Position numbers and translations under genes: made by a program. The notes under the pieces are model-generated. The model did no database searches and was not told where the DNA came from. It saw nothing but the letters and a program-made list of their open reading frames with translations. 64,000 bases of DNA from Candidatus Saccharimonadales bacterium (GTDB taxonomy: Bacteria; Patescibacteriota; Saccharimonadia; Saccharimonadales; SZUA-47), in the NCBI GenBank assembly GCA_041737385.1, contig JBGSRU010000002.1, positions 397,437 to 461,436 on the forward strand. The letters are read 5' to 3'. Below, piece after piece: positions 1 through 64,000 of this stretch. The first letter of the stretch is position 1, and every line of letters begins with the position of its first letter.

Positions 1-203
1 AGGGTGCTCAGTAGAATATAAGGCCAAGAAACTGTGCTTTTCTTATTGGGTCAATCTGTTGCATGGCCCCAGCAGCTTGCCCGCGTGTATCAATATACAG
101 TTACTATCGTCGGGTTTCTCAAACTAGCTATCACGCATAACAAGTTTCAAATGATGCGCTAAAATACAAGAATTAAATCACTTCACATACGAGCATGCCA
201 GTA

Positions 204-713
204 TTACACATCAAGTCTTCCTGCGACGAGCTCTGGGTTGGCGACGTCTTTTATGATAACCTGACGCTCAAAAGAACCTTCAGCAAACAGAACCCTGATA
301 GAGCCATACTTCATCACTGAACCCAAGCGCGACTTCGACACGCTAACTGATCTAACTTCTTTCAGGTTCAGTACTTTACTCTCTTTTGACGATTGTGATG
401 TATGGATAACTAGCTTTTTATCCATCACATAATAGGACGTCTTGAGCCAAGGGTTTAGTATGCCGTAGAGCGCATAGGCACTGAGCGCTGATTTAATAAA
501 AAACAAGACAAAAGCGAGACCAATCAACGTGGCGTCAAGACCGAGTATGTTCCTTAGTCCGACAAGAAAAAGAATCGTGAATATATAGAGCGCATCAGTA
601 GCGACAACAATGCTAACAGCACGCATCAATAATGGGGCAGGAGCTTTAACGATGGAGAAGTTTTTTGGTTTAGTCATGTATAGCAGTCTAGCATAGAAAA
701 ACACAGTGGGCAT
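204..713 (-). CDS. membrane protein with bacterial PH-like (bPH_2/YdbS-YdbT-like) domain
   Basis: 169-aa ORF with two N-terminal TM helices, then 'YYVMDKKLVIH...VRSVSVSKSRLGSVMKYGSIRVLF', which resembles a bPH_2 domain. Alternative start is M13 at 677. Confidence 0.45.
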   Translation of the reverse strand: MPTVFFYARLLYMTKPKNFSIVKAPAPLLMRAVSIVVATDALYIFTILFLVGLRNILGLDATLIGLAFVLFFIKSALSAYALYGILNPWLKTSYYVMDKKLVIHTSQSSKESKVLNLKEVRSVSVSKSRLGSVMKYGSIRVLFAEGSFERQVIIKDVANPELVAGRLDV

Positions 714-748
714 GCAAGCTTACTACAGTAGCTGACATGCTATTAAGA

Positions 749-1567
749 CTATAGGTCTATGAACGGCAGTGAGCCGTCTGTTTGTATTCTGTCACCACCT
801 CCGTTGCGAGAGTGGAATGCGGCCGTGAAGTGTTTTTTGATATCGATCTTATTAATGGCCTTTACCGATCGCAGGGAAGTAATGATATAATCGCGTTCGA
901 CATCCGTGTTTTCACCAATTTTGTGCGTTATCTGCAGTGTAAACAGAGAAAAGCCTACGCGTTTGTCATACGTACCGGCTGCAATCCAGTCCGCCTTAAA
1001 TCCGCCCGGCAGGTACCAACCATCTGGTGTCTTCCAAAACCGCACATGATGGCGGGCATGTGGGTTGCCGTTCATTTCTTGCTGAAACGTGAAATCTTGT
1101 TTGCGGCCAAACAGGAATAACGAACTAACCGGTGCATTTGGATAGGTCTTTTTACGGATACTACTGCTAACCATTTTCACGCTGGTGCTAAATAATAATG
1201 GCTCAGCCTGCAGCCAGCCAGCACGTTTAAATGCTGTTTTGAGATCTTTTTCGCTACCGTTTAGCGCTATGTTGACTGGATCACCATAAAATCCGTCTGA
1301 TGTCCTGGTCCTGCCTATGAAATAGTTCGGAATGTATATGTTCGTCAAAAACCGGTGCAGCCGAGGAAGCACAACATACGCAGAAACAGCCCATACAATA
1401 ATAAACGGAATGATGTAGCTGCGCTCAGTCCCAAATAGCCTCGAAAACCCGTACGTATACGCGCTCCAGGACGCAAATATAATAATCATCGTCAATCCCA
1501 AGCGGTAAGCCAGCAGGAGCACGTGCGCTGGCAAACTTTTCGATGTTTGTTTGGTACCATTGTGCAT
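749..1567 (-). CDS. LssY-like C-terminal domain membrane protein (tentative)
   Basis: 272-aa ORF with N-terminal TM helices. 'PVNIALNGSEKDLKTAFKRAGWLQAEPL' resembles the LssY_C family. It lies 3 nt downstream of the preceding gene. Confidence 0.35.
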   Translation of the reverse strand: MHNGTKQTSKSLPAHVLLLAYRLGLTMIIIFASWSAYTYGFSRLFGTERSYIIPFIIVWAVSAYVVLPRLHRFLTNIYIPNYFIGRTRTSDGFYGDPVNIALNGSEKDLKTAFKRAGWLQAEPLLFSTSVKMVSSSIRKKTYPNAPVSSLFLFGRKQDFTFQQEMNGNPHARHHVRFWKTPDGWYLPGGFKADWIAAGTYDKRVGFSLFTLQITHKIGENTDVERDYIITSLRSVKAINKIDIKKHFTAAFHSRNGGGDRIQTDGSLPFIDL

Positions 1568-1570
1568 AGA

Positions 1571-2659
1571 CTAAGTCTTCTTAGGCTTATCTTTGCTTAA
1601 CACAGACTTCTGTTCTAAGTATGACTCGATTGTCGTCGTAATAAATATCATGATAATTGGACCATACACCACACCCAGCAAACCGAACCACGCGACGCCG
1701 GCGAATGTAGAGAGTATCAGTAGCGATGCAGGTAAAAAGGCATCGTCAGGAACGAGCTTTGGTCGCAAAATATTGTCGACGTTTGTAACAACGATAAAGT
1801 GCGTCGCTAATATCAGTACGCCCGCTCCAACGTTCCCAGTAACTAAAGCAATAGCGCCAATAGGCATCGTAATCAGGCCGCTTCCGAGAGGTATAAGGTT
1901 CAGGAAAGAAAACAGTATTGCGAAAACCAAGAAGTAATCACCAAGACCTATGAACAGTAGCGACGCAGCACCGATGAATCCCTGAACAGTCGCGATTATA
2001 AGCTGTCCCTTTAGCATAGCTTTTGCCATCGCCCCAATTTTTGCAAAGTATTTTTTGGTTAATTTTTCATCAAATGGACTGAGGCCCAAAATAGTTGCGA
2101 CAAGCGATTTTTGATAGCGTAGTGCGCCAGTAAATAGGAACAGAAATATAATAAACAGAGCAAAGAACGAAGGTACGCTAGTCACTAAACCGCTTACGAT
2201 GCCGATGGCTCCATCAAGTACTTTTGGCGCAAAATTAAGAACAAAGTCGGTGACTTCTGTGCTCGATACCGCTTCCTGAACGCCAAGTACGCTTTCACCA
2301 ACTTCATTAATTGTCTCGCTTATAGACGTAGATACTTGTTGAATACTCTGACCTTCTAGTGAGAAACTACCGTTGTTTACCGAATCAAATAAGGTCGTGA
2401 GCTGCCCAAAGGCGAGAAGCATAATTATAGATATAGGAATTACCGCGGTAAATAGCGCCGCAAAAACGGTCAGCGTCATGGCCAGCCCAGATTTTGTTTT
2501 AGTTGATAGATACAGATAGACCGGATTGAAAATATACGCTGTGAGCAGAGCCAACGCTGCTACGCTCAAATACGGTTCAATGAAGAAAATCCCGCCAACC
2601 AGCGTCAGTATAACCAGTATAGTTAATGGTTGTACTTGTTGTTTGATAGTTTTACTCAT
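1571..2659 (-). CDS. AI-2E family transporter (PerM/UPF0118)
   Basis: 362-aa polytopic ORF. The C-terminal 'NVDNILRPKLV' and overall topology are typical of the AI-2E/UPF0118 family. Confidence 0.75.
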   Translation of the reverse strand: MSKTIKQQVQPLTILVILTLVGGIFFIEPYLSVAALALLTAYIFNPVYLYLSTKTKSGLAMTLTVFAALFTAVIPISIIMLLAFGQLTTLFDSVNNGSFSLEGQSIQQVSTSISETINEVGESVLGVQEAVSSTEVTDFVLNFAPKVLDGAIGIVSGLVTSVPSFFALFIIFLFLFTGALRYQKSLVATILGLSPFDEKLTKKYFAKIGAMAKAMLKGQLIIATVQGFIGAASLLFIGLGDYFLVFAILFSFLNLIPLGSGLITMPIGAIALVTGNVGAGVLILATHFIVVTNVDNILRPKLVPDDAFLPASLLILSTFAGVAWFGLLGVVYGPIIMIFITTTIESYLEQKSVLSKDKPKKT

Positions 2660-2803
2660 TTAAATTATGTCCTCGTTTGCCGCTTAGTATAACAGGGGGT
2701 TTTCATTGAGCAAATATCTTGTTGACCAAGGGATGGCTCTACGCCGCATTCATTTTTTTTACATTCAATGGTATTGTTAACGTATTAAGTAAGAGGAGAG
2801 GTA

Positions 2804-3790
2804 ATGATATTTATAGCATTTGCTTTAGTACTGCTGGGATTATTCACCGCAGTATTAGGGCTTAAACTTTTCAGGGTAATTCTACCGCTAGCTGGTTTAT
2901 TTGCTGGGGTAATGGTCGGATTTGGAGGTGTACAAGGGGTGTTTGGCACAGGAGCAATCAGCACAAGCATCGCAGTCATGATGGCACTGATTGTCGGCGT
3001 ACTGATGTCATTGCTGTCCTTTGTTTTTCTTGAGCTTGCAGTATATGTTCTATCGGCAATGGTTGGAGCTGCCGCACTAAGTTATCTAGGCGTTGTTCTA
3101 ACTTTAGGAGACAACGGTCTGTTGATGCTACTGCTTGCCATCGCTGGTGCAATTATTGGCTTCATATTTGCAAGTCATAGACCGGCGCTATCAACATCCG
3201 TAGTAGTGGCCATGACCTCATTTGCGGGTGTCAGCTTTGTTCTTGCAGGAGTGATGCTTCTCGTTGGGGATGTGTCTCTCGATCAGCTCCATGATGGAGG
3301 AGTTATTGCTTCTGTTCTCGATGTAGTCGACAATTCATTCATCTGGTTATTAGTATGGATCGGTGCTTCAGTATTGGCACTCAACACACAGTTGCGTCTA
3401 CTTATGACAGAAGTCATAGGCAACAACTACGCATTTATTGAAAAGAAAGTTAAAAAAGGAGTTACAACTATGGCAAAGAAAAATAATACAAGAATTACAG
3501 GCGTAAAATCTTCTAGCATTGCTATGTTTGAGGGTGTCTTTGGCTCAATAATCGGACTGGGCATAGCAATAATGTACAGCCTGAATACAACAGTCGAATA
3601 CACAGAGGCAACCGACAGTGTTTTTGCTGGTCTTGCTTTAGGTGCTACTGCGGGAATTGTGAGTATAATTGTACTTCCGTTTGTGTACTTTGCGCTAGGA
3701 TGGGTTACTGGCTACATCCACGGATTCATGTTTAACGTACTCGCAGAAAACTCTGAGGGAATCGTTATACGAACCGAAATAGAAAAATAG
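2804..3790 (+). CDS. polytopic integral membrane protein, function unknown
   Basis: 328-aa ORF that is Gly/Ala/Val/Leu-rich with about 9 predicted TM segments. AGGAG lies 8 nt upstream of the ATG. Confidence 0.5.
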   Translation: MIFIAFALVLLGLFTAVLGLKLFRVILPLAGLFAGVMVGFGGVQGVFGTGAISTSIAVMMALIVGVLMSLLSFVFLELAVYVLSAMVGAAALSYLGVVLTLGDNGLLMLLLAIAGAIIGFIFASHRPALSTSVVVAMTSFAGVSFVLAGVMLLVGDVSLDQLHDGGVIASVLDVVDNSFIWLLVWIGASVLALNTQLRLLMTEVIGNNYAFIEKKVKKGVTTMAKKNNTRITGVKSSSIAMFEGVFGSIIGLGIAIMYSLNTTVEYTEATDSVFAGLALGATAGIVSIIVLPFVYFALGWVTGYIHGFMFNVLAENSEGIVIRTEIEK

Positions 3791-3800
3791 AATAATCATC

Positions 3801-3844
3801 ACTAACAAAAAAGCCAGGGTAAGTTACCGAGCTTTTTTGTTAGT
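3801..3844. terminator. perfect 14-bp A/T-flanked hairpin, possible bidirectional terminator
   Basis: ACTAACAAAAAAGC (3801-3814) is the exact reverse complement of GCTTTTTTGTTAGT (3831-3844), with a 16-nt loop. It sits 11 nt after the stop at 3790. Confidence 0.45.
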
Positions 3845-3949
3845 TACTTGGGATGGTAAGGCTTACGGATATCTCGCGCTACTAAAGTTTTTTGCCAAAG
3901 CAACTTTTTGGAAACATACCAAGAAGTCTCATGCTACAATTTGTGTACA

Positions 3950-4270
3950 ATGAAAAATACAAGAAAATTTTCAGACGAAGAAGCCCGCATCATAAAAAAG
4001 CGGTTCCGCATATTAGCAGTTCTCAGCCTTGCTATATTGTCGATAGGAACAATTGTTATCCATTACCTCGAAGATCTTACTTGGTTTGACTCATTCTACT
4101 TCTCCATAATCTCCTTGAGTACCGTTGGTTACGGAGATATAACTCCACAGACTACAGGTGGCAAGGTGTTCGTGATCGTATTCCTCATTTTTGGGATCGG
4201 TATCCTTGCTGCAGCGATCAATACTATGCTACTAAGCCTCCTTGTAAGACAACAAGAACGCACGAAGTAA
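3950..4270 (+). CDS. two-TM potassium channel (Ion_trans_2 type)
   Basis: Selectivity filter 'SLSTVGYGDITP' lies between two TM helices. I prefer the ATG at 3950 over the TTG at 3908 given in the ORF track. Confidence 0.75.
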   Translation: MKNTRKFSDEEARIIKKRFRILAVLSLAILSIGTIVIHYLEDLTWFDSFYFSIISLSTVGYGDITPQTTGGKVFVIVFLIFGIGILAAAINTMLLSLLVRQQERTK

Positions 4271-4400
4271 GACTGAGCTAAGACTGGTCTATGAGAAAAG
4301 AGCTACATATTATTGGCCAATTCATAAAAAATCGTATCTGGATAGATGGATATGCTCGAACTGTCATCAGTGGAGCGAAAAATAATCTACTAGCAATGAA

Positions 4401-5378
4401 ATGATCAACAAAAAACTAGACAACCTAATGTGGGGAGAGAAATCTATATCTTCTAGCTGGAATTACGACCCAAACTGTCTAAAAAACTTAACTTGCAAGA
4501 AAAACATTGTAGAATTCATCGATAGAACTGAAGGTGGTCACTGGTTCGTTACTTCAACAATAGAAAATATAGAATCAGTACTTAGCGAACATGAAATTAC
4601 AATTAATAACCATTTTCCCTCAGGAGTTGGAGGATTAACTTTTTCCGCTATAGACAAGGATAATAAACACTGCATTTTAAAATTTTATATGACAGAGAGA
4701 CAGTTTCTTAATGCTCAAACTTCAACCCAGTTATTATACGAATCCGGGTTAGGTCCAAAAATAATAATAAATGGAGCAAATTATTTAGTTTTTGAGGCTG
4801 TTTCGCCAGGCACTCCCTTACGCAGTAAAAGTATTGATTTTAAAATTATGAAAAAGCTAATACTAGACTTGGAGATAATTTCAAAAATTAAATACCTTAA
4901 ATCTGAGGATAAAAATAAATGGTACACAGATTTGGAAGAATCTTTATCTAATCTCAGCAACATTTTCCACGAGTCAAACGAATTACTAAATCTTCTAAAA
5001 ACCATAAAGGTCAGGGAAGTAGGTTTTTCACATGGCGACGCGCAGTTGGGCAACATTTTAATCAAAGAAGAGGGCTACAGTTGGATTGACCCAGAAGCAG
5101 AATTAGCTCCTAAAGAAACCGATTTAGCACGACTCTATACGCATACCTGCGCAGACCTGATCGGAAATGACCCCGACTATGATATTAAGCCAATGTATGA
5201 GATTTTCAAAAACGAGAGTCATGTAGATATAAATACCTTTCTTATCCTAAGCTGCATTAAATCGTTTAAATCTTATATTTCACTTGGATACGGAAGCACT
5301 AAGAGAGAATGGGAAGCAAAAGCAAATTACAAAATTTACAAAAATCTATTATCAAAAATCAGACAAATTACAATATAA
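4401..5378 (+). CDS. APH/choline-kinase-like phosphotransferase
   Basis: Catalytic loop 'FSHGDAQLGNILI' (HxDxxxxN) followed by 'WIDPE' (metal-binding D). The substrate is unknown. Confidence 0.55.
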   Translation: MINKKLDNLMWGEKSISSSWNYDPNCLKNLTCKKNIVEFIDRTEGGHWFVTSTIENIESVLSEHEITINNHFPSGVGGLTFSAIDKDNKHCILKFYMTERQFLNAQTSTQLLYESGLGPKIIINGANYLVFEAVSPGTPLRSKSIDFKIMKKLILDLEIISKIKYLKSEDKNKWYTDLEESLSNLSNIFHESNELLNLLKTIKVREVGFSHGDAQLGNILIKEEGYSWIDPEAELAPKETDLARLYTHTCADLIGNDPDYDIKPMYEIFKNESHVDINTFLILSCIKSFKSYISLGYGSTKREWEAKANYKIYKNLLSKIRQITI

Positions 5379-5470
5379 TTTGTTTTTATTGTGATAAAAA
5401 TTTTCTCCACCTGACCGTCTCTTAAAATATCTGTGCTAAAAATTCCTGTGCGGGACCACCAATTTAAGCA

Positions 5471-5492
5471 CTTGCCCTTTCGGCGAGTTTTT
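5471..5492 (+). terminator. rho-independent terminator candidate
   Basis: CTTGCC (5471-5476) pairs with GGCGAG (5482-5487), including one U.G pair that forms only on the + strand. TTTTT follows. It lies 93 nt after the kinase-like gene stop. Confidence 0.45.
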
Positions 5493-5563
5493 AAAGTAAA
5501 GATTCCAAAGAGAAGCGAGCTAAAAGAATTCGCCCATTTACCCGCCGCTCCTAGCGACAAGAC

Positions 5564-5590
5564 GGGCTAAATTTATGCCTGATATTCTCG
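5564..5590 (+). repeat. 27-nt direct repeat, copy 1
   Basis: GGGCTAAATTTATGCCTGATATTCTCG matches 5876-5902 at 26 of 27 positions. Confidence 0.85.
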
Positions 5591-5634
5591 CTCGGATCAA
5601 TAAGTTCCTCATGCTTAAAGTAGTAAAATAACTA

Positions 5635-5664
5635 TTGACAACTATTTCGTGTTTTTGATATTTT
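5635..5664 (+). promoter_or_regulatory. sigma-70-type promoter candidate
   Basis: Perfect -35 TTGACA (5635-5640), 18-nt spacer, and extended -10 TGaTATTTT (5656-5664). Confidence 0.4.
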
Positions 5665-5671
5665 ATTATCT

Positions 5672-5822
5672 GGAAGACCAAGTGAAACAGCACATTAAAT
5701 ATGTAGCCGAAAAAGTTCAATAGTTCTAGTAAGTATTTAGGTAGATGGCTACATCTGTGGGTGCAAGTCTTCCATAAAGTTTCTAAAAGAGGCGCTAAAA
5801 AGTGCCTCTTTTTTATTTTTTG
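5672..5822 (+). ncRNA. candidate ~150-nt small RNA, class unknown
   Basis: It lies between the promoter (5635-5664) and the terminator (5787-5822). It forms a rod-like fold: 5671-5678 TGGAAGAC pairs with 5767-5774 GTCTTCCA, and 5701-5708 ATGTAGCC pairs with 5747-5754 GGCTACAT. I found no credible ORF. Confidence 0.3.
5787..5822 (+). terminator. rho-independent terminator
   Basis: AAGAGGC (5787-5793) pairs with GCCTCTT (5804-5810), followed by TTTTTATTTTTT. Confidence 0.6.
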
Positions 5823-5875
5823 TTTATTACAGGAACGAAAGAGTTCTTCCATTTTACCAAAACCCTGTTTCAGAT

Positions 5876-5902
5876 GGGCTAAATTTATACCTGATATTCT
5901 CG
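5876..5902 (+). repeat. 27-nt direct repeat, copy 2
   Basis: GGGCTAAATTTATACCTGATATTCTCG lies 312 nt downstream of copy 1. Confidence 0.85.
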
Positions 5903-5975
5903 TTGAGGTCACCAAACAAATTCTAAACTGGTTTAGCTATTGCGGAGTCACGTTTAATTCCGCACACTGTAGTGT

Positions 5976-6647
5976 ATGCAATATTTTATCAATGGCGGTG
6001 GCAGAGAATTTGATCATTTACTTGAATTACAAAAAACTGGCTGGTTTAAAGATAATGAAATCAGTACATTGTTAATAATTCCATTAGCGATCAAAGAAGA
6101 TTATTGGCAGCAAAAATGGGTTAACCCGACACAGCTATTTGAAACTACTGGCGGTCCTAGTATCACAAGTATTACCACTTATTCTGACCGGACTAATGCT
6201 ATGGAGAAAATCAATCAAGCAGATGCAATATACTTCACTGGAGGCTCACAAGAAACATTAATTAAACGTTTGTGTGAGGAGCTGAAATTACTCGATGAAA
6301 TAAAAAAATCTGCATCACTTAAAGCAATCGGGGGCGGTAGCGCTGGTATGATGGTTCTAGGTGAGCAAACTATTTTTGGTGCCACTGCAGTAAAATCTGT
6401 CAATCAAGGAATGAACTTCATCGATAAAACAATTTTTGATTCACATTTTACCAAACATAATAGACTGGATCGATTGAAACCTGTCATAGATCAATTATCC
6501 GATTTCACTGGGATTGGCGTAGATGAGCAGACGACGCTAATACTCGATGATAACTATAGGCCAACGGCTATTTACGGTGAAGGTACCGTAACTTATTACG
6601 AAGCAGGGAAGACAACTATATATGATAAAAACAACTTTACAGCTTAG
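5976..6647 (+). CDS. peptidase S51 family (dipeptidase E/cyanophycinase-like)
   Basis: 'AIYFTGGSQETLIKRL' and the nucleophile-elbow-like 'GGGSAGMMVLG' are typical of S51 peptidases. Confidence 0.65.
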   Translation: MQYFINGGGREFDHLLELQKTGWFKDNEISTLLIIPLAIKEDYWQQKWVNPTQLFETTGGPSITSITTYSDRTNAMEKINQADAIYFTGGSQETLIKRLCEELKLLDEIKKSASLKAIGGGSAGMMVLGEQTIFGATAVKSVNQGMNFIDKTIFDSHFTKHNRLDRLKPVIDQLSDFTGIGVDEQTTLILDDNYRPTAIYGEGTVTYYEAGKTTIYDKNNFTA

Positions 6648-7806
6648 CCAAATAAAATCTAAGCTACAGCAGGTTAACACGTCAAAAGACGTGTACCTCA
6701 AAACGTCTGCTGGATTTGATCAAACTTCTAAATTTGCAGGTCGATATAGAAAAACTTTCAGCCTCATCCTCTCTCAGGATGACATGGATTTGATAACTTC
6801 ACAGATGGAGCAGCTTTATAATAAGGTTTGCAAGGACATAGACTTTTCACCGTCAAAAAGCGAACCATATCCATTCGACTATGTTAGGGTTGACGCGTTT
6901 TACGACAGTGCAGAAAAAAACTTGAAAGCACTCGAGATCAACGTCAGAGGTGCCGGTATGCACGAGATTTCAGAGCTTTGTGACTATTATTGCGCTGAGG
7001 CGCTTGACGAAAACAAACTTGAGCGGTTAAACGATAAAATTGTTTCTATTCAAAAGAACATACAAGAGGCCAAGCTAGGTCCAGTGAATAAGCTTCTTTA
7101 TATTACTCAGCCCAATAAACCAAAATGGCTCTATTATGATGCAGTTAAGAGAGCTTACAACGACGTTATATATGTCACTAATTTAAAGGTGCTGACTGCA
7201 GGACCCGACGGTGTCATTCTCCAAGATAAAACATACACGGCTATAACTGCAAAAGCTTCAGGCGGGTTACCCGAAGAATTATGGAAACTTGATAAGGCAG
7301 GCGTCATATCAATAATCCAGCCCAAGATTGATCGACTCATTGGTATGAAAGAATACTTAAACGAACTATCGTTTGATTTCATTGCATCGTCTCGTCCGCT
7401 CGATAAACTGAACCATGAGCTATACATAAAAAACCGCAGAGAACTCGTTCTGAAGAAAAGTAAATCTTCTGGAGCCAAAGGAGTAATTGTCGGAGTAGAC
7501 GCTTCTAAAGGCAATTGGAAAAAAGAATTAGAAAAAGCCTACACAGAGCCCAAAGAATGGCTTATGCAGGAATTTATACCACCTAGTAGCGGCATAGTTG
7601 TTGGGCACGGCGACCTTATTCCTAAAAATAACAAAGTGCTATTAGGAATATTCATTCTTCCTGATATCTCTGATCCAACTACAATAACCATAGACATATC
7701 CGTTAAACTTTACGACGGATTAGGTAGCGAGATTATATTTGATCCTGCAGATATCCACGAAGATATATGGTTCGGCAACGTCATCGTCATCAATAGTGCT
7801 GTATAG
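6622..7806 (+). CDS. ATP-grasp-like ligase, possibly circularly permuted or glutathionylspermidine-synthase-like (tentative)
   Basis: 394 aa. 'VRVDAFYD...LKALEINVRGAG' comes before 'VLKKSKSSGAKGVIVGV' and 'WLMQEFIPP', so ATP-grasp-type motifs appear in permuted order. It overlaps the S51 gene by 26 nt. Confidence 0.3.
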   Translation: MIKTTLQLSQIKSKLQQVNTSKDVYLKTSAGFDQTSKFAGRYRKTFSLILSQDDMDLITSQMEQLYNKVCKDIDFSPSKSEPYPFDYVRVDAFYDSAEKNLKALEINVRGAGMHEISELCDYYCAEALDENKLERLNDKIVSIQKNIQEAKLGPVNKLLYITQPNKPKWLYYDAVKRAYNDVIYVTNLKVLTAGPDGVILQDKTYTAITAKASGGLPEELWKLDKAGVISIIQPKIDRLIGMKEYLNELSFDFIASSRPLDKLNHELYIKNRRELVLKKSKSSGAKGVIVGVDASKGNWKKELEKAYTEPKEWLMQEFIPPSSGIVVGHGDLIPKNNKVLLGIFILPDISDPTTITIDISVKLYDGLGSEIIFDPADIHEDIWFGNVIVINSAV

Positions 7807-7842
7807 ATAACTTTTCTGAGCGTACTTGCTTAGAGTTTCACA

Positions 7843-8274
7843 TTGAAAGCACTCCACGGCATGATCTATACTGTAACTATGCAAGGAAAAACTTGGTATG
7901 AGCAACTCGCAAAACCAAACTGGGCGCCAGATGCATCAGTATTTGGACAAGTGTGGTCGGTGCTATACGTTATTATCGCAGCAGTGAATATTTATGTGCT
8001 AACGCAAGTTATTCGTGGAGAGCTCGACTGGAAAGTTGGTTTGCCGTTCTGGATCAACCTCGTATTCAATCTGCTATTTACCCCAATTCAATTCGGGCTT
8101 AAGAACAATTTCCTTGCAATGCTCGTCATCTACATAATACTCGGCTCAATCGTTTGGTCGACGATTACAATATGGCCTCACAATAGACTTCTATCGATCG
8201 CCTTCGTACCGTATTTGGTGTGGGTGAGTATTGCGACTGTTTTACAGACTCAGATATGGTATTTAAACAAATAG
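7843..8274 (+). CDS. tspO: TspO/MBR tryptophan-rich sensory protein
   Basis: 'WYEQLAKPNWAPDASVFGQVWSVLY' plus 5 TM helices. Alternative starts are at 7861 and 7879. Confidence 0.75.
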   Translation: MKALHGMIYTVTMQGKTWYEQLAKPNWAPDASVFGQVWSVLYVIIAAVNIYVLTQVIRGELDWKVGLPFWINLVFNLLFTPIQFGLKNNFLAMLVIYIILGSIVWSTITIWPHNRLLSIAFVPYLVWVSIATVLQTQIWYLNK

Positions 8275-8282
8275 ATCTGTGT

Positions 8283-9680
8283 TTATTTCCAGTTGGCAAT
8301 ATATTTTTCTATGTCGAATCGGCGTTCTAGACCTCCACGATTCATATAGCGAATTTTGCCGAACACGCTTCGCTCAAACCACGGCCTGTCGTGTATCCCT
8401 GCGATCGACCACATGATGCCCGTATAGCCGTTAGGATCTCCGCCGTCGATTGAATATTTATCATTAAGATATATGGCTATCTGAATCGCTTCTTCGGCGC
8501 TGGACGACCATTCGAGAATTTTCTTGGCCCAGTACATCCGCATATAGCCGTGCATTTTTCCGGTTTGCATCATTTCGTTCTGCGCTGCATTCCATGCGTC
8601 ATCATGAGTAATGGCCGCCTCCCATTGGTCTAAGTTATAAATAAACTCTCTTTCGTCGTTTTCATGCTCACCGAGACTTTTCTTGGCCCAGTCTTTTGCG
8701 CCGTCCAGACGGTCATAGTCCTTGTTATAAAAACAGTAATTATCGGCTAGCTCTTTTCGTACGATGAGCTCCTCAAGCAGTGCATTTATACTATCCATCT
8801 TCGTTGGTGTGCCTTCGTATGATACCAATTTACCTCTTAGGAAAAGTAGCGGGGGTTCAGAAGCCGCATTTAGAAGCTCTAACGCGACTCGTAATGACGA
8901 AATATGGCCAAAGTGCAGGTAAGGACTTAGGTTACTTTGTCCATTTTCTGTTGGAATATTCCTTTTCGTTGCATATTCTTCGAGGCCAGAGCCAATAAAG
9001 TCCTTCAGTTGTTTATTCGCAGCTTTTTCTCCGGCCTTGTAGGTATACTTGACACCAGTTATATCTGCTTCGACAAGTACGCGGGCTTCTGAAATAGACA
9101 AAGATTCTATTCCACCGCTTACTTCATGTGGATGTTTCACTATTTTTTCTGGCTCAACTACCCACGATTCTAGGTTTTTATGAATCTTGTTTCTAATTGT
9201 ATGAGCTGCGTATTCTTCTTTATCTGACAAAACCCAAAGTGGGATTATGTTATGCGTATCAACAACTGTGCAAGGTATATTCAAGCTTTTAGAAATTGTT
9301 TTTTGCATAGCTCTCACCCCTTTTAGTGAGTTGAAGTCAAAAAATAGTTCTTTGGCGTGAAGCTTTTCAACAATCTCCGGAATTGCTTCAACAGGATTAC
9401 CAGAAACAATAACAAATTGAATATGCAGCGCTTCAAGCTGAGATTTAACATCTTCTAGTCCATCAAGCATAAAATCATACTGTTCTTTTGAGCGAACTCC
9501 TGATTTTGGTAACAAGATGAACACGACGGCTAATGGCAGTTTACTCTCTAATGCAAATTTTTGAGCAGCGAGTAGCGCATGATTGTCATGAACACGTTGG
9601 TCGCGCGACATGACGTAGACTACGCATTCACCGTCTACAGATACTGCGTTATTTAATTTAAGTTGTCGTGCTTCTTGCAT
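8283..9680 (-). CDS. phr: deoxyribodipyrimidine photolyase, class II type
   Basis: 465 aa. 'GKMHGYMRMYWAKKILEWS' and 'DPNGYTGIMWSIAGIHDRPW' are characteristic of class II CPD photolyases. Confidence 0.85.
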   Translation of the reverse strand: MQEARQLKLNNAVSVDGECVVYVMSRDQRVHDNHALLAAQKFALESKLPLAVVFILLPKSGVRSKEQYDFMLDGLEDVKSQLEALHIQFVIVSGNPVEAIPEIVEKLHAKELFFDFNSLKGVRAMQKTISKSLNIPCTVVDTHNIIPLWVLSDKEEYAAHTIRNKIHKNLESWVVEPEKIVKHPHEVSGGIESLSISEARVLVEADITGVKYTYKAGEKAANKQLKDFIGSGLEEYATKRNIPTENGQSNLSPYLHFGHISSLRVALELLNAASEPPLLFLRGKLVSYEGTPTKMDSINALLEELIVRKELADNYCFYNKDYDRLDGAKDWAKKSLGEHENDEREFIYNLDQWEAAITHDDAWNAAQNEMMQTGKMHGYMRMYWAKKILEWSSSAEEAIQIAIYLNDKYSIDGGDPNGYTGIMWSIAGIHDRPWFERSVFGKIRYMNRGGLERRFDIEKYIANWK

Positions 9681-9926
9681 AGATATATCATATCGGATGC
9701 GCTCAAGTTATCGAGTATAATTATTCGTATATGAACTACAATGCCAAGCAGTTTCCAAAAAAAATAAAAGCGAGGATACAGCGACACAAAAGAGTTCGTT
9801 ATCATAACGACGCGGTGCTTTTTCCAGACGATTCTGCTGGGGCTGATCGAAAAAGAAGAAAAAATATAAAGAAAAGAGATCTTTAAGCTATCCGCAAATG
9901 TCGGTTTGATTGCGTATACTAGTATT

Positions 9927-10727
9927 ATGATCACAGAACTTACGCTCAACAACTCAAATAAAATACCACTTGTCGGCCTTGGTACGTGGCGGATGGCTGA
10001 GGTAACCTATGATAGCGTTCTCACCGCGCTAAAAGCCGGCTATCGGCATATTGATACCGCAACGATCTATAACAACGAAGAAGAAGTGGGCAGAGCAATC
10101 GCTGATTCAGGAATCGCCCGCACAGAACTGTTTATAACTACCAAGTTGTGGAACGATGACCACGATGATGTTGGGGCAGCATTTGACCTCAGCCTAAAGA
10201 AGCTTGGATTGGAGTATGTTGATCTGTACTTGATGCACTGGCCGGTTCCAACTCGTGTTGAGTCCTATAAACAGATGGAGAAAATTTTCAACTCGGGGAA
10301 GGCGAAAGCAATCGGTGTATCCAACTTTACCATCAGGCATCTAGACAGTTTCTTGCTCCAAGTTACCGTTACTCCAACGGTCAATCAAGTCGAGTTCAAC
10401 CCATTTTTAAACCAGAAAGAGCTGCTTAATTATTGTCAAAGTAAAAACATCGTTTTAGAAGCTTATGGCCCATTAACACACGCTCACAAACTATCTGATG
10501 ATAGACTAGCCACTATGGCTGAAAAATACGGTAAATCACCAGCCCAAATTATGCTCCGCTGGTCAACTCAGCAGGGGATAGTCGTCTTACCAAAATCTCA
10601 AACAAAAAGTCGCATTATAGAGAATCTCACTATTTTCGACTTCACCATTTCTGATGCAGACATGGCAGAAATCAGTAGTTGGAACGAAGACGCTCGCTTT
10701 TGTAACGATCCCACTGATATGCCCTAA
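9927..10727 (+). CDS. aldo/keto reductase (2,5-diketo-D-gluconate reductase-like)
   Basis: 'IPLVGLGTWRM', 'GYRHIDTATIYNNEEEVG' and 'LYLMHWP'. I prefer the ATG at 9927 over the TTG at 9906. Confidence 0.85.
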   Translation: MITELTLNNSNKIPLVGLGTWRMAEVTYDSVLTALKAGYRHIDTATIYNNEEEVGRAIADSGIARTELFITTKLWNDDHDDVGAAFDLSLKKLGLEYVDLYLMHWPVPTRVESYKQMEKIFNSGKAKAIGVSNFTIRHLDSFLLQVTVTPTVNQVEFNPFLNQKELLNYCQSKNIVLEAYGPLTHAHKLSDDRLATMAEKYGKSPAQIMLRWSTQQGIVVLPKSQTKSRIIENLTIFDFTISDADMAEISSWNEDARFCNDPTDMP

Positions 10728-10749
10728 TTTAAGTTTTCATAAAAATAGT

Positions 10750-10786
10750 AAAACCACCACCTGCATTAACAGATGGTGGTTTTTTG
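10750..10786. terminator. bidirectional rho-independent terminator
   Basis: AAAACCACCA pairs with TGGTGGTTTT across a 14-nt loop. It is A-rich upstream and has a T tract downstream, and sits between convergent genes. Confidence 0.65.
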
Positions 10787-10802
10787 AACTAAACACTTCT
10801 AA

Positions 10803-11627
10803 CTAGTTAGTTGTGTTGCCGTTGTTTTGTGTTGTTGTTGTCGTGTTAGTGTCATTATCCTCAGTTGTATTTCCTGAGTTAGTTGTGTTGCCGTTGTTTG
10901 TATTAGTTGTTGGTGCGTTAGTTGTAGTAGTAGAATTACCAGAGTTCGTGGCTGTGGTGTTGCCGTTGTTTGTATTAGTTGTTGGTGCGTTAGTTGTCGT
11001 GGTGGTAGTAATGGTGGTGGGCGCATTTGTGTTACCACTGTTTCGGTTATCGGTATTACCACTGTTTCGGTTATCAACTCTTGTTGTAGCAGTTGAGTTA
11101 CCAGAATTTCGGTTGTCAGTATTACCACTGTTTCGGTTATCGGTATTAGTCATAGACATAGAGTTTCCGCTGAATCTACTGTCGGTGTTACCACTATTCC
11201 GGTTGTCAGTATTACCACTGTTTCTATTGTCGGTATTACCTTGGTTGCGATTGTCACTCGTCGTCGTGGTGGTGGTCGTGTTGGTAATAGTAGTATCGTT
11301 GTCTTCGTTTATTTGCATTGGCCCGTGTGGAAATACGCTTAGTACAGTGTACTTTTTGCCATTAAGTACAACTTCGCTGTTAACACCTAGTACTTGACCA
11401 GCTGTAGGTGTTGTTGGCTCGGTACACATACCTGCATTAGAACCTGATTCTGCCACAACATATTGTGGTGATGCAGTATTGCTTTGTTGCGCTGATGCGC
11501 TACTTCCATTTACTACCATGCTAGTTACAAAGTAGACCATTCCCATCATAAGCACCATCATAACGATCATGAAACCCATAACTTGGGCTGGTGAGAAATT
11601 TATATTATATTCGGCTTTAGCTGCCAT
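10803..11627 (-). CDS. membrane-anchored Thr/Asn-rich tandem-repeat envelope protein
   Basis: I place the start at 11627, where AAGGAGG lies 8 nt upstream. It has the signal-anchor 'VMGFMIVMMVLMMGMVYFVTSMVV', a small globular segment, about 9 copies of 'DNRNSGNT', and 'NAPTTNTNNGNTT' repeats. Confidence 0.6.
   Translation of the reverse strand: MAAKAEYNINFSPAQVMGFMIVMMVLMMGMVYFVTSMVVNGSSASAQQSNTASPQYVVAESGSNAGMCTEPTTPTAGQVLGVNSEVVLNGKKYTVLSVFPHGPMQINEDNDTTITNTTTTTTTSDNRNQGNTDNRNSGNTDNRNSGNTDSRFSGNSMSMTNTDNRNSGNTDNRNSGNSTATTRVDNRNSGNTDNRNSGNTNAPTTITTTTTTNAPTTNTNNGNTTATNSGNSTTTTNAPTTNTNNGNTTNSGNTTEDNDTNTTTTTQNNGNTTN
10813..11256 (-). repeat. nested coding tandem repeats (24-nt and 72-nt periods)
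   Basis: 24-nt units of GGTATTACCACTGTTTCGGTTATC span 11029-11256. The 41-nt block GTGTTGCCGTTGTTTGTATTAGTTGTTGGTGCGTTAGTTGT occurs at 10885-10925 and 10957-10997. Confidence 0.85.
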
Positions 11628-11743
11628 AGAGTAATCCTCCTTATATTGATAAGATGTCCCCTCACCGGATCTTTTTTGATCGTACGCCCATTTGATTGTG
11701 GTGTAAATCGATTTTATTAACCATGAGCAATTTAAAGCGAGGC

Positions 11744-11752
11744 TTATCCACA
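11744..11752 (+). promoter_or_regulatory. perfect DnaA-box consensus 9-mer TTATCCACA
   Basis: Exact match, in the divergent intergenic region between 11627 and 11878. Confidence 0.25.
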
Positions 11753-11877
11753 TATATTTTTCAGACTATGCAAGCTGAGCAAGCGTTAGCATCTTACGGT
11801 TGTAAAAACCACTCCACAGAATTTTATACATAGCCACATACCCGCCAAAATGCTAATCAGTGGTAAACTGTTAGCCA

Positions 11878-13536
11878 ATGATTGCGCATTTTCAAGTATA
11901 CGAAAAGAGTTTTGGCTCTAAAATTCTCTATGAAGGCCTAGAGATACGTCTAAGTGCGCACGAAAAAGTGGGCTTGATTGGACGCAACGGTACGGGCAAA
12001 ACAACACTTCTAAACATCATCTCGGGCGTAGACAAAGATTTTGACGGTGAAATACACATCAAGCAGGGAATGACCATGGTCGCAAGCAGGCAAGAGCATC
12101 ATGAGTTTGAAGAGGTTAATATTGTTGATTACATATCAGGTGATCTACCTGAATTTGCCAAACTAAAGCACATTATCGATACCTATCCGGCTCATATGGG
12201 TTCGAGCGAGACGAAGATGCAAAAATATGCTGATGCGCTTGACCGATTTGGCCAGCTCGGCTACTACGAAGTTGCCAGCCAGATCAAAATGATGTTAGAG
12301 GCCTACCAAATTGATTCATCAATGGCTGATGGTACTCTCGACAAACTTAGTGGTGGACAAAAACGTATGGTGGAGCTAGTCAAAGTTCAACGAGCCAAAG
12401 CGCATATTGCACTTATTGACGAGCCAACCAACCACATGGACTACGTCGCAAAAGCTGCGTTTATAGACTGGATGAAAGCAACCAACGATGCGGTTATTGT
12501 CATCACACACGACCGCGATGTATTGCAAGTTGTCGATAAAATTATTGAGGTTAGAGACGGTAAAGCAGAAGAATTCCGCGGGAATTACGATGCATACCTT
12601 AAAATAAACTCAACACGTATGAGTACTCAGGTTAATGAATTCAGTGTTCGGGAATCACGCATGGAAAATCTTAAGGGCGATATAATTCGCTTCAAGAGAT
12701 TCAAAGAAAAAGCCCATGACTCTGATACGGTTGCGCAGTTCAAACGGCTTGAAAACACCGCACGTGATGAGTTAGAAAAGTTGCAGGCTATGGATAAACC
12801 GAGTTTCTGGATCGACCAAGATTCAGCAAGTCAGCTCAATACTAAAATCTCAGCAGCTTACAGCAAACATAAGGCGAAAAACATCTCAATCGACACAAAA
12901 ACGAAGTCTGATAGTTCTTCAAACAGAAAACTGATAGATGTACAGGACCTAAGCCTCGGCTATGATCATCCGCTGTTTAGCGATATCAAGTTTCAGTTGC
13001 GCGAAGGCGAGCGCATCGAGTTCCGTGGACGTAATGGTGTCGGTAAATCGACGCTCGCCAAAGCAATTATTGCGACCGCAACGGGGAAAAAGCTGGAAAG
13101 CGAAATATATGGTGGCGTCATCGATGTTGAGCCACAAACACTTATCGGTGTCTACGAACAAGAGCTGCCCGAGAGTTACATGAACTACACCCTAGAAGGT
13201 GCTATCGAACAAGCATATCACGATAAAAAACTCTCAATTACCGGACAGAAAGTTCGACAACTTATGGGGCAATACCTTTTTAACATTCAAACTGACATTG
13301 ATATGCCTGTTTCTAAGCTAAGTGGTGGACAAAAAGCGCGACTACAACTCATCAATATGCTTGCCGGCGATCCGAGCATATTACTGCTCGACGAGCCAAC
13401 AAACCACCTAGACCTCCCAAGTATCGAAGAGCTCGAATCAGCACTCAAGCAATACCACGGTGCGATTATCTACATCTCTCACGACAGCTACTTCACCGAA
13501 AAGCTCGGCGGAACTGTGCTCAAAATAGGTAGCTAG
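11878..13536 (+). CDS. ABC-F family ATPase (two ABC domains, no TMD)
   Basis: Two Walker A motifs ('GRNGTGKTT', 'GRNGVGKST'), two 'LSGGQ' signatures, and a charged inter-domain linker. Confidence 0.85.
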   Translation: MIAHFQVYEKSFGSKILYEGLEIRLSAHEKVGLIGRNGTGKTTLLNIISGVDKDFDGEIHIKQGMTMVASRQEHHEFEEVNIVDYISGDLPEFAKLKHIIDTYPAHMGSSETKMQKYADALDRFGQLGYYEVASQIKMMLEAYQIDSSMADGTLDKLSGGQKRMVELVKVQRAKAHIALIDEPTNHMDYVAKAAFIDWMKATNDAVIVITHDRDVLQVVDKIIEVRDGKAEEFRGNYDAYLKINSTRMSTQVNEFSVRESRMENLKGDIIRFKRFKEKAHDSDTVAQFKRLENTARDELEKLQAMDKPSFWIDQDSASQLNTKISAAYSKHKAKNISIDTKTKSDSSSNRKLIDVQDLSLGYDHPLFSDIKFQLREGERIEFRGRNGVGKSTLAKAIIATATGKKLESEIYGGVIDVEPQTLIGVYEQELPESYMNYTLEGAIEQAYHDKKLSITGQKVRQLMGQYLFNIQTDIDMPVSKLSGGQKARLQLINMLAGDPSILLLDEPTNHLDLPSIEELESALKQYHGAIIYISHDSYFTEKLGGTVLKIGS

Positions 13537-14511
13537 TTAATCATTTTTCTCGAAGTCGCTCTCATCTTCTATCTCGTGACCGATAGTTTCTTCGATCATG
13601 TCTTCTAATGTCACAATACCAATGACCTTTTTGTCTTTCTCAACTAAAAGTAAGTGGCGTTTTGCTGCGATAAATATGCGAAACATTGTATCTAGAGCGG
13701 TCATTGAGCCAACTGTTTTAGTTCGATAGGTTTTGAGGTCTTTTATGTGCATCGGTTTGTCAGAAAAATCCATGTCTACCAAATCTTTTAGCATTAAGAA
13801 ACTTCTGGACTGCGTTAAGCGTTTGTTGAAGATTGGAATACGCGAATAGTTTTGCTTTTTTAGCTCTTCTATTTTTGATTGGTCAATAATCTCATCTTCA
13901 AACAGATAATAGGTGCTGTCGAGGGGCGTCATTATGTCTCGTACACGCTTTTCACTGAGCTGAATAGCGTTTTGCACAATCTCTACTTCGTCTTCATCAA
14001 GTTCACTCTCGCCAATAAGATGATCAGCGACGAGTAAACTAAGTTCATTTCGAGTATGAAGCGAGGTCTTCGTAACACCAACTAGTTTATCGAGCAGTGC
14101 TGAGAGTGGTTTAGTGATGGGATACCCAGCATATGCAAAAAAAGTAATCAAAGGAGCGAAGATAGAAATCGCCTTCATCGCACGACTGACCGCAATTGCT
14201 TGAGGAGTTATTTCTGCAAAAACGACGAGCAAAATCGTACTAATAAATACTGCGTATAAACCACTTAATTGGTCACCCAGCACAATTGATGCGCTCGATG
14301 CAAAAGCAACATTTGCAAGCAAAATTCCAGACAAATAAAAATGTACATGGTTCCTGATAATAAGAGCACGCTTAGCATGTCTTGAGCCCAACTTAGCTTT
14401 GTGCCTTAAATCACGGTTATTAAGTGAAAGAAGTGCAACATTCAACCCTGAGCACACAGCGGAAGCACCCACGAGAACGATAGCTAAGAAAATTAGTAAA
14501 CTGACGCTCAT
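13537..14511 (-). CDS. CNNM/DUF21 + CBS-pair transporter-like protein (CorC/TlyC family)
   Basis: A DUF21-type TM region is followed by a CBS pair. I prefer the start 'MSVSLLIFLAIV' at 14511. Its stop codon abuts the ABC-F stop with no gap. Confidence 0.75.
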   Translation of the reverse strand: MSVSLLIFLAIVLVGASAVCSGLNVALLSLNNRDLRHKAKLGSRHAKRALIIRNHVHFYLSGILLANVAFASSASIVLGDQLSGLYAVFISTILLVVFAEITPQAIAVSRAMKAISIFAPLITFFAYAGYPITKPLSALLDKLVGVTKTSLHTRNELSLLVADHLIGESELDEDEVEIVQNAIQLSEKRVRDIMTPLDSTYYLFEDEIIDQSKIEELKKQNYSRIPIFNKRLTQSRSFLMLKDLVDMDFSDKPMHIKDLKTYRTKTVGSMTALDTMFRIFIAAKRHLLLVEKDKKVIGIVTLEDMIEETIGHEIEDESDFEKND

Positions 14512-14613
14512 ATATGTCAAATAGTATGACACATGTTCAGTGCAGTTTTTATGGTAGAATATCAATAGAAAAGAATAAGCAGTTTCAAGCTGTAGGACAA
14601 AAGAGAACAAAGA

Positions 14614-15849
14614 GTGGGATTATTTAGTAAAAAAGGCTCGACAAGCCAAGTAGCCTCGTTTCAAAACGAGAAGCAAAAAGCTGATATTATCATCAATAGT
14701 ATTGATGATGGCGTTGTACTGATTGACGCTGGCAACGTTATTCATGTCTTTAACCCTAGTAGCGCTCATATGACCGGCTGGGCACAGGCTGAAGCTGTCG
14801 GATTAGATTATCGATCAATCCTAAAATTCGTCGATGAAAAAGGTACGATTATTGAAGATAGCGCGCACCCATTTCAGCGCGTACTATCAACAGGTGAGGC
14901 GCTTCGAGACAACACCGCAGTGATATCCCAAAAAGACGGCAAACAGCTTTCAGTTGACGTAAGCGTATCACCTCTTATTGACGCGAACAAACGTCCGACT
15001 GGAGCAGTTGCAATCTTGCGTGATGTCCAAGAACAACGAAAACAAGACAAGCAACGTGCTGATTTCATTAGTACTGCCAGTCATGAAATGCGTACTCCTG
15101 TCGCTGCTATCGAAGGCTATTTAGCGCTAGCGCTTAATGACAAAGTCGCACAGATTGACGTAAAAGCAAGGTCATATCTAGAAAAAGCCCACGCCAGTAC
15201 ACAACACCTTGGAAAATTGTTTCAAGATTTACTCACTAGTGCGAGAGCAGAGGACGGAAGACTAACAAACCATCCAACTGTTGTCGAGATGGGCGAATTC
15301 ACTGAAAAACTTGTTGAAGATTTGAAGTTTACTGCGGAGAAAAAAGGGCTGCTACTTGAGCTACTCATGGGATCACAAAGCGAAGCATCGAGAAGTATAG
15401 ATGCAAGCAAGAAGATCGTACGACCGCTTCTCTATGCCAGCGTCGATGCAGATCGTTTCAGGGAAGTTATTACGAACTTATTCGATAATGCAGTGAAATA
15501 CACTGAATCTGGCAAAATTTCCGTTGGAATAACCGGCGATAACGACGTGGTCCAGTTTCATATTACCGACACAGGACCAGGAATACCGAAAGAAGATCTT
15601 GGGCATTTATTCCAGAAATTTTACCGTGTCGACAACTCAGCTACTCGCACTATAGGCGGTACAGGGCTTGGCCTCTACATATGTAAGAAGATAATAGACT
15701 TATACAGTGGTCGTATCTGGGTCGAGAGTGAAGTTGGTAAGGGCAGTACGTTTTATATCAACATCCCACGGCTTTCGAGCGACAAAGCACGCACTATGTT
15801 GACCAAGGAAGCCAGCGCGCAACCAGAGATTCAAAATGCAAAATTATGA
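14614..15849 (+). CDS. cytoplasmic PAS-domain sensor histidine kinase
   Basis: GTG start, no TM segment, a PAS-like N-terminus, H-box 'FISTASHEMRTP', N-box 'LFDNAVKYT', and 'DTGPGI...GGTGLGL'. Confidence 0.8.
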   Translation: MGLFSKKGSTSQVASFQNEKQKADIIINSIDDGVVLIDAGNVIHVFNPSSAHMTGWAQAEAVGLDYRSILKFVDEKGTIIEDSAHPFQRVLSTGEALRDNTAVISQKDGKQLSVDVSVSPLIDANKRPTGAVAILRDVQEQRKQDKQRADFISTASHEMRTPVAAIEGYLALALNDKVAQIDVKARSYLEKAHASTQHLGKLFQDLLTSARAEDGRLTNHPTVVEMGEFTEKLVEDLKFTAEKKGLLLELLMGSQSEASRSIDASKKIVRPLLYASVDADRFREVITNLFDNAVKYTESGKISVGITGDNDVVQFHITDTGPGIPKEDLGHLFQKFYRVDNSATRTIGGTGLGLYICKKIIDLYSGRIWVESEVGKGSTFYINIPRLSSDKARTMLTKEASAQPEIQNAKL

Positions 15850-15914
15850 CAAGACGTGTACAATAGTAACTAATATACATAAGCTTTAAGCAGCGAAGGG
15901 TAACAATCAGCAGC

Positions 15915-17096
15915 ATGGCGAAAATTCTACTGGTAGAGGACGACAACAATCTACGCGAAATTTATGAAGCTCGATTAATGGCGGAGGGTTACGAAATCGT
16001 GACGGCACGTGACGGTGAAGAAGCCTTAACGGTGGCAATGAAAGAAAAGCCAGATCTTATAATTTCTGATGTCATGATGCCCAAAATTAGCGGATTTGAC
16101 ATGCTTGATATACTACGCACAACTGAAGAGACTAAAAACGTTAAAGTTATTATGATGACCGCTTTGTCCCAAGCAGAAGACAAAGCACGAGCTGAAAAAC
16201 TAGGTGCCGACAGATACCTTGTAAAATCGCAAGTAACGCTAGAAGATGTTGCAAAAGTAGCAAAAGAAGTACTTGAAGGCGATTCAGGCGGTTCAGTGTC
16301 TAGCACACCGACGCCTCAGCCAGCCTCTAGTGATAATGACTTAGCAGTACCTGTAGTTAGTACGCCTGAACCAATAGAACCCGCCCCCACAGCACCGATA
16401 CAAGTTGTTGAGACACCAGAACCGACACCGACAGTAGAAGAATCCGCAGCAGCCCCTCCGGCAGCGCCCATGGCTCCAGCAGCTCCCCAACCAGCACCCG
16501 TAGCAGAGCCAACTCCCGTCCCAGTAGCTGTTACTGCTCCTGTTGAAGAGCCTGTTGCGCAACAACCGGTTGCCCCAATTGAGCAAACAGCAGTAAGCGA
16601 AGAAAAAGCTATTGCTGAGCAGATAGAAGGCCTCATGGCTCAACAAGCTCAAGCCAGCGCTCCTATTCCTACTGCAGTCACAGAACCAACAACGGTGCCT
16701 GTGGTAACGCCTCCAGCTGAGCCAGCACCTCCGGCAACAGCTCCAGTTGTACCAGAGCCTATCGTACAACTAACTGCACCCGTTCCAGAACCCGCAATTG
16801 CACCAGCTCCAGCTACTGTTACTCCTGTAATAGAGGAGCCTACAGCTCAGCAGGCTGTCGAAGTTAAATCGAACAAAAGAGTCATCGAGCCAATCAACGA
16901 TATCAACGCTGATATGAAACCAAAACTCGACGAGCTACTTGCGAAGGAAGAAGAAGCTGAACAAATGTCAACTGTTGCTACCAATATGATGCAGCAGGTT
17001 GCGTCAACCACGCCCGCATCCGCACCTCCGACTGACGAAGCGATACAACCACCATCACCAGATACTAAAATAGATCCGAACTCCATAGCACTCTAA
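15915..17096 (+). CDS. response regulator receiver with ~270-aa Pro/Ala/Thr/Val-rich C-terminal extension
   Basis: REC domain ('LLVEDD', 'DLIISDVMMP', 'LVKS') followed by low-complexity PAPT-rich sequence. I recognise no DNA-binding or enzymatic output domain. Confidence 0.75.
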   Translation: MAKILLVEDDNNLREIYEARLMAEGYEIVTARDGEEALTVAMKEKPDLIISDVMMPKISGFDMLDILRTTEETKNVKVIMMTALSQAEDKARAEKLGADRYLVKSQVTLEDVAKVAKEVLEGDSGGSVSSTPTPQPASSDNDLAVPVVSTPEPIEPAPTAPIQVVETPEPTPTVEESAAAPPAAPMAPAAPQPAPVAEPTPVPVAVTAPVEEPVAQQPVAPIEQTAVSEEKAIAEQIEGLMAQQAQASAPIPTAVTEPTTVPVVTPPAEPAPPATAPVVPEPIVQLTAPVPEPAIAPAPATVTPVIEEPTAQQAVEVKSNKRVIEPINDINADMKPKLDELLAKEEEAEQMSTVATNMMQQVASTTPASAPPTDEAIQPPSPDTKIDPNSIAL

Positions 17097-17136
17097 CCTC
17101 TATCGACTTCGCTGGTGACTTTGCTACACTATTATT

Positions 17137-17796
17137 ATGAGACTTAACCGCTTTATAGCGCAGTATTCTGAATTATCACGTCGAAAAGCAGATCAGCTGA
17201 TCGCCGACGGAGAGGTGGTTGTCAACCGCAAAGTCGCAAATCTAGGAACACAAGTATCAGAAGAAGATCAAATAGTTGTAGCTGGCAAAAAACTCATTGC
17301 TGTCAAACGGGAATATACAACCGTGCTGCTTCACAAACCTGTTGGTTATGTGTGCAGTAAAGACGGGCAGGGGGCTCCAACTGTCTACGATTTACTACAA
17401 AACCGCATGCAGGACCTCAACATTGCTGGTAGATTAGATAAGGATTCGAGTGGACTCATCGTATTAACTGACGACGGACAATTACTTCAAGAACTTACCC
17501 ACCCGAGCAATGACAAAGAAAAAATCTATCACGTTATGCTCAACAAACCGCTTGAAGACGGTTTGATAGCTACATTGGCCAAAGGTGTAGATATTAACGA
17601 CGACCGGCTTAGCAAGCTCATGGTGACACCAATGAGCAAACTAGACAGTTACGAAGTGAGCATCCACGAAGGACGTAACAGGCAGATCAGGCGAAGCTTT
17701 GAGGTGCTCGGTTATCAAATCGTAAGCCTCCACCGTATTCAACTTGGTCCCTACAAACTAGAGACACTCGCTCCAAAACAAATGAAAATACTATAG
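17137..17796 (+). CDS. pseudouridine synthase, RsuA/RluB family
   Basis: N-terminal S4 domain plus the catalytic 'GRLDKDSSGLIVLTDDG'. Confidence 0.8.
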   Translation: MRLNRFIAQYSELSRRKADQLIADGEVVVNRKVANLGTQVSEEDQIVVAGKKLIAVKREYTTVLLHKPVGYVCSKDGQGAPTVYDLLQNRMQDLNIAGRLDKDSSGLIVLTDDGQLLQELTHPSNDKEKIYHVMLNKPLEDGLIATLAKGVDINDDRLSKLMVTPMSKLDSYEVSIHEGRNRQIRRSFEVLGYQIVSLHRIQLGPYKLETLAPKQMKIL

Positions 17797-18052
17797 ACTT
17801 TTAGTAAAATTTATGCTATAGTATATAGATGCATGTAACTGATGATTTTCTCGATTTTGCTCCGCAAATAGGGCAGGACAATCCTCATATTTATCAATCT
17901 TTGTATAGGAACGGAGCTGAGCCAGCGTTGCTTGAAAGTGGGCTTGGTGCAGTTACGTTTACTCAACTCAACAAGTACTGCCTTATTATTGGAAGCACCA
18001 CGACGCTAGCACGCTACCTGAAGCATTAGCTGAGGGCGTAGATACATCAGAA

Positions 18053-18655
18053 ATGAGCGGCGTGTGTAGTGAGCGCAGCGCTGTTATACAAACGCTACTC
18101 GCACCAAATTTACGACTACACTCATCAATTGTCGAGGTAGTGTTTGGAGCATATGACCAAAGACATCGCTTTAACGCTGTACTCGATACGGAAACCGACC
18201 AAGTACTCATTATCAATAATGATCGAAACAAACCAGACATTGCGGCGAACGATGATGGGAAAAAAGATCCTCAGAAATCTTGGCGTGGAACATTCGAACT
18301 TATTTTAGATCCTTGGGCTGCAAGATTCTGTGATGCTAAGGTCTACGGCCCAATCTTTGAAACAGTCATGCAAGGCGCGCGTGACATGTCATTAGACTAT
18401 GAATTAGTGAAAACTTATACGCTAAAACATCTCTCCGTGCCTCGTGATCCAGCGCTATTCTATGAAGATAAATTACTCACGCACGATCGAATAAGCGTGA
18501 CTGAAGAAGACATGCCATCAGATGCAGAGATGGAGCGACGATCAATACGAGTGCTAGAAGACACGACAATTACGCTATATGATCCCGAGGAATCGAACCG
18601 CCTAGCGGATGAGATTGCCTATCGTAACAGAGATGAACTACTTGATGTAGCTTAA
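18053..18655 (+). CDS. hypothetical protein
   Basis: 200-aa acidic ORF with no motif I recognise. Confidence 0.4.
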   Translation: MSGVCSERSAVIQTLLAPNLRLHSSIVEVVFGAYDQRHRFNAVLDTETDQVLIINNDRNKPDIAANDDGKKDPQKSWRGTFELILDPWAARFCDAKVYGPIFETVMQGARDMSLDYELVKTYTLKHLSVPRDPALFYEDKLLTHDRISVTEEDMPSDAEMERRSIRVLEDTTITLYDPEESNRLADEIAYRNRDELLDVA

Positions 18656-18915
18656 GATTAGTTAGAGAACTATATATCATTTAATTATATCATATTTTGT
18701 CAATGGTTGCAATAATTCACCTCTGTTGGTATACTTGACTGTAATGAATAAATCAAAAATACACATGGTTAGCCATGCGGATATAGCACAGGGCGACGGC
18801 GAGAAGCACAGTGAGCTTTATTTTAATATAGTGAAGCGAGCATCACAGCCAGCCAACACAGTGCTACGCCGCAAATATACTCAATATAGACATACTTTGC
18901 GACTAACAGGAGTAT

Positions 18916-20481
18916 ATGATGGGTAAGCGTGTGCCTATTGTTGCTATTGTTGGACGCGCCAATGTCGGTAAGAGCAGTCTGTTTAACGCCATTCTAGGCC
19001 GTAGAGAAGCGATTGTGGCTGACGAAGCTGGTACGACTCGTGACAGCATCACTGCAAAAGCAGAGCTCGAATCCGGTAAACAGTTCTGGTTAGTTGATAC
19101 TGCTGGCCTAAAAGATGCTGCTGACTCGTTTGAGCTCACCATCCAAGATCAGATTGTCGAAGCAGCCAACAGTGCTGACGTTATATTGGTTACTGTAGAA
19201 GCGACGACGAGCATTACCACAGAGGACCGACGCGTTGCAAAGCTTGCATTTAAGAGCGGCAAACAACTCATACTGCTTGTAAATAAAGCTGATAAAGCCA
19301 AAAAAGAACAAATCCAAGCCTTCGAAAAACTAGGCATCAAACCACTAATTGCGACCTCTGCGACGCAGAAAATTGGCTTTGAGGCGCTAGAAGAGGCACT
19401 TGAAGAAGCGTTGCCAGAAGCTTATATCCAAGAAGATGACAACCGCGTGCGTATCGCGCTACTTGGTCGTCCAAATGTTGGTAAGAGTAGCCTCTACAAC
19501 ACACTCGCAAAGAAGCAGCAGGCCATTGTCGCCGACAGAGCGGGTACGACTCGTGACATCAACCGAACACTCATCAAATATATGGGACGCGAGATAGAAC
19601 TTCTTGATACAGCAGGCATCCGCCGAAGTGGCCGAATCGAAAGAGGCGTCGAACACTTCAGCGTGTTACGAAGCTTACAAGCAATCGAAGAATCTGATGT
19701 CTGTCTACTGCTGGTTGACGCTACCGAACTAAGCGTTGCGCTTGATCAGAAAATCGCTGGCATGGTCAAAGAATCGGGCAAGGGGCTGGTTATTGTTATC
19801 AGTAAATGGGATTTAATGAAGCAAGATACTGAATTTGAAGAGTATAACCCGCTAGTTGTCGAAAAGCGTCGCTCTAAAAAAGGCAAGGCCTTGCAAGAAG
19901 CGGCCGAAGAGAAGGCACAAGTCGAGGCTATCGAAGCGCCAGCACCGAAGGTTCTGGATATGCACAGTAAAGTTTCACGCAGAATGCAAAGCGACTTTAT
20001 ATTTGTACCTTGGGCGCCACTCATATTTACAAGTAGCGAAACAGGTAAAAACGTCGCCAAGATATTCGACGTCGCCTTAGAAATCATGGACAGACGTGCA
20101 CAGAAACGCACTACCAGAGAACTCAACAACTGGCTCAAAGCCGTCACTGGTCGTCATCCACCAGCTGGCCTCAAAAACCGCATGCCAAAACTACGCTATA
20201 TGGTTCAGGAAGAAGACAATCCTATTCCTGCATTCAAAGTGTTTGGTTCCCAGACAAAATTCCTCCACTGGAGCTACAAGCGCCATATGGACCGAATGAT
20301 GCGTGAATCATGGGATTATACCGGCACACCTGTACAGCTTTGGTTCATTGACCGCGATGAAGACAAGCCTAAGAAATTCAAGAACAACGGTAACCGTGAC
20401 AAGAACAAACAGTACAAAGAGAAGAAACAAGCAAAATCAGAAACACGTCAAAACACTGACGAAGATAACTGGGCTTCCTAG
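18916..20481 (+). CDS. der: ribosome-biogenesis GTPase Der/EngA
   Basis: Two G domains ('GRANVGKSSLFN', 'GRPNVGKSSLYN', each with DTAG) and a KH-like C-terminal domain, plus a Lys-rich tail. AGGAG lies upstream. Confidence 0.9.
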   Translation: MMGKRVPIVAIVGRANVGKSSLFNAILGRREAIVADEAGTTRDSITAKAELESGKQFWLVDTAGLKDAADSFELTIQDQIVEAANSADVILVTVEATTSITTEDRRVAKLAFKSGKQLILLVNKADKAKKEQIQAFEKLGIKPLIATSATQKIGFEALEEALEEALPEAYIQEDDNRVRIALLGRPNVGKSSLYNTLAKKQQAIVADRAGTTRDINRTLIKYMGREIELLDTAGIRRSGRIERGVEHFSVLRSLQAIEESDVCLLLVDATELSVALDQKIAGMVKESGKGLVIVISKWDLMKQDTEFEEYNPLVVEKRRSKKGKALQEAAEEKAQVEAIEAPAPKVLDMHSKVSRRMQSDFIFVPWAPLIFTSSETGKNVAKIFDVALEIMDRRAQKRTTRELNNWLKAVTGRHPPAGLKNRMPKLRYMVQEEDNPIPAFKVFGSQTKFLHWSYKRHMDRMMRESWDYTGTPVQLWFIDRDEDKPKKFKNNGNRDKNKQYKEKKQAKSETRQNTDEDNWAS

Positions 20482-20515
20482 CTTGTTCTAGGCTTCTACT
20501 TTATACTGTTAGCTA

Positions 20516-21151
20516 ATGGGATTATTTGACCGCAAAAACACGAATTATAACGAATCGCAGCCACTATACACGCTGAGCAGTAGTCAGAACTTATTGGTGG
20601 TAGGGCTCGGTAATGTAGGCGCTGCGCACGCTAAAAACCGGCATAACATCGGATTTATGGCAATCGATCGCTATAAAGCTTCACATGATTTTTCTGATTG
20701 GATAGAGAAAAAAGATCTACAATGCTACATCGCAACCGGCACCGTCGGAAGTACTCGAGTTATTCTGATTAAACCGACAACCATGATGAACCTCAGTGGG
20801 GAAGCAGTGCAAAAAGTACAGAATTTTTATAAAATTACTGATGTTGAAACACTAGCCATATACGACGAGCTTGATGTCAATTTTGGCACAATCCGCACCA
20901 GAGTTGGTGGTGGCAGTGCAGGGCATAACGGCATCAAATCACTCCTGCAGCACGCAGGTGAGGGCTTTGGCCGTATTCGAATAGGTATTGGACCAAAATC
21001 TCACGAGCAAATGGACAGTGCAGACTTCGTGCTACAAAACTTCTCTGAGACAGAAGTAGGAAAACTACCAAAAGTACTCAAGGAAGCCTGCGCGCTGATA
21101 GACGAGCGAACAGTCGGACCGCTGCAAGATGCAACTATATCTGTTAGTTAA
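20516..21151 (+). CDS. pth: peptidyl-tRNA hydrolase
   Basis: 'VGLGNVGAAHAKNRHNIGF' and 'GGGSAGHNGIKS'. Confidence 0.9.
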   Translation: MGLFDRKNTNYNESQPLYTLSSSQNLLVVGLGNVGAAHAKNRHNIGFMAIDRYKASHDFSDWIEKKDLQCYIATGTVGSTRVILIKPTTMMNLSGEAVQKVQNFYKITDVETLAIYDELDVNFGTIRTRVGGGSAGHNGIKSLLQHAGEGFGRIRIGIGPKSHEQMDSADFVLQNFSETEVGKLPKVLKEACALIDERTVGPLQDATISVS

Positions 21152-21720
21152 CCGCGAAGCGTTTCTACTGTACCGTCTTTATGAATCTTGATTATGGTTG
21201 ATGGTTGCGCATTTTTATTACTCCCGCCGTCAACGTATAAGTCTACTTTATCACCAAAAATATTTTTCGCTTCTGAGATCGACACAGCAGTTGGTGCTCC
21301 GGGTAGATTCGCACTCGTTGTCGCTAGCGGTCCGGTGAGCTCGAGCAGCTCACGCAGCCATTTAGGCTGGGGAATCCTGACGGCAAGCGAATCAAGCCCC
21401 ATATGAAGATATTCTAGTGATTCTGGCGCATCGAGTACCACGCTGATTGCAGCCGGCCAGTAGAGCGTTGATTGGGCCACATCTGCTTCTGAGAAGCCCG
21501 TCTGAACCAGCTGAGCAGTATTTGCAGCTAATATAGTCCCTGGTTTGGCCTCTCGCTGCTTTATTTCATACATTTTCTTCACAGCAGCAGGCGACAGAGC
21601 AGAGCACATCAACCCGTACACTGTGTCCGAAGGCGCAACAACAACACCACCGCGCTTAACGACGATTAATATCTCTTCTAAACTAAGCTGCATATCCAGT
21701 CTCTTCAGAGGAAACTTCAT
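21148..21720 (-). CDS. tsaC: L-threonylcarbamoyladenylate synthase (TsaC/YrdC/Sua5 family)
   Basis: 'VVAPSDTVYGL' and 'ATTSANLPG'. Alternative start at 21693. Confidence 0.8.
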   Translation of the reverse strand: MKFPLKRLDMQLSLEEILIVVKRGGVVVAPSDTVYGLMCSALSPAAVKKMYEIKQREAKPGTILAANTAQLVQTGFSEADVAQSTLYWPAAISVVLDAPESLEYLHMGLDSLAVRIPQPKWLRELLELTGPLATTSANLPGAPTAVSISEAKNIFGDKVDLYVDGGSNKNAQPSTIIKIHKDGTVETLRG

Positions 21721-22600
21721 CTCTCACTTCATAAGCTCTCGTGAGAGATTTCTGTAAACTTTCACGAATCAGTTCGCTTCTTTCTCTTAATTCTCTAAGT
21801 TGGCTATGACTGTCTCTTGGTGATTCAGAGAATGAGCCATCAGCACCAAGCGGAATTGATAATGGTTCAAGCCTAAACGGATCGTGGAAATTAATTACTA
21901 CTCGTGGACCACGGCCAAATTTAGTCTTAGCGTCTCTATGAAGTACGTTGCCTCGCTCATCTTTTTCAACAGATAGTCCAGCTGATGCAGACGGCAAAAT
22001 GAGACTACCGTTAACTAGAGCAATTATTGCTGTTCCACGCTTGATCTTTCCAACGTTTCGAACATCCGTTGTCTTTCGTTCGCCTTCTGGGTATATCATA
22101 CCGTTTCCATTCACTACCTTTCGGCGGAAGACACCACGTCGTTTTCCAGGGTTGTTATCTCCACGGTGTAATATACCGTCTACTGCTAACATCATGCCAG
22201 CCATATCTGCATCACCGTTTTTATCAACTATCCATGCTCCAAGTTTGTGCATGACGTATCTTTCGTATCTCTTCTGGAATAATTCTAATTTTGACATTGG
22301 TCCAGCATGATGAATCCCAACTCTTTCTTGTGCAATTGGATACAGCACAGTTTCTAACCTATTTCTGTGCGTTCCAACAGTAATTGTGTTTCCTTGAGCT
22401 ATTTCCGCTTGCATAGCATCAAAGCAAGGAGTTGTATCAGTGACGACTCTCCCGGTTTCATACGCACTGTATGCACTTACACCAACTCTACAAGCCCAAT
22501 GCATAAACGAACTAACATCTCGATCCGCTATTCGTTCATAATAATCTTCATCTGGATACCAAAAATCTGCTGGTCGTTCTAACTGTTCTGCCATAATCAC
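21683..22600 (-). CDS. PlsC-like acyltransferase (tentative)
   Basis: 'GTHRNRLE' (HX4-acidic) and 'IYPEGERKT' resemble acyltransferase motifs I and III. Confidence 0.4.
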   Translation of the reverse strand: MIMAEQLERPADFWYPDEDYYERIADRDVSSFMHWACRVGVSAYSAYETGRVVTDTTPCFDAMQAEIAQGNTITVGTHRNRLETVLYPIAQERVGIHHAGPMSKLELFQKRYERYVMHKLGAWIVDKNGDADMAGMMLAVDGILHRGDNNPGKRRGVFRRKVVNGNGMIYPEGERKTTDVRNVGKIKRGTAIIALVNGSLILPSASAGLSVEKDERGNVLHRDAKTKFGRGPRVVINFHDPFRLEPLSIPLGADGSFSESPRDSHSQLRELRERSELIRESLQKSLTRAYEVRDEVSSEETGYAA

Positions 22601-22657
22601 TAAACTCTACGACGTAAACCCTAAACATGCAAGAATAAGCAAGAACAAGACTTACTG

Positions 22658-22975
22658 CTAAGACGATTTACGACCACCATATGTGTTTGCCCATGGGTCT
22701 GGTGATTTTATACTTGCCAATGCCTGTTCTCTAGTGAGTCTAGGTTCCTGAGGAGGCGGATCTGTAGTTTCATCTGGCGTAGTATCTGCTTCTGTAGCTG
22801 GGCCAGTTTCTGAGCTTCGTTCCATCTCAGATTCATCAACAAAGTCAGTTGGATGGTGTGCTTCAGTTGATCTACGTATCCAATCTTGTGCTGCAGAAAA
22901 ATCTCGAGCCTCAGGCTCTGGTTTCTCAGCTCTAGTGTCCGCACTGTAGTCTCTTCCTTCACTAAACTCTGGCAT
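22658..22975 (-). CDS. hypothetical acidic, probably disordered protein
   Basis: 105-aa ORF. AAGGA lies about 9 nt upstream of the ATG. It is rich in Glu, Asp, Pro and Thr. Confidence 0.35.
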   Translation of the reverse strand: MPEFSEGRDYSADTRAEKPEPEARDFSAAQDWIRRSTEAHHPTDFVDESEMERSSETGPATEADTTPDETTDPPPQEPRLTREQALASIKSPDPWANTYGGRKSS

Positions 22976-23125
22976 ACATTTATTCCTTGTTTATTTTTTA
23001 TTCTACTAATCAGATTATTCCAAACTGCGAAGATACAGGCGCATAACGCCAAAGAGGAAAGGAAAATTTCATATCCTACTTGTACGATTGGGTTGAGGAT
23101 AGTTTTGGCCCGTAATAATATCTTT

Positions 23126-23507
23126 TCTCAGCGGGTGAGAAGCGCTATAAGCGCATATCGCAAAGAAATCTTCGCTTCAAACTTGTTTGAAAGCAGAAGT
23201 TTCGGGCTCGCAGAAAGCGAGTGGCGCACCGCCGGCTCTACGACTTTAAATATAAAGAGCCTCTAGAGGGGGTGGGCACCGCTAGAGGCTCATTACACCC
23301 TTCAACCCACCTTGAAGGCCTCTTTTCAAGTTATCTCGCAAAAGTAACTCAAAAAGCCCACTCATAGGTTGTACCGTCACGATCCAGATCTCTAATAAAA
23401 CGAGTTGGTGTGCGGGGTTAAAGGGAATAAATGTTTTACAACTCTCGTCTCTAGGACGACAGCTAAAGGGCGTGGAGGGTAACAACGATCAAAAGCAGTT
23501 GTAAAAC
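23126..23507. other. hairpin-dense ORF-free region, candidate structured ncRNA(s) of unassigned class
   Basis: At least 8 local stems. These include a perfect 10-bp stem (23257-23266 with 23282-23291), a 7-bp stem (23299-23305 with 23312-23318), complementary loops GGTGGG (23271-23276) and CCCACC (23306-23311), and a 10-bp long-range pair (23433-23442 with 23498-23507). Confidence 0.3.
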
Positions 23508-23669
23508 GTTAAACTCTATCATACCCACCATAAGGTAAATGATGATAGAATTTAGGGGTAAAAGGTACGTAATGCATCTAATCTGATGCTTACAAGTTGC
23601 AATTATAGCAATAAAGTGGCCTGATGTCAATACTAAGTTATTATTTTGTAAATATAGCAAAAAGGTAGT

Positions 23670-24521
23670 ATGAAAAAGCTAGTGCTTGAAGGTACGACAG
23701 CAGACAAGCTGTCTCGACTTAGTAAAAAGGTCGCTATGCTTCATTATGTGGGGATAGATCCGAAGCGCCTAATAGAGGGACCAATAGTCGCAATCGTCGG
23801 TACCAGGAAGCTATCTCCTTATGGACAGCAGGTGACTGAGATGCTTAGCAGTGGACTTGCGAGGGCAGGAGTAACGATCATTAGCGGCAATGCGCTTGGT
23901 GTTGATGTATTCGCCCAAAAATGTGCACTAGAGGCTGGCGGGAAGGTAATAGCGGTTGTTCCAAGCGGTCTCGACAACGTCTACCCAGCAACTAACAGGC
24001 GCGTCGCCGACGCGATAGTGAGCAGTGGCGGCGCGATACTATCCGAATACGAAGCAGGCCACAAACCCATGCGCCACGAATTCCTCGACAGAAACCGTAT
24101 CATTGCCGCTTTAAGTGACGCCGTGATCATCCCTGAGGCTGCTGAACAGTCGGGGAGCCTCAACACTGCTTCTCACGCGTTAAAGATGCAAATACCCGTC
24201 TATGCGGTTCCTGGGCCCATTACTAGTCAGTTAAGTGGTGGAACGAATGCTCTGCTAAAGAATGAGGCGCGGGTAATTACTGAAGTAGAAGACATCTTGC
24301 ACATTCTCAACATCTCTCATCAAAATTCGCAACAAAGTTTACTTGGAAGCAACGAACAAGAGACGGCTATCTTGAGCGCTATCAGTAACGGCGTGCACGA
24401 CGTAGCACTACTGGGAATTCAGCTACAGCTAGCGACCTCAGAACTTCAAAACTCGCTCACTATGCTAGAAATCGATGGGCGTGTCTACCAGAACAGCATC
24501 GGTGCATGGCACATTCGGTAA
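23670..24521 (+). CDS. dprA: DNA processing protein DprA (Smf)
   Basis: 'VAIVGTRKLSPYG', 'ISGNALGVD' and 'IPEAAEQSGSLNTA'. Confidence 0.85.
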   Translation: MKKLVLEGTTADKLSRLSKKVAMLHYVGIDPKRLIEGPIVAIVGTRKLSPYGQQVTEMLSSGLARAGVTIISGNALGVDVFAQKCALEAGGKVIAVVPSGLDNVYPATNRRVADAIVSSGGAILSEYEAGHKPMRHEFLDRNRIIAALSDAVIIPEAAEQSGSLNTASHALKMQIPVYAVPGPITSQLSGGTNALLKNEARVITEVEDILHILNISHQNSQQSLLGSNEQETAILSAISNGVHDVALLGIQLQLATSELQNSLTMLEIDGRVYQNSIGAWHIR

Positions 24522-24623
24522 ATTTGCATAACTACTAGCTTATGAGTTAGACTACGCGACTGTCGTATATAGTATATGTATGTGCGCTATACTAAACGCT
24601 AATGGTAAGGAACATTCAATAAA

Positions 24624-26993
24624 GTGGCTAAAAATCTCGTAATAGTAGAGAGTCCGGCGAAGGCTAAGACGATTGAAAAATATCTTGGGAGCGATTTCAA
24701 GGTGCTATCGAGCATTGGTCATGTTCGCTCTATTGCAAAGAAAAACAGCGACGGCACACCACCAATAGATGTAGATAATGAGTTTAAGACCACCTACGAA
24801 ATCGATTCAGACAAGAAAAAAACAGTCGCTGAACTTCGTAAAGCGGTTAAAGTTGCTGATACTGTATGGCTCGCAACTGACGAAGACCGTGAAGGCGAAG
24901 CGATCGCGTGGCATCTGTGTGAAGCCCTAAAACTAGATATAGCCTCGACAAAACGAATTGTGTTCCATGAAATCACCAAGTCTGCAATCGAAGAAGCGGT
25001 TAAAAACCCACGAATCGTTGATATGAAGTTGGTTGAAGCGCAACAGGCGCGTCAGATACTTGATCGAATCGTTGGCTTTGAGTTGTCGCCTGTCGTCTGG
25101 CAAAAGGTCCCCGGTGGCAAATCTGCTGGCCGTGTTCAGTCGCCGGCTGTACGGCTACTTGTTGAGCGCGAACGAGAAATTGAAAGCTTTGAAGGTTCGT
25201 CTGAGTTTAAAGTAGCAGCCCTATACACCACGAAAGATGGTGAGTTCAAAGCAGAGCTAGAGAAGCGCTTTGCAACTGAAAAAGAGGCTCAGGACTATCT
25301 TGAAATAATCAAAAATGCAGCCCATAAAGTCGCTGAAATCACCGTCAGCCCGGGCACCCGTAACCCTGGGGCGCCTTTCACCACTAGTACACTTCAGCAG
25401 GATGCGAACTCGAAGCTTGGATTTGGCTCAAAAGCTACAATGAGCAGCGCCCAACGTCTGTATCAAAACGGACATATTACCTATATGAGAACTGACTCGG
25501 TATTTTTATCTGGTCAGTCAATCGCCGCGGCGAAAGATTTTATCTCAAAAGAATACGGCGATGATTATTCACAAGTTAGAAGCTTTAAGACTAAATCAGC
25601 TAACGCCCAAGAAGCTCACGAAGCAATCCGCCCATCAAATATCTCTAAGGCAGTCGTTACCTCAGATGAATATGACCAAAGACTGTACAGTCTTATCCGC
25701 AACAGAACACTCGCCAGTCAAATGGCCGCTGCCAAAATCGAACGTACAACAGTAAAAATAACCAACAATGCTGACAATAAAGCGTATGTAGCTAAAGGAG
25801 AGGTGATCAAGTTTGATGGCTTCCTGCGTGTTTATGGCGGTGGCAAAAAAGATCCAGACATTCTCCCACCTGTAAAGAAAGATCAAACGCTTGAATTGAA
25901 CCAAGCAACCGCACGGCAGGTGTTTGCTCGTCCACCCGCACGTTACTCAGAAGGTAGTTTAGTAAAGAAGCTTGAAGAGCTCGGTATAGGTCGCCCAAGT
26001 ACGTATTCGACAATTATAGGTACTGTACAAGCGCGCGGCTATGCAGAGCGAGGTGAAAATGAAGGTGAAGAGCGCGAGATTATAGAGCTACAATTGAACG
26101 GCGGAGAGATCGAACGGACTTTGCAAACTGAAAAATCTGGTGCTGACAAAGGCAAACTTGTTCCAACTCCAACTGGAAAAGTAATCAGTGACTTCCTAAC
26201 CGGCTATTTTGAAAAAATCGTGGACTACGACTTTACGGCAAAAGTTGAACAAGAGTTCGACAAAATCGCCGACAATGAACTCGACCGTAACACCATGCTC
26301 AAAGATTTCTATACGCCGTTCCACGAGCTAATTGAGAAATCAGGCGACATCGACCGTTCTACTGTATCTCAAGCCAGAGAAATCGGCGTTGATCCTAAAT
26401 CAGGCAATATGATTATTGCTCGCTTTGGACGATTTGGACCGATGTTACAGCTGGGTGAAGCAACTGATGACGAAAAGCCTCGGTTTGCACCACTTCCTAA
26501 AGGCTCGCGCCTCGAAACAGTGACGCTCGAAGAAGCGTTAGAGATGTTTAAGCTTCCACGGCTGGTTGGACAAACCAAAGATGGTAAAGATATTCGTGCA
26601 AACATTGGCCGTTTTGGTCCATACGTACAGGTTGAAAAAGCATTTTTCTCTATAAAACCTCATGATCCAATGACTATATCGCTAGAAGAAGCACAGGAGA
26701 TTATTAACACAATCACCGAAAAGCGAAAGCCGATTAAGGTATTCGAAACTGCCGGAATAGAGATATTGAATGGCCCATATGGCCCTTATCTGAAAAAAGA
26801 CAAGACAAATGCACGTATCGCAAAAGACCGTGACCCTGAGACGATTACTGAAGAAGAAGCTATCCTGATGATAAAAGACGCACCAGCCAAAAAGGGAAGA
26901 GGACGCTTCGCTAAGAAGGGTGCTAAAACAGCCAAGAAAGCTCCTGCCAAGAAGAAAACTACTCGCAAGAAACCTGCCGCTAAAAAGAAATAA
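24624..26993 (+). CDS. topA: DNA topoisomerase I
   Basis: GTG start, Toprim 'LVIVESPAKAKTI...ATDEDREGEAI', active-site 'ITYMRTDS', and a Lys-rich C-terminal tail with no Zn-finger cysteines. Confidence 0.95.
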   Translation: MAKNLVIVESPAKAKTIEKYLGSDFKVLSSIGHVRSIAKKNSDGTPPIDVDNEFKTTYEIDSDKKKTVAELRKAVKVADTVWLATDEDREGEAIAWHLCEALKLDIASTKRIVFHEITKSAIEEAVKNPRIVDMKLVEAQQARQILDRIVGFELSPVVWQKVPGGKSAGRVQSPAVRLLVEREREIESFEGSSEFKVAALYTTKDGEFKAELEKRFATEKEAQDYLEIIKNAAHKVAEITVSPGTRNPGAPFTTSTLQQDANSKLGFGSKATMSSAQRLYQNGHITYMRTDSVFLSGQSIAAAKDFISKEYGDDYSQVRSFKTKSANAQEAHEAIRPSNISKAVVTSDEYDQRLYSLIRNRTLASQMAAAKIERTTVKITNNADNKAYVAKGEVIKFDGFLRVYGGGKKDPDILPPVKKDQTLELNQATARQVFARPPARYSEGSLVKKLEELGIGRPSTYSTIIGTVQARGYAERGENEGEEREIIELQLNGGEIERTLQTEKSGADKGKLVPTPTGKVISDFLTGYFEKIVDYDFTAKVEQEFDKIADNELDRNTMLKDFYTPFHELIEKSGDIDRSTVSQAREIGVDPKSGNMIIARFGRFGPMLQLGEATDDEKPRFAPLPKGSRLETVTLEEALEMFKLPRLVGQTKDGKDIRANIGRFGPYVQVEKAFFSIKPHDPMTISLEEAQEIINTITEKRKPIKVFETAGIEILNGPYGPYLKKDKTNARIAKDRDPETITEEEAILMIKDAPAKKGRGRFAKKGAKTAKKAPAKKKTTRKKPAAKKK

Positions 26994-27015
26994 CTTTTCT
27001 TAAGAGCTTCTTTTC

Positions 27016-27255
27016 ATCACCCATTTGGCAACAAACGGGTGACGCCCAAACTGCCAGCCGTACTCAAAAACATGACTAACCGGATTGTTCAGTTCTCTGT
27101 TGCTGCGGAACGAACCTGTCCTCAGAGAGGCCAGAACCGTTTTTGGCTTTTTCCGTTAGTTATTTGCCAAAAAACGTCCTCGCAAATGACTCAGTGAACA
27201 AAACAAACCAGTCAATCAGTTCTGTGAGTTTTTATGGCTGGGAGCTCAGCTACAA
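27016..27255 (-). repeat. mosaic intergenic repeat, copy R1 (left arm of inverted pair)
   Basis: It is the reverse complement of 27927-28153 at roughly 80% identity by eye. The terminal hairpin is at 27017-27042. Confidence 0.85.
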
Positions 27256-27318
27256 GCCCGATGGCATCAAGAAGCTACTGCTTTTACTTCGTTGCTCACT
27301 GGGATATACTTCTTTATT

Positions 27319-27897
27319 ATGAGCTTACCAACACTAATTGACCACAATAATGAAATCGGAATAGAAGCAGGTGACAGAAGACCATACTTAGAACGCTATG
27401 TTGAAGCAAAGAATATCGAGCTAGCTGAAAAATTTGCAGATGGGAGTGTGGCTGTACGTCACACATTATCACCTGAATTAGCTCGTTTAGCATTTACGTT
27501 CGTAAAAGCTACGTTTAGACTTATAGACATCCAACAGAGCAATAGAGATGATAATGCGGACAGAGTCAAAGCCCAACAAGCAGATGTTGATGTTTGGACC
27601 AGCCGAGTTGACGCGGTAACAACTGGTTACGTGGCGTTTCACGAAACAATTGACTATTTTACTAGAAAAGCTTCGGATGCAAGGCTAGAAGACGATGAGG
27701 AAACACGACATAAAATACTAGGGCTGCAAAACAGAGCTGGAGAAATAGTTGTAGAAGCAGAACCAGACAGTCCGCTTTCTTGGACTATCCCAGACGTAAA
27801 TCCACCAAATTCGGTATTTGATCTACCTAAAAGCAAACAAGAATGGCACGTCAGAGAACGACACGTTCCACCTTCAAGTACAGATTCTACTATATAA
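27319..27897 (+). CDS. hypothetical protein enclosed by the ~230-bp inverted repeats
   Basis: 193 aa from the ATG at 27319 (the ORF track starts at TTG 27292). It is acidic and helical in flavour, with no SD and no motif I recognise. Confidence 0.45.
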   Translation: MSLPTLIDHNNEIGIEAGDRRPYLERYVEAKNIELAEKFADGSVAVRHTLSPELARLAFTFVKATFRLIDIQQSNRDDNADRVKAQQADVDVWTSRVDAVTTGYVAFHETIDYFTRKASDARLEDDEETRHKILGLQNRAGEIVVEAEPDSPLSWTIPDVNPPNSVFDLPKSKQEWHVRERHVPPSSTDSTI

Positions 27898-27926
27898 TTT
27901 GTACTAGTGTTGCTGAATGTAGCTAT

Positions 27927-28153
27927 CCCAGCCATAAAAACTCTAAAACTGATTAATAAGCCTCTCCGAGTTACCGAGTAGTTTGCGAGGCTTATTTTTG
28001 TAAGTAACTAAGAAAACAACAAAAATCTGATTCGCCGGTACTCGGCGAGTATGCTTCGAAGCAACGGTAACTCTGGGAGAGCTTGTTAGTCATGTTTTAG
28101 AGTTCCGGCTGGCGGTTTTGGGCATCACCCGTTTTGCCGTCAAAATGGGTGAT
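27927..28153 (+). repeat. mosaic intergenic repeat, copy R2 (right arm of inverted pair)
   Basis: Blocks CTCTAAAACTGAT (27951-27963), TAACTAA (28005-28011), CTTGTTAGTCATGTTTT (28082-28098) and CCGGCTGGCGGTTTTGGG (28105-28122), plus a hairpin at 28125-28152. Confidence 0.85.
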
Positions 28154-28430
28154 AAATTAAACACACAAACTTATAAATCTATTAAGTTAAGGATGATTTG
28201 TCACCTTTAAACGGAACTAACAGCGAAAAATAAACATAAGCATAATTTAATAGTGCAATATTTGTCACATTTCCACAATATGTACAGAGGGAAGGGTATG
28301 TTTCGTAGTAATATCTACATACATTCTATATGCATAAATAGCTATAAGCTGGTAAAATAAGACTATAAGAAAACAAATGTTGACTTTTAAAAACTTTTGT
28401 TTTAAAATAGACTTATTATAGAAAGAGCAG

Positions 28431-29486
28431 GTGAGTATGGCAGAAGTAGCCGACGCTAGTGAACAGACACTGAACATTGAACAAGTTGTGGGCGATATTC
28501 TAAAGACTATTGATCGTGAAAGAGAACGCGAGATTATATCCCGTCGTTATGGATTATATGACCGTAAAGAGACTCTTGAACAGATAGGGGAGCTGCTAGG
28601 TATCACTCGTGAGCGCGTCCGCCAGCTAGAAAAAGCTGTTATGACCAAACTGAAGAGTGTTGCAGCGAAAGAGCTCCCTCACATCAGTGCTATCGAATCA
28701 GTATTGAGCAAGCACATCACTTCAATGGGTAATGTCGCGAGAGTCACTGACCTAACTGACAAAGTAGTTGCGAAGCCGTCAAAAATCGATCATTCAAGAG
28801 TTGCATTTCTTGCTCAGCTCGCCCCAGCGCTAACCCATGTCGGCGAAAATGACCACTTCCATAACGCCGTATCACTCAAGGAACTTCATTCTGAAAAAAC
28901 TGTTCGTGAAAACGTCGGTCACGTCATCGAAGCAATCAAGAAAATTGGCAAACCAGTATCTATTGAAGAGATCGCTGGCGCAATGGGCCACCCAGAAGCA
29001 AAATCTGTTGAGGCGCTTGCAACCGTCAGCAAAGACCTTGCAACACTAAACGGTCGATGGGGACTGATCAAGTGGCCAACCGTTAATCCTAAGAACATTC
29101 GAGACAAAATCTACGTTATACTTCATGAAAACGGCAAGCAAATGCACTTCGGTGAAATCGCTGAAGCAATCCGTGAATCTGACTTTAAACGAAAAGATGT
29201 CACCACTCAAGCTATCCACAACGAACTTATCAAAGACAAGCGATTTATCCTCGTTGGACGCGGCATCTATGCTCTAAAAGAGTGGGGCTTCAAACAGGGA
29301 ACAGTTGCTGACGTTATCACAGAAGTCCTTAAAGACGCTGCAGAGCCACTACACCGTGATGAAATCGTTAAACGAGTCCTAAAGCGCCGTTTTGTTAAAG
29401 AAACGACTATTCTACTCAACTTGCAAGGCAAACCACAGTTCAAACGAACTGCAAAAGCCACCTACACCCTCGCCGACAAGGAATAA
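28431..29486 (+). CDS. sigma-70 region-4-like HTH fused to HARE-HTH-like winged-helix repeats
   Basis: 'RRYGLYDRKETLEQIGELLGITRERVRQLEKAV' resembles sigma region 4. 'MHFGEIAEAI...LVGRGIYALKEWG' resembles HARE-HTH. Alternative ATG at 28437. Confidence 0.5.
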   Translation: MSMAEVADASEQTLNIEQVVGDILKTIDREREREIISRRYGLYDRKETLEQIGELLGITRERVRQLEKAVMTKLKSVAAKELPHISAIESVLSKHITSMGNVARVTDLTDKVVAKPSKIDHSRVAFLAQLAPALTHVGENDHFHNAVSLKELHSEKTVRENVGHVIEAIKKIGKPVSIEEIAGAMGHPEAKSVEALATVSKDLATLNGRWGLIKWPTVNPKNIRDKIYVILHENGKQMHFGEIAEAIRESDFKRKDVTTQAIHNELIKDKRFILVGRGIYALKEWGFKQGTVADVITEVLKDAAEPLHRDEIVKRVLKRRFVKETTILLNLQGKPQFKRTAKATYTLADKE

Positions 29487-29494
29487 AACTCTTT

Positions 29495-30163
29495 ATGTCC
29501 TCAATACCCCCTCAATTCACCGTCGAGGACGTCGAGGCGCTACATCCTCATGTTCCATTCGAACATGGTCCTGATACAGTCCTAGAATTCGCAGATATGT
29601 GGGATTTTAAAACAAGATTTGAGAACGGGCTTCCCGAATTTATAGATAGCGATAATGGGACAGTACAAGATTGGCGAAACAGACTAGATATAACGAGGCT
29701 CATACCGGCTAAATCAATACCTTTTAATGGAAGATTTGCTGATATTGAAGTTGTGCCAATAGAAGATCCACTGTCTATATTTGCAGCCACGGACGCTACA
29801 GTATTAGTAACGAATGGAGCAAAAGCTCATAGTGGCGAGATTGATCGGATAGTCGGTCTACCCGACACACTAAAATCACGCATCCTTGGATTTGATTTTT
29901 CAGGAAAAGCTTATTCTTCAGCTTCGAGCAGCAAATCAGAAATTACTACCATAAGAACACTACTAATGTATGTTCCCGTGTCGCCTAAGTTTGGCGTAAA
30001 ATCGATCAGTAAATATAGAGAGGATAGCTCAAGGTTTGGTTTAAGACGCTTTATGACGAAACCAACCGGCGATATTGATGCCATTACGGAACTATTAGAA
30101 AAATCAGCAGTACGAAGAATGAATCAACGATCAAGACAGGTGCCTGGTTCTGTTACCCAATAA
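29495..30163 (+). CDS. hypothetical protein
   Basis: 222-aa ORF starting 8 nt after the preceding stop, with no motif I recognise. Confidence 0.45.
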   Translation: MSSIPPQFTVEDVEALHPHVPFEHGPDTVLEFADMWDFKTRFENGLPEFIDSDNGTVQDWRNRLDITRLIPAKSIPFNGRFADIEVVPIEDPLSIFAATDATVLVTNGAKAHSGEIDRIVGLPDTLKSRILGFDFSGKAYSSASSSKSEITTIRTLLMYVPVSPKFGVKSISKYREDSSRFGLRRFMTKPTGDIDAITELLEKSAVRRMNQRSRQVPGSVTQ

Positions 30164-30381
30164 AGAGTTACATACAAAACTGAACGTTTTACGAACAATA
30201 CTAAGAATTATTATTTATACCTAAATATGTGAAAATAACGCTAATGTAGAAAAAAACAATAAAACTAGAGCGGAGCAGGTTAATAGAGGATTTTTTATAA
30301 AACATAAAAATATTTAGCAGAATTGAAGAAAAATTACTAGGCGAGAATAGCAGCAGAGGACAGAAAGCGAACATAGACATG

Positions 30382-30409
30382 ACGTCGCACAATGTATATT
30401 TTGCGACGT
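30382..30409. other. candidate dif (Xer recombination) site
   Basis: ACGTCGCACAA-TGTATA-TTTTGCGACGT. The two 11-nt arms are inverted repeats differing at 1 position, the 6-nt centre is identical to E. coli dif, and the whole site matches E. coli dif at 18 of 28 positions. Confidence 0.4.
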
Positions 30410-30589
30410 GCATATCTTATAAATAGTTGATTCCTTATACCACCCTAAATAGGGCACTTTTAAAGTAATGCCTGCTTTTCATAAAATTTTGATGTTACTG
30501 CCGTTGCTGCTACTTATTTCTAATCTTTATAGCTTCACCTATTAAACTTACAGGGCCAAGCAGTCGTAGTACTTTTTGCTACTTATAAG

Positions 30590-30598
30590 TTATCCACA
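30590..30598 (+). promoter_or_regulatory. perfect DnaA-box consensus 9-mer TTATCCACA
   Basis: Exact match in the 677-nt ORF-free gap. 8/9 variants lie at 30227-30235 (reverse) and 30622-30630. Confidence 0.25.
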
Positions 30599-30840
30599 CT
30601 TACATGCGTGAAATCACTTGCTTTTTCACGATTAAATATACTTGTATACTTTCTTCCCTGTTCACCCCTCCCTGCCGTTTGACAATATTTGACTTTTGTT
30701 TATTTATATATATAAGTATGTTTTTATATAATTTATGAACACTTTGCGAACTATAACAGGGTAAGAGCGGGTGAGCGGGCTTCCCTAACCAGCCAAAGAA
30801 ATATACGTCTCTTAAGCCTACTACTTATTTACGGAGGTCT

Positions 30841-31776
30841 TTATTTAATGAAAACTCTATCGTCGATTCTCACATCGATATACTCTTGAGGTAACTTCCC
30901 CTCGCCTGCTAGCTGTTCTATAGTCGCAGCGAGTGATCCTACTTGTAAGCGAGCATCTCGTTCAGGGGTTAGCTTTGCATATAAAGAGAGTCCATCAAAA
31001 CGAGCACGTATCTCTCTTTTCTGAACATCAAACTCAATGCTTTTTAGCTTTTTACGAAACTCCGTCGATCCATCAAACTCTGAAACAAGCAGCCCAACAA
31101 GCGTTGCTTCATCACTTGTAAGCAGTTGTGCACCTTGCGATATTGTTATATTAGGGAGAGATAACAATGGAAGACTTGCGAAAGATGAGTTTATTTTTTC
31201 TTGAGATTCTACCTGTAGCACCACACCACCCTTACTTAGAAGGGCTTCTTGGTTGCCGCCAGTATTGAGTCTTACTAGAGGGTCAACAAGACGTAAAGAA
31301 ACCTGCAATTTTCGGCCGGCTAGTGGAATAACCACTGAAGCTTGCTCTACTTCAGGAAAGGCTTCTTTTATCCGAGCCTCAAACTTTTCAGTGTTTACGC
31401 TAAACTTACTTTTATACAAAAAAGAACTACTGAAAATTTGATTAATTTGTTGATTATACGCTTCTTTTGATCTGTAGGATTTAGTTGTTTCGCTGTCAAA
31501 GCTTTTTATTCGTACCGTTGTCGATGATAGTGTCGTGTTAATAAGTATGACAAACCCAAGAGCGAACAAACCAAACCATTTTATAAAGATGTTTGAAGCA
31601 CGTTTTATGGTAATTCTATCTGAGTCTTTTTGGTTTTGTAGATTGGTTTTATCTTTCTTCCGCGTTTTGGCAGCGGTTGCGTTCGCCGGCCTATAGTAGC
31701 GCGCAATAGGTGCAGATTGCCTAGGTGGGAGACTTGCACGTCGGCCTTGCTCTTTTTTCTTGAAAAATTTTTTCAT
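30841..31776 (-). CDS. ftsQ: cell division protein FtsQ/DivIB-like
   Basis: Basic N-terminus, a single TM helix, a POTRA-like region, and a position directly after murG. Confidence 0.65.
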   Translation of the reverse strand: MKKFFKKKEQGRRASLPPRQSAPIARYYRPANATAAKTRKKDKTNLQNQKDSDRITIKRASNIFIKWFGLFALGFVILINTTLSSTTVRIKSFDSETTKSYRSKEAYNQQINQIFSSSFLYKSKFSVNTEKFEARIKEAFPEVEQASVVIPLAGRKLQVSLRLVDPLVRLNTGGNQEALLSKGGVVLQVESQEKINSSFASLPLLSLPNITISQGAQLLTSDEATLVGLLVSEFDGSTEFRKKLKSIEFDVQKREIRARFDGLSLYAKLTPERDARLQVGSLAATIEQLAGEGKLPQEYIDVRIDDRVFIK

Positions 31777-31785
31777 AAAACAGTA

Positions 31786-32976
31786 CTATAATCCAGAAGT
31801 ATTATTTTTAGTCTTGATGAGAATTTCTGCTATACGATCCGCTGCGTCTGTTGACGACATACGGTGAAGAGCTTTACGAAGCTCATCCTGACGAGCTAAA
31901 TTACCCAATAACTGTGTTGCTTCCACCATAAGACGTGTTTGAATATCTTTCTCAGCAACAACTATCGCAGATTTATTCTTGATGTATACTTCAGCATTTT
32001 TGAGTTGATGTCCTCCGGCAAGCAAAGGATTAGGAACAATAATACAAGCTGCTGCCTGCGCCGAAAGTTCAGCCATATTCGTCGCACCTGCTCTGGTTAT
32101 GATAACGTTTGCTGCCGCACTGTACGTATAAAGCTCGTTACTGAATGGTTCGAGAATCACGCGTTTCAAGCGCTCTGGTAATAGTTGCTTGTGATAGCTT
32201 TTTTGTACTTTATCGAACAACTTCTGACCTGTTATGTGTATGATGTGGACGCTTTCGTCGTTCAACAGCTCATTGCTCCCCTGCACCACCCTTTCGTTAA
32301 TATTTTGTGCACCCAGTCCTCCGCCAACTACTAATAACACTTTTGCCGTTTCAGGAAACGAAAGTTTACGTCTTGCGGCATTTCTGCTCTCGGGTGTTGC
32401 TAACTGGTACTCCGCGCGTACCGGCACACCTACTTTTACTGTTTTTTTACTATCATATTTGGGGGTGTAGAACTCTGGATCCATGGCGGTCGTGTGGACT
32501 GACGCTTTTTTTGCAATCAAACGGTGAGCCAAACTAACCATAGCATCCGAATCATGCGTTATGTATGGAATATGACGAAACCCTGCCGCTATACCAACTG
32601 GTGCGCAAACATAACCACCTTTCATGAAAATAACTTGAGGTTTAATACGTCCAAGCAGCACCCAAGATTCAATAATTCCAAGTATAAAGTATAGAAAATC
32701 TCGCACATTAAAAAATAACGTTTTTATATCCACTATTCGTTTAAAGTAGCTTTCTCCGTAGTAACGTCTAAACTTGCCTGCATGTACGGTTTTACGATCC
32801 GAGAAAGCATCGCTCCTTTTGATAATATCGTTTAAGCGGTCACCGTATTGACCGATGTGTATAATTGAAGCGTTTTCATCAAGTTTGTGCAGTGCTTCAG
32901 CAACGGGGATTAATGGTGTTAGGTGACCACCAGAGCCACCGCCAACAAAGACATAAACATTTTTTTTAGATGTCAT
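31786..32976 (-). CDS. murG: UDP-GlcNAc:lipid I GlcNAc transferase MurG
   Basis: 'VGGGSGGHLTPLIPVAEAL', 'VVGGGLGAQNIN' and its dcw-cluster context. Confidence 0.9.
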   Translation of the reverse strand: MTSKKNVYVFVGGGSGGHLTPLIPVAEALHKLDENASIIHIGQYGDRLNDIIKRSDAFSDRKTVHAGKFRRYYGESYFKRIVDIKTLFFNVRDFLYFILGIIESWVLLGRIKPQVIFMKGGYVCAPVGIAAGFRHIPYITHDSDAMVSLAHRLIAKKASVHTTAMDPEFYTPKYDSKKTVKVGVPVRAEYQLATPESRNAARRKLSFPETAKVLLVVGGGLGAQNINERVVQGSNELLNDESVHIIHITGQKLFDKVQKSYHKQLLPERLKRVILEPFSNELYTYSAAANVIITRAGATNMAELSAQAAACIIVPNPLLAGGHQLKNAEVYIKNKSAIVVAEKDIQTRLMVEATQLLGNLARQDELRKALHRMSSTDAADRIAEILIKTKNNTSGL

Positions 32977-34212
32977 CTAAATGTTCCTTCTGCTGTAACG
33001 AACCGGCTCATTTCTGCGGACTTCAGACTTTTTCTGAGCAATTGAGAGATCTGTGTAGCGTGAAACTTGGAAAACAATACCCATTGCGATCATAACAAAA
33101 ATAATGCTTGTTCCCCCGTAACTAACAAAAGGCAGTGTGATACCCTTTAAAGGTAATAAGCCGACCATCGCGCCGATGTTAATCATCATTTGAACACTTA
33201 GCCACACTAGTATCCCCGTAACAAGCAACCTCATGTAATCTGTAGGAGCGGCTTTTGCGATAGCTGCTATGCGAGTGAACAATAACCAAAAAATAACCAG
33301 CACGCCGATTGAGCCAACGAACCCAAACTTCTCTGCTACAATCGCAAAAATTGAATCATTAGCAGGCTCCGGTAGATACCCGTAAGCTTGTACGCTTCGC
33401 CCTAAACCTTTCCCGAACATGCCACCTGATCCAATAGTAATAAGTGCTTGGCAAGCTTGGTATCCTTCTGCTTGGCAGTCGGCCGTTGGATTGAAAAACG
33501 TAGCGATGCGGTCTCGTCTATAAGGAGTGCTTATCACTGCAATGCTTGCAAGTGATAGAACGACAACACCAACAATTGCTAGTTTTTTCATTGGAAGACC
33601 AGCGGTAAACGCCATCAACCCAACAACTGCCATCATGACTGCAGCTGAGCCCAGATCACTTTGCAGGCCGGCAACCATGACGATGATTATTCCGATTAGG
33701 CCGCCCAACCACTTTAAACTGTCATCGGACTGAAGCTTGTCATCAAGCCTTTTTTTCGTCAAAAAATATGCCAGCCATAAAATAATCGCTAGCTTTAAAA
33801 GTTCAGCAGCTTGAAAAGAAAAACCGCCCACTTGAATCCAACGGTGAGCACCATTGATTTCTTCACCTATGAAGCGAACCATAACACCAATAACAAGTGC
33901 TGCGATGATGATTGGTGTTTGTAGTTTTCGCCACTGTTCTATTCGTAGTGAGCCAGCAATAGCAAAACCAATAATACCAAGTCCAATTGCTATTAACTGT
34001 TTGTTGCTGAAATAGTTTTCTGGAAGATTAGTGCCGTTTGTTAGGCCGGGGCCGATCGCATAAACGACTACTGCACCAATCACGAGTAAAAGCGTCATTA
34101 AAATCAGCAATACATAGTCAGGTCGGTGGCGTCTAGATGATGTAGTCTGGTTCGATTGATTATCACGAGGACTACGGCGCCGAGCTGAGAGTCTTGCGCC
34201 GCCATATCTCAC
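32977..34212 (-). CDS. ftsW: SEDS family peptidoglycan glycosyltransferase FtsW
   Basis: Polytopic, with 'LPEPANDSIFA' and 'GLLPLKGITLPFVSYGGTS'. I prefer the GTG at 34212, which overlaps the mraY stop as GTGA, over the ATG at 34305. Confidence 0.85.
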   Translation of the reverse strand: MRYGGARLSARRRSPRDNQSNQTTSSRRHRPDYVLLILMTLLLVIGAVVVYAIGPGLTNGTNLPENYFSNKQLIAIGLGIIGFAIAGSLRIEQWRKLQTPIIIAALVIGVMVRFIGEEINGAHRWIQVGGFSFQAAELLKLAIILWLAYFLTKKRLDDKLQSDDSLKWLGGLIGIIIVMVAGLQSDLGSAAVMMAVVGLMAFTAGLPMKKLAIVGVVVLSLASIAVISTPYRRDRIATFFNPTADCQAEGYQACQALITIGSGGMFGKGLGRSVQAYGYLPEPANDSIFAIVAEKFGFVGSIGVLVIFWLLFTRIAAIAKAAPTDYMRLLVTGILVWLSVQMMINIGAMVGLLPLKGITLPFVSYGGTSIIFVMIAMGIVFQVSRYTDLSIAQKKSEVRRNEPVRYSRRNI

Positions 34213-35249
34213 GATCCATGCTCCAACAAGTAAATAATTAGTCCAACGAACGCGCACATGACACCAAGGATCCAAAAACGCATAGTTACTTTTGCTTCGG
34301 GCCAACCAAGTGCTTCAAAATGATGATGGATTGGTGCAATCTTAAAAATCTTTTTACCGCCACGTAATTTTTTTGAATATATCTGCAGTAAGCTAGAGCC
34401 TGCTTCAACGACAAACACACCACCGATAATTGGCAGTAATAAAACTGTATCTGTTAGCATTGCAACTACACCGAGCGCAGTACCCAGTGCAAACGAGCCT
34501 GAATCACCCATAAAGAATCTTGCCGGATATACATTAAACCAAGTGTAGCTAAGCAGCGCACCTACAATAGTAAGGCAGAACCCAGCAATACCATACTCAC
34601 CTTGTAAAATAGCGATAAAGCCATAAATACTAAAGGCTATTGCCGCGAGTCCACCCGCTAGCCCGTCCAGTCCGTCGCTTATATTAACTGCATTTGCAGT
34701 GGATACGACGACGAGGATAAACAATGGAATAATCAGCCAACCGAGGAATACATCACCAAATACCGGTACATTTACTGTATCAACGCCAAGTTTTGCGAAA
34801 AACCACCATCCACCAATAAGCGATACGATAAATATCAATAGCGACTTAGTTCGCGCGCGAAGTCCTGCGACACCTTTGCCAAAGCTTTTGATGTTCAAGA
34901 AGTCGTCTAGTAAGCCTATACAGCCTGCTCCTACCATTGCAGCTAGTGGCAGCCATGTCTGAGAGCGATCTAAGTTGAAGAGCAATGTCACAAGCGCAGT
35001 TGAGACAACGAATATGATACCTGCCATAGTTGGAATGTTGTTTCGGTGCTTTGCAGCATGTAGTTTTTGGTACATTGTCGCTTTTTCACCAGTGACTGCA
35101 TTCGTTCGAGCTTTTTTCCACCATTCATACTTATACGATACTGTCGTATAAAGTGGTGTGAGCAGCATCGCAAGCATAAATCCAAACACACCAAACAGTA
35201 AAACTTCTATAAACGGGCTTGCTTGGATTGTAAACGTTATATTTGACAT
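34209..35249 (-). CDS. mraY: phospho-N-acetylmuramoyl-pentapeptide transferase MraY
   Basis: 'NAVNISDGLDGLAGG', 'FMGDSGSFALG' and 'APIHHHFE'. Confidence 0.95.
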   Translation of the reverse strand: MSNITFTIQASPFIEVLLFGVFGFMLAMLLTPLYTTVSYKYEWWKKARTNAVTGEKATMYQKLHAAKHRNNIPTMAGIIFVVSTALVTLLFNLDRSQTWLPLAAMVGAGCIGLLDDFLNIKSFGKGVAGLRARTKSLLIFIVSLIGGWWFFAKLGVDTVNVPVFGDVFLGWLIIPLFILVVVSTANAVNISDGLDGLAGGLAAIAFSIYGFIAILQGEYGIAGFCLTIVGALLSYTWFNVYPARFFMGDSGSFALGTALGVVAMLTDTVLLLPIIGGVFVVEAGSSLLQIYSKKLRGGKKIFKIAPIHHHFEALGWPEAKVTMRFWILGVMCAFVGLIIYLLEHGS

Positions 35250-35313
35250 GTATTTCTTTCTGTGTAGCTAAGTCTTATTACTTTAAGACTTCTAACCTCT
35301 GTTAATTGTATCA

Positions 35314-37089
35314 TTAATTGCTTATCCTTGATACGCTAAAATTATCAATCATCATGTTAGATAAGCTCGAAAATATTGGCCCTGCTGCTTGTGAACCTGC
35401 GTAGCCCCCGATTCCCGGTTCATTCACTCGTACCATGATGACATAATCAGGTTGGTTTCCTCCAACATACCCAACATAAGTTCCGTTGAATTTATCCTCA
35501 AAATACCCACCTGATGGATTAGCAATTTCTGCAGTACCGGTTTTGCCACCAACTTGATAGCCGTCTCTCACGGCAGTTCTATTGTTCTTGTCGACAACAT
35601 TGTTCATGAATGCAACTATAGTCTGCGAAGTCTCGGGCTTGACGACAGAAGTTCGTACAACAACTGGTAGTTCCGCTTGAAGTTCAGACTCACCATCAAG
35701 TGAACCACTTATGAATGTCGGCCGGTAGTATGTACCACCATTGATAACAGCTGAGACTGCAGAAGCCATCTGCAGCGGTGTCACGGTCATTCCCTGCCCA
35801 AACGCTGTATTCGCGTACTGGATATTGAGTCCAAAGCCTTCCGTTGGGCTCGGGATAATACCCTCGGCTTCAAAACCTTGCTCAATACCAGTTAGCTGTC
35901 CAAATCCATAGTGGTTAATCATGTAATCATGCCAAACTTTTCTCCCCTGCTCGTTTAGCTCACCACCGCCCATTTGCATGAGAAGCCATGTCGCGCCTGT
36001 ATTTAGAGAGAAGCGCAAGATATCAGAAACACTGCGCGTTGCTGCACCGCCATCTTCTTCAATATTTCGTACCGTTGCACCGTCAATTTTGAAAAAACTT
36101 GGATCAAAATAGGTTTGATCTTTACCGACTGAATTCGAATCCAAGGCAGCAGCAGCAGTTAGCGTTTTCATAACAGAACCGGGTTCTAACGGCTGGCTCA
36201 CTGCAGCGTTTGTAAACAATGCTGCATCTTCTACATCCGAAAACTTTGCAGGATCATATGACGGATAGTTTGCAAGTGCTTTTATAGCTCCTGTTCTGGG
36301 ATCCATTATGATGGCGCTTCCTGATTCACTTTTAGCATTTTTTAAGCCTTGCTCTAATATCGTTTCAACTTGTCGTTGCATCGCAACATCGAGCGTTAAT
36401 ACGATATCTTCACCATCGATAGGATCAATTGAAATATTATCAGAAGTTGCAAGCAGTGGCACATTATTCTGATCAGTGAGTGCTTTTACCTTGCCTGGAG
36501 TGCCCGTTAATTCATTGTTAAAGAATTGTTCTATACCGTAGTTGCCTTCACCAGCATCATTCACAAACCCAAGTATTTGCCCGGCGATATTACCTTGCAC
36601 GTATACGCGGAATGGTACTTTTTCATTAGTAAATATTCCAGGGAGTTTTAGTGCTTCTATTTGCTGTTTTATGTCCTTAGTCTGCTTGTTAGCAAGAATT
36701 TCATAGCGAGAGTTGTTTTGTAACTGTTTGTTAATCTCTTCCGCCGGCCGGCCAAGTATTGAGCTGAGCTTCAGAGCAGTATCTGATGAGTTGGTGACAA
36801 TTTCAGGATCCGCAACTATTCTATATCGTGTCTCGTTTAATACTAAGGGGACGATCTCGTTTCCGTCGTAGGCGTATATATTTCCTCTGTCTGCTGCAAT
36901 ATCAAACTGTTTTAGCTGACTGTTTTGTGCTTCATTTTGATAAAAATCATGCTTCAAGATCTGTAAATAAAATAACCGTAGTCCGAAAACGACGGTCACA
37001 AATGCTAATACTGCGTAAAATAGTTGGATTCGCTTAATTGAAGAAATAAATGGTTGCTGCATATGGTTACTCCTAGTATATAGGTTCAC
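35314..37089 (-). CDS. ftsI: penicillin-binding protein (FtsI/PBP2-type transpeptidase)
   Basis: N-terminal TM anchor, a PBP dimerisation region, and the transpeptidase motifs 'SVMK' (SxxK), 'SLN' and 'KTGT'. Confidence 0.85.
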   Translation of the reverse strand: MNLYTRSNHMQQPFISSIKRIQLFYAVLAFVTVVFGLRLFYLQILKHDFYQNEAQNSQLKQFDIAADRGNIYAYDGNEIVPLVLNETRYRIVADPEIVTNSSDTALKLSSILGRPAEEINKQLQNNSRYEILANKQTKDIKQQIEALKLPGIFTNEKVPFRVYVQGNIAGQILGFVNDAGEGNYGIEQFFNNELTGTPGKVKALTDQNNVPLLATSDNISIDPIDGEDIVLTLDVAMQRQVETILEQGLKNAKSESGSAIIMDPRTGAIKALANYPSYDPAKFSDVEDAALFTNAAVSQPLEPGSVMKTLTAAAALDSNSVGKDQTYFDPSFFKIDGATVRNIEEDGGAATRSVSDILRFSLNTGATWLLMQMGGGELNEQGRKVWHDYMINHYGFGQLTGIEQGFEAEGIIPSPTEGFGLNIQYANTAFGQGMTVTPLQMASAVSAVINGGTYYRPTFISGSLDGESELQAELPVVVRTSVVKPETSQTIVAFMNNVVDKNNRTAVRDGYQVGGKTGTAEIANPSGGYFEDKFNGTYVGYVGGNQPDYVIMVRVNEPGIGGYAGSQAAGPIFSSLSNMMIDNFSVSRISN

Positions 37090-37095
37090 CCTGTA

Positions 37096-37440
37096 CTACT
37101 GAATCGTTGCTGTTGGTGCAACGGAGACAAGTCCTGCTGATGCTTTTGCAACAGCTTCAGAATCAATTGATCGCAATCTTGCCGCAGTCAGCTCTAGGTC
37201 CTTTTGATCTTCTTTGAGCGATGACTGTTTGGTTTGCAACTCTTGAATTTGATAGCTATAGGCATTGGTTTTAGTCACTTGTGTAAGATAGACCAAACCG
37301 ATAAGACACGTCAGAACGATAAGTACTATAGCGTTACTAACTGGTCCGAGCCGCGTTGACTCGTTTCTGAAAGAAACAGCATTTTGGCCTCTCGACGCGT
37401 AGCGTGATTTGCCCATTGATAGTGATGTTGAATATGTCAT
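37096..37440 (-). CDS. ftsL: FtsL-like cell division protein
   Basis: 114 aa with a single TM helix and a coiled-coil, in the conserved position between rsmH and ftsI. Confidence 0.5.
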   Translation of the reverse strand: MTYSTSLSMGKSRYASRGQNAVSFRNESTRLGPVSNAIVLIVLTCLIGLVYLTQVTKTNAYSYQIQELQTKQSSLKEDQKDLELTAARLRSIDSEAVAKASAGLVSVAPTATIQ

Positions 37441-37474
37441 ATTATTTTGTTTTTATTTTTCTTTTGTGGTTTTT

Positions 37475-37512
37475 GAGAGTGAAAGGTAAACACAAATCGA
37501 CCTTTCACTCTC
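37475..37512. other. perfect 13-bp hairpin in the rsmH-ftsL spacer
   Basis: GAGAGTGAAAGGT (37475-37487) pairs with ACCTTTCACTCTC (37500-37512) across a 12-nt loop. There is no U tract on the operon (-) strand. Confidence 0.5.
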
Positions 37513-37671
37513 TTTTAAACCGTTGGACGCTTCTACTAAGCGCTGTCAGTCAAAGTTTTTTGCTTTTCCTCTAATAAAGTGAGTTAAGCGACTCTGACTT
37601 TTACTTTGTAGGAGCGTGAGCTTGTTTTTACCTGAATTGGCATATTACTAGCCCTGCCCTTCTTTTTATTT

Positions 37672-38589
37672 TTATTTTCGCTTGCTCACTCGTAGCTTCG
37701 CACTACGGGCTCGCGGATTAAAAACTAATTCATTCGGAGAAGCTTGGCGCGGTTGTTTGGTAACTTCTGTAAATACCGCGTCGTATCTATCTCCTGCATG
37801 TTCTTTGAAAAACCGCTTTACGATTCGGTCTTCCAAACTGTGGAATGTAATGATGCCTAAGCGTCCGCCTGGTGCCAACAACGACATGAGGAGTGGTAAT
37901 GCTTTTTCTAACTGTCCTAACTCATCATTTACCTCAATCCGAACTGCTTGAAACAGTCTCGTTGCAGGATGTGAGCGAGAATGGCCTGGCCATACTTTTT
38001 TAGCAACTTGTGCTAATTCACTAGTGGTTTTAAGCGGTCGTGATCCAATAATCACTTGCGACATACGTCTTGCTTTTGGTTCTTCTCCATAGACACGTAA
38101 GATTCGTTCAAGCTCACTGACTGAATAGGTATTTACTACCAGCTCAGCAGTCATAGCTTGGCTCGGATCCATGCGCATATCGAGAGGCCCATCGTTAGCA
38201 TACGAAAACCCCCTATTTACATTGTCAAGGTGCGGTGACGATACGCCTAAATCAGCCAAAATAATATCAAATTGTTGCTTTTCATCAGCCAGCTCTTCAG
38301 CTGCTTTCAGAAAATCTTGATGCTTCAAAACGATCTGCTTATTTGGAGCAAACCTATCTTTGAGGACATCAATAGCGTTTTCGTCTCGGTCAACTAATGT
38401 TGCCGACCCCTGAGTAATACTCAAGATTTCGCTCGCGTGTCCACCGTAACCTGCAGTTAGATCTAGATACCTTTCGCCTTTTTTGGGACTTAGGGTATCG
38501 AGTACTTCACTACTGAGTACTGGTGTATGTTGATTTGTTTTGTTTTTGATTTTTGTTTGTGACATATCTTTTTTTGTGTTTAAAGTCAC
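37672..38589 (-). CDS. rsmH: 16S rRNA (cytosine1402-N4)-methyltransferase RsmH
   Basis: 'HTPVLSSEVLD', 'DLTAGYGGHA', 'ADLGVSSPHLD' and 'FHSLEDRIVK'. Confidence 0.9.
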   Translation of the reverse strand: MTLNTKKDMSQTKIKNKTNQHTPVLSSEVLDTLSPKKGERYLDLTAGYGGHASEILSITQGSATLVDRDENAIDVLKDRFAPNKQIVLKHQDFLKAAEELADEKQQFDIILADLGVSSPHLDNVNRGFSYANDGPLDMRMDPSQAMTAELVVNTYSVSELERILRVYGEEPKARRMSQVIIGSRPLKTTSELAQVAKKVWPGHSRSHPATRLFQAVRIEVNDELGQLEKALPLLMSLLAPGGRLGIITFHSLEDRIVKRFFKEHAGDRYDAVFTEVTKQPRQASPNELVFNPRARSAKLRVSKRK

Positions 38590-38864
38590 CTAATCAGCAG
38601 CCAACTTTTTATTTTTATACGTTTTTGTTTTTGTTTAGTTTAAACGATGCGAATTTAGGAAGGTTTTTTTTTGAGAAATTTAAAAAATTTCTATATAAGC
38701 TTCCTTCTCATCTTGTTTAAACTTAAGTTGAGAGACTTATGTGTGAGGTGGAGTTTTGGGAGGTGTTTTATGACTCTTGAACAGAGTCGAATGTACGAAG
38801 GTTTTTTAGAGTGTTCCTTATAATCACTTGTTGACTGCCAAATAGGTAAGTTTAAAAACTAACT

Positions 38865-38887
38865 GAGACACCCCTTCGGGGTTTCTC
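38865..38887 (-). terminator. hairpin, possible attenuator/terminator between mraZ and rsmH
   Basis: On the - strand: GAGAAACCCC-GAAG-GGGGTGTCTC with 1 mismatch, followed by AGTTAGTTTTT. Confidence 0.3.
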
Positions 38888-39067
38888 GTCGCGTAAGGGA
38901 CAGTGAAATAAATTCCCTGTTCCGACTGCTCTTCCCGATGCAAAAGCTGCAAGCTTTATCACATTCGAGTAAGATCATTTTTAAATGTTTCTTATTTGGT
39001 CTTTTTTGGTAGCCCTTGCTGGCAACTACATTTGTTAATGTACGTTATATAATTCTCAATTGATTAG

Positions 39068-39427
39068 CTACTTTGCCATCAACCGCCAATAACGACCTAC
39101 TCCAACCACGACGACATCTTTATCGATTCCTGCATAGGCAACCAAGTGGCTATCCAGTCGGATACGTCCTTGCTTGTCATCCAGTGCGGTTTCAACCTTG
39201 CCCATCCTAAACTGTACGTTAAGGTCGGCGATCCGCTCATCGAGAATGTCACCATCAAGCTTTGGTTCTACCATTGTGTTCCAGACATCTACTGGGTACA
39301 CATGTAGGTATTTTCCAAACCCTCGGGTGATGATTACTCCACTAGCTAAGCTATCCCGCATCTCTGGCGGAACCGTCAAACGATTCTTATCGTCGAGTTT
39401 GCGTTCGAAGTAATCTACTTTTCCCAT
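39068..39427 (-). CDS. mraZ: transcriptional regulator MraZ (short form)
   Basis: Two SpoVT/AbrB-like halves: 'KLDDKNRLTVPPEMR' and 'LDDKQGRIRLDSHL'. It is the first gene of the dcw cluster. Confidence 0.8.
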   Translation of the reverse strand: MGKVDYFERKLDDKNRLTVPPEMRDSLASGVIITRGFGKYLHVYPVDVWNTMVEPKLDGDILDERIADLNVQFRMGKVETALDDKQGRIRLDSHLVAYAGIDKDVVVVGVGRYWRLMAK

Positions 39428-39535
39428 AGTGTGATTGTCATTCCTTTCCTATTTTCGAAAAGGAATTGAGTTTTAAATTTGCAAGTGGTTTTTGTTTTCT
39501 GCTTCTAGGTTGCTGTTTTTGCTTCCTTTGGCTTT

Positions 39536-39591
39536 TCCACTACACATACAATACTACCCACTGTTCCCCACGACAACCCCTTTTTACCCAT
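39536..39591 (-). promoter_or_regulatory. phased GTGG(G/A) boxes, candidate MraZ operator
   Basis: On the mraZ-sense strand, GTGGA is at 39536-39540, GTGGG at 39557-39561 and 39567-39571, and ATGGG at 39587-39591. Spacings are 21, 10 and 20 nt, about helical phase, 110-165 nt upstream of mraZ. Confidence 0.35.
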
Positions 39592-39612
39592 TTCTCTACT
39601 GAACATACTCAC

Positions 39613-39621
39613 TTATCCACA
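39613..39621 (+). promoter_or_regulatory. perfect DnaA-box consensus 9-mer TTATCCACA
   Basis: Exact match upstream of mraZ. It overlaps the GTGG-box series, so it may simply be another box. Confidence 0.2.
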
Positions 39622-39699
39622 GAAATAAAAATACCCACTACCTGTGGTGTGGGTAAGTTCAGTAGCTACGCTATTATAGCTTTGATACTCTTATTCGCC

Positions 39700-40176
39700 C
39701 TAAGGCTTAGGTACAAGAGTAGGTAAAGGAGTCACCGCAGAACCGGCTTCTGAAATGCGCTCTGCGTTTGGTGCATCAAACATTACAAAATCTTCACCAG
39801 GGATAATTGATGTAAATCTGTTAGGATTTTTACCATTAAGCTCGGCGACGCGTCTTAATTCTCTGTTCACAGCTCCTGAAGGAATCTCAGCGCTAGGATC
39901 TGCTTCAGCTGTTCGAAGCTCGGCTTCAACAAGACCATAAGGTGTATCACCCTCTTCAACCGTCACTACAGTTGTAGCAGGTGCTCTTTCAGCTGGTTCT
40001 TCTGAATCTCCACCAATAATTGCATTTCCAACTAGTAAACTGCCTGCAGCTAAACCAGCAACAATCATTGCTTTTCTTGCACGAGATAGGTGATCAGGTG
40101 TTAATGTTGGATCTGTGTTGGTAGTGTTACCGGGGGTACCGTGTTGTTTTGTTCTAAGTGGTGCATTTTTTGACAT
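39700..40176 (-). CDS. membrane-anchored LysM-like protein (tentative)
   Basis: A single TM helix ('MIVAGLAAGSLLVGNAIIG') followed by 'VVTVEEGDTPYGLV...VAELNGKNPN...IIPGEDFVMF', which resembles LysM. Confidence 0.3.
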   Translation of the reverse strand: MSKNAPLRTKQHGTPGNTTNTDPTLTPDHLSRARKAMIVAGLAAGSLLVGNAIIGGDSEEPAERAPATTVVTVEEGDTPYGLVEAELRTAEADPSAEIPSGAVNRELRRVAELNGKNPNRFTSIIPGEDFVMFDAPNAERISEAGSAVTPLPTLVPKP

Positions 40177-40241
40177 AGCTTGTATTATACTACACGCTTA
40201 TGGTTTTGTCAATATATTATGCAACTTTTAGCGTATATATA

Positions 40242-41543
40242 TTATTTATGACTTAATTCAGCAATTCGCTCAGCATAATACTTAGCAGACGGTCTCACCG
40301 TTCGTTTCATCGTCTCTCTATCTACGTGCACTAAACCAAACTCCGGGAACCAACCATACGCCCATTCAAAGTTATCAAGGAGGCTCCAGTGGTAGTAACC
40401 TTTGAGCTCAATTCCTTCAGATAACGCACGCTCCATCGCGATTATCGTCTCTTCTATCCACCATTTACGCTGTTTGTCGTCAGCATCTGCTAAGCCGTTC
40501 TCAGTGATGATTATAGGTTTATTATAGTGTGCGTAGACTCTCACCAAAAGCGGATAGATTCCTTCTGGCTCCATATACCAGCCAAGATCACTCTTTGGCA
40601 GACCTGGGTTATCCTGATGGAACAACGTGTTTTTACGGCCTTTGTACTGCCTGAACGAATAATAATCAGTAAAGTAGTAGTTGAAGCCAACATAATCTTG
40701 ATATCTTTTGATTCGGTTCAAGAACCACCAGTTCCAAAAATAGCGCATCCACCTAACGGCGAGGTTATCCCAGAAATTCTGCGGGCGTTTTGCCTGTATG
40801 TTTGCTAATTGGGCTGCAACGCCAATTTGTAGGCTCTTTTTATGCTTTTTAAGGATTTTATATGAGCGCTTATGTGCAACTGATAGGTTGTAATATACCG
40901 TTATAAAAGAGAACCAGCTTTTTTTATTGGGTGGCCATTCCCCCGTTGCGTAGCCGAAGCTAGAATAGACGTTTGGTTCGTTCAGTGTGATGATGTACTT
41001 CAGCTTGTTTATAGGGAGCTCTTTACAGACTTTTGCGACAAAACGCTCAAAATACTTTATATTTGAGCGTTTTTCAAAGCCTCCCTTCTCAGTAAACCAG
41101 ACCGGCATTGTCCAGTGCCACAAGTTCAGCATCGGAACAATGTCTCGAGATAATAACTCTTCAATATATTCCTTGTAGTGAGCGAACGCCTCTGCATTCC
41201 ATACACCTTCTTCTGGTTCAAGTCGCGACCATTCTATTCCGAACCTGAAAGCGTTCAAATTCAGCTTCTCGGCGATATCAAAGTCGTGTTTGTAGTTTTC
41301 GTAGTGCCTTATACCTACTCCTGATAAGTAATTTTCAGGTGTCTCCGCTTGCGACTTAAACTTATCCCACTCTGGAAGCCAGTTTAACCGTTTATCTGCA
41401 GTTGCAGCTAATTCGCGCGCGTTTTCAAGTTCCCACACCGTCCATTGATTATAAGTGTTGCCTTCTACTTGATGCGAAGCGGTACTAGCGCCCCACATAA
41501 AATCCTTCGGGAATACGTTTTGTTCATTTATTTTTTTTGTCAT
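40242..41543 (-). CDS. glycoside hydrolase family 1 beta-glucosidase
   Basis: 'FMWGASTASHQVEG', the acid/base 'TLNEPNVY' and the nucleophile 'IIITENGLAD'. I place the start at M39 (41543) because the upstream extension lies inside a repeat copy. Confidence 0.9.
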   Translation of the reverse strand: MTKKINEQNVFPKDFMWGASTASHQVEGNTYNQWTVWELENARELAATADKRLNWLPEWDKFKSQAETPENYLSGVGIRHYENYKHDFDIAEKLNLNAFRFGIEWSRLEPEEGVWNAEAFAHYKEYIEELLSRDIVPMLNLWHWTMPVWFTEKGGFEKRSNIKYFERFVAKVCKELPINKLKYIITLNEPNVYSSFGYATGEWPPNKKSWFSFITVYYNLSVAHKRSYKILKKHKKSLQIGVAAQLANIQAKRPQNFWDNLAVRWMRYFWNWWFLNRIKRYQDYVGFNYYFTDYYSFRQYKGRKNTLFHQDNPGLPKSDLGWYMEPEGIYPLLVRVYAHYNKPIIITENGLADADDKQRKWWIEETIIAMERALSEGIELKGYYHWSLLDNFEWAYGWFPEFGLVHVDRETMKRTVRPSAKYYAERIAELSHK

Positions 41544-41584
41544 TATGTAGAGTTTACCAGAAATTATAGAAATTGTGGCTTTGC

Positions 41585-41750
41585 GCGCCACACCTCGCCA
41601 TACTTTTACCTGCAGGTGCAAAAGTATGCAAAACCCCCGCACCCGGCCGAAAAACATGATTGAAACAAGATACCAGACAGGCTTGCGCAGCGAGGACGCA
41701 AGCGACCTTCGGCTTATCTTCAGCTATTTGCCTTAGGTTGGCTCACTGCT
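41585..41750 (-). repeat. mosaic intergenic repeat, copy R3a (truncated)
   Basis: The reverse complement of 41585-41700 aligns with 47060-47170 of R4. Shared features are CTGGTAT..TTTCA.TCA.GTTT, GGGTGCGGGG(G)TTTT, and the hairpin TACTTTT..AAAAGTA at 41601-41626. Confidence 0.8.
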
Positions 41751-42072
41751 TGACTCAAGCCAGACTGATTTGCTTCATCAGTTTTTCAGAGGGTGAAAGG
41801 TTCAATCATGGATTGAAGCCCGTAGCTCCTGTAGCCCAATCCAGCATAAAACGCGAGAAACCAATGAAACAACTGCAAAACAAGTCGAGTCAATTGTGAG
41901 GACCAGGCAAAAGTACTTAATGGTAGAATCTACTTTTGCCCGACCAAAGGGAGTTCCGCAACAACGACCTGTTTTGCAGTTGTTTCAATTGTGTTTGTTG
42001 CGTCCGGGTGGTGGTTTTTGCCTCTCGTTTTTGGCAGCAAAAATGAGAGCCTTCTGTCGCACGGATGCGACA
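41751..42072 (+). repeat. mosaic intergenic repeat, copy R3b
   Basis: ACTGAT (41764-41769), a 10-bp stem (41906-41915 with 41931-41940), CGACCAAAGGGAGT, GTTCCGCAACAAC (41953-41965), TCCGGGTGGTGGTTTTTGC (42003-42021), and a hairpin at 42022-42049 with loop GGCAGC. Confidence 0.8.
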
Positions 42073-42091
42073 TCTTACTAATAAGTAGTCA

Positions 42092-42703
42092 TTATTTCTT
42101 AGATTTGGTTTGAGGTTTTTTCTTAGAATATCCTCTGTAAGCGAGCTCTTTACGTAACTCGTCTATACGAACGATGAAACTCTCAAACGGCTTCAATAGC
42201 GTCGAATAGCGCCAGTTCGGTGACATGATGTGTAATAATTTATTTCTATCCCTCAGATACTCAATCAATGAATAAAAATCACCATCACCAGAGACAATAA
42301 TTGCCTTAGAGTAATTAGGTAATTCTTTCATAGCGTACAGGACAAGATCAGTATCTATGTTGCCTTTTGTTGGGGGCTTTTCTTTATCGTCATCTTTTTC
42401 TTCAGCATTTGGATCGGCAAACATTTCTAACGTCGGTTTCAACGCGACAAGATAGCCTGCTTCTTGCATCTGTTTATAGAGGTCTTCGTTCTCCGGTAAA
42501 TAGCCAATAAACATGAAGGCTTTTTCAACGTTGTACTTCTCTTGCAGATAGATGCGAAACTTCTTCCAGTCGAGCTTCCACCCTGCCCGCTGCACACCTA
42601 GGTTCAGGTTCTGACTATCTATAAAAGCATAGTTACCTTTTGGTGCTTGCTGTTTCGGTTTACGGAACGGGAATAGCCGTTTTTTGTTTTGGTTTGTTGC
42701 CAT
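42092..42703 (-). CDS. NYN (LabA/DUF88-like) domain putative RNase
   Basis: 'YAFIDSQNLNLGVQRAGWKLDWKKFRIYL' and 'IIVSGDGDFYSLIEYL' are typical of NYN/LabA-like proteins. Confidence 0.7.
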   Translation of the reverse strand: MATNQNKKRLFPFRKPKQQAPKGNYAFIDSQNLNLGVQRAGWKLDWKKFRIYLQEKYNVEKAFMFIGYLPENEDLYKQMQEAGYLVALKPTLEMFADPNAEEKDDDKEKPPTKGNIDTDLVLYAMKELPNYSKAIIVSGDGDFYSLIEYLRDRNKLLHIMSPNWRYSTLLKPFESFIVRIDELRKELAYRGYSKKKPQTKSKK

Positions 42704-42779
42704 AACAGTATCATAGCAGGTTATGAATTATATATCCCGCTCATGGTTAAAAGTATATTATATTGTATAATAACAAAAT

Positions 42780-43841
42780 ATGAGAGCATCTGCAAATCCG
42801 GAAGCAAGAAAGCTAAGTTTCGACCATCAGCCTACTGGCTTTACTGACGTGTCTTTTGCGTTAGGTGGAGTAAACCACGATATCCGTAGGTTAACTACTG
42901 GTGTTGTTGCGGTCTCTGGTGACTGTCCAACTATACAAGATATAGCAGATTCTTTAAGAGAGTTAGGAGCCGACCAACTACATGAAGTTACACACTCATT
43001 AATCCGGAATCACGTAGAACATACTCCTCCCGAAGTTATAGACTTTGAAAGATACGAAGAAACTGACACAGTTTGCATAACAAGGCTTACTGGTCTTTCA
43101 GTCGCAATTGGAGGTGTCATGTTGGAAGAGTTGGGAGGCATAAATACTGTTGGAGGTCTACAGTCCTTAGTCGGAGGCTTTAAACTTGTTAATAATAAGG
43201 GAGAACGAGTTTTTCCTGGTCCAGGTCTTAGATATTTGATATATGACAGATTCATTAGTGAGGGTGGGTCTTTTCAGGGCAGCAAGTTAGCACCAAAATT
43301 TGTAAAAATAGGATCAACAAGAGACGCCTTAAGGGGCCAACTAGATCAATTAGTCGATCAAGGCTACGTTACAGAAGGACCAAAAAAAGGAACGAGCCCT
43401 ATTACGTATACCTTAGATCCAGCTAAAAGGCCATTTATTCGTGATTATGTAAGTATCGTAAAATCTTTCATATCCAGTCATGATAGATGTATCGACGGTA
43501 TAGATACAATTGAAGGATATCTCGATCCAGAAGATGATAGATCATACGGTGTACCTTACGACGTCAGAAACGCTATGCATAATTCGCCTAAAAGAAATGC
43601 TCCGTTGTCACAAGCGCTCAATGAATATCTACTAAATTTAAGGGCGGAAGGCACAACCGAAGTGAGTACAGCCACACTTGCAGAAAAATACGGCTATACA
43701 ACGAAAAGAATGTATGATCTCCTAAAATACATGTCTACTAGCCCAGATTTTAACGTAAGAAGAGTTGGTGAAAGAGGGAGAAATAGTAAAGGTCAAGGAG
43801 TTAGTGCAAAATGGTCAATATTCTCTTGCTTGGATGAATAG
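42780..43841 (+). CDS. hypothetical protein with winged-helix-like segments
   Basis: 353 aa. 'LRGQLDQLVDQGYVTEGPKKGTSPITYTL' and 'ATLAEKYGYTTKRMYDLLKYM...' look wHTH-like. I recognise no catalytic motif. Confidence 0.4.
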   Translation: MRASANPEARKLSFDHQPTGFTDVSFALGGVNHDIRRLTTGVVAVSGDCPTIQDIADSLRELGADQLHEVTHSLIRNHVEHTPPEVIDFERYEETDTVCITRLTGLSVAIGGVMLEELGGINTVGGLQSLVGGFKLVNNKGERVFPGPGLRYLIYDRFISEGGSFQGSKLAPKFVKIGSTRDALRGQLDQLVDQGYVTEGPKKGTSPITYTLDPAKRPFIRDYVSIVKSFISSHDRCIDGIDTIEGYLDPEDDRSYGVPYDVRNAMHNSPKRNAPLSQALNEYLLNLRAEGTTEVSTATLAEKYGYTTKRMYDLLKYMSTSPDFNVRRVGERGRNSKGQGVSAKWSIFSCLDE

Positions 43842-44408
43842 CAGAAAACTATTTATATAACTTAATATTTGCGGGAATTCTTTGAACTTTTCGCTTTTTT
43901 CTAGATTGAAATGCCCGCTATTTGGAATAACCACCGGTTCCCCATCTGTTTTTTCAGCGAGATATTCAGCGTGAGATAGTGGACAGTATGGATCATCGTC
44001 AGAATGTATGAATAGGCGCTCGTTGCTGTTTTGTTTAATCTTTTCAAAATCAAAGTCAATGTCAAAGAATCGATCGTTAGCATGGAAGTCTAACTCTTCA
44101 TGAAGATAGACTAGATCTTTGTATGCACCAACCGAGATTGTCTTGTCTACCCCTTTAGATAGCTGAGCTACGACGAGGACCGCAACAGCACCAGATGAAT
44201 GACCTATCAGCACCGTTTCTGCATTAATTTCGAAGGGCGTGTTTTCGAATATATAGTTTGTCCATTCCCTCAAGCTTGGCATATCTGAACTTGGGAGGTC
44301 AGGCACCCAAACAGCGTATCCCCTCTCTTCTAGCGAGTTTTTTAGCCACTGAAACCAGTTTCCGCTGGAGTCACTTTGTGTTCCGTGCAATATAATTGCG
44401 CTCTTCAT
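43815..44408 (-). CDS. alpha/beta serine hydrolase (YdeN/RBBP9-like)
   Basis: 'ILHGTQSDSSGNWFQWL' and the nucleophile elbow 'LIGHSSGA'. Its 3' end overlaps the convergent gene by 27 nt. Confidence 0.55.
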   Translation of the reverse strand: MKSAIILHGTQSDSSGNWFQWLKNSLEERGYAVWVPDLPSSDMPSLREWTNYIFENTPFEINAETVLIGHSSGAVAVLVVAQLSKGVDKTISVGAYKDLVYLHEELDFHANDRFFDIDFDFEKIKQNSNERLFIHSDDDPYCPLSHAEYLAEKTDGEPVVIPNSGHFNLEKSEKFKEFPQILSYINSFLLFIQAREY

Positions 44409-44485
44409 ACTTACATTCTAGCAGTTACAAATACAAAAGCTCAGATCCACCTCCGAACCTGAGCTTTTAAAAGAGTTTCTATTAT

Positions 44486-44581
44486 CTATACTGCTGCAAA
44501 GATGACGAGCATGAACGTCATAACTGCCGTACCTAGACCTACTGCTACAATTTTTGGTATTTCCCAAACTGCTTTGTCCAT
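44486..44581 (-). CDS. 31-aa single-TM micro-ORF (speculative)
   Basis: MDKAVWEIPKIVAVGLGTAVMTFMLVIFAAV. AGGAG lies 8 nt upstream of the ATG. It falls below the ORF-track size cutoff. Confidence 0.25.
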   Translation of the reverse strand: MDKAVWEIPKIVAVGLGTAVMTFMLVIFAAV

Positions 44582-44701
44582 CTCTCGTCTCCTGTTTAGT
44601 ACTTATATAGTACGTGCATCTGCTTTTTATTACTGTAATAATAGACAACATATCTATGTGCACTTCCCCACTCCCCTGCCGTGCGATATGTCACTAAATT
44701 G

Positions 44702-45280
44702 CTAAGAAAGTCGCTTTGGTCTGATTACAGTAAGGTATGCCAAAGCTCCGTTAAACATAACTAAATATATTGGGAATGCATACGCTGCGAACGTCCAATC
44801 ATCAATGATTAATAATATAGATCCCTGAGCTACTGTCCATACAACAAAAGATCGTCCGTTTTCACTGTTCGGCTTCTTATATGCTTTTATAAATGTTGGT
44901 AATGCTGCTGAGACGTCCGCTACGATACTGAAAACTATCGCTAGATTTGGGTTATCAGTTATCAACCAAAGTAATAATCCAACTAAAGCTATAAGCCCAA
45001 ACCAATAGTCACGCTTTTCAGTTTTCCAATATGCTTTTGGGTTAACGTAAGATGCCGCAAATATTAACACTACATTGAAAAGCCCCGCACCAACACCAGC
45101 GGTCGCCCATCCTGCGCCACCATCCAGTGCAGCAAAAAAAGCAATCCCTGTAAACATCGTCAGCAAACCCCATGTCATTCTGTTTGGCTTAGTCTCGCCT
45201 TTAAGTGTGGCAATTATGTAGCTCAAACCGCCTAAAAGACTAAGCACTACTGCTACAATTGCGAAATATTCTGGTAACAT
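44702..45280 (-). CDS. PQ-loop/SWEET-superfamily-like 6-7 TM membrane protein (paralog 1)
   Basis: It is an internal duplication of 3-TM halves. 'LSYIIATLKGETKPNRMTW' and 'LPTFIKAYKKPNSEN' resemble PQ-loop motifs. It is homologous to 47717-48319. Confidence 0.4.
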   Translation of the reverse strand: MLPEYFAIVAVVLSLLGGLSYIIATLKGETKPNRMTWGLLTMFTGIAFFAALDGGAGWATAGVGAGLFNVVLIFAASYVNPKAYWKTEKRDYWFGLIALVGLLLWLITDNPNLAIVFSIVADVSAALPTFIKAYKKPNSENGRSFVVWTVAQGSILLIIDDWTFAAYAFPIYLVMFNGALAYLTVIRPKRLS

Positions 45281-45283
45281 GAT

Positions 45284-46084
45284 TTAATTTACATTCCGTC
45301 CTGAAGCTATATATCTTTTCAAGTCATACTGTAGCACTTCTGGCCCAAACGTAGTAGTAAAGTCAGGGCCTAAGCTAAGTAAACTGCGGACATGACTTGC
45401 GAGCACCTGATCTGCAAACCCAGCCAATCTATCAATGGATTCTTCTGCTAACTCTGCTACTCCGGCTATTCTATCGTCTTGCAATAACCTACTAAGTATA
45501 TCTCCGTATTCTGTTGGCTGTTGCATGATTAATCCACCTGAAACACCGATTGAATATTCAATACTGTTAGTAATTCCCATATGCCAAGAGTCGGTTTTAT
45601 TCCTAATAAACACATTGTATGGGTGATTATCATCTTCGTCTCTGTCATAAGAAGCTGCAACTTTCGCACGAGCTGATTTAGTCATAGACATATTGCCATA
45701 GCCTGGGTGAACCTGTTCAACTGGATCTGGCTCAAGTGCTGCTTCAAAATGCTCGGATGCAGAATGTATTGCAACAAAGCCATCGACGTTGGACACAGCT
45801 ATATATCCATTGCAACGGATAACAGAGTTACCATCTGTTCCTTGATAGATTCTGTGGTGCGAGCCTTCGCCTACTCCGATTCTAGCAATGACATCATTGG
45901 TTGGTTGCCCGAGTCTATCAAACTCGCTGTTTAGTAAATCAACCATCCCGACGTCATGAAGAGGATACATGCTAGTCATACTTTCTACTTCTCCTAAAGC
46001 ACGATTAACTTGATCTGATTCTTTCGACATTACAGCGTCGTGTAGTCTTGACATTGATCCGTTTAGTGCTTCAATACTTTTCAT
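45284..46084 (-). CDS. hypothetical protein
   Basis: 266-aa ORF ending 3 nt upstream of the membrane gene start, with no motif I recognise. Confidence 0.45.
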   Translation of the reverse strand: MKSIEALNGSMSRLHDAVMSKESDQVNRALGEVESMTSMYPLHDVGMVDLLNSEFDRLGQPTNDVIARIGVGEGSHHRIYQGTDGNSVIRCNGYIAVSNVDGFVAIHSASEHFEAALEPDPVEQVHPGYGNMSMTKSARAKVAASYDRDEDDNHPYNVFIRNKTDSWHMGITNSIEYSIGVSGGLIMQQPTEYGDILSRLLQDDRIAGVAELAEESIDRLAGFADQVLASHVRSLLSLGPDFTTTFGPEVLQYDLKRYIASGRNVN

Positions 46085-46153
46085 AAGAATTTTCTCCTTG
46101 TTATGTTTGCTATTTTGACAGAATATTTTATATATGTTAAACTGTTCACCATA

Positions 46154-46930
46154 ATGAACAACAAAGAAACACTTTTAACTCAATTAAAGAAGTTAGGTTT
46201 GTCCGTCGATGAAGGCAAAATATATTTAGAACTTTTGAAAGAGCCAAATTCTCATCTAGAGTTAGCTAGGATAACTGGAGTAAATCGTACTAAGGTATAC
46301 CGAATTGCTGAAGAGCTACAGAAAAAAAGTCTAATAACTACCCGAACTGATGATAGAGGTACGTTTCTTATCGCAACTGACCCTTCTACCCTAGACGTCG
46401 AAATAGCCGAAAAGGAAGAAAAACTATCAAATCAAAGAGAAATATTCGCCAACATACTTCCAGAGCTAAATAAACTGCAGGCAGAAGGCCATAATGTTCC
46501 TGGCTACTTTGAAGTCAATACCTATGAGGGTGTCGATGGTATGAAACAAATGCTTTGGCACGAGCTAAAAACAAAGGGTGAAATGCTCGGGTTCGGTTCT
46601 GGGACGATCGCAGACTTAGTCGATAGTGAACGTCTTGCAGAGAGACATCGTGCAATGACTGTTAGTGCGGGATATAAAGTAAGGGAAATAATAAATCCCG
46701 GCAAAAAGCGTGAAGATTTTACAAAAAATGATGATTTCAAACAGATTTTTAATAAAAAAGTCATTCCTGAAGAAGATTTACTCTTAGAACAACAAATAAT
46801 CATTTATAACGATACTGTTGCTGTGTATAGCTGGCGCAATAATCAGCGTGTTGGGTACGAAGTAATAAATAAAGCATATAACACCATGTGGCGAAACATC
46901 TTTGAACATTATTGGCGTCTAGCTAAATAA
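46154..46930 (+). CDS. TrmB-family transcriptional regulator (paralog 1)
   Basis: N-terminal wHTH 'LKKLGLSVDEGKIYLELLKEPNSHLELARITGVNRTKVYRIAEEL'. I place the start at the ATG at 46154. Confidence 0.65.
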   Translation: MNNKETLLTQLKKLGLSVDEGKIYLELLKEPNSHLELARITGVNRTKVYRIAEELQKKSLITTRTDDRGTFLIATDPSTLDVEIAEKEEKLSNQREIFANILPELNKLQAEGHNVPGYFEVNTYEGVDGMKQMLWHELKTKGEMLGFGSGTIADLVDSERLAERHRAMTVSAGYKVREIINPGKKREDFTKNDDFKQIFNKKVIPEEDLLLEQQIIIYNDTVAVYSWRNNQRVGYEVINKAYNTMWRNIFEHYWRLAK

Positions 46931-46936
46931 ATAGTC

Positions 46937-47230
46937 GTAGCTCCTCCACCCTCTAAAGAACTGATGATAAGAATCAGCTTCTTCTGAGTAGAGCAACAAG
47001 ACTAATCTCCGAATACATAACTAAAGAACTATGAGGGGCGACCAAAGGGAGTCCTTGGTTGCGCAGAAGGAGCTGGTATTTCTTTTCAGTCACGTTTCTT
47101 TAGTGGGGTGCGGGGTTTTCGCTTACTTTTGCACCTGTAGGTAAAAGTAAGGCTGGGTATAGGCAGGCAGCTCCCATGATTTATTTTTTGGCAGCAAAAA
47201 TGAGAGTCGACCTTCGCTAGAATGCGACAA
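46937..47230 (+). repeat. mosaic intergenic repeat, copy R4 (longest, with duplicated E+F module)
   Basis: CTCTAAAGAACTGAT (46951-46965), TAACTAA (47018-47024), CGACCAAAGGGAGT, GGGGTGCGGGGTTTTCGC (47105-47122), hairpin 1 at 47124-47149, and hairpin 2 at 47179-47206 with loop GGCAGC. Confidence 0.85.
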
Positions 47231-47249
47231 AACAATTCCCCTATTTCAG

Positions 47250-47689
47250 CTAAACGGTTGTTGTGGGAGATATGTCACTGAAAACTGTTTCTGTGGGTTC
47301 ACCTTGTGTGTAATCACGCAGCCGCATCCACTTCGGAGATATCTTGAAAAACCGTGTAGATTCGTCGTTGAAGAAGTTAGCAAACTCTGGTTCAGCTAGT
47401 AACATTTTCTTTTTTGCATCATTTGCCTCCGCCCCGCTTAGTTCACCGACGTTACCGTCTATTTGAAGTGTGAATTCATGGCCCTCAGCAGTGATAACAC
47501 AAGACACGTGCGGGTTAGATATAAGGTTTTGATATTTTGATAATGCGTATAGGTGTTAATAAGCAGATCATCACCGTCTAAAACATATTCAACAGTAGCA
47601 GCTTCAGGTCTCCCTCTGGTGTCAGCCGTTGCAAGAGTCATATATTTATGCTGTTTTAGAAATTCATAGATTTTTTGCTTATCACTCAT
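47250..47689 (-). pseudogene. frameshifted pyridoxamine-5'-phosphate-oxidase-like (general stress protein 26-type) gene
   Basis: Two overlapping ORFs, 47459-47689 and 47250-47507. The frame changes near 47555-47557, where ...DGDDLLI(N) continues as HLYALSKYQNLISNPHVSCVIT in the -1 frame. Confidence 0.6.
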
Positions 47690-47716
47690 ATGTTTTTATC
47701 ATATAACGAACTTAAC

Positions 47717-48319
47717 CTACTTGCTAGTACTTAGTGCTCTTGTGTATTCAACGCCAAGCTTGTATTTAATTAGGCCAATCATCAGTATGTCTACCAAAAA
47801 AAGATATACCGGAAACGCAAAATTTGCAAAGTACCAACTATTTATAGTTAACAGTGCGATACCCGCACTAATTAGGCCCCCTAGAAATGCGTGGTAGTTT
47901 TCTGTCTCGGGGAATTTGTATGACTTAATTACAGTTGGTAACGTAGCGAGTCCGTCTGCAATTAGCGCAAAAATGATTGCGTAGTTCCCTGAACCCGTTA
48001 CCCTCCATAGCACAAGGCCGATTAACGATAAGTACCCACACGCATAATCGAACTTTGTTAGCTTCCATACGGACTTTTTGTTTATAAAACTCGCCAAGAA
48101 AATTAGTAGTGGCATAAATCCAGCCATAAATGTAGTGAGTGATCGTATTCCAACTCCCTCAGATATTTCACCGCTAACAGCAAGTAGTGGAGGAAGTGAA
48201 ACTAAGAACCATGTTGCACGATTTGGTTTAATTTTCCCCTTTATTGTGTCTTTTAGGTAGCTCAAAGTTCCTACAATACTTATCAACGCACCTAGAATTA
48301 CAAAATTCTCATTTATCAA
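47717..48319 (-). CDS. PQ-loop/SWEET-superfamily-like membrane protein (paralog 2)
   Basis: 'LSYLKDTIKGKIKPNRATW' and 'LPTVIKSYKFPETEN'. It is collinear with 44702-45280. Confidence 0.4.
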   Translation of the reverse strand: MINENFVILGALISIVGTLSYLKDTIKGKIKPNRATWFLVSLPPLLAVSGEISEGVGIRSLTTFMAGFMPLLIFLASFINKKSVWKLTKFDYACGYLSLIGLVLWRVTGSGNYAIIFALIADGLATLPTVIKSYKFPETENYHAFLGGLISAGIALLTINSWYFANFAFPVYLFLVDILMIGLIKYKLGVEYTRALSTSK

Positions 48320-48321
48320 AG

Positions 48322-48714
48322 TTACTTTACTCTCTGTTTTCTTACTTTAGTGATTTCTTCAGCAATTTTAGTTTGTCTTTGTAGTCTAAAAAGCTTCCAT
48401 TGTGGAATTTCTGCTTCATAATAGTCGGTAATCTTATTTTTGATAACAGAATCAAGATAAGTTTCTAACATCTCCTCTGCACTATCATTATCGTAAGGTT
48501 CATTTTTACCGATTAACAATAAAGTTGTGTCAAAAAAACCATCATAAATAACTGACCGTCCCAGAACAGTAGCGACTCCATAAGTTCTTAGGTCATTTCT
48601 AATACCAAACTGTACAAAATCTCTACCATGTAGAATGGGGGTATAGGCATGCTCCCAGCCGATCTGGGGACAAACAGGTACTTCAAACCCTCTAAATGTT
48701 ATCGATTCACTCAT
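48322..48714 (-). CDS. hypothetical protein
   Basis: I place the start at M26 (48714), which has GGAG 7 nt upstream. It is 130 aa with no motif I recognise. Confidence 0.4.
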   Translation of the reverse strand: MSESITFRGFEVPVCPQIGWEHAYTPILHGRDFVQFGIRNDLRTYGVATVLGRSVIYDGFFDTTLLLIGKNEPYDNDSAEEMLETYLDSVIKNKITDYYEAEIPQWKLFRLQRQTKIAEEITKVRKQRVK

Positions 48715-48815
48715 AATTAACTCCTTACAGGAACAGATTATTACAGATTTTGGTACTTTAGTAAAAATGTTGTCTGGAATTGCAGACATATTTATGCTAT
48801 ACTTATACCCTACCT

Positions 48816-49601
48816 ATGGATAAGTCATTAAAGAAAAAAGTTGTCACATTTCTCAAACAAGTTGGGTTAAATGACGAGCAAGCAGCTATCTATATCTATT
48901 TACAAGAGACCGGCCCGAATACAGTACTGTCTATCAGCAGAGGCCTGCAAACAGGTCGTACGAAGCTCTACCCTGCTTTAGAGGAGATGGTTGAAAAACA
49001 GGTTGTCGCAATACACGAGCGTCATTATGGAACTACCTACGAGGCACTACCCCCTGAAAACTTAGAATTCCTTGTATCTGAATATGAAAGACGAGCCAGC
49101 GGACTCAGGCACAACCTTAAAGCTGCTATAAGCGCTCTGAACACTTCAAGAGACCAATCACCTAATAACTCCAAAATTATTGAGTACAAAGGGCTTGAGG
49201 GCTTAAAACAGGTTAATTTTAACCTCATGAAAGCTGAAAAAGAATACTATGTGTTCGAAAAGGCTAATCTGGTGGACCATCCAGGCATGACAAAGCATTT
49301 TGTTGATAAAATGCACCAGCTTCAAGTTGAGAAAGGTTTGCAGAGCTACGACCTAACAAACAGCCCGAACTGGACCGTAAACACAACAACCGATGGTCTA
49401 GAAAAACTAAGTAAAGCTCGATATATCGATCCTCAAGTGTTCGAGATACAGTTTGAAACGTATATTTACAATAATGTCGTCACTTTGCTCAGCTATAACC
49501 CTGAAGATATTCTCTGTGTTGAGATCCATAATCCTGCTCTTGCGGCGCAGCAAAAGCAGTTGTTCATGTTGGCGTGGAATTCCGCAGTAAGCATAAAATA
49601 A
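48816..49601 (+). CDS. TrmB-family transcriptional regulator (paralog 2)
   Basis: 'LKQVGLNDEQAAIYIYLQETGPNTVLSISRGLQTGRTKLYPALEEM'. The C-terminal domain aligns with 46154-46930 ('YKGLEGLKQV' vs 'YEGVDGMKQM'). Confidence 0.6.
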   Translation: MDKSLKKKVVTFLKQVGLNDEQAAIYIYLQETGPNTVLSISRGLQTGRTKLYPALEEMVEKQVVAIHERHYGTTYEALPPENLEFLVSEYERRASGLRHNLKAAISALNTSRDQSPNNSKIIEYKGLEGLKQVNFNLMKAEKEYYVFEKANLVDHPGMTKHFVDKMHQLQVEKGLQSYDLTNSPNWTVNTTTDGLEKLSKARYIDPQVFEIQFETYIYNNVVTLLSYNPEDILCVEIHNPALAAQQKQLFMLAWNSAVSIK

Positions 49602-49625
49602 GAATTGATAACTTACGTGCTTGAT

Positions 49626-50003
49626 TCAAAGTAAAAGTTTCTTTATATCAGGATCAAACAAAACATCTACAATATTTCTACTCACAAACTCACTTAAAAC
49701 ACTTCTGCCCGTTTTTGTTAGCCGGAATATTTTCTGTTTTGGGCCAGTCGGGTTTTCTCGCTCTGAAAATGCAATTAGGTCTGCCTCCTCGAAACGCCTT
49801 AGGGCCCTGTACATACTTTTGTCGTCAGCTTGCATAGTGCCGTTTGTCTTTTCATGCATGAATTCTTTTATCTCAGCCATATATTTGTGACCGTCCTTCA
49901 AGGCGAGCAATACCCAGAGCGTGAGCTGGCTTTTTTTGTAGGTATCTTCCCACCCCTCAAGCAGCGTTGTCTCGTAATCGGACAAACTCATGCTACCATC
50001 CAA
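49626..50003 (-). CDS. PadR family transcriptional regulator
   Basis: 'WVLLALKDGHKYMAEIKEFM...SMYRALRRFEEADLI'. Alternative start at 49991. Confidence 0.75.
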   Translation of the reverse strand: MDGSMSLSDYETTLLEGWEDTYKKSQLTLWVLLALKDGHKYMAEIKEFMHEKTNGTMQADDKSMYRALRRFEEADLIAFSERENPTGPKQKIFRLTKTGRSVLSEFVSRNIVDVLFDPDIKKLLL

Positions 50004-50895
50004 AGACTTTTTTAGCTTTTTTCGGCGTAATTACTTGTTCTAATAGTTCTTTGTTGAACTGTTTTGGTGCTTTGCCACTCACTGCATATTCATATAGCCC
50101 AGCTTTAATCACCGTGCTCATGGCTACGATCACCACCATTAACACGGTGATTGCCACAAACCCTGAACCCAAAGAAAGTGCAATAATCATGTCGGTGTTT
50201 GCACTAAAAAGTGAGGTAATAATAGCGACAGACATAGCTAACGTTCCAGCAGATATAACACCTAGAAGAGTTACCGCCATCAGACCCAGGTTTACACGAA
50301 CATTGTCACCAAATGATTTTTTCACTAGCTTAGCCGACTCACTAACAGCGGTGAATGGTTTATTCTGACCTTTGTCTACGATTACTGCTACTGAGAACAT
50401 GGACGCAATTGCCCATGCAACACTACCTAACCAAGCGATAATTTTCCCACCTACAAATGGTATTCGATCCTGCAAAGTATTTAAAACAGCTCCAATTGTT
50501 AACGAGATAATGCTAAATAATAATACTGGTTTTGCGCGGCGTCGGAGTTGAGAAATTATAGTTCGGTGGCTTTTCTTTTCGCCACGAAAGTATGACAATG
50601 CAACTAATAGCACATAAGCATTGAAAAACTCACTGATCACAGCGAGAACAATGAAAGTAACAAGCAATATTACATACCCAATAGGCTGTAAAGTGAAACT
50701 TGTGGATGATTCAATCTGGGTGTCGACAACAGTAGATTCAATAATTGCCCCTGTAAATATTGCATACCCTGCTACAACCAAAATTAGATAGATAAGTAGC
50801 GTGCCGAAAACTTCCGCTTTCAGTATTCTTTTGTCTTTTTTAATAACTTGCCATGCCGAAGCGATCAATCCACCTGTTTTTAGTGAGCCAAACAT
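49993..50895 (-). CDS. polytopic membrane protein, function unknown
   Basis: 300 aa with about 6 TM helices, immediately upstream of and overlapping the PadR gene. Confidence 0.5.
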   Translation of the reverse strand: MFGSLKTGGLIASAWQVIKKDKRILKAEVFGTLLIYLILVVAGYAIFTGAIIESTVVDTQIESSTSFTLQPIGYVILLVTFIVLAVISEFFNAYVLLVALSYFRGEKKSHRTIISQLRRRAKPVLLFSIISLTIGAVLNTLQDRIPFVGGKIIAWLGSVAWAIASMFSVAVIVDKGQNKPFTAVSESAKLVKKSFGDNVRVNLGLMAVTLLGVISAGTLAMSVAIITSLFSANTDMIIALSLGSGFVAITVLMVVIVAMSTVIKAGLYEYAVSGKAPKQFNKELLEQVITPKKAKKVFGW

Positions 50896-50967
50896 ACTTT
50901 ATATATTTCCTTATTGATTATTGTATACCGTAAGTATACTACCATAGGTATACTATGTCAATGTATT

Positions 50968-51681
50968 TTATGTGTTGTAGTCTTTTGAAAATACGATTTT
51001 TTCCATGTACATATCTTTTGGTCTGGTTAATCCAAAAACGAGTACCTCTGCAACATCCCTCGTCTGCATCATCCATGGCTCGTTATGGGCATCTTTGTTC
51101 CCTGCTGTTTCAAACAAATCACTCTCAAATCCACCTGGGTGAAACTCTATGACTTGAACTTTTTTAGCTTCAAGAGACTTTTTTAATGCTTTGCTATAGC
51201 CCGTGACTGCCCATTTACTAGCTTGATATGTATGCCAATCACCACTGATACTATCCTTGCTCTCATCAGTCCCCGCAACTGATATCACATTAAGTACTCT
51301 TCCCTGCTCAGCTTTTTCTAAGTACGGTATGCAAGCTTTAGTAAATTCAATCACCCCTAAAACATTTGTACGAATAATTTGTTCTCGAAGCTCTGGCTTA
51401 TCTTTCTCAAGTATTTCTTCAGTCCATTGACCTGCAGCATTAACTAAATAGTCTATACCACCCATTTCTTGATTTATTAACTCAGCTATCTGAGATGTTT
51501 GGTCTCTATCTGCGACGTCACATTCGAAAACAAATGCATTGTCGCCAATTTCTTTAGCTACTGCGTCAAGCTTAAATTTTGTTCTTCCAACTAAGCCTAC
51601 TCTGTGACCTAGCTTCACGAGTTGCCTTGCAGTTTCAGCACCGAGTCCACTCCCCGCACCAGTAATAACAATATTTTTCAT
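50968..51681 (-). CDS. short-chain dehydrogenase/reductase
   Basis: 'ITGAGSGLGAETA' and 'YQASKWAV'. The start at 51681 overlaps the upstream stop as ATGA. Confidence 0.85.
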   Translation of the reverse strand: MKNIVITGAGSGLGAETARQLVKLGHRVGLVGRTKFKLDAVAKEIGDNAFVFECDVADRDQTSQIAELINQEMGGIDYLVNAAGQWTEEILEKDKPELREQIIRTNVLGVIEFTKACIPYLEKAEQGRVLNVISVAGTDESKDSISGDWHTYQASKWAVTGYSKALKKSLEAKKVQVIEFHPGGFESDLFETAGNKDAHNEPWMMQTRDVAEVLVFGLTRPKDMYMEKIVFSKDYNT

Positions 51682-52019
51682 CTCACAACCTCCTGACTCC
51701 AAGCAGCACCTAGAGGCTCCGCTACAACGAGACAGGAGTATTTACCCTGATAATCGGTTTCATCTAGTATGCTACCTATAGATATCATAAAAACTTTTTG
51801 CACTTCTGCAATTTTTTGATCTGTCCAGAAATCATCTCTACGAAATCTTACATCAGCGTGTAACTTATTCGCATTTACTAGCACATCGGTTTTGAACCTA
51901 CGCACCTCAACATCGTGTTGGAAATCTCCCGATAAGAAATCTTCACGCATTTTCTCTGCAATCTGTTGAGCAACATACTGGGGGAAATCTTCTTCTGTAT
52001 ATAGGCTAATTATTGGCAT
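51678..52019 (-). CDS. hypothetical protein, possibly tautomerase-like with N-terminal Pro
   Basis: 113 aa beginning 'MPIISLY...'. It is operonic with the SDR and PNPOx-like genes. Confidence 0.35.
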   Translation of the reverse strand: MPIISLYTEEDFPQYVAQQIAEKMREDFLSGDFQHDVEVRRFKTDVLVNANKLHADVRFRRDDFWTDQKIAEVQKVFMISIGSILDETDYQGKYSCLVVAEPLGAAWSQEVVR

Positions 52020-52479
52020 TTTCGTTCCATTCTAGTTTATATTTTTCGCCGTGTTCTCCATCAAATTTGCCAAAAATATACCAGTTTTTAACCGATATTT
52101 TATAGAACTGATGCCCGCCATCTGCTGCTTCAGCAATATAGTCTTTGTCAGTCGTCTGAAGTCTTTTTTTGATACATTCATTTGCAAGGTTCTGTTCGGC
52201 TCCCGCTTCTAGCAGAGTTGCTACGCCTTCAAAATAAAGGCCGAGCGGATAATCTTTCAGACCGTGTTTATCGATGATGTTTCCCGCTACGTTTGGGTTG
52301 GCAGAAATCTCTTGACTGTGTCGCCTCGTTTTCAGTGAACGCCAATATAGGTTTAAGCCTTCATCATAGCCAAAATGCACTTCAGATACCCACGGCGCAT
52401 TACCACTAACTGTCGCAAGTGACATATGAAACGTTCTATCAATGTTTTCTCTCACTATTTTTTCAACATCTACACTCAT
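52006..52479 (-). CDS. pyridoxamine-5'-phosphate-oxidase-like FMN-binding protein
   Basis: 'FHMSLATVSGNAPWVSEVHFGYDEGLNLYWRSLKTRRHSQEISANPNVAG'. Confidence 0.65.
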   Translation of the reverse strand: MSVDVEKIVRENIDRTFHMSLATVSGNAPWVSEVHFGYDEGLNLYWRSLKTRRHSQEISANPNVAGNIIDKHGLKDYPLGLYFEGVATLLEAGAEQNLANECIKKRLQTTDKDYIAEAADGGHQFYKISVKNWYIFGKFDGEHGEKYKLEWNENANN

Positions 52480-53678
52480 ACTTTTATTGTAGCACTGGTT
52501 TTTCGTTTGCTGTAGCGGGAGTAGACAAACGCCAGAAACATGGCTACGAGCATAGCTCCACTCATCCCTGCTAGAAATTCTGTCAATCTTCCTTCATTTG
52601 AAAGAGCACCTATTATAGGAGCAATCAATACGTAGGGCGCGTTCTGCAATAGTGCTAGTGTAGAAAGTGAAGTAGCTCGATGACTCGACGGCACCCGCGA
52701 CTGTACGGCATCATTTAGTATTGGTGCAATAAGATCATTTGAAACGATTATCATGATAAAAACTACAGCGCCCAATATAAGTCCTCCGTTCACGACAGAA
52801 AGTAAAAAACCTGTTGTCATAATAGAAGCAAGAACGAATAGACTGTTATTTTCACCAAAGTAACGCTTTAAACTTTCGATTTTTGTAAGTGCCAATACCG
52901 AAACGATACTTCCAACAGTCAGCATAATCGTCTGCCCGACTTCAAAATACCCAAACTTATCAAGTACTAGCGGACGTATCAAGCCATAGTTAAATGCACT
53001 ACCTGCGCCCAATATGAATAGTGCTATAAATACATAAGAAATCATCGAACGCCGCAGCAAATGACGAGACCCGTCATATATCTGCAACAAGTAATTAGAA
53101 GATTTATGTTCTTCTTTTTTAGTGTCAAAATTTTCTTTGAACCCTAGTCCGATGAAAAGCGCCAGTAGCAGAATTATGGCCTGCAGAATAAACGGAATTC
53201 TTACATTCCATTGATATATAATACCTCCGATAAGATATGCAGTAATGTTAGCTACTATAATTATCTGGTGCTTGCGGGCTATCACCTTTTTCCAACGAGA
53301 TTTTTTACCTTCAGCCACTAGTGAATCATATACTAACGCATCGTCTGCCCCAGAGACCAACGAGAAACCAATTGTCATCATCGTCACACCAATCAAAATA
53401 TCCCAATATCCATTCGCGAAACCTTGAAGAAAAAATCCACCTGAAACAAAAAGTAATCCTAAATTCACCAATCTTTTACGTCCTATAAAATCAGCCAGCG
53501 CGCCGGAAGGAATCTCAGCAAGGAATCCAATACCAAACGCTAGTCCATCAATCACTCCAATTTGATAGTCATCAACAAAAATACGATAAAAGTACAACCA
53601 TATTGCGCCTACAAGCATTGCGTGAATGAAAGCAGTTATCCAGTAGAGTCTTCTAACGTTTGCTTCAGCTGGTGACAC
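52476..53678 (-). CDS. MFS transporter
   Basis: 400 aa with about 12 TM helices, 'ADFIGRKR' (an MFS motif-A-like sequence), and a GTG start sharing 1 nt with the upstream stop. Confidence 0.8.
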   Translation of the reverse strand: MSPAEANVRRLYWITAFIHAMLVGAIWLYFYRIFVDDYQIGVIDGLAFGIGFLAEIPSGALADFIGRKRLVNLGLLFVSGGFFLQGFANGYWDILIGVTMMTIGFSLVSGADDALVYDSLVAEGKKSRWKKVIARKHQIIIVANITAYLIGGIIYQWNVRIPFILQAIILLLALFIGLGFKENFDTKKEEHKSSNYLLQIYDGSRHLLRRSMISYVFIALFILGAGSAFNYGLIRPLVLDKFGYFEVGQTIMLTVGSIVSVLALTKIESLKRYFGENNSLFVLASIMTTGFLLSVVNGGLILGAVVFIMIIVSNDLIAPILNDAVQSRVPSSHRATSLSTLALLQNAPYVLIAPIIGALSNEGRLTEFLAGMSGAMLVAMFLAFVYSRYSKRKTSATIKV

Positions 53679-54208
53679 TACGATAGTTCCTGAACAATAT
53701 CCTGACAGCGTTTTCTGATAGATTGCTCTGTTAGCTCAAGCCCACTATCAGTTTGAGTGAAATCTGATTTACAGGTTCCGATCAAACTCTCATGTACTCG
53801 TCCACCCATAGTTCTACCAACTATAACTAGTTCTTGAGCTGCTTGCATTGCATTTCGAGGACCTGATGCATTACTTGAAAGCAAAATAATCTTACCCGCG
53901 AATGCATCACCATCAAGATTATCTAAAGCTAGTTTAAGCAGCCCTGAATATGAACCATGATAGAGCGGCGTACCGAGCACAATAATATCCGCGTCTTTTA
54001 CTTTTTGAGCAAATGCTTTGACTTTTTCATCCGGAGATTGCATTGCGTCTGCATGATACACAGGATCATTTATTGGCAAGACAGAGTTAATAAGATCTAC
54101 TGTTTCACATTCAGCGCCCTGTTGAGAAAAATGAATTTCTAAGTAATCTAGCAATGCTCTCGTATGAGAAAAATTGGCAGGCGAACCATTTATAAGTAGA
54201 ACATTCAT
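53678..54208 (-). CDS. NAD(P)H-dependent FMN reductase (flavodoxin-like fold)
   Basis: 'MNVLLINGSPANFSHTRAL' and 'IIVLGTPLYHGSYSGLLK'. Confidence 0.65.
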   Translation of the reverse strand: MNVLLINGSPANFSHTRALLDYLEIHFSQQGAECETVDLINSVLPINDPVYHADAMQSPDEKVKAFAQKVKDADIIVLGTPLYHGSYSGLLKLALDNLDGDAFAGKIILLSSNASGPRNAMQAAQELVIVGRTMGGRVHESLIGTCKSDFTQTDSGLELTEQSIRKRCQDIVQELS

Positions 54209-54236
54209 CCAATAGAGTATATACCAGCTGCAGAAA

Positions 54237-54752
54237 TTATAGAATTATTTGGACTGAAGCAGGAAGTTTTGCGCGAATACCTTCGAGGTCTTGTTGGCTC
54301 GGGTTATTGCCGCTTAGGTCAAACACTTCAAGATTTTTTAGGTTTCCTAATTCGTTTGGAAGTCCTGTAATGTTGTTATTGGCATAGTTAATAATACGCA
54401 AACTAGTCATTTGGCCAATTTCTGCTGGGATTCCAGTCATGTTGTTATCGCTCACATTTAATATTTCCAGTTTCTTTAGATCTTTAATCTCTGCAGGCAA
54501 CGAACCGGTCAGATTATTTCCTGACAAGTCGAGTTCTGTCGCATCAGTTTTACTTAAAATATCTTCAGGAAACTCAGTGTAACCTTTATCTGCATAGTCC
54601 AGTTTAGCCCCCGAAGTAGTAGTACTAACTTGGTTTGTAGCAGATGAGTCTATTGGGTCTTGAATTGGTGCGGTTGCCTCTTCTCGGGTAAAATACAGAG
54701 TTCCGAAAACTGAAGCTAGGATTATAAGTACAACTATTGATGCGTTCTTCAT
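54237..54752 (-). CDS. secreted leucine-rich-repeat protein
   Basis: A signal peptide followed by about 5 LRRs ('LDLSGNNLTGSLPAEI', 'LNVSDNNMTGIPAEI' and others). Confidence 0.75.
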   Translation of the reverse strand: MKNASIVVLIILASVFGTLYFTREEATAPIQDPIDSSATNQVSTTTSGAKLDYADKGYTEFPEDILSKTDATELDLSGNNLTGSLPAEIKDLKKLEILNVSDNNMTGIPAEIGQMTSLRIINYANNNITGLPNELGNLKNLEVFDLSGNNPSQQDLEGIRAKLPASVQIIL

Positions 54753-54809
54753 ATCCTCATTATACTCCGCTTGAAATGTATTTTAGGATTTAGAACGTTT
54801 TACTCTTGT

Positions 54810-55052
54810 TTAAGCAGTTTCTAAATCTATAATTCTAACTTCGTGGTTAGTGAGTTGTTTGCTCTGATCCGTAACTACTGTTTTGATTTTTTTCACATCA
54901 GATTTAACTGTTTGTATGTCTTCTATCAAAACACTTGTGTCTTCTTGAAGCTTTTTTATTGGTTGCATCATCTCCAACAATAAATCAAACTTACTGTTCA
55001 TTTCTTCAAGCAATACATTTGTGTAGTCTTTGTCTTCTTTACTCATAACCAT
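54810..55052 (-). CDS. hypothetical coiled-coil protein
   Basis: 80-aa ORF with a heptad-like charged sequence. Confidence 0.35.
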   Translation of the reverse strand: MVMSKEDKDYTNVLLEEMNSKFDLLLEMMQPIKKLQEDTSVLIEDIQTVKSDVKKIKTVVTDQSKQLTNHEVRIIDLETA

Positions 55053-55079
55053 ATTGTAGCATTGCCTAGAATCTCAAAT

Positions 55080-55499
55080 CTACAATCTAGTACCTTCTCT
55101 AGCTTTGTTCGCCCACTCGTCAGCAAGTTCATTTCCATCGTGTCCAACGTGTGCTTTGACCCATGTGAGTTTGGTATTACCGTTTTTATATAGTTCGCAG
55201 GCTTTTTTAACAAGATCTAGGTTCATGATCTCCCCTTTTGTAGATTTTTTCCAGCCCTTAGCTTCCCATCCTGGCGCCCATTTTGTTATCACGTTTATCC
55301 AGAACTCGCTATCAGTACGAATTTCACACGTGTCGCCGTCTACAAGCTTCATAGCAGCGATTAGCGCTTCGCCTTCCATGCGAATATTCGTTGATTCTTT
55401 TTCACTCCCTAATGCAACTGGAGATTTGCCTTCAACGACTGCAAAGCCACCCGGACCTGGGTTTGGGCTACATGAACCGTCAGTATAAAAAATTCTCAT
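55080..55499 (-). CDS. rnhA: ribonuclease HI
   Basis: 'IFYTDGSCSPNPGPGGFAVV', 'TNIRMEGEALIAA' and 'VKAHVGHDGNELAD'. Confidence 0.9.
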   Translation of the reverse strand: MRIFYTDGSCSPNPGPGGFAVVEGKSPVALGSEKESTNIRMEGEALIAAMKLVDGDTCEIRTDSEFWINVITKWAPGWEAKGWKKSTKGEIMNLDLVKKACELYKNGNTKLTWVKAHVGHDGNELADEWANKAREGTRL

Positions 55500-56038
55500 C
55501 TTCTTTCTTTCTGTTTCATTTTCTTATACTCAGTATACGTCATATACGTGCTGGTATCCTTAACTTTATCGACGAACAAAGTGCCGTGTAGATGGTCAAC
55601 TTCGTGTTGTATGACGTGCGCCGTCAGTCCACTAAACATTTCCGTATGGCGTACTGCTTTCTCATCCAAATATTGGAGTTCGATTTTTTTAAACCGTGGC
55701 ACTTTCCCAAACAGTCCAGCCTTGCCAGAACCACTGCTGATGCAGCCTTCCCACATCTGTGATTTGCGACCGAATACCTTTGTGATCTTAGGATTGATGA
55801 TAGATAACGATACTTCTTCAATCTCTTCTCTAAGTGGAGTTTTCTGCAGTTCGATTACCGCAATCGCTAACGACTTCCCTACTTGCGGTGCAGCTAGCCC
55901 AATTCCTAGTTTTTCGTCAACGAGCTTACTGCGCATTGTTGCTATCAGATCTTGGGTTTCTGTTGATACTATTTCTTCGGCAGATAGATCTTTCGCTACT
56001 TTCCGAAGAGTTGCATCTCCAAACTGGGTTATTTTCAT
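55496..56038 (-). CDS. def: peptide deformylase
   Basis: 'GIGLAAPQVG', 'EGCIS' and 'HEVDHLHG'. Confidence 0.9.
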   Translation of the reverse strand: MKITQFGDATLRKVAKDLSAEEIVSTETQDLIATMRSKLVDEKLGIGLAAPQVGKSLAIAVIELQKTPLREEIEEVSLSIINPKITKVFGRKSQMWEGCISSGSGKAGLFGKVPRFKKIELQYLDEKAVRHTEMFSGLTAHVIQHEVDHLHGTLFVDKVKDTSTYMTYTEYKKMKQKERR

Positions 56039-56514
56039 AATGCGATAACCTCGTTCGCTTGAGATAAGTTCTCTAGGATTTTTATTGCATCTTTTGGCTG
56101 CATGTAGACCGTTGCGGTGTTTACGATCGGATGAAAGCCAACTTCTGACATCTCGAGAATATCTTTGTCGAAAATTACTTTAACGTGATGAGAGCTTGAG
56201 TTGAGACAACAGAATAGCGACACAGATCCGGGCTTCACGCCGAGCATAGACTCTACTTTTTCTGAGCTACAAAACCGGACTTTCTTCTCTCCAAGGTCAG
56301 ATGCTAGCGTTTTTAAGTCTAGTTTCTTCAACCCAGGCATAATCACTAAATATTGCCTTTTACCTTTATCGTCTTGAATAAATAGGTTTTTTATTTCTGT
56401 GCGACCAGGTAGCTCGGTCATCGCTTCTTCAATCGTATAGACTGCTTTATGCTCAACAAGTTCGTAAGTAATATCTAGTTTTGTTAGAAAGTCTAAAGAC
56501 GCTTGTTTCGTCAT
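56035..56514 (-). CDS. YbaK/ProX-type aminoacyl-tRNA editing domain protein
   Basis: 'IKNLFIQDDKGKRQYLVIM' and 'LGVKPGSVSLF' are typical of the YbaK/EbsC family. Confidence 0.6.
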   Translation of the reverse strand: MTKQASLDFLTKLDITYELVEHKAVYTIEEAMTELPGRTEIKNLFIQDDKGKRQYLVIMPGLKKLDLKTLASDLGEKKVRFCSSEKVESMLGVKPGSVSLFCCLNSSSHHVKVIFDKDILEMSEVGFHPIVNTATVYMQPKDAIKILENLSQANEVIAL

Positions 56515-57149
56515 AATTCGTGAGATTCACCGTTTTTCAAAATAAGTAGTTCTTTTCCTGTATCTTTTAAACCATTCTCTACCCACATAGTTGTTATGTT
56601 ATGCCCCACTTCGTTAAGCAGGCCATTATGAGTCGGCATAAAGTAAGTTGCCGTCATAGACCTACTAAATTCAATTGCTTCGTTCATCTTTAGCCACGGC
56701 GCACTCACAGGAACTCCTACGATTTCCATTTTGTCGCTAATTGTATGGAACGAGTCCCCTGCATAGTAATAAAAACTATCAACTTTAACTGCTATATTCT
56801 CACACGGAATAGTGTTCCAAATAACTGCATGGTCATTTACATAAAACGATAAAGTAAACTCACCTACTACGACTTCTTTGCTTGTATCAACTGGTATTTT
56901 TTGTCCGCCGACATCATGGAGTAGCTCTAGACTTTCGCTACTCGCGTATATCCTTACGTCTGGGTTTGCAGATACGATTTTTCGTAAGTTTGGAGCGTAG
57001 GTATGGTCTGCGTGCATATGCGTACATATGACGGCTGTAACATTGTTCAGCTCAGATGGTAACTCTGTAAATTCACCCGGATCAATAATAAGTTTTGAAC
57101 TATAATTGTCTACAAAAACACACGCGTGTCCATACTTTGTTAGTTTCAT
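56511..57149 (-). CDS. MBL-fold metallo-hydrolase
   Basis: 'VICTHMHADHT' (HxHxDH). Confidence 0.7.
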   Translation of the reverse strand: MKLTKYGHACVFVDNYSSKLIIDPGEFTELPSELNNVTAVICTHMHADHTYAPNLRKIVSANPDVRIYASSESLELLHDVGGQKIPVDTSKEVVVGEFTLSFYVNDHAVIWNTIPCENIAVKVDSFYYYAGDSFHTISDKMEIVGVPVSAPWLKMNEAIEFSRSMTATYFMPTHNGLLNEVGHNITTMWVENGLKDTGKELLILKNGESHEL

Positions 57150-57799
57150 TGTCTTCCTCTGCTTATAAATTTTTTATACTTTCCTTCTGAAACAACCTCA
57201 ATCTCGCCGTCAATAATTGAAACCGCGGACTGATCATCTAGCCCGTATAGTACACAATCTTTATCGACTATCCAATCTTCAAGGACAGCAAATCTCTCAT
57301 CATCACAATGTGGTTCAACTTCAAAATCGACGAGCTCTAAGCCTGTGACGTCCGTAATCTTACCTGTATTTTCATCAGCAGGCTCAATCGCAGAGACGCG
57401 TATGTTTGGCGTTGCAACAATACTTCCTGCACTGATGCCTACATATACTTTGTTTTCAATGTGTTCTTTTAGCCAGACTGCAAACCCAGTTTTTCTAAGC
57501 TGGTTAAGTAAGTGAAAAGTGTTGCCACCACTCATGATGATTATGTCGGCTTCCTCACACCTGCTGCGCCACTCGACACCATCGGCCGAAGGGTCGACAA
57601 TATCGATGTATTGAATTCCTGCTTCATAAAATTTGACCAACCCTTCTTCAATAAACCACTGTTTGTCTTGCATCTCTACATTTGCAGCGGTCGGGATAAG
57701 TACTGCTTTACATTCTGACGCTGGTTTTGGCAACATTGATAGAAATCTGTCTGAGATAGTTTTGTTTTGTAGGCCTGCCGATGTCAGCAATATATTCAT
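57146..57799 (-). CDS. peptidase S51 family (dipeptidase E-like)
   Basis: 'IIMSGGNTFHLLNQLRKTGF' and 'GISAGSIV'. Confidence 0.7.
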   Translation of the reverse strand: MNILLTSAGLQNKTISDRFLSMLPKPASECKAVLIPTAANVEMQDKQWFIEEGLVKFYEAGIQYIDIVDPSADGVEWRSRCEEADIIIMSGGNTFHLLNQLRKTGFAVWLKEHIENKVYVGISAGSIVATPNIRVSAIEPADENTGKITDVTGLELVDFEVEPHCDDERFAVLEDWIVDKDCVLYGLDDQSAVSIIDGEIEVVSEGKYKKFISRGRQ

Positions 57800-57987
57800 A
57801 CTATTAGTGTAACAGTCACCCGGTTTTTGAACATAGTTTAATTACTATTGAATAAATTTGTGGATATATGAAAATGGTTATGGTACGATAGATGCATAAG
57901 CAAATACTAAGTTAACAGGAAAATAAACAGTGTCACCCCACCGAAGAATTAGACAAACAATCAACTACGAAGCCTACTTTATCTAAA

Positions 57988-58509
57988 CTATCCAACAATT
58001 ATTTGCACTGCATCAAATAGACTATCGACAGTATAGTCAGCTCCTGTTTCTGGTTGGACCTCATTAGCCGTTTTGACCAATATCGTTTTACAGCCCGCAG
58101 CAAGCCCTGCCTCTATGTCAGACTTCCTATCGCCCACCATAAAGATCTCGCTAGACTTCAGCTCAAATTCCTTGATAGCATCTATCAGCATCTTCGGTTT
58201 AGGCTTACGACATTCGCAACCATCATCTACACTATGCGGACACATGAAAGTTTTCAGAACCTTCACGCCGCTTCTTCCCATCATATCTATGACTTTGTTG
58301 TTAATTCTATCAAACTCAGCTGCATCAATTAGCCCTTCGCTGATGCCTGCTTGGTTAGTAATCATCACAACCGCGTAATCATTTTCTGCTAAAAGCTTCA
58401 TTGATTTGAGCGTATCATGAAAAAATTCAATCTCGTCTTCACTTTCGACGCGTAGGTCAGCGGGATCGCGTATGATGGTTCCGTCTCTGTCGAGCAGAAT
58501 ATACTTCAT
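57988..58509 (-). CDS. HAD-IIIA phosphatase (GmhB/histidinol-phosphatase family)
   Basis: 'LLDRDGTI', the Zn-loop 'CPHSVDDGCECRKP', and 'VGDRKSD'. Confidence 0.65.
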   Translation of the reverse strand: MKYILLDRDGTIIRDPADLRVESEDEIEFFHDTLKSMKLLAENDYAVVMITNQAGISEGLIDAAEFDRINNKVIDMMGRSGVKVLKTFMCPHSVDDGCECRKPKPKMLIDAIKEFELKSSEIFMVGDRKSDIEAGLAAGCKTILVKTANEVQPETGADYTVDSLFDAVQIIVG

Positions 58510-58530
58510 AGTAGAAGTATACCAGCCTTA

Positions 58531-59403
58531 CTACAACGACGTAAGAATCAGTCCAATAAATGCAGTTATTATTGCAAGCGCTAATTTCCAGCCAACTTCT
58601 TTTTCTTTTAAAATGAAAAATGCTGCTACCGCGATTAGTGGCATTTGAAATGTACTGACTAGGCTCACGAGTGCGACGTTGTCTGCCGTGTTTAGCGCGT
58701 ATATAAAGAAAAAGCCTATGGTTGCATTCAACACACCCATCTTTACAGCATCAATCCATTCGGTATGAGGTATAGACTTGAAGTCTAGCTTGCGTAAGTC
58801 TTTGTATGCGATAATACAGATTGCGGCCGACTGCAAGGCAAAGCCAACAATAAAATACGCTCCCAAAGATACGTGCGAGAGAGCAACCTTCTCAGCAAAG
58901 ACTCCAGCCCCTAAGGACATAGACGCAATTACAGCGATAAAAACTGCCGAATTTTTGAATTTCGTCTTGTTTTCCAGCTTGTAAGATTGAGCAGCGAACA
59001 CTGCACCTATCAGCAGTAACGCCCCACCAATCATTTGTAAACCAGTCAAGCCTTCCCCTAAGAAAATCCAACCCAGTGCGGCTGCAGTTACTGCCTGTAT
59101 CTGAAAAATAGTCTGAAATAATGCAACATTCAGTTTTTTTGCAGCTTCAAATACGAGCCAATTAAACAGCCCGATAAATAACGCCATAAAGAAAAGCGAA
59201 AGGACAGTAATTCCGGACCAGTCGATCGATAGATCACCTACTATGAGGCCCACGATAATACCAAGTGGTAAGACGCCTATCACGTAAGCTAGCGCTGGGG
59301 GAACGCGAACCGGTAGGATGGTCTTTTGAGAATATACCCGTCTTTGTAGAGCAAGTGCGACACTCGCGATAAAGAAAAAGAACATACTGACCTGCCAAGA
59401 CAT
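58531..59403 (-). CDS. EamA/DMT family transporter
   Basis: 290 aa with 10 TM helices arranged as two EamA-like halves. Confidence 0.7.
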   Translation of the reverse strand: MSWQVSMFFFFIASVALALQRRVYSQKTILPVRVPPALAYVIGVLPLGIIVGLIVGDLSIDWSGITVLSLFFMALFIGLFNWLVFEAAKKLNVALFQTIFQIQAVTAAALGWIFLGEGLTGLQMIGGALLLIGAVFAAQSYKLENKTKFKNSAVFIAVIASMSLGAGVFAEKVALSHVSLGAYFIVGFALQSAAICIIAYKDLRKLDFKSIPHTEWIDAVKMGVLNATIGFFFIYALNTADNVALVSLVSTFQMPLIAVAAFFILKEKEVGWKLALAIITAFIGLILTSL

Positions 59404-59406
59404 ACG

Positions 59407-60792
59407 CTAGCTTAGCAATTCTTGAATCTTGATGCGTTTTTGTTCAGTTGTGTTACGGTCTCTGATTGTCACTGTTCCGTCTTCTAGTGTGTCGAAATCT
59501 ATTACCACACAGTACGGTGTACCAATTTCATCTTGCCTGCGGTATCGTTTACCGATGTTACCATTATCGTCCCACATGACAGCGTTGTTTACTTTCAGTT
59601 GGTCGTAAACTTCTTTGGCTTTGGCTACTAGCTCTGGCTTGTTTTTAAGTAGTGGCGATACGCAGTATTTTACAGGTGCAATGTCGTGAGGCAGTGCTAA
59701 ATAAATGCGCTCTTCCCCGTTTTGCTCATCTTTCTTAAAGGCGCTGACTAGTACCGCCATAATCAGTCGCTCAACACCAAAGCTTGGTTCGATGACTTGT
59801 GGCACGAATGCTGGGCTACCATCTTTTGGTCGGTATTCCATCTTTTTGCCGGCTGCATTCTGGATGTTCATAAGATCAAAATCGGTTCGGTATGCAAGAC
59901 CGAGTAGTTCGTCTGAGCCGTGCGGATAGGCGAACTCGTAGTCGATTGTTCGTTTTGAATAATGCGCGAGGTCATCCGTTGGAACTTCTAGCTCATTTAC
60001 TCCAGCCATATCAACACCAGCACTCTCTAAGAACGACTTAATGTCGGCTCGCCAGTTTTCAAACAACTCTTCCCAGTTATCTGGATGAATAAAATATTCG
60101 ATTTCCATCTGGTTAAACTCACGCGATCGAAACACAAAGTCGCGCGGAGATATTTCATTACGAAATGCTTTTCCTTGTTGAGCTATACCAAATGGTACAT
60201 CAGGATAAAGTGAATCGACGACATTCTTAAAGTTCGTGAATATACCCTGAGCAGTCTCTGGCCGTAAATAGACTGTAGATGATTGGTCCCACTCTTGTTC
60301 TGACTCAATAGACCCGTAAACTACACGCGAGCCGTCATCATTAATTTTAGAAGGAATAGATCGTTTTTTTGTCGGCCCTGCTGGACCTGCGTGTGTTTCA
60401 AACATCATGTTAAAATCTCTAGGTTCGCCAAATGAATCTTTCTCGCCACACGTTGGACATTTGCTTGTATCTATTTTATCTTCGCGGAAGCGACCTTTAC
60501 AGTTTGAGCATTCAACCAGTGGATCGGTAAAAGTATCGACGTGGCCACTTGCTTGCCAAGTTTTTGGGTTCATTAAAATAGCAGCATCAACACCAACCAT
60601 ATCGTCTCTATCTTCTACAAACGTCTTCCACCACAAATCCATCAAGTTTTTCTTGAGCGTCACACCAAGTGGACCGTAGTCCCAAGTACCTGCTAAGCCA
60701 CCGTACACTTCACTACCCTGAAAAATAAATCCACGGCGTTTGCATAAACTAACAATATCTTCTAGCGTCACTTCTGACTTTTTATCACTCAT
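59407..60792 (-). CDS. glyQS: glycine--tRNA ligase (dimeric class II type)
   Basis: 'RGFIFQGSEVYGGLAGTWDYGPLG', 'FRNEISPR' and 'EPSFGVERL'. Confidence 0.95.
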   Translation of the reverse strand: MSDKKSEVTLEDIVSLCKRRGFIFQGSEVYGGLAGTWDYGPLGVTLKKNLMDLWWKTFVEDRDDMVGVDAAILMNPKTWQASGHVDTFTDPLVECSNCKGRFREDKIDTSKCPTCGEKDSFGEPRDFNMMFETHAGPAGPTKKRSIPSKINDDGSRVVYGSIESEQEWDQSSTVYLRPETAQGIFTNFKNVVDSLYPDVPFGIAQQGKAFRNEISPRDFVFRSREFNQMEIEYFIHPDNWEELFENWRADIKSFLESAGVDMAGVNELEVPTDDLAHYSKRTIDYEFAYPHGSDELLGLAYRTDFDLMNIQNAAGKKMEYRPKDGSPAFVPQVIEPSFGVERLIMAVLVSAFKKDEQNGEERIYLALPHDIAPVKYCVSPLLKNKPELVAKAKEVYDQLKVNNAVMWDDNGNIGKRYRRQDEIGTPYCVVIDFDTLEDGTVTIRDRNTTEQKRIKIQELLS

Positions 60793-60931
60793 ATATCTCT
60801 CCTAATTTAAACATTGCTACACTTTCTTTTAAAGAAATTTAAATTAGGGCGAGCCCTGAGTTATATAGTGTTCTCTTTGTAATAATCATATTATATAAAG
60901 TATACGATAAGAGAGTACAGATACCAATTAG

Positions 60932-61501
60932 CTACTTAATTATTCCAGCTTCTTTGGCTGCTAAGGCAAACGCCGTTATAGCTGAAGCTATACTAAAATC
61001 TAACCTTGATACTCTAGCGATATATAGAGTACTTGCTCTGCGTTCTTCCGTAGGAATATCTGGCGCTTGCTTCTCTACTGGTGGAGGTGTGGCTGTAACG
61101 TAATCATCAAAACGTTCTCTATGATCAACAATAGCATCCGTCACAGCTCTTCTTACTCCTAACACTTCAGGTGGTATTTTACCTTTGTCATTGTTTGCCC
61201 ATTCCCTGTCTGCAGCTTCCCTATCTTCCTCCAAGCAATGTACGCCTAAGTTAGGATCATTTAGAACTTCATCAAGTTTTCGTGTTGGATATTTTCTTGC
61301 TACCATTGCATCGAATTCTAATTGTCGGACAGATGTTTCTACTTCATCAACATAATCCTGTGGTAACGTAAAAAGCTGACCAAATCTATCTAGCCGACGC
61401 ACCGAAGCTTGTACTTCATCATCATGCTTATGGGGTAGCGTAAAATGCTCACCAAATCTATTTGGGTTTTGTGTTTCTAAGAGGCTTTCACTTGCTGACA
61501 T
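60932..61501 (-). CDS. hypothetical protein with internal 24-aa repeat
   Basis: 'NRFGEHFTLPHKHDDEVQASVRRL' is followed by 'DRFGQLFTLPQDYVDEVETSVRQL', with a C-terminal hydrophobic helix. Confidence 0.4.
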   Translation of the reverse strand: MSASESLLETQNPNRFGEHFTLPHKHDDEVQASVRRLDRFGQLFTLPQDYVDEVETSVRQLEFDAMVARKYPTRKLDEVLNDPNLGVHCLEEDREAADREWANNDKGKIPPEVLGVRRAVTDAIVDHRERFDDYVTATPPPVEKQAPDIPTEERRASTLYIARVSRLDFSIASAITAFALAAKEAGIIK

Positions 61502-61554
61502 AACTAAATTACTATACTATCTTTATTTGTTTTAGTCAAAGTATTCGTAGTAAC

Positions 61555-62370
61555 TCACCTCCTTCTCGACGTAATGGCGTATCGAGTAAGTAATCTGACG
61601 CTCGGGTGTGCCTGATCTATAAGTGTATAAGTTAACTCATCCATTCCTTGGTCAAGTGCACTTACCATATCAGCCAAAGATGGCTCAACTAGCTCTGGAT
61701 GAGAGATAAAAACATTCTGGAAACCTTGTGCGTTTATCGGAGAATTTCCTGGATAATCATTACATAGTGCTACTAAAGATTTTGGTACATGGGTCGCAGC
61801 AAGCAAAGCAATATGTTTTTTTGTATCACGTTTAAGTCTGAATAAATGAGCATCCTGACTACCCCACACCGACACAGAATCAAGCACTCGCCCTAGGTTT
61901 ACCCCGCTAGCCTCCCAGCTAAAACAGGCTGAGATTCGTCGATGCTTTGACCAAATTGCCGCAGAAGACGCTGCAAAGCGCAAAGACTCTTCCCTGCCAA
62001 CCGCTCTATCAAGGGCATTCATTGCAAAAAACTGTACACCGGCATGTTTGTCTATTATAGGGAGTTTTAGATACTCTCCACGAGTAGCATCGTAATAAAC
62101 ATCTGCTCTATAGCCAAAGGACGGGTTGCACTCTTCGTACAACTTATAGCCGTATTCTGCTGGTGTTTCTTGTGATAAGGGGCTAATTCCAGAAAATACA
62201 TCAGCAATATCACCGATTAGTGCTACATTTGGTGCTTCTTCGACACTATCATGCGGAATCGCTAAAATTACTCCACCGTCGAGATCGTAACGATTATATG
62301 ACACACCAAAGCGCTGAACTGTTTCAGCTCGCGTAGTGGCTAGCTCAGGTGCTTCAGCCGACACGTACAT
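61555..62370 (-). CDS. hypothetical protein
   Basis: 271-aa ORF with no motif I recognise. Confidence 0.4.
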   Translation of the reverse strand: MYVSAEAPELATTRAETVQRFGVSYNRYDLDGGVILAIPHDSVEEAPNVALIGDIADVFSGISPLSQETPAEYGYKLYEECNPSFGYRADVYYDATRGEYLKLPIIDKHAGVQFFAMNALDRAVGREESLRFAASSAAIWSKHRRISACFSWEASGVNLGRVLDSVSVWGSQDAHLFRLKRDTKKHIALLAATHVPKSLVALCNDYPGNSPINAQGFQNVFISHPELVEPSLADMVSALDQGMDELTYTLIDQAHPSVRLLTRYAITSRRR

Positions 62371-62409
62371 CTCTCAATTTTCTCATTGCAATTTACTATA
62401 GCCTATTCT

Positions 62410-63099
62410 TTAGCGTTGCGCCATAACAGCGCTTGTTTCGAGTACTGGACGTATGTCTTTTGCGAGTGTCAATGAACCAGCTATATGTATGAGGTTACTT
62501 GGCTTTGATACTTTGCCGAGCAGCCGGAGAAACTTAATGTGCTTTGGGCCAAATTGCCCGGATGGATGCACAGTAAACCCCATATCATCTAAGCTAAACT
62601 GATAACGGTGGTTCTCATCAAATACTTGTCCATTAATCTGGCACTCTACATTTATACCCGATCCAGCATGCTCAAGTAACTGAGCTAGAAACCATACATA
62701 GACAATTTCTGGCTGTTCGTCATGCTCGTTTAGTGCGTCTAACCCTGCTTCAAGTAACGAAAAATAGCCTCCGTCGCATGATTCCTGCGTAAATACACCG
62801 ATTAACCTCAGGAACTCGTACGCCATCATCGTAATTTCCATATTTTGGACGATCTTGCCGTAATGAGTGTCGAGCTGAGTAGAGACAACTGTTTTTAGGT
62901 CGCTTTTTCCGTCAATGAATCCAATAGTGCTCACAGAAAAAAGTTCAAGTCCACCTGCAAGTTTGCTTTTACTTCTGCGCGCACCTTTTGCGAGGATGCT
63001 TAGTTTACCGTGCTCAGGAGTAATAACGGTGAGTATCCTGTCAGCTTCCCCGAAGTCTAATCGTTTCAAGATAATAGCTTTGGTGGAGCTGTTTTTCAT
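62410..63099 (-). CDS. recO: DNA repair protein RecO
   Basis: OB-fold N-terminus 'AIILKRLDFGEADRILTVITPEHGKLSILAKGARRSKSKL'. Confidence 0.8.
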   Translation of the reverse strand: MKNSSTKAIILKRLDFGEADRILTVITPEHGKLSILAKGARRSKSKLAGGLELFSVSTIGFIDGKSDLKTVVSTQLDTHYGKIVQNMEITMMAYEFLRLIGVFTQESCDGGYFSLLEAGLDALNEHDEQPEIVYVWFLAQLLEHAGSGINVECQINGQVFDENHRYQFSLDDMGFTVHPSGQFGPKHIKFLRLLGKVSKPSNLIHIAGSLTLAKDIRPVLETSAVMAQR

Positions 63100-63482
63100 C
63101 GTACTTCACTAGAAGTTAAGCTTTTCTCTACTATTGATCTCACTTGCTCTAGAGATGATTCTGGTTTATAGAGATAAGAACTTATGTTGAGACTCAACCA
63201 AGTTTTAGAATTCAGTACTTCAGGCTCTAAGTGGACAGACGAATAGACTATAACCGGCACGCTCGTCCAATCACTGTAACTCCTAAATTCATACAAAAAC
63301 TCCATACCGCTGTGACTGCTCAGAGATAGTTCAAGAATAATAAGATCTGGGTCAAAATCATTGGCGGCTTCTATACCGCTTGTTGCATCATGAGCGATGC
63401 GCAGATCATGATGCGTCAATATTTCACTTAAGGTTGCTTGCGATGTTTTATGATGATCAATAATAAGAATTTTCGCCATCAA
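63096..63482 (-). CDS. stand-alone receiver-like domain with atypical acidic pocket
   Basis: REC fold, but 'IIDHH' replaces the DD pair and 'LIILELSL' has Glu at the expected phospho-Asp position. Confidence 0.55.
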   Translation of the reverse strand: MMAKILIIDHHKTSQATLSEILTHHDLRIAHDATSGIEAANDFDPDLIILELSLSSHSGMEFLYEFRSYSDWTSVPVIVYSSVHLEPEVLNSKTWLSLNISSYLYKPESSLEQVRSIVEKSLTSSEVR

Positions 63483-63483
63483 A

Positions 63484-64000
63484 CTAGACCATTTGTAGTT
63501 GTGCGCTTATTGGTAGCGTTACGCCAATTCCGGTAGTCGTTGATGAAAACGATTTTGTTAGTTCAGATCCAAGTAGAGTGAACATATTATGAGCGGTGAG
63601 CAAGTCGGTCGCAGGACCGGCTACACCAGAAAGTGGCTGCGTTGAAGCGCTGTTAGGCCGAGCAAAACGCACATCACCAATTACAGCAGCCGTACTATGG
63701 AGCGATACTCTTATGCCGCGAGGTGTTTTACTGGCTTTACATATGATTTCTGCATTTTCTGTTTGAACAGTACCCAAAAAAGCCTGCCATAAGCTCTGTA
63801 AAGCAGAAGAAAAAAGCCGACGGTCTACATCAACAGGGCGCAGTCCATGCTGGATAACAATCTCCGTTCGACAACCTGCGGCTCTCATAATTGGCTCCAT
63901 AGTGTGCATTACTTCTTGGATGGTGCTGCCAACGTGTACAGGCTCTAACTGCAGTGCTGTTTGACCGGTGTGAATACGTTGGTAAAGCAGCATATTGTCA
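63484..64000 (-). CDS. histidine-kinase-like C-terminal fragment (partial, runs off the window)
   Basis: The frame stays open to the window edge. It has an HATPase-like layout but degenerate N/G boxes; only 'TTGIGVTL' remains. Confidence 0.3.
   Translation of the reverse strand, partial: DNMLLYQRIHTGQTALQLEPVHVGSTIQEVMHTMEPIMRAAGCRTEIVIQHGLRPVDVDRRLFSSALQSLWQAFLGTVQTENAEIICKASKTPRGIRVSLHSTAAVIGDVRFARPNSASTQPLSGVAGPATDLLTAHNMFTLLGSELTKSFSSTTTGIGVTLPISAQLQMV

Follow-up and report, generated by a model that had tools for sequence, protein, structure and literature searches.

The locus raises a simple question: what fills the 548-nt spacer between the stop codon of an NYN gene (42092) and the start codon of a GH1 gene (41543) in the 64-kb stretch of DNA that we analysed (hereafter, the window)? 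The first-pass annotation had described a back-to-back repeat pair forming a ~490-bp quasi-palindrome upstream of GH1. We find that the block at 41572-42081 is two diverged, oppositely oriented copies of a hairpin-forming repeat, not one big palindrome.

The window is chromosomal DNA of a TM7 bacterium, since it contains housekeeping genes (dprA-topA, the mraZ-mraW-PBP-mraY-ftsW-murG cluster, tRNA synthetases and others). The best 80 relatives of the GH1 protein all lie on metagenome-assembled contigs, nearly all named as Candidatus Saccharibacteria, Saccharimonadales or Saccharimonadia; the remaining labels are about 10 given only as 'bacterium' or Patescibacteria, and one Candidatus Binatia. 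Saccharibacteria genomes are tiny and gene-dense, with repeats and mobile DNA that are scarce and poorly described, and we know of almost no characterised non-coding elements in this phylum.

Two hairpin units between NYN and GH1

The block holds two related sequences, inverted to each other, with almost no DNA between them. R3a (41574-41817, minus strand) is a full copy of the structured repeat, and R3b (41800-42072, plus strand) is a full copy belonging to another subfamily. The covariance model matches them with 184.9 and 212.4 bits, respectively, but both were among its training sequences. Untrained single-sequence queries from other genomes also find both by nhmmer (R3a: L086c, E 4.6e-7, and L005c, 9e-5; R3b: L005c, E 4.7e-5, and L012c, 1.1e-4), and we therefore consider R3a and R3b to be bona fide family members. 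The idea of a back-to-back repeat pair thus stands to the extent that there are two inverted related sequences, each independently recognised.

Each arm alone folds into three or four structural elements in series. The sense strand of R3a folds at −94.7 kcal/mol (z −4.8), compared to −77.0 (z −2.2) for the antisense strand. Its largest element is a 166-nt rod hairpin (41635-41800, minus strand), placed by the domain boundaries of the MFE structure and by pairs with covariation support in 16 copies, which holds the basal motif AAAACUGAUGA / CAAUCAUGUUUUU and a palindrome at 41748-41760. In the fold, a U-run and hairpin 2 come next (41593-41633, minus strand). The core of this hairpin (41601-41626, TACTTTTGCACCTGCAGGTAAAAGTA) had already been picked out in the first-pass annotation; it is real, it ends 58 nt before the GH1 ATG at 41543, and its type is also found in the copy near 47 kb and in L005. 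Last comes hairpin 3 (TGTGGCGCGCAAAGCCACA, then ATTTCTATAA; 41574-41592, minus strand), which together with the AUUUCUAUAA that follows it was the sole terminator-like site in our terminator scan.

R3b folds at −102.6 kcal/mol, with a z-score of −6.2 as RNA and −8.0 as ssDNA. Repeat search, self-comparison and folding agree on a 188-nt rod hairpin (41834-42021, plus strand) with a near-perfect core at 41851-42003. The fold continues with hairpin 2 (CTCTCGTTTTTGGCAGCAAAAATGAGAG; 42022-42049, plus strand) and hairpin 3 (TGTCGCACGGATGCGACA; 42055-42072, plus strand), the end of which is 20 nt from the NYN stop codon. A Logan contig with the same sequence stops at ~42020, the edge of R3b hairpin 2. 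Hairpin 3 of R3b shares its arms with a dif-like site at 30.4 kb, and is the only tail hairpin to do so.

R3a and R3b meet at ~41800-41834, around a small leader palindrome, TTCAATCatgGATTGAA (41801-41817, assigned to neither strand), which the folds place at both heads and which is the true junction of the pair. A similar leader (TTCAGTCCATGG) stands ahead of a solo copy in L071. The palindromic centre proposed earlier, GCTTGAcTCAAGC at 41748-41760, is a local palindrome in the 5' arm of R3a, lying over the YGAGTMR motif, and is off by ~55-70 nt.

We considered whether the block might be a genuine long palindrome or cruciform in the DNA, such as a site of recombination or replication, or whether its arms resemble each other by chance. 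The arms are inverted, and blastn aligns R3a with R3b over 56 nt at 75% identity in inverted orientation, with the symmetry point near 41824 rather than 41754. No long arm-arm inverted repeat was found by the repeat search of the region; the only pair it returned was 28 nt long and within the right half of the block (41860-41887 / 41965-41992). The self-comparison matched 41582-41795 to the reverse complement of 46947-47169 (66.5% over 224 nt, E 1e-19) and 42028-42072 to 47185-47229 in direct orientation. Even in a fold of the entire block, each arm pairs with itself, as it does alone, so that the term quasi-palindrome is misleading. The arms are only 47% identical, and a double-stranded site would have no need of their strand-asymmetric fold; the z-scores, the independent nhmmer matches and the covariation described below exclude chance. 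We find a palindrome, or a coincidence, scarcely credible here.

A repeat family that folds on one strand

Profile and covariance-model searches returned five family copies in the 64-kb window: R3a, R3b, R1, R2 and a solo copy near 47 kb. R1 (26997-27275, minus strand) has its tail against the topA stop codon, and R2 (27905-28169, plus strand) lies head-to-head with R1 across ORF201 (27292-27897). The solo copy (46930-47238, plus strand), also seen in the self-comparison, fills the spacer between the convergent TrmB gene and an 85-aa ORF and has both types of hairpin 2. Another 11 copies, found on Saccharibacteria contigs from other assemblies in a search of ~1.6 Mb of related DNA, bring the total to 16. 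Among the GH1 loci, copies are present in L005 (with the same copy in L097), L012 and L071, and a motif scan of metagenome contigs added those in L083, L085 (two), L086, L088 and L092 (three).

These units are ~250-330 nt in size and share a common anatomy. A short leader precedes an imperfect rod hairpin of ~170-190 nt, at the base of which is a near-invariant duplex, AAACUGAUKA / YARUCAUGUUU, with a bulged U and a G.U pair. After the rod, all copies have a GUUUUUG run, and hairpin 2 is built around YUUUUG-loop-CAAAAR; hairpins of the TTTTG...CAAAA type occur in the window only within family copies. A third small hairpin with a GNRA-like loop is often present, and the YGAGTMR motif is common to all members. 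All copies are intergenic, in any orientation relative to the neighbouring genes.

The family is previously undescribed: we found no Rfam family, annotated record or paper that describes these elements. Rfam gave no match at the gathering threshold across the whole window, and at E<=10 only far-below-threshold matches in 41400-42200, mostly to miRNA precursor hairpins. With ARAGORN we detected neither tRNA nor tmRNA, and megablast and blastn searches of phage and plasmid collections with the region gave no match. In viral contigs, one motif pattern had no matches and a looser pattern had 16, which we attribute to chance because the covariance model confirmed none of them. Nor did our literature search turn up a report of repeats like these from Saccharibacteria or CPR bacteria.

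How the copies are related bears on the origin of the R3 pair. In the model-guided alignment, the 47% identity between R3a and R3b is the family background. The nearest relative of R3a is the 47-kb copy (61%), and that of R3b comes from a different genome, at L012 (59%). Identity is 67% between R1 and R2 and 42-50% when either is compared with an R3 arm. Given these identities, the R3 pair is neither a collapsed copy of R1/R2 nor an inverted duplication; it is a juxtaposition of two subfamilies. The suggestion that R3 stands to R1/R2 as a MITE stands to its parent element does not fit these values, as each R3 arm is closer to other copies.

To what extent is the structure itself conserved? In the 16-copy alignment, 87.4% of cells in paired positions are standard pairs, compared to 63.4% with shuffled partners and 42-50% with slid partners, although these counts lean towards structure because the window copies served to train the covariance model, to which the alignment was then fitted. 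Compensatory changes, on both sides, are seen in 44 of 53 pairs. The covariation score is 0.585 versus 0.195, and none of 500 shuffles reached it. Only model R1 was used here; a broader model-fitted alignment had too many columns. In a MAFFT alignment of 14 trimmed copies the arms were out of register, and RNAalifold predicted no pairs from it.

Paired positions in the 16 copies hold 92 G.U against 19 A.C combinations, and this excess indicates that one strand folds. At three pairs the wobble form predominates in the family, in 8-12 of the 16 copies. Folds that do not depend on any alignment agree: in 14 of 16 copies the sense strand folds more stably than its complement, and G.U pairs number 123 versus 63. 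These results show that pairing is maintained by compensatory change, on one strand. In terms of the modelled structures, the repeat would work as a folded single strand, either RNA or ssDNA, and not as a duplex palindrome. Such compensatory evolution, and the lack of comparable ORFs in the other copies, also bear out the earlier doubt about the 79-aa and 61-aa ORFs within the block, which are unlikely to be genes and should not be annotated as such.

Copies in other genomes also carry signs of recent duplication. In one metagenome, L086 and L088 hold copies at different loci with a 200-nt core that is 100% identical and flanks that are ~80% identical, and the copies in L092 and L085 are near-identical as well. 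Four SDBT01 copies have the same basal 30 nt and the same hairpin 2, while the apical part of the rod differs and stays paired. The mosaic look of these copies suggests recombination among them. Genomes with GH1 proteins 62-81% identical hold copies at non-orthologous sites, and we found no case of a copy shared at an orthologous position in two genomes.

Such data could also be read as evidence for RNA genes. The units would then be putative multi-copy genes for rod-like small RNAs with a cellular or defensive role, each with a conserved basal 'handle' and a variable apical duplex; pairs would be divergently transcribed, and the copies would have spread by ordinary duplication and recombination. 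The strand-specific fold with its conserved G.U pairs is in keeping with this, as are a structure kept in copies only 42-67% identical, the SDBT copies with their constant base and variable apical pairing, the U-run after the rod and the terminator-like hairpin 3 of R3a. Transcription is harder to account for: neither a promoter scan nor the aligned leaders revealed a promoter motif shared by the heads or conserved at a fixed distance upstream of them, and pairs without a spacer would need promoters inside the partner unit. An RNA gene is also difficult to reconcile with the absence of copies orthologous between two genomes, of any Rfam match, and of the family from most Saccharibacteria loci searched (the GH1-locus contigs of relatives gave 3 family matches in 1.27 Mb). 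We take small-RNA genes to be the main rival reading, though a fairly unlikely one.

Variable gene slots and the 5' region of GH1

The first-pass annotation had proposed comparing the GH1-NYN region among related genomes for presence or absence of the block, and this comparison proved informative. The order NYN then GH1 is kept in 57 genomes that we fetched, with a spacer ranging from −19 nt to 9.2 kb and measuring 106 nt or less in 16 of them. None of the 57 has a family copy in this spacer, nor do the closest relatives. In the latter (GH1 85% identical) the arrangement is NYN-DUF1761-GH1, and in relatives with GH1 81-82% identical the two genes are separated by 41 nt or overlap. The R3 pair thus occupies a slot that holds a DUF1761 gene or nothing in the closest relatives, and we found no DUF1761 remnant between or around the R3 arms. 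Because it is missing at all related junctions, we consider the R3 block a lineage-specific occupant of a variable slot; it is not the fixed, conserved leader that would have told against the first-pass annotation.

GH1 has a candidate promoter of its own. An extended −10 box, (C)TGnTACAAT, is found in seven of nine aligned GH1 upstream regions, ahead of the ATG by 7-12 nt. In the nine-region alignment, the promoter-proximal region of GH1 in the window (41551-41568, minus strand) lies outside the repeat and contains TATAAT (41563-41568) and CTGGTAAACT (41551-41560). The latter aligns with the relatives' TGnTACAAT, and both are downstream of the last hairpin of R3a. Because this putative extended −10 box is retained there, R3a neither supplies nor replaces a GH1 leader, contrary to what had been proposed, and the GH1 annotation should carry its own promoter beside the ATG.

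It is tempting to see in the block a cis-acting part of the operon, either a leader or riboswitch of GH1 or a bidirectional terminator between NYN and GH1. R3a lies on the GH1 strand directly upstream of the gene, the R3b tail hairpins come within 20 nt of the NYN stop codon, and R3a has a terminator-like hairpin 3. With respect to terminators, every copy has GUUUUUG after its rod, a U-tail is missing from hairpin 2, and the L092 copies lie between divergent genes. Yet the block is missing at 57 of 57 orthologous junctions, the family occurs at unrelated loci in every orientation, Rfam gives no match, and the GH1 −10 box is downstream of R3a. A dedicated regulatory role therefore seems very unlikely to us. 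Since the scan returned no terminator-like site other than hairpin 3 of R3a, the R3 pair may insulate GH1 from upstream transcription.

Orientation points the same way. Among the 16 copies, 8 have tails that face the stop codon of a convergent gene and 8 have tails that face the start of a co-directional gene, and we saw no rule for the orientation of the heads. Because orientation is unconstrained, an interspersed repeat fits better than a dedicated leader or terminator.

Pairing is a different matter. All four pairs seen (R1/R2, R3a/R3b, L085 and L092) are head-to-head, with tails outward, so that the similarity in topology between R3 and R1/R2 noted earlier holds and recurs elsewhere. An ORF lies between the heads in R1/R2 (ORF201) and in L085 (a 218-aa ORF unrelated to ORF201), and none does in R3 or in L092; the L092 pair is flanked by divergent genes. 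Half of the copies (8 of 16) are solo and half are paired.

The R1/R2 pair also occupies a variable site. The spacer between topA and the sigma gene is 1437 nt in the window, compared to 207-557 nt in seven related contigs, which have ~210 nt of conserved sequence upstream of sigma and no family copy. The extra DNA in the window is R1-ORF201-R2, flanked by an imperfect, A-rich 9-nt repeat of the topA end (AAGAAATAA / GAAAAATAA; compared with L100), which is weak sequence evidence for a target-site duplication. No Pfam domain was found in ORF201, genome and viral contigs hold no relatives of it, and a search of 5.8e9 proteins returned only itself; by these searches it is an ORFan. Its AlphaFold single-sequence model is poor (pLDDT 43). 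We rejected ORF201 as a transposase or parent gene, given that no Pfam domain or homologue was found. We found no transposase, reverse transcriptase or integrase among the ~60 ORFs scanned in the 64-kb window.

A modified form of the MITE-and-parent idea would take the head-to-head pair as a mobile cassette carrier, the outward-facing arms of which bracket variable cargo. R3a/R3b would be without cargo, whether as an empty carrier or as what was left when a gene such as DUF1761 was lost. The same topology indeed exists with cargo (R1-ORF201-R2 and the L085 arm-ORF218-arm arrangement) and without it (R3 and L092). Further points in its favour are that R1-ORF201-R2, with its ORFan and its imperfect 9-nt flanking duplication, is missing in relatives, and that the closest relatives have DUF1761 exactly where R3 has no gene. 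Several observations are hard to fit into this scheme. The arms are not sisters: those of R3 share 47% identity, and for each of them a closer copy exists elsewhere. The two cargo ORFs bear no relation to one another, and neither is recombinase-like. Solo copies equal paired ones in number. In addition, the arms enclose no trace of DUF1761, relatives carry cargo in the same slot without bracketing arms, and the putative duplication is A-rich and imperfect. We therefore think a cassette carrier quite unlikely.

Proposed mobile repeats and their known counterparts

Overall, we think it somewhat probable that the block consists of two separately derived members of an undescribed non-coding, non-autonomous family of interspersed repeats in Saccharibacteria. 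By analogy with known systems, these would be non-autonomous mobile repeats, and to the same, slightly better than even, degree of belief we suppose that an enzyme encoded elsewhere recognises them in folded single-stranded form, as ssDNA or RNA. The units would spread by a copy-and-insert process, with variable spacers such as NYN-GH1 serving as preferred landing slots and heads tending to land beside heads. The nearest mechanistic analogies would be REP/REPIN with RAYT, ssDNA recognition of the IS200/IS605 type, or an RNA intermediate. The R3 pair would then have settled between the NYN stop codon and GH1's own promoter, where it would at most insulate both genes. We identified no partner enzyme in the data searched, and no clear target-site duplication or terminal inverted repeat at R3. 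Alternatively, given that the window copies are old (42-67% identity) yet well paired, selection could be acting on them in place, for a host function, instead of their having been inserted recently from conserved masters.

A bolder reading would make the repeats the folded, strand-specific ends of a new CPR mobile system, in which head-to-head arms of ~250 nt bring ORFan cargo into conserved slots. Its enzyme would read the structure of ssDNA or RNA and not its sequence, the arms would carry ORFan cargo or have lost it, and R3a/R3b would be an empty carrier at the place where relatives hold a DUF1761 gene. We consider this unlikely.

Covariation this strong in a multi-copy sequence means either a new non-autonomous mobile element or a new class of structured RNA, and a concrete covariance model is now at hand for a census across CPR genomes. 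The family also marks slots of variable gene content among relatives (NYN-GH1 and topA-sigma), and its long hairpins may be one cause of contig breaks when assemblies are made from short reads.

How do these repeats compare with known systems? A cis-regulatory leader or riboswitch of GH1 is a poor match, because the block is missing at orthologous junctions and the conserved extended −10 box lies between R3a and the ATG. Closer are the REP, BIME and REPIN elements of Proteobacteria, associated with RAYT, an HUH Y1 transposase, which are likewise intergenic, non-coding, hairpin-forming and often in inverted pairs. They share with the repeats described here a mosaic make-up of small hairpin modules, compensatory pairing and, as is thought for them and proposed here, single-stranded recognition; REP-type elements can act as terminators or RNA stabilisers. 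However, a REP, with its conserved 5' head of the GTAG type, is ~20-40 nt and a REPIN ~100 nt long, whereas our units of 250-330 nt consist of a ~170-190-nt rod and an asymmetric tail and show no sequence relation to REP or REPIN. REP and REPIN go with a RAYT gene, whereas we saw none among the ORFs scanned in the 64-kb window, and the host here is a CPR bacterium.

ERIC/IRU, Correia (CREE/NEMIS) and MITE sequences are similar in being imperfect intergenic palindromes of 100-300 bp that are found in either orientation and are variably present. They are transcribed within neighbouring mRNAs and can carry terminators or promoters. The repeats described here are, like MITEs, short, non-coding, multi-copy and variably present, with five copies in 64 kb and none at 57 related junctions. 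The marks of a MITE are terminal inverted repeats, target-site duplications and a transposase-encoding parent. We found neither the first nor the last; no target-site duplication is recognisable at R3, and the imperfect 9-nt repeat described above flanks R1-ORF201-R2. Instead of terminal inverted repeats, the R3 pair has arms with 47% identity, and single units are asymmetric, with a rod and then tail hairpins. As for a parent, ORF201 is without Pfam domain or homologue, the L085 ORF is unrelated to it, and the window has no transposase among the ORFs scanned. The asymmetry, the strand-specific fold and the conserved G.U pairs likewise set these repeats apart from ERIC and MITE sequences.

Other comparisons concern recombination sites and single-stranded origins. 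The pdif modules of Acinetobacter plasmids and the attC sites similarly have variable, often ORFan, genes between recombination sites; pdif sites are inverted, and attC sites are conserved in their folded single-strand structure rather than in sequence. Yet the Xer sites of pdif modules measure 28 bp, and attC sites measure 57-141 nt and stand in one orientation beside an integrase, whereas the arms here are 250-330 nt. In line with this, neither retrons nor attC arrays are suggested by the neighbouring ORFs, which have no RT or integrase domains, or by the mixed orientations of the copies. The sso of rolling-circle plasmids and the Frpo/ssi promoters of conjugative plasmids are, like the units described here, strand-specific imperfect rods of ~200-300 nt. 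They act only as folded ssDNA and have a conserved structure with short conserved motifs. They belong to plasmids and phages and have one orientation relative to the transferred or displaced strand, whereas the repeats here are found in both orientations on a chromosome, with housekeeping genes around them. In kind, then, the family resembles the REP/BIME, ERIC, Correia and MITE repeats, and it differs from them in its size, its asymmetry and strand-specific fold, and the phylum of its host.

The topA–sigma spacer and its ORFan

Two head-to-head copies of the repeat family, R1 and R2, flank ORF201 (window 27292-27897, + strand), an ORFan for which a search of 5.8e9 proteins returned no homologue besides itself. 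We sought a Pfam domain in ORF201 and found none, and its predicted structure is all-helical with low confidence. The entire R1-ORF201-R2 segment is absent from the topA–sigma spacer of relatives. In the aligned contigs of relatives (L100-L105), the ~210 nt 5' of the sigma-r4/HARE-HTH gene (window 28215-28430) are strongly conserved, and they contain TTGACT-17 nt-TACAAT and a TATCCACAAT(A/T)TGT element. This stretch is a candidate for a conserved regulatory region.

Two other ORFs, both on the - strand, carry internal repeats: ORF 10803-11753 holds tandem repeats of 72, 66 and 24 nt (10805-11268) and gave no match when Pfam was searched, while ORF 60932-61501 holds a 72-nt tandem duplication (61317-61460). 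These features point to repetitive proteins.

Hairpins and genes in the same slots of relatives

Between NYN and GH1, the closest relatives have a gene for a 141-aa DUF1761 membrane protein (L094:2353-2778; L095:1146-1571; also in the spacers of L004, L007, L008 and L010), and this gene is absent from all 64 kb of the window. In relatives, both this slot and the topA–sigma slot (L102/L104) hold other long hairpins, which at the model level are unrelated to the family. Among them are an AT-rich hairpin of ~75 nt located 3' of topA in L102, and a rod of ~190 nt (L009:2040-2225) that contains AAAACAGATTGAA/TTCAATCTGTTTT and is possibly a distant cousin of the repeat family. At L012:5460-5520, upstream of the head of the family copy there, the opposite strand reads GTGTAGCTCTGTAGCAAACCAGCATAAAGG, similar to the first ~30 nt of R3b, the + strand copy between NYN and GH1. 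On sequence likeness, this may be a second head-to-head arm that has been truncated.

L001, a Logan contig (SRR28170464) in which the window's sequence was assembled independently from short reads, breaks off at window ~42020, the edge of R3b hairpin 2. Assemblies may be fragmented by these hairpin repeats.

A dif-like site and the probable terminus

A dif-like site, ACGTCGCACAATGTATATTTTGCGACGT (window 30381-30410), with 11-nt inverted arms flanking TGTATA, lies inside an AT-rich spacer without genes (30164-30840). Genes read on the + strand over 2.8-30.1 kb and on the - strand over 30.8-64 kb. The site lies at this switch and at the downturn of the cumulative GC skew; therefore, this region is probably the replication terminus. 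A single DnaA-box 9-mer, TTATCCACA, occurs at 30590-30598, where ~0.5 would be expected by chance.

R3b hairpin 3, GTCGCACGGATGCGAC (42056-42071), shares its 7+6-nt arms with the dif-like site (30384-30407), and these two are the only GTCGCA...TGCGAC hairpins in the window. The third hairpins of other family copies differ from that of R3b, and its match to the dif-like arms, a comparison made post hoc, may be due to chance.
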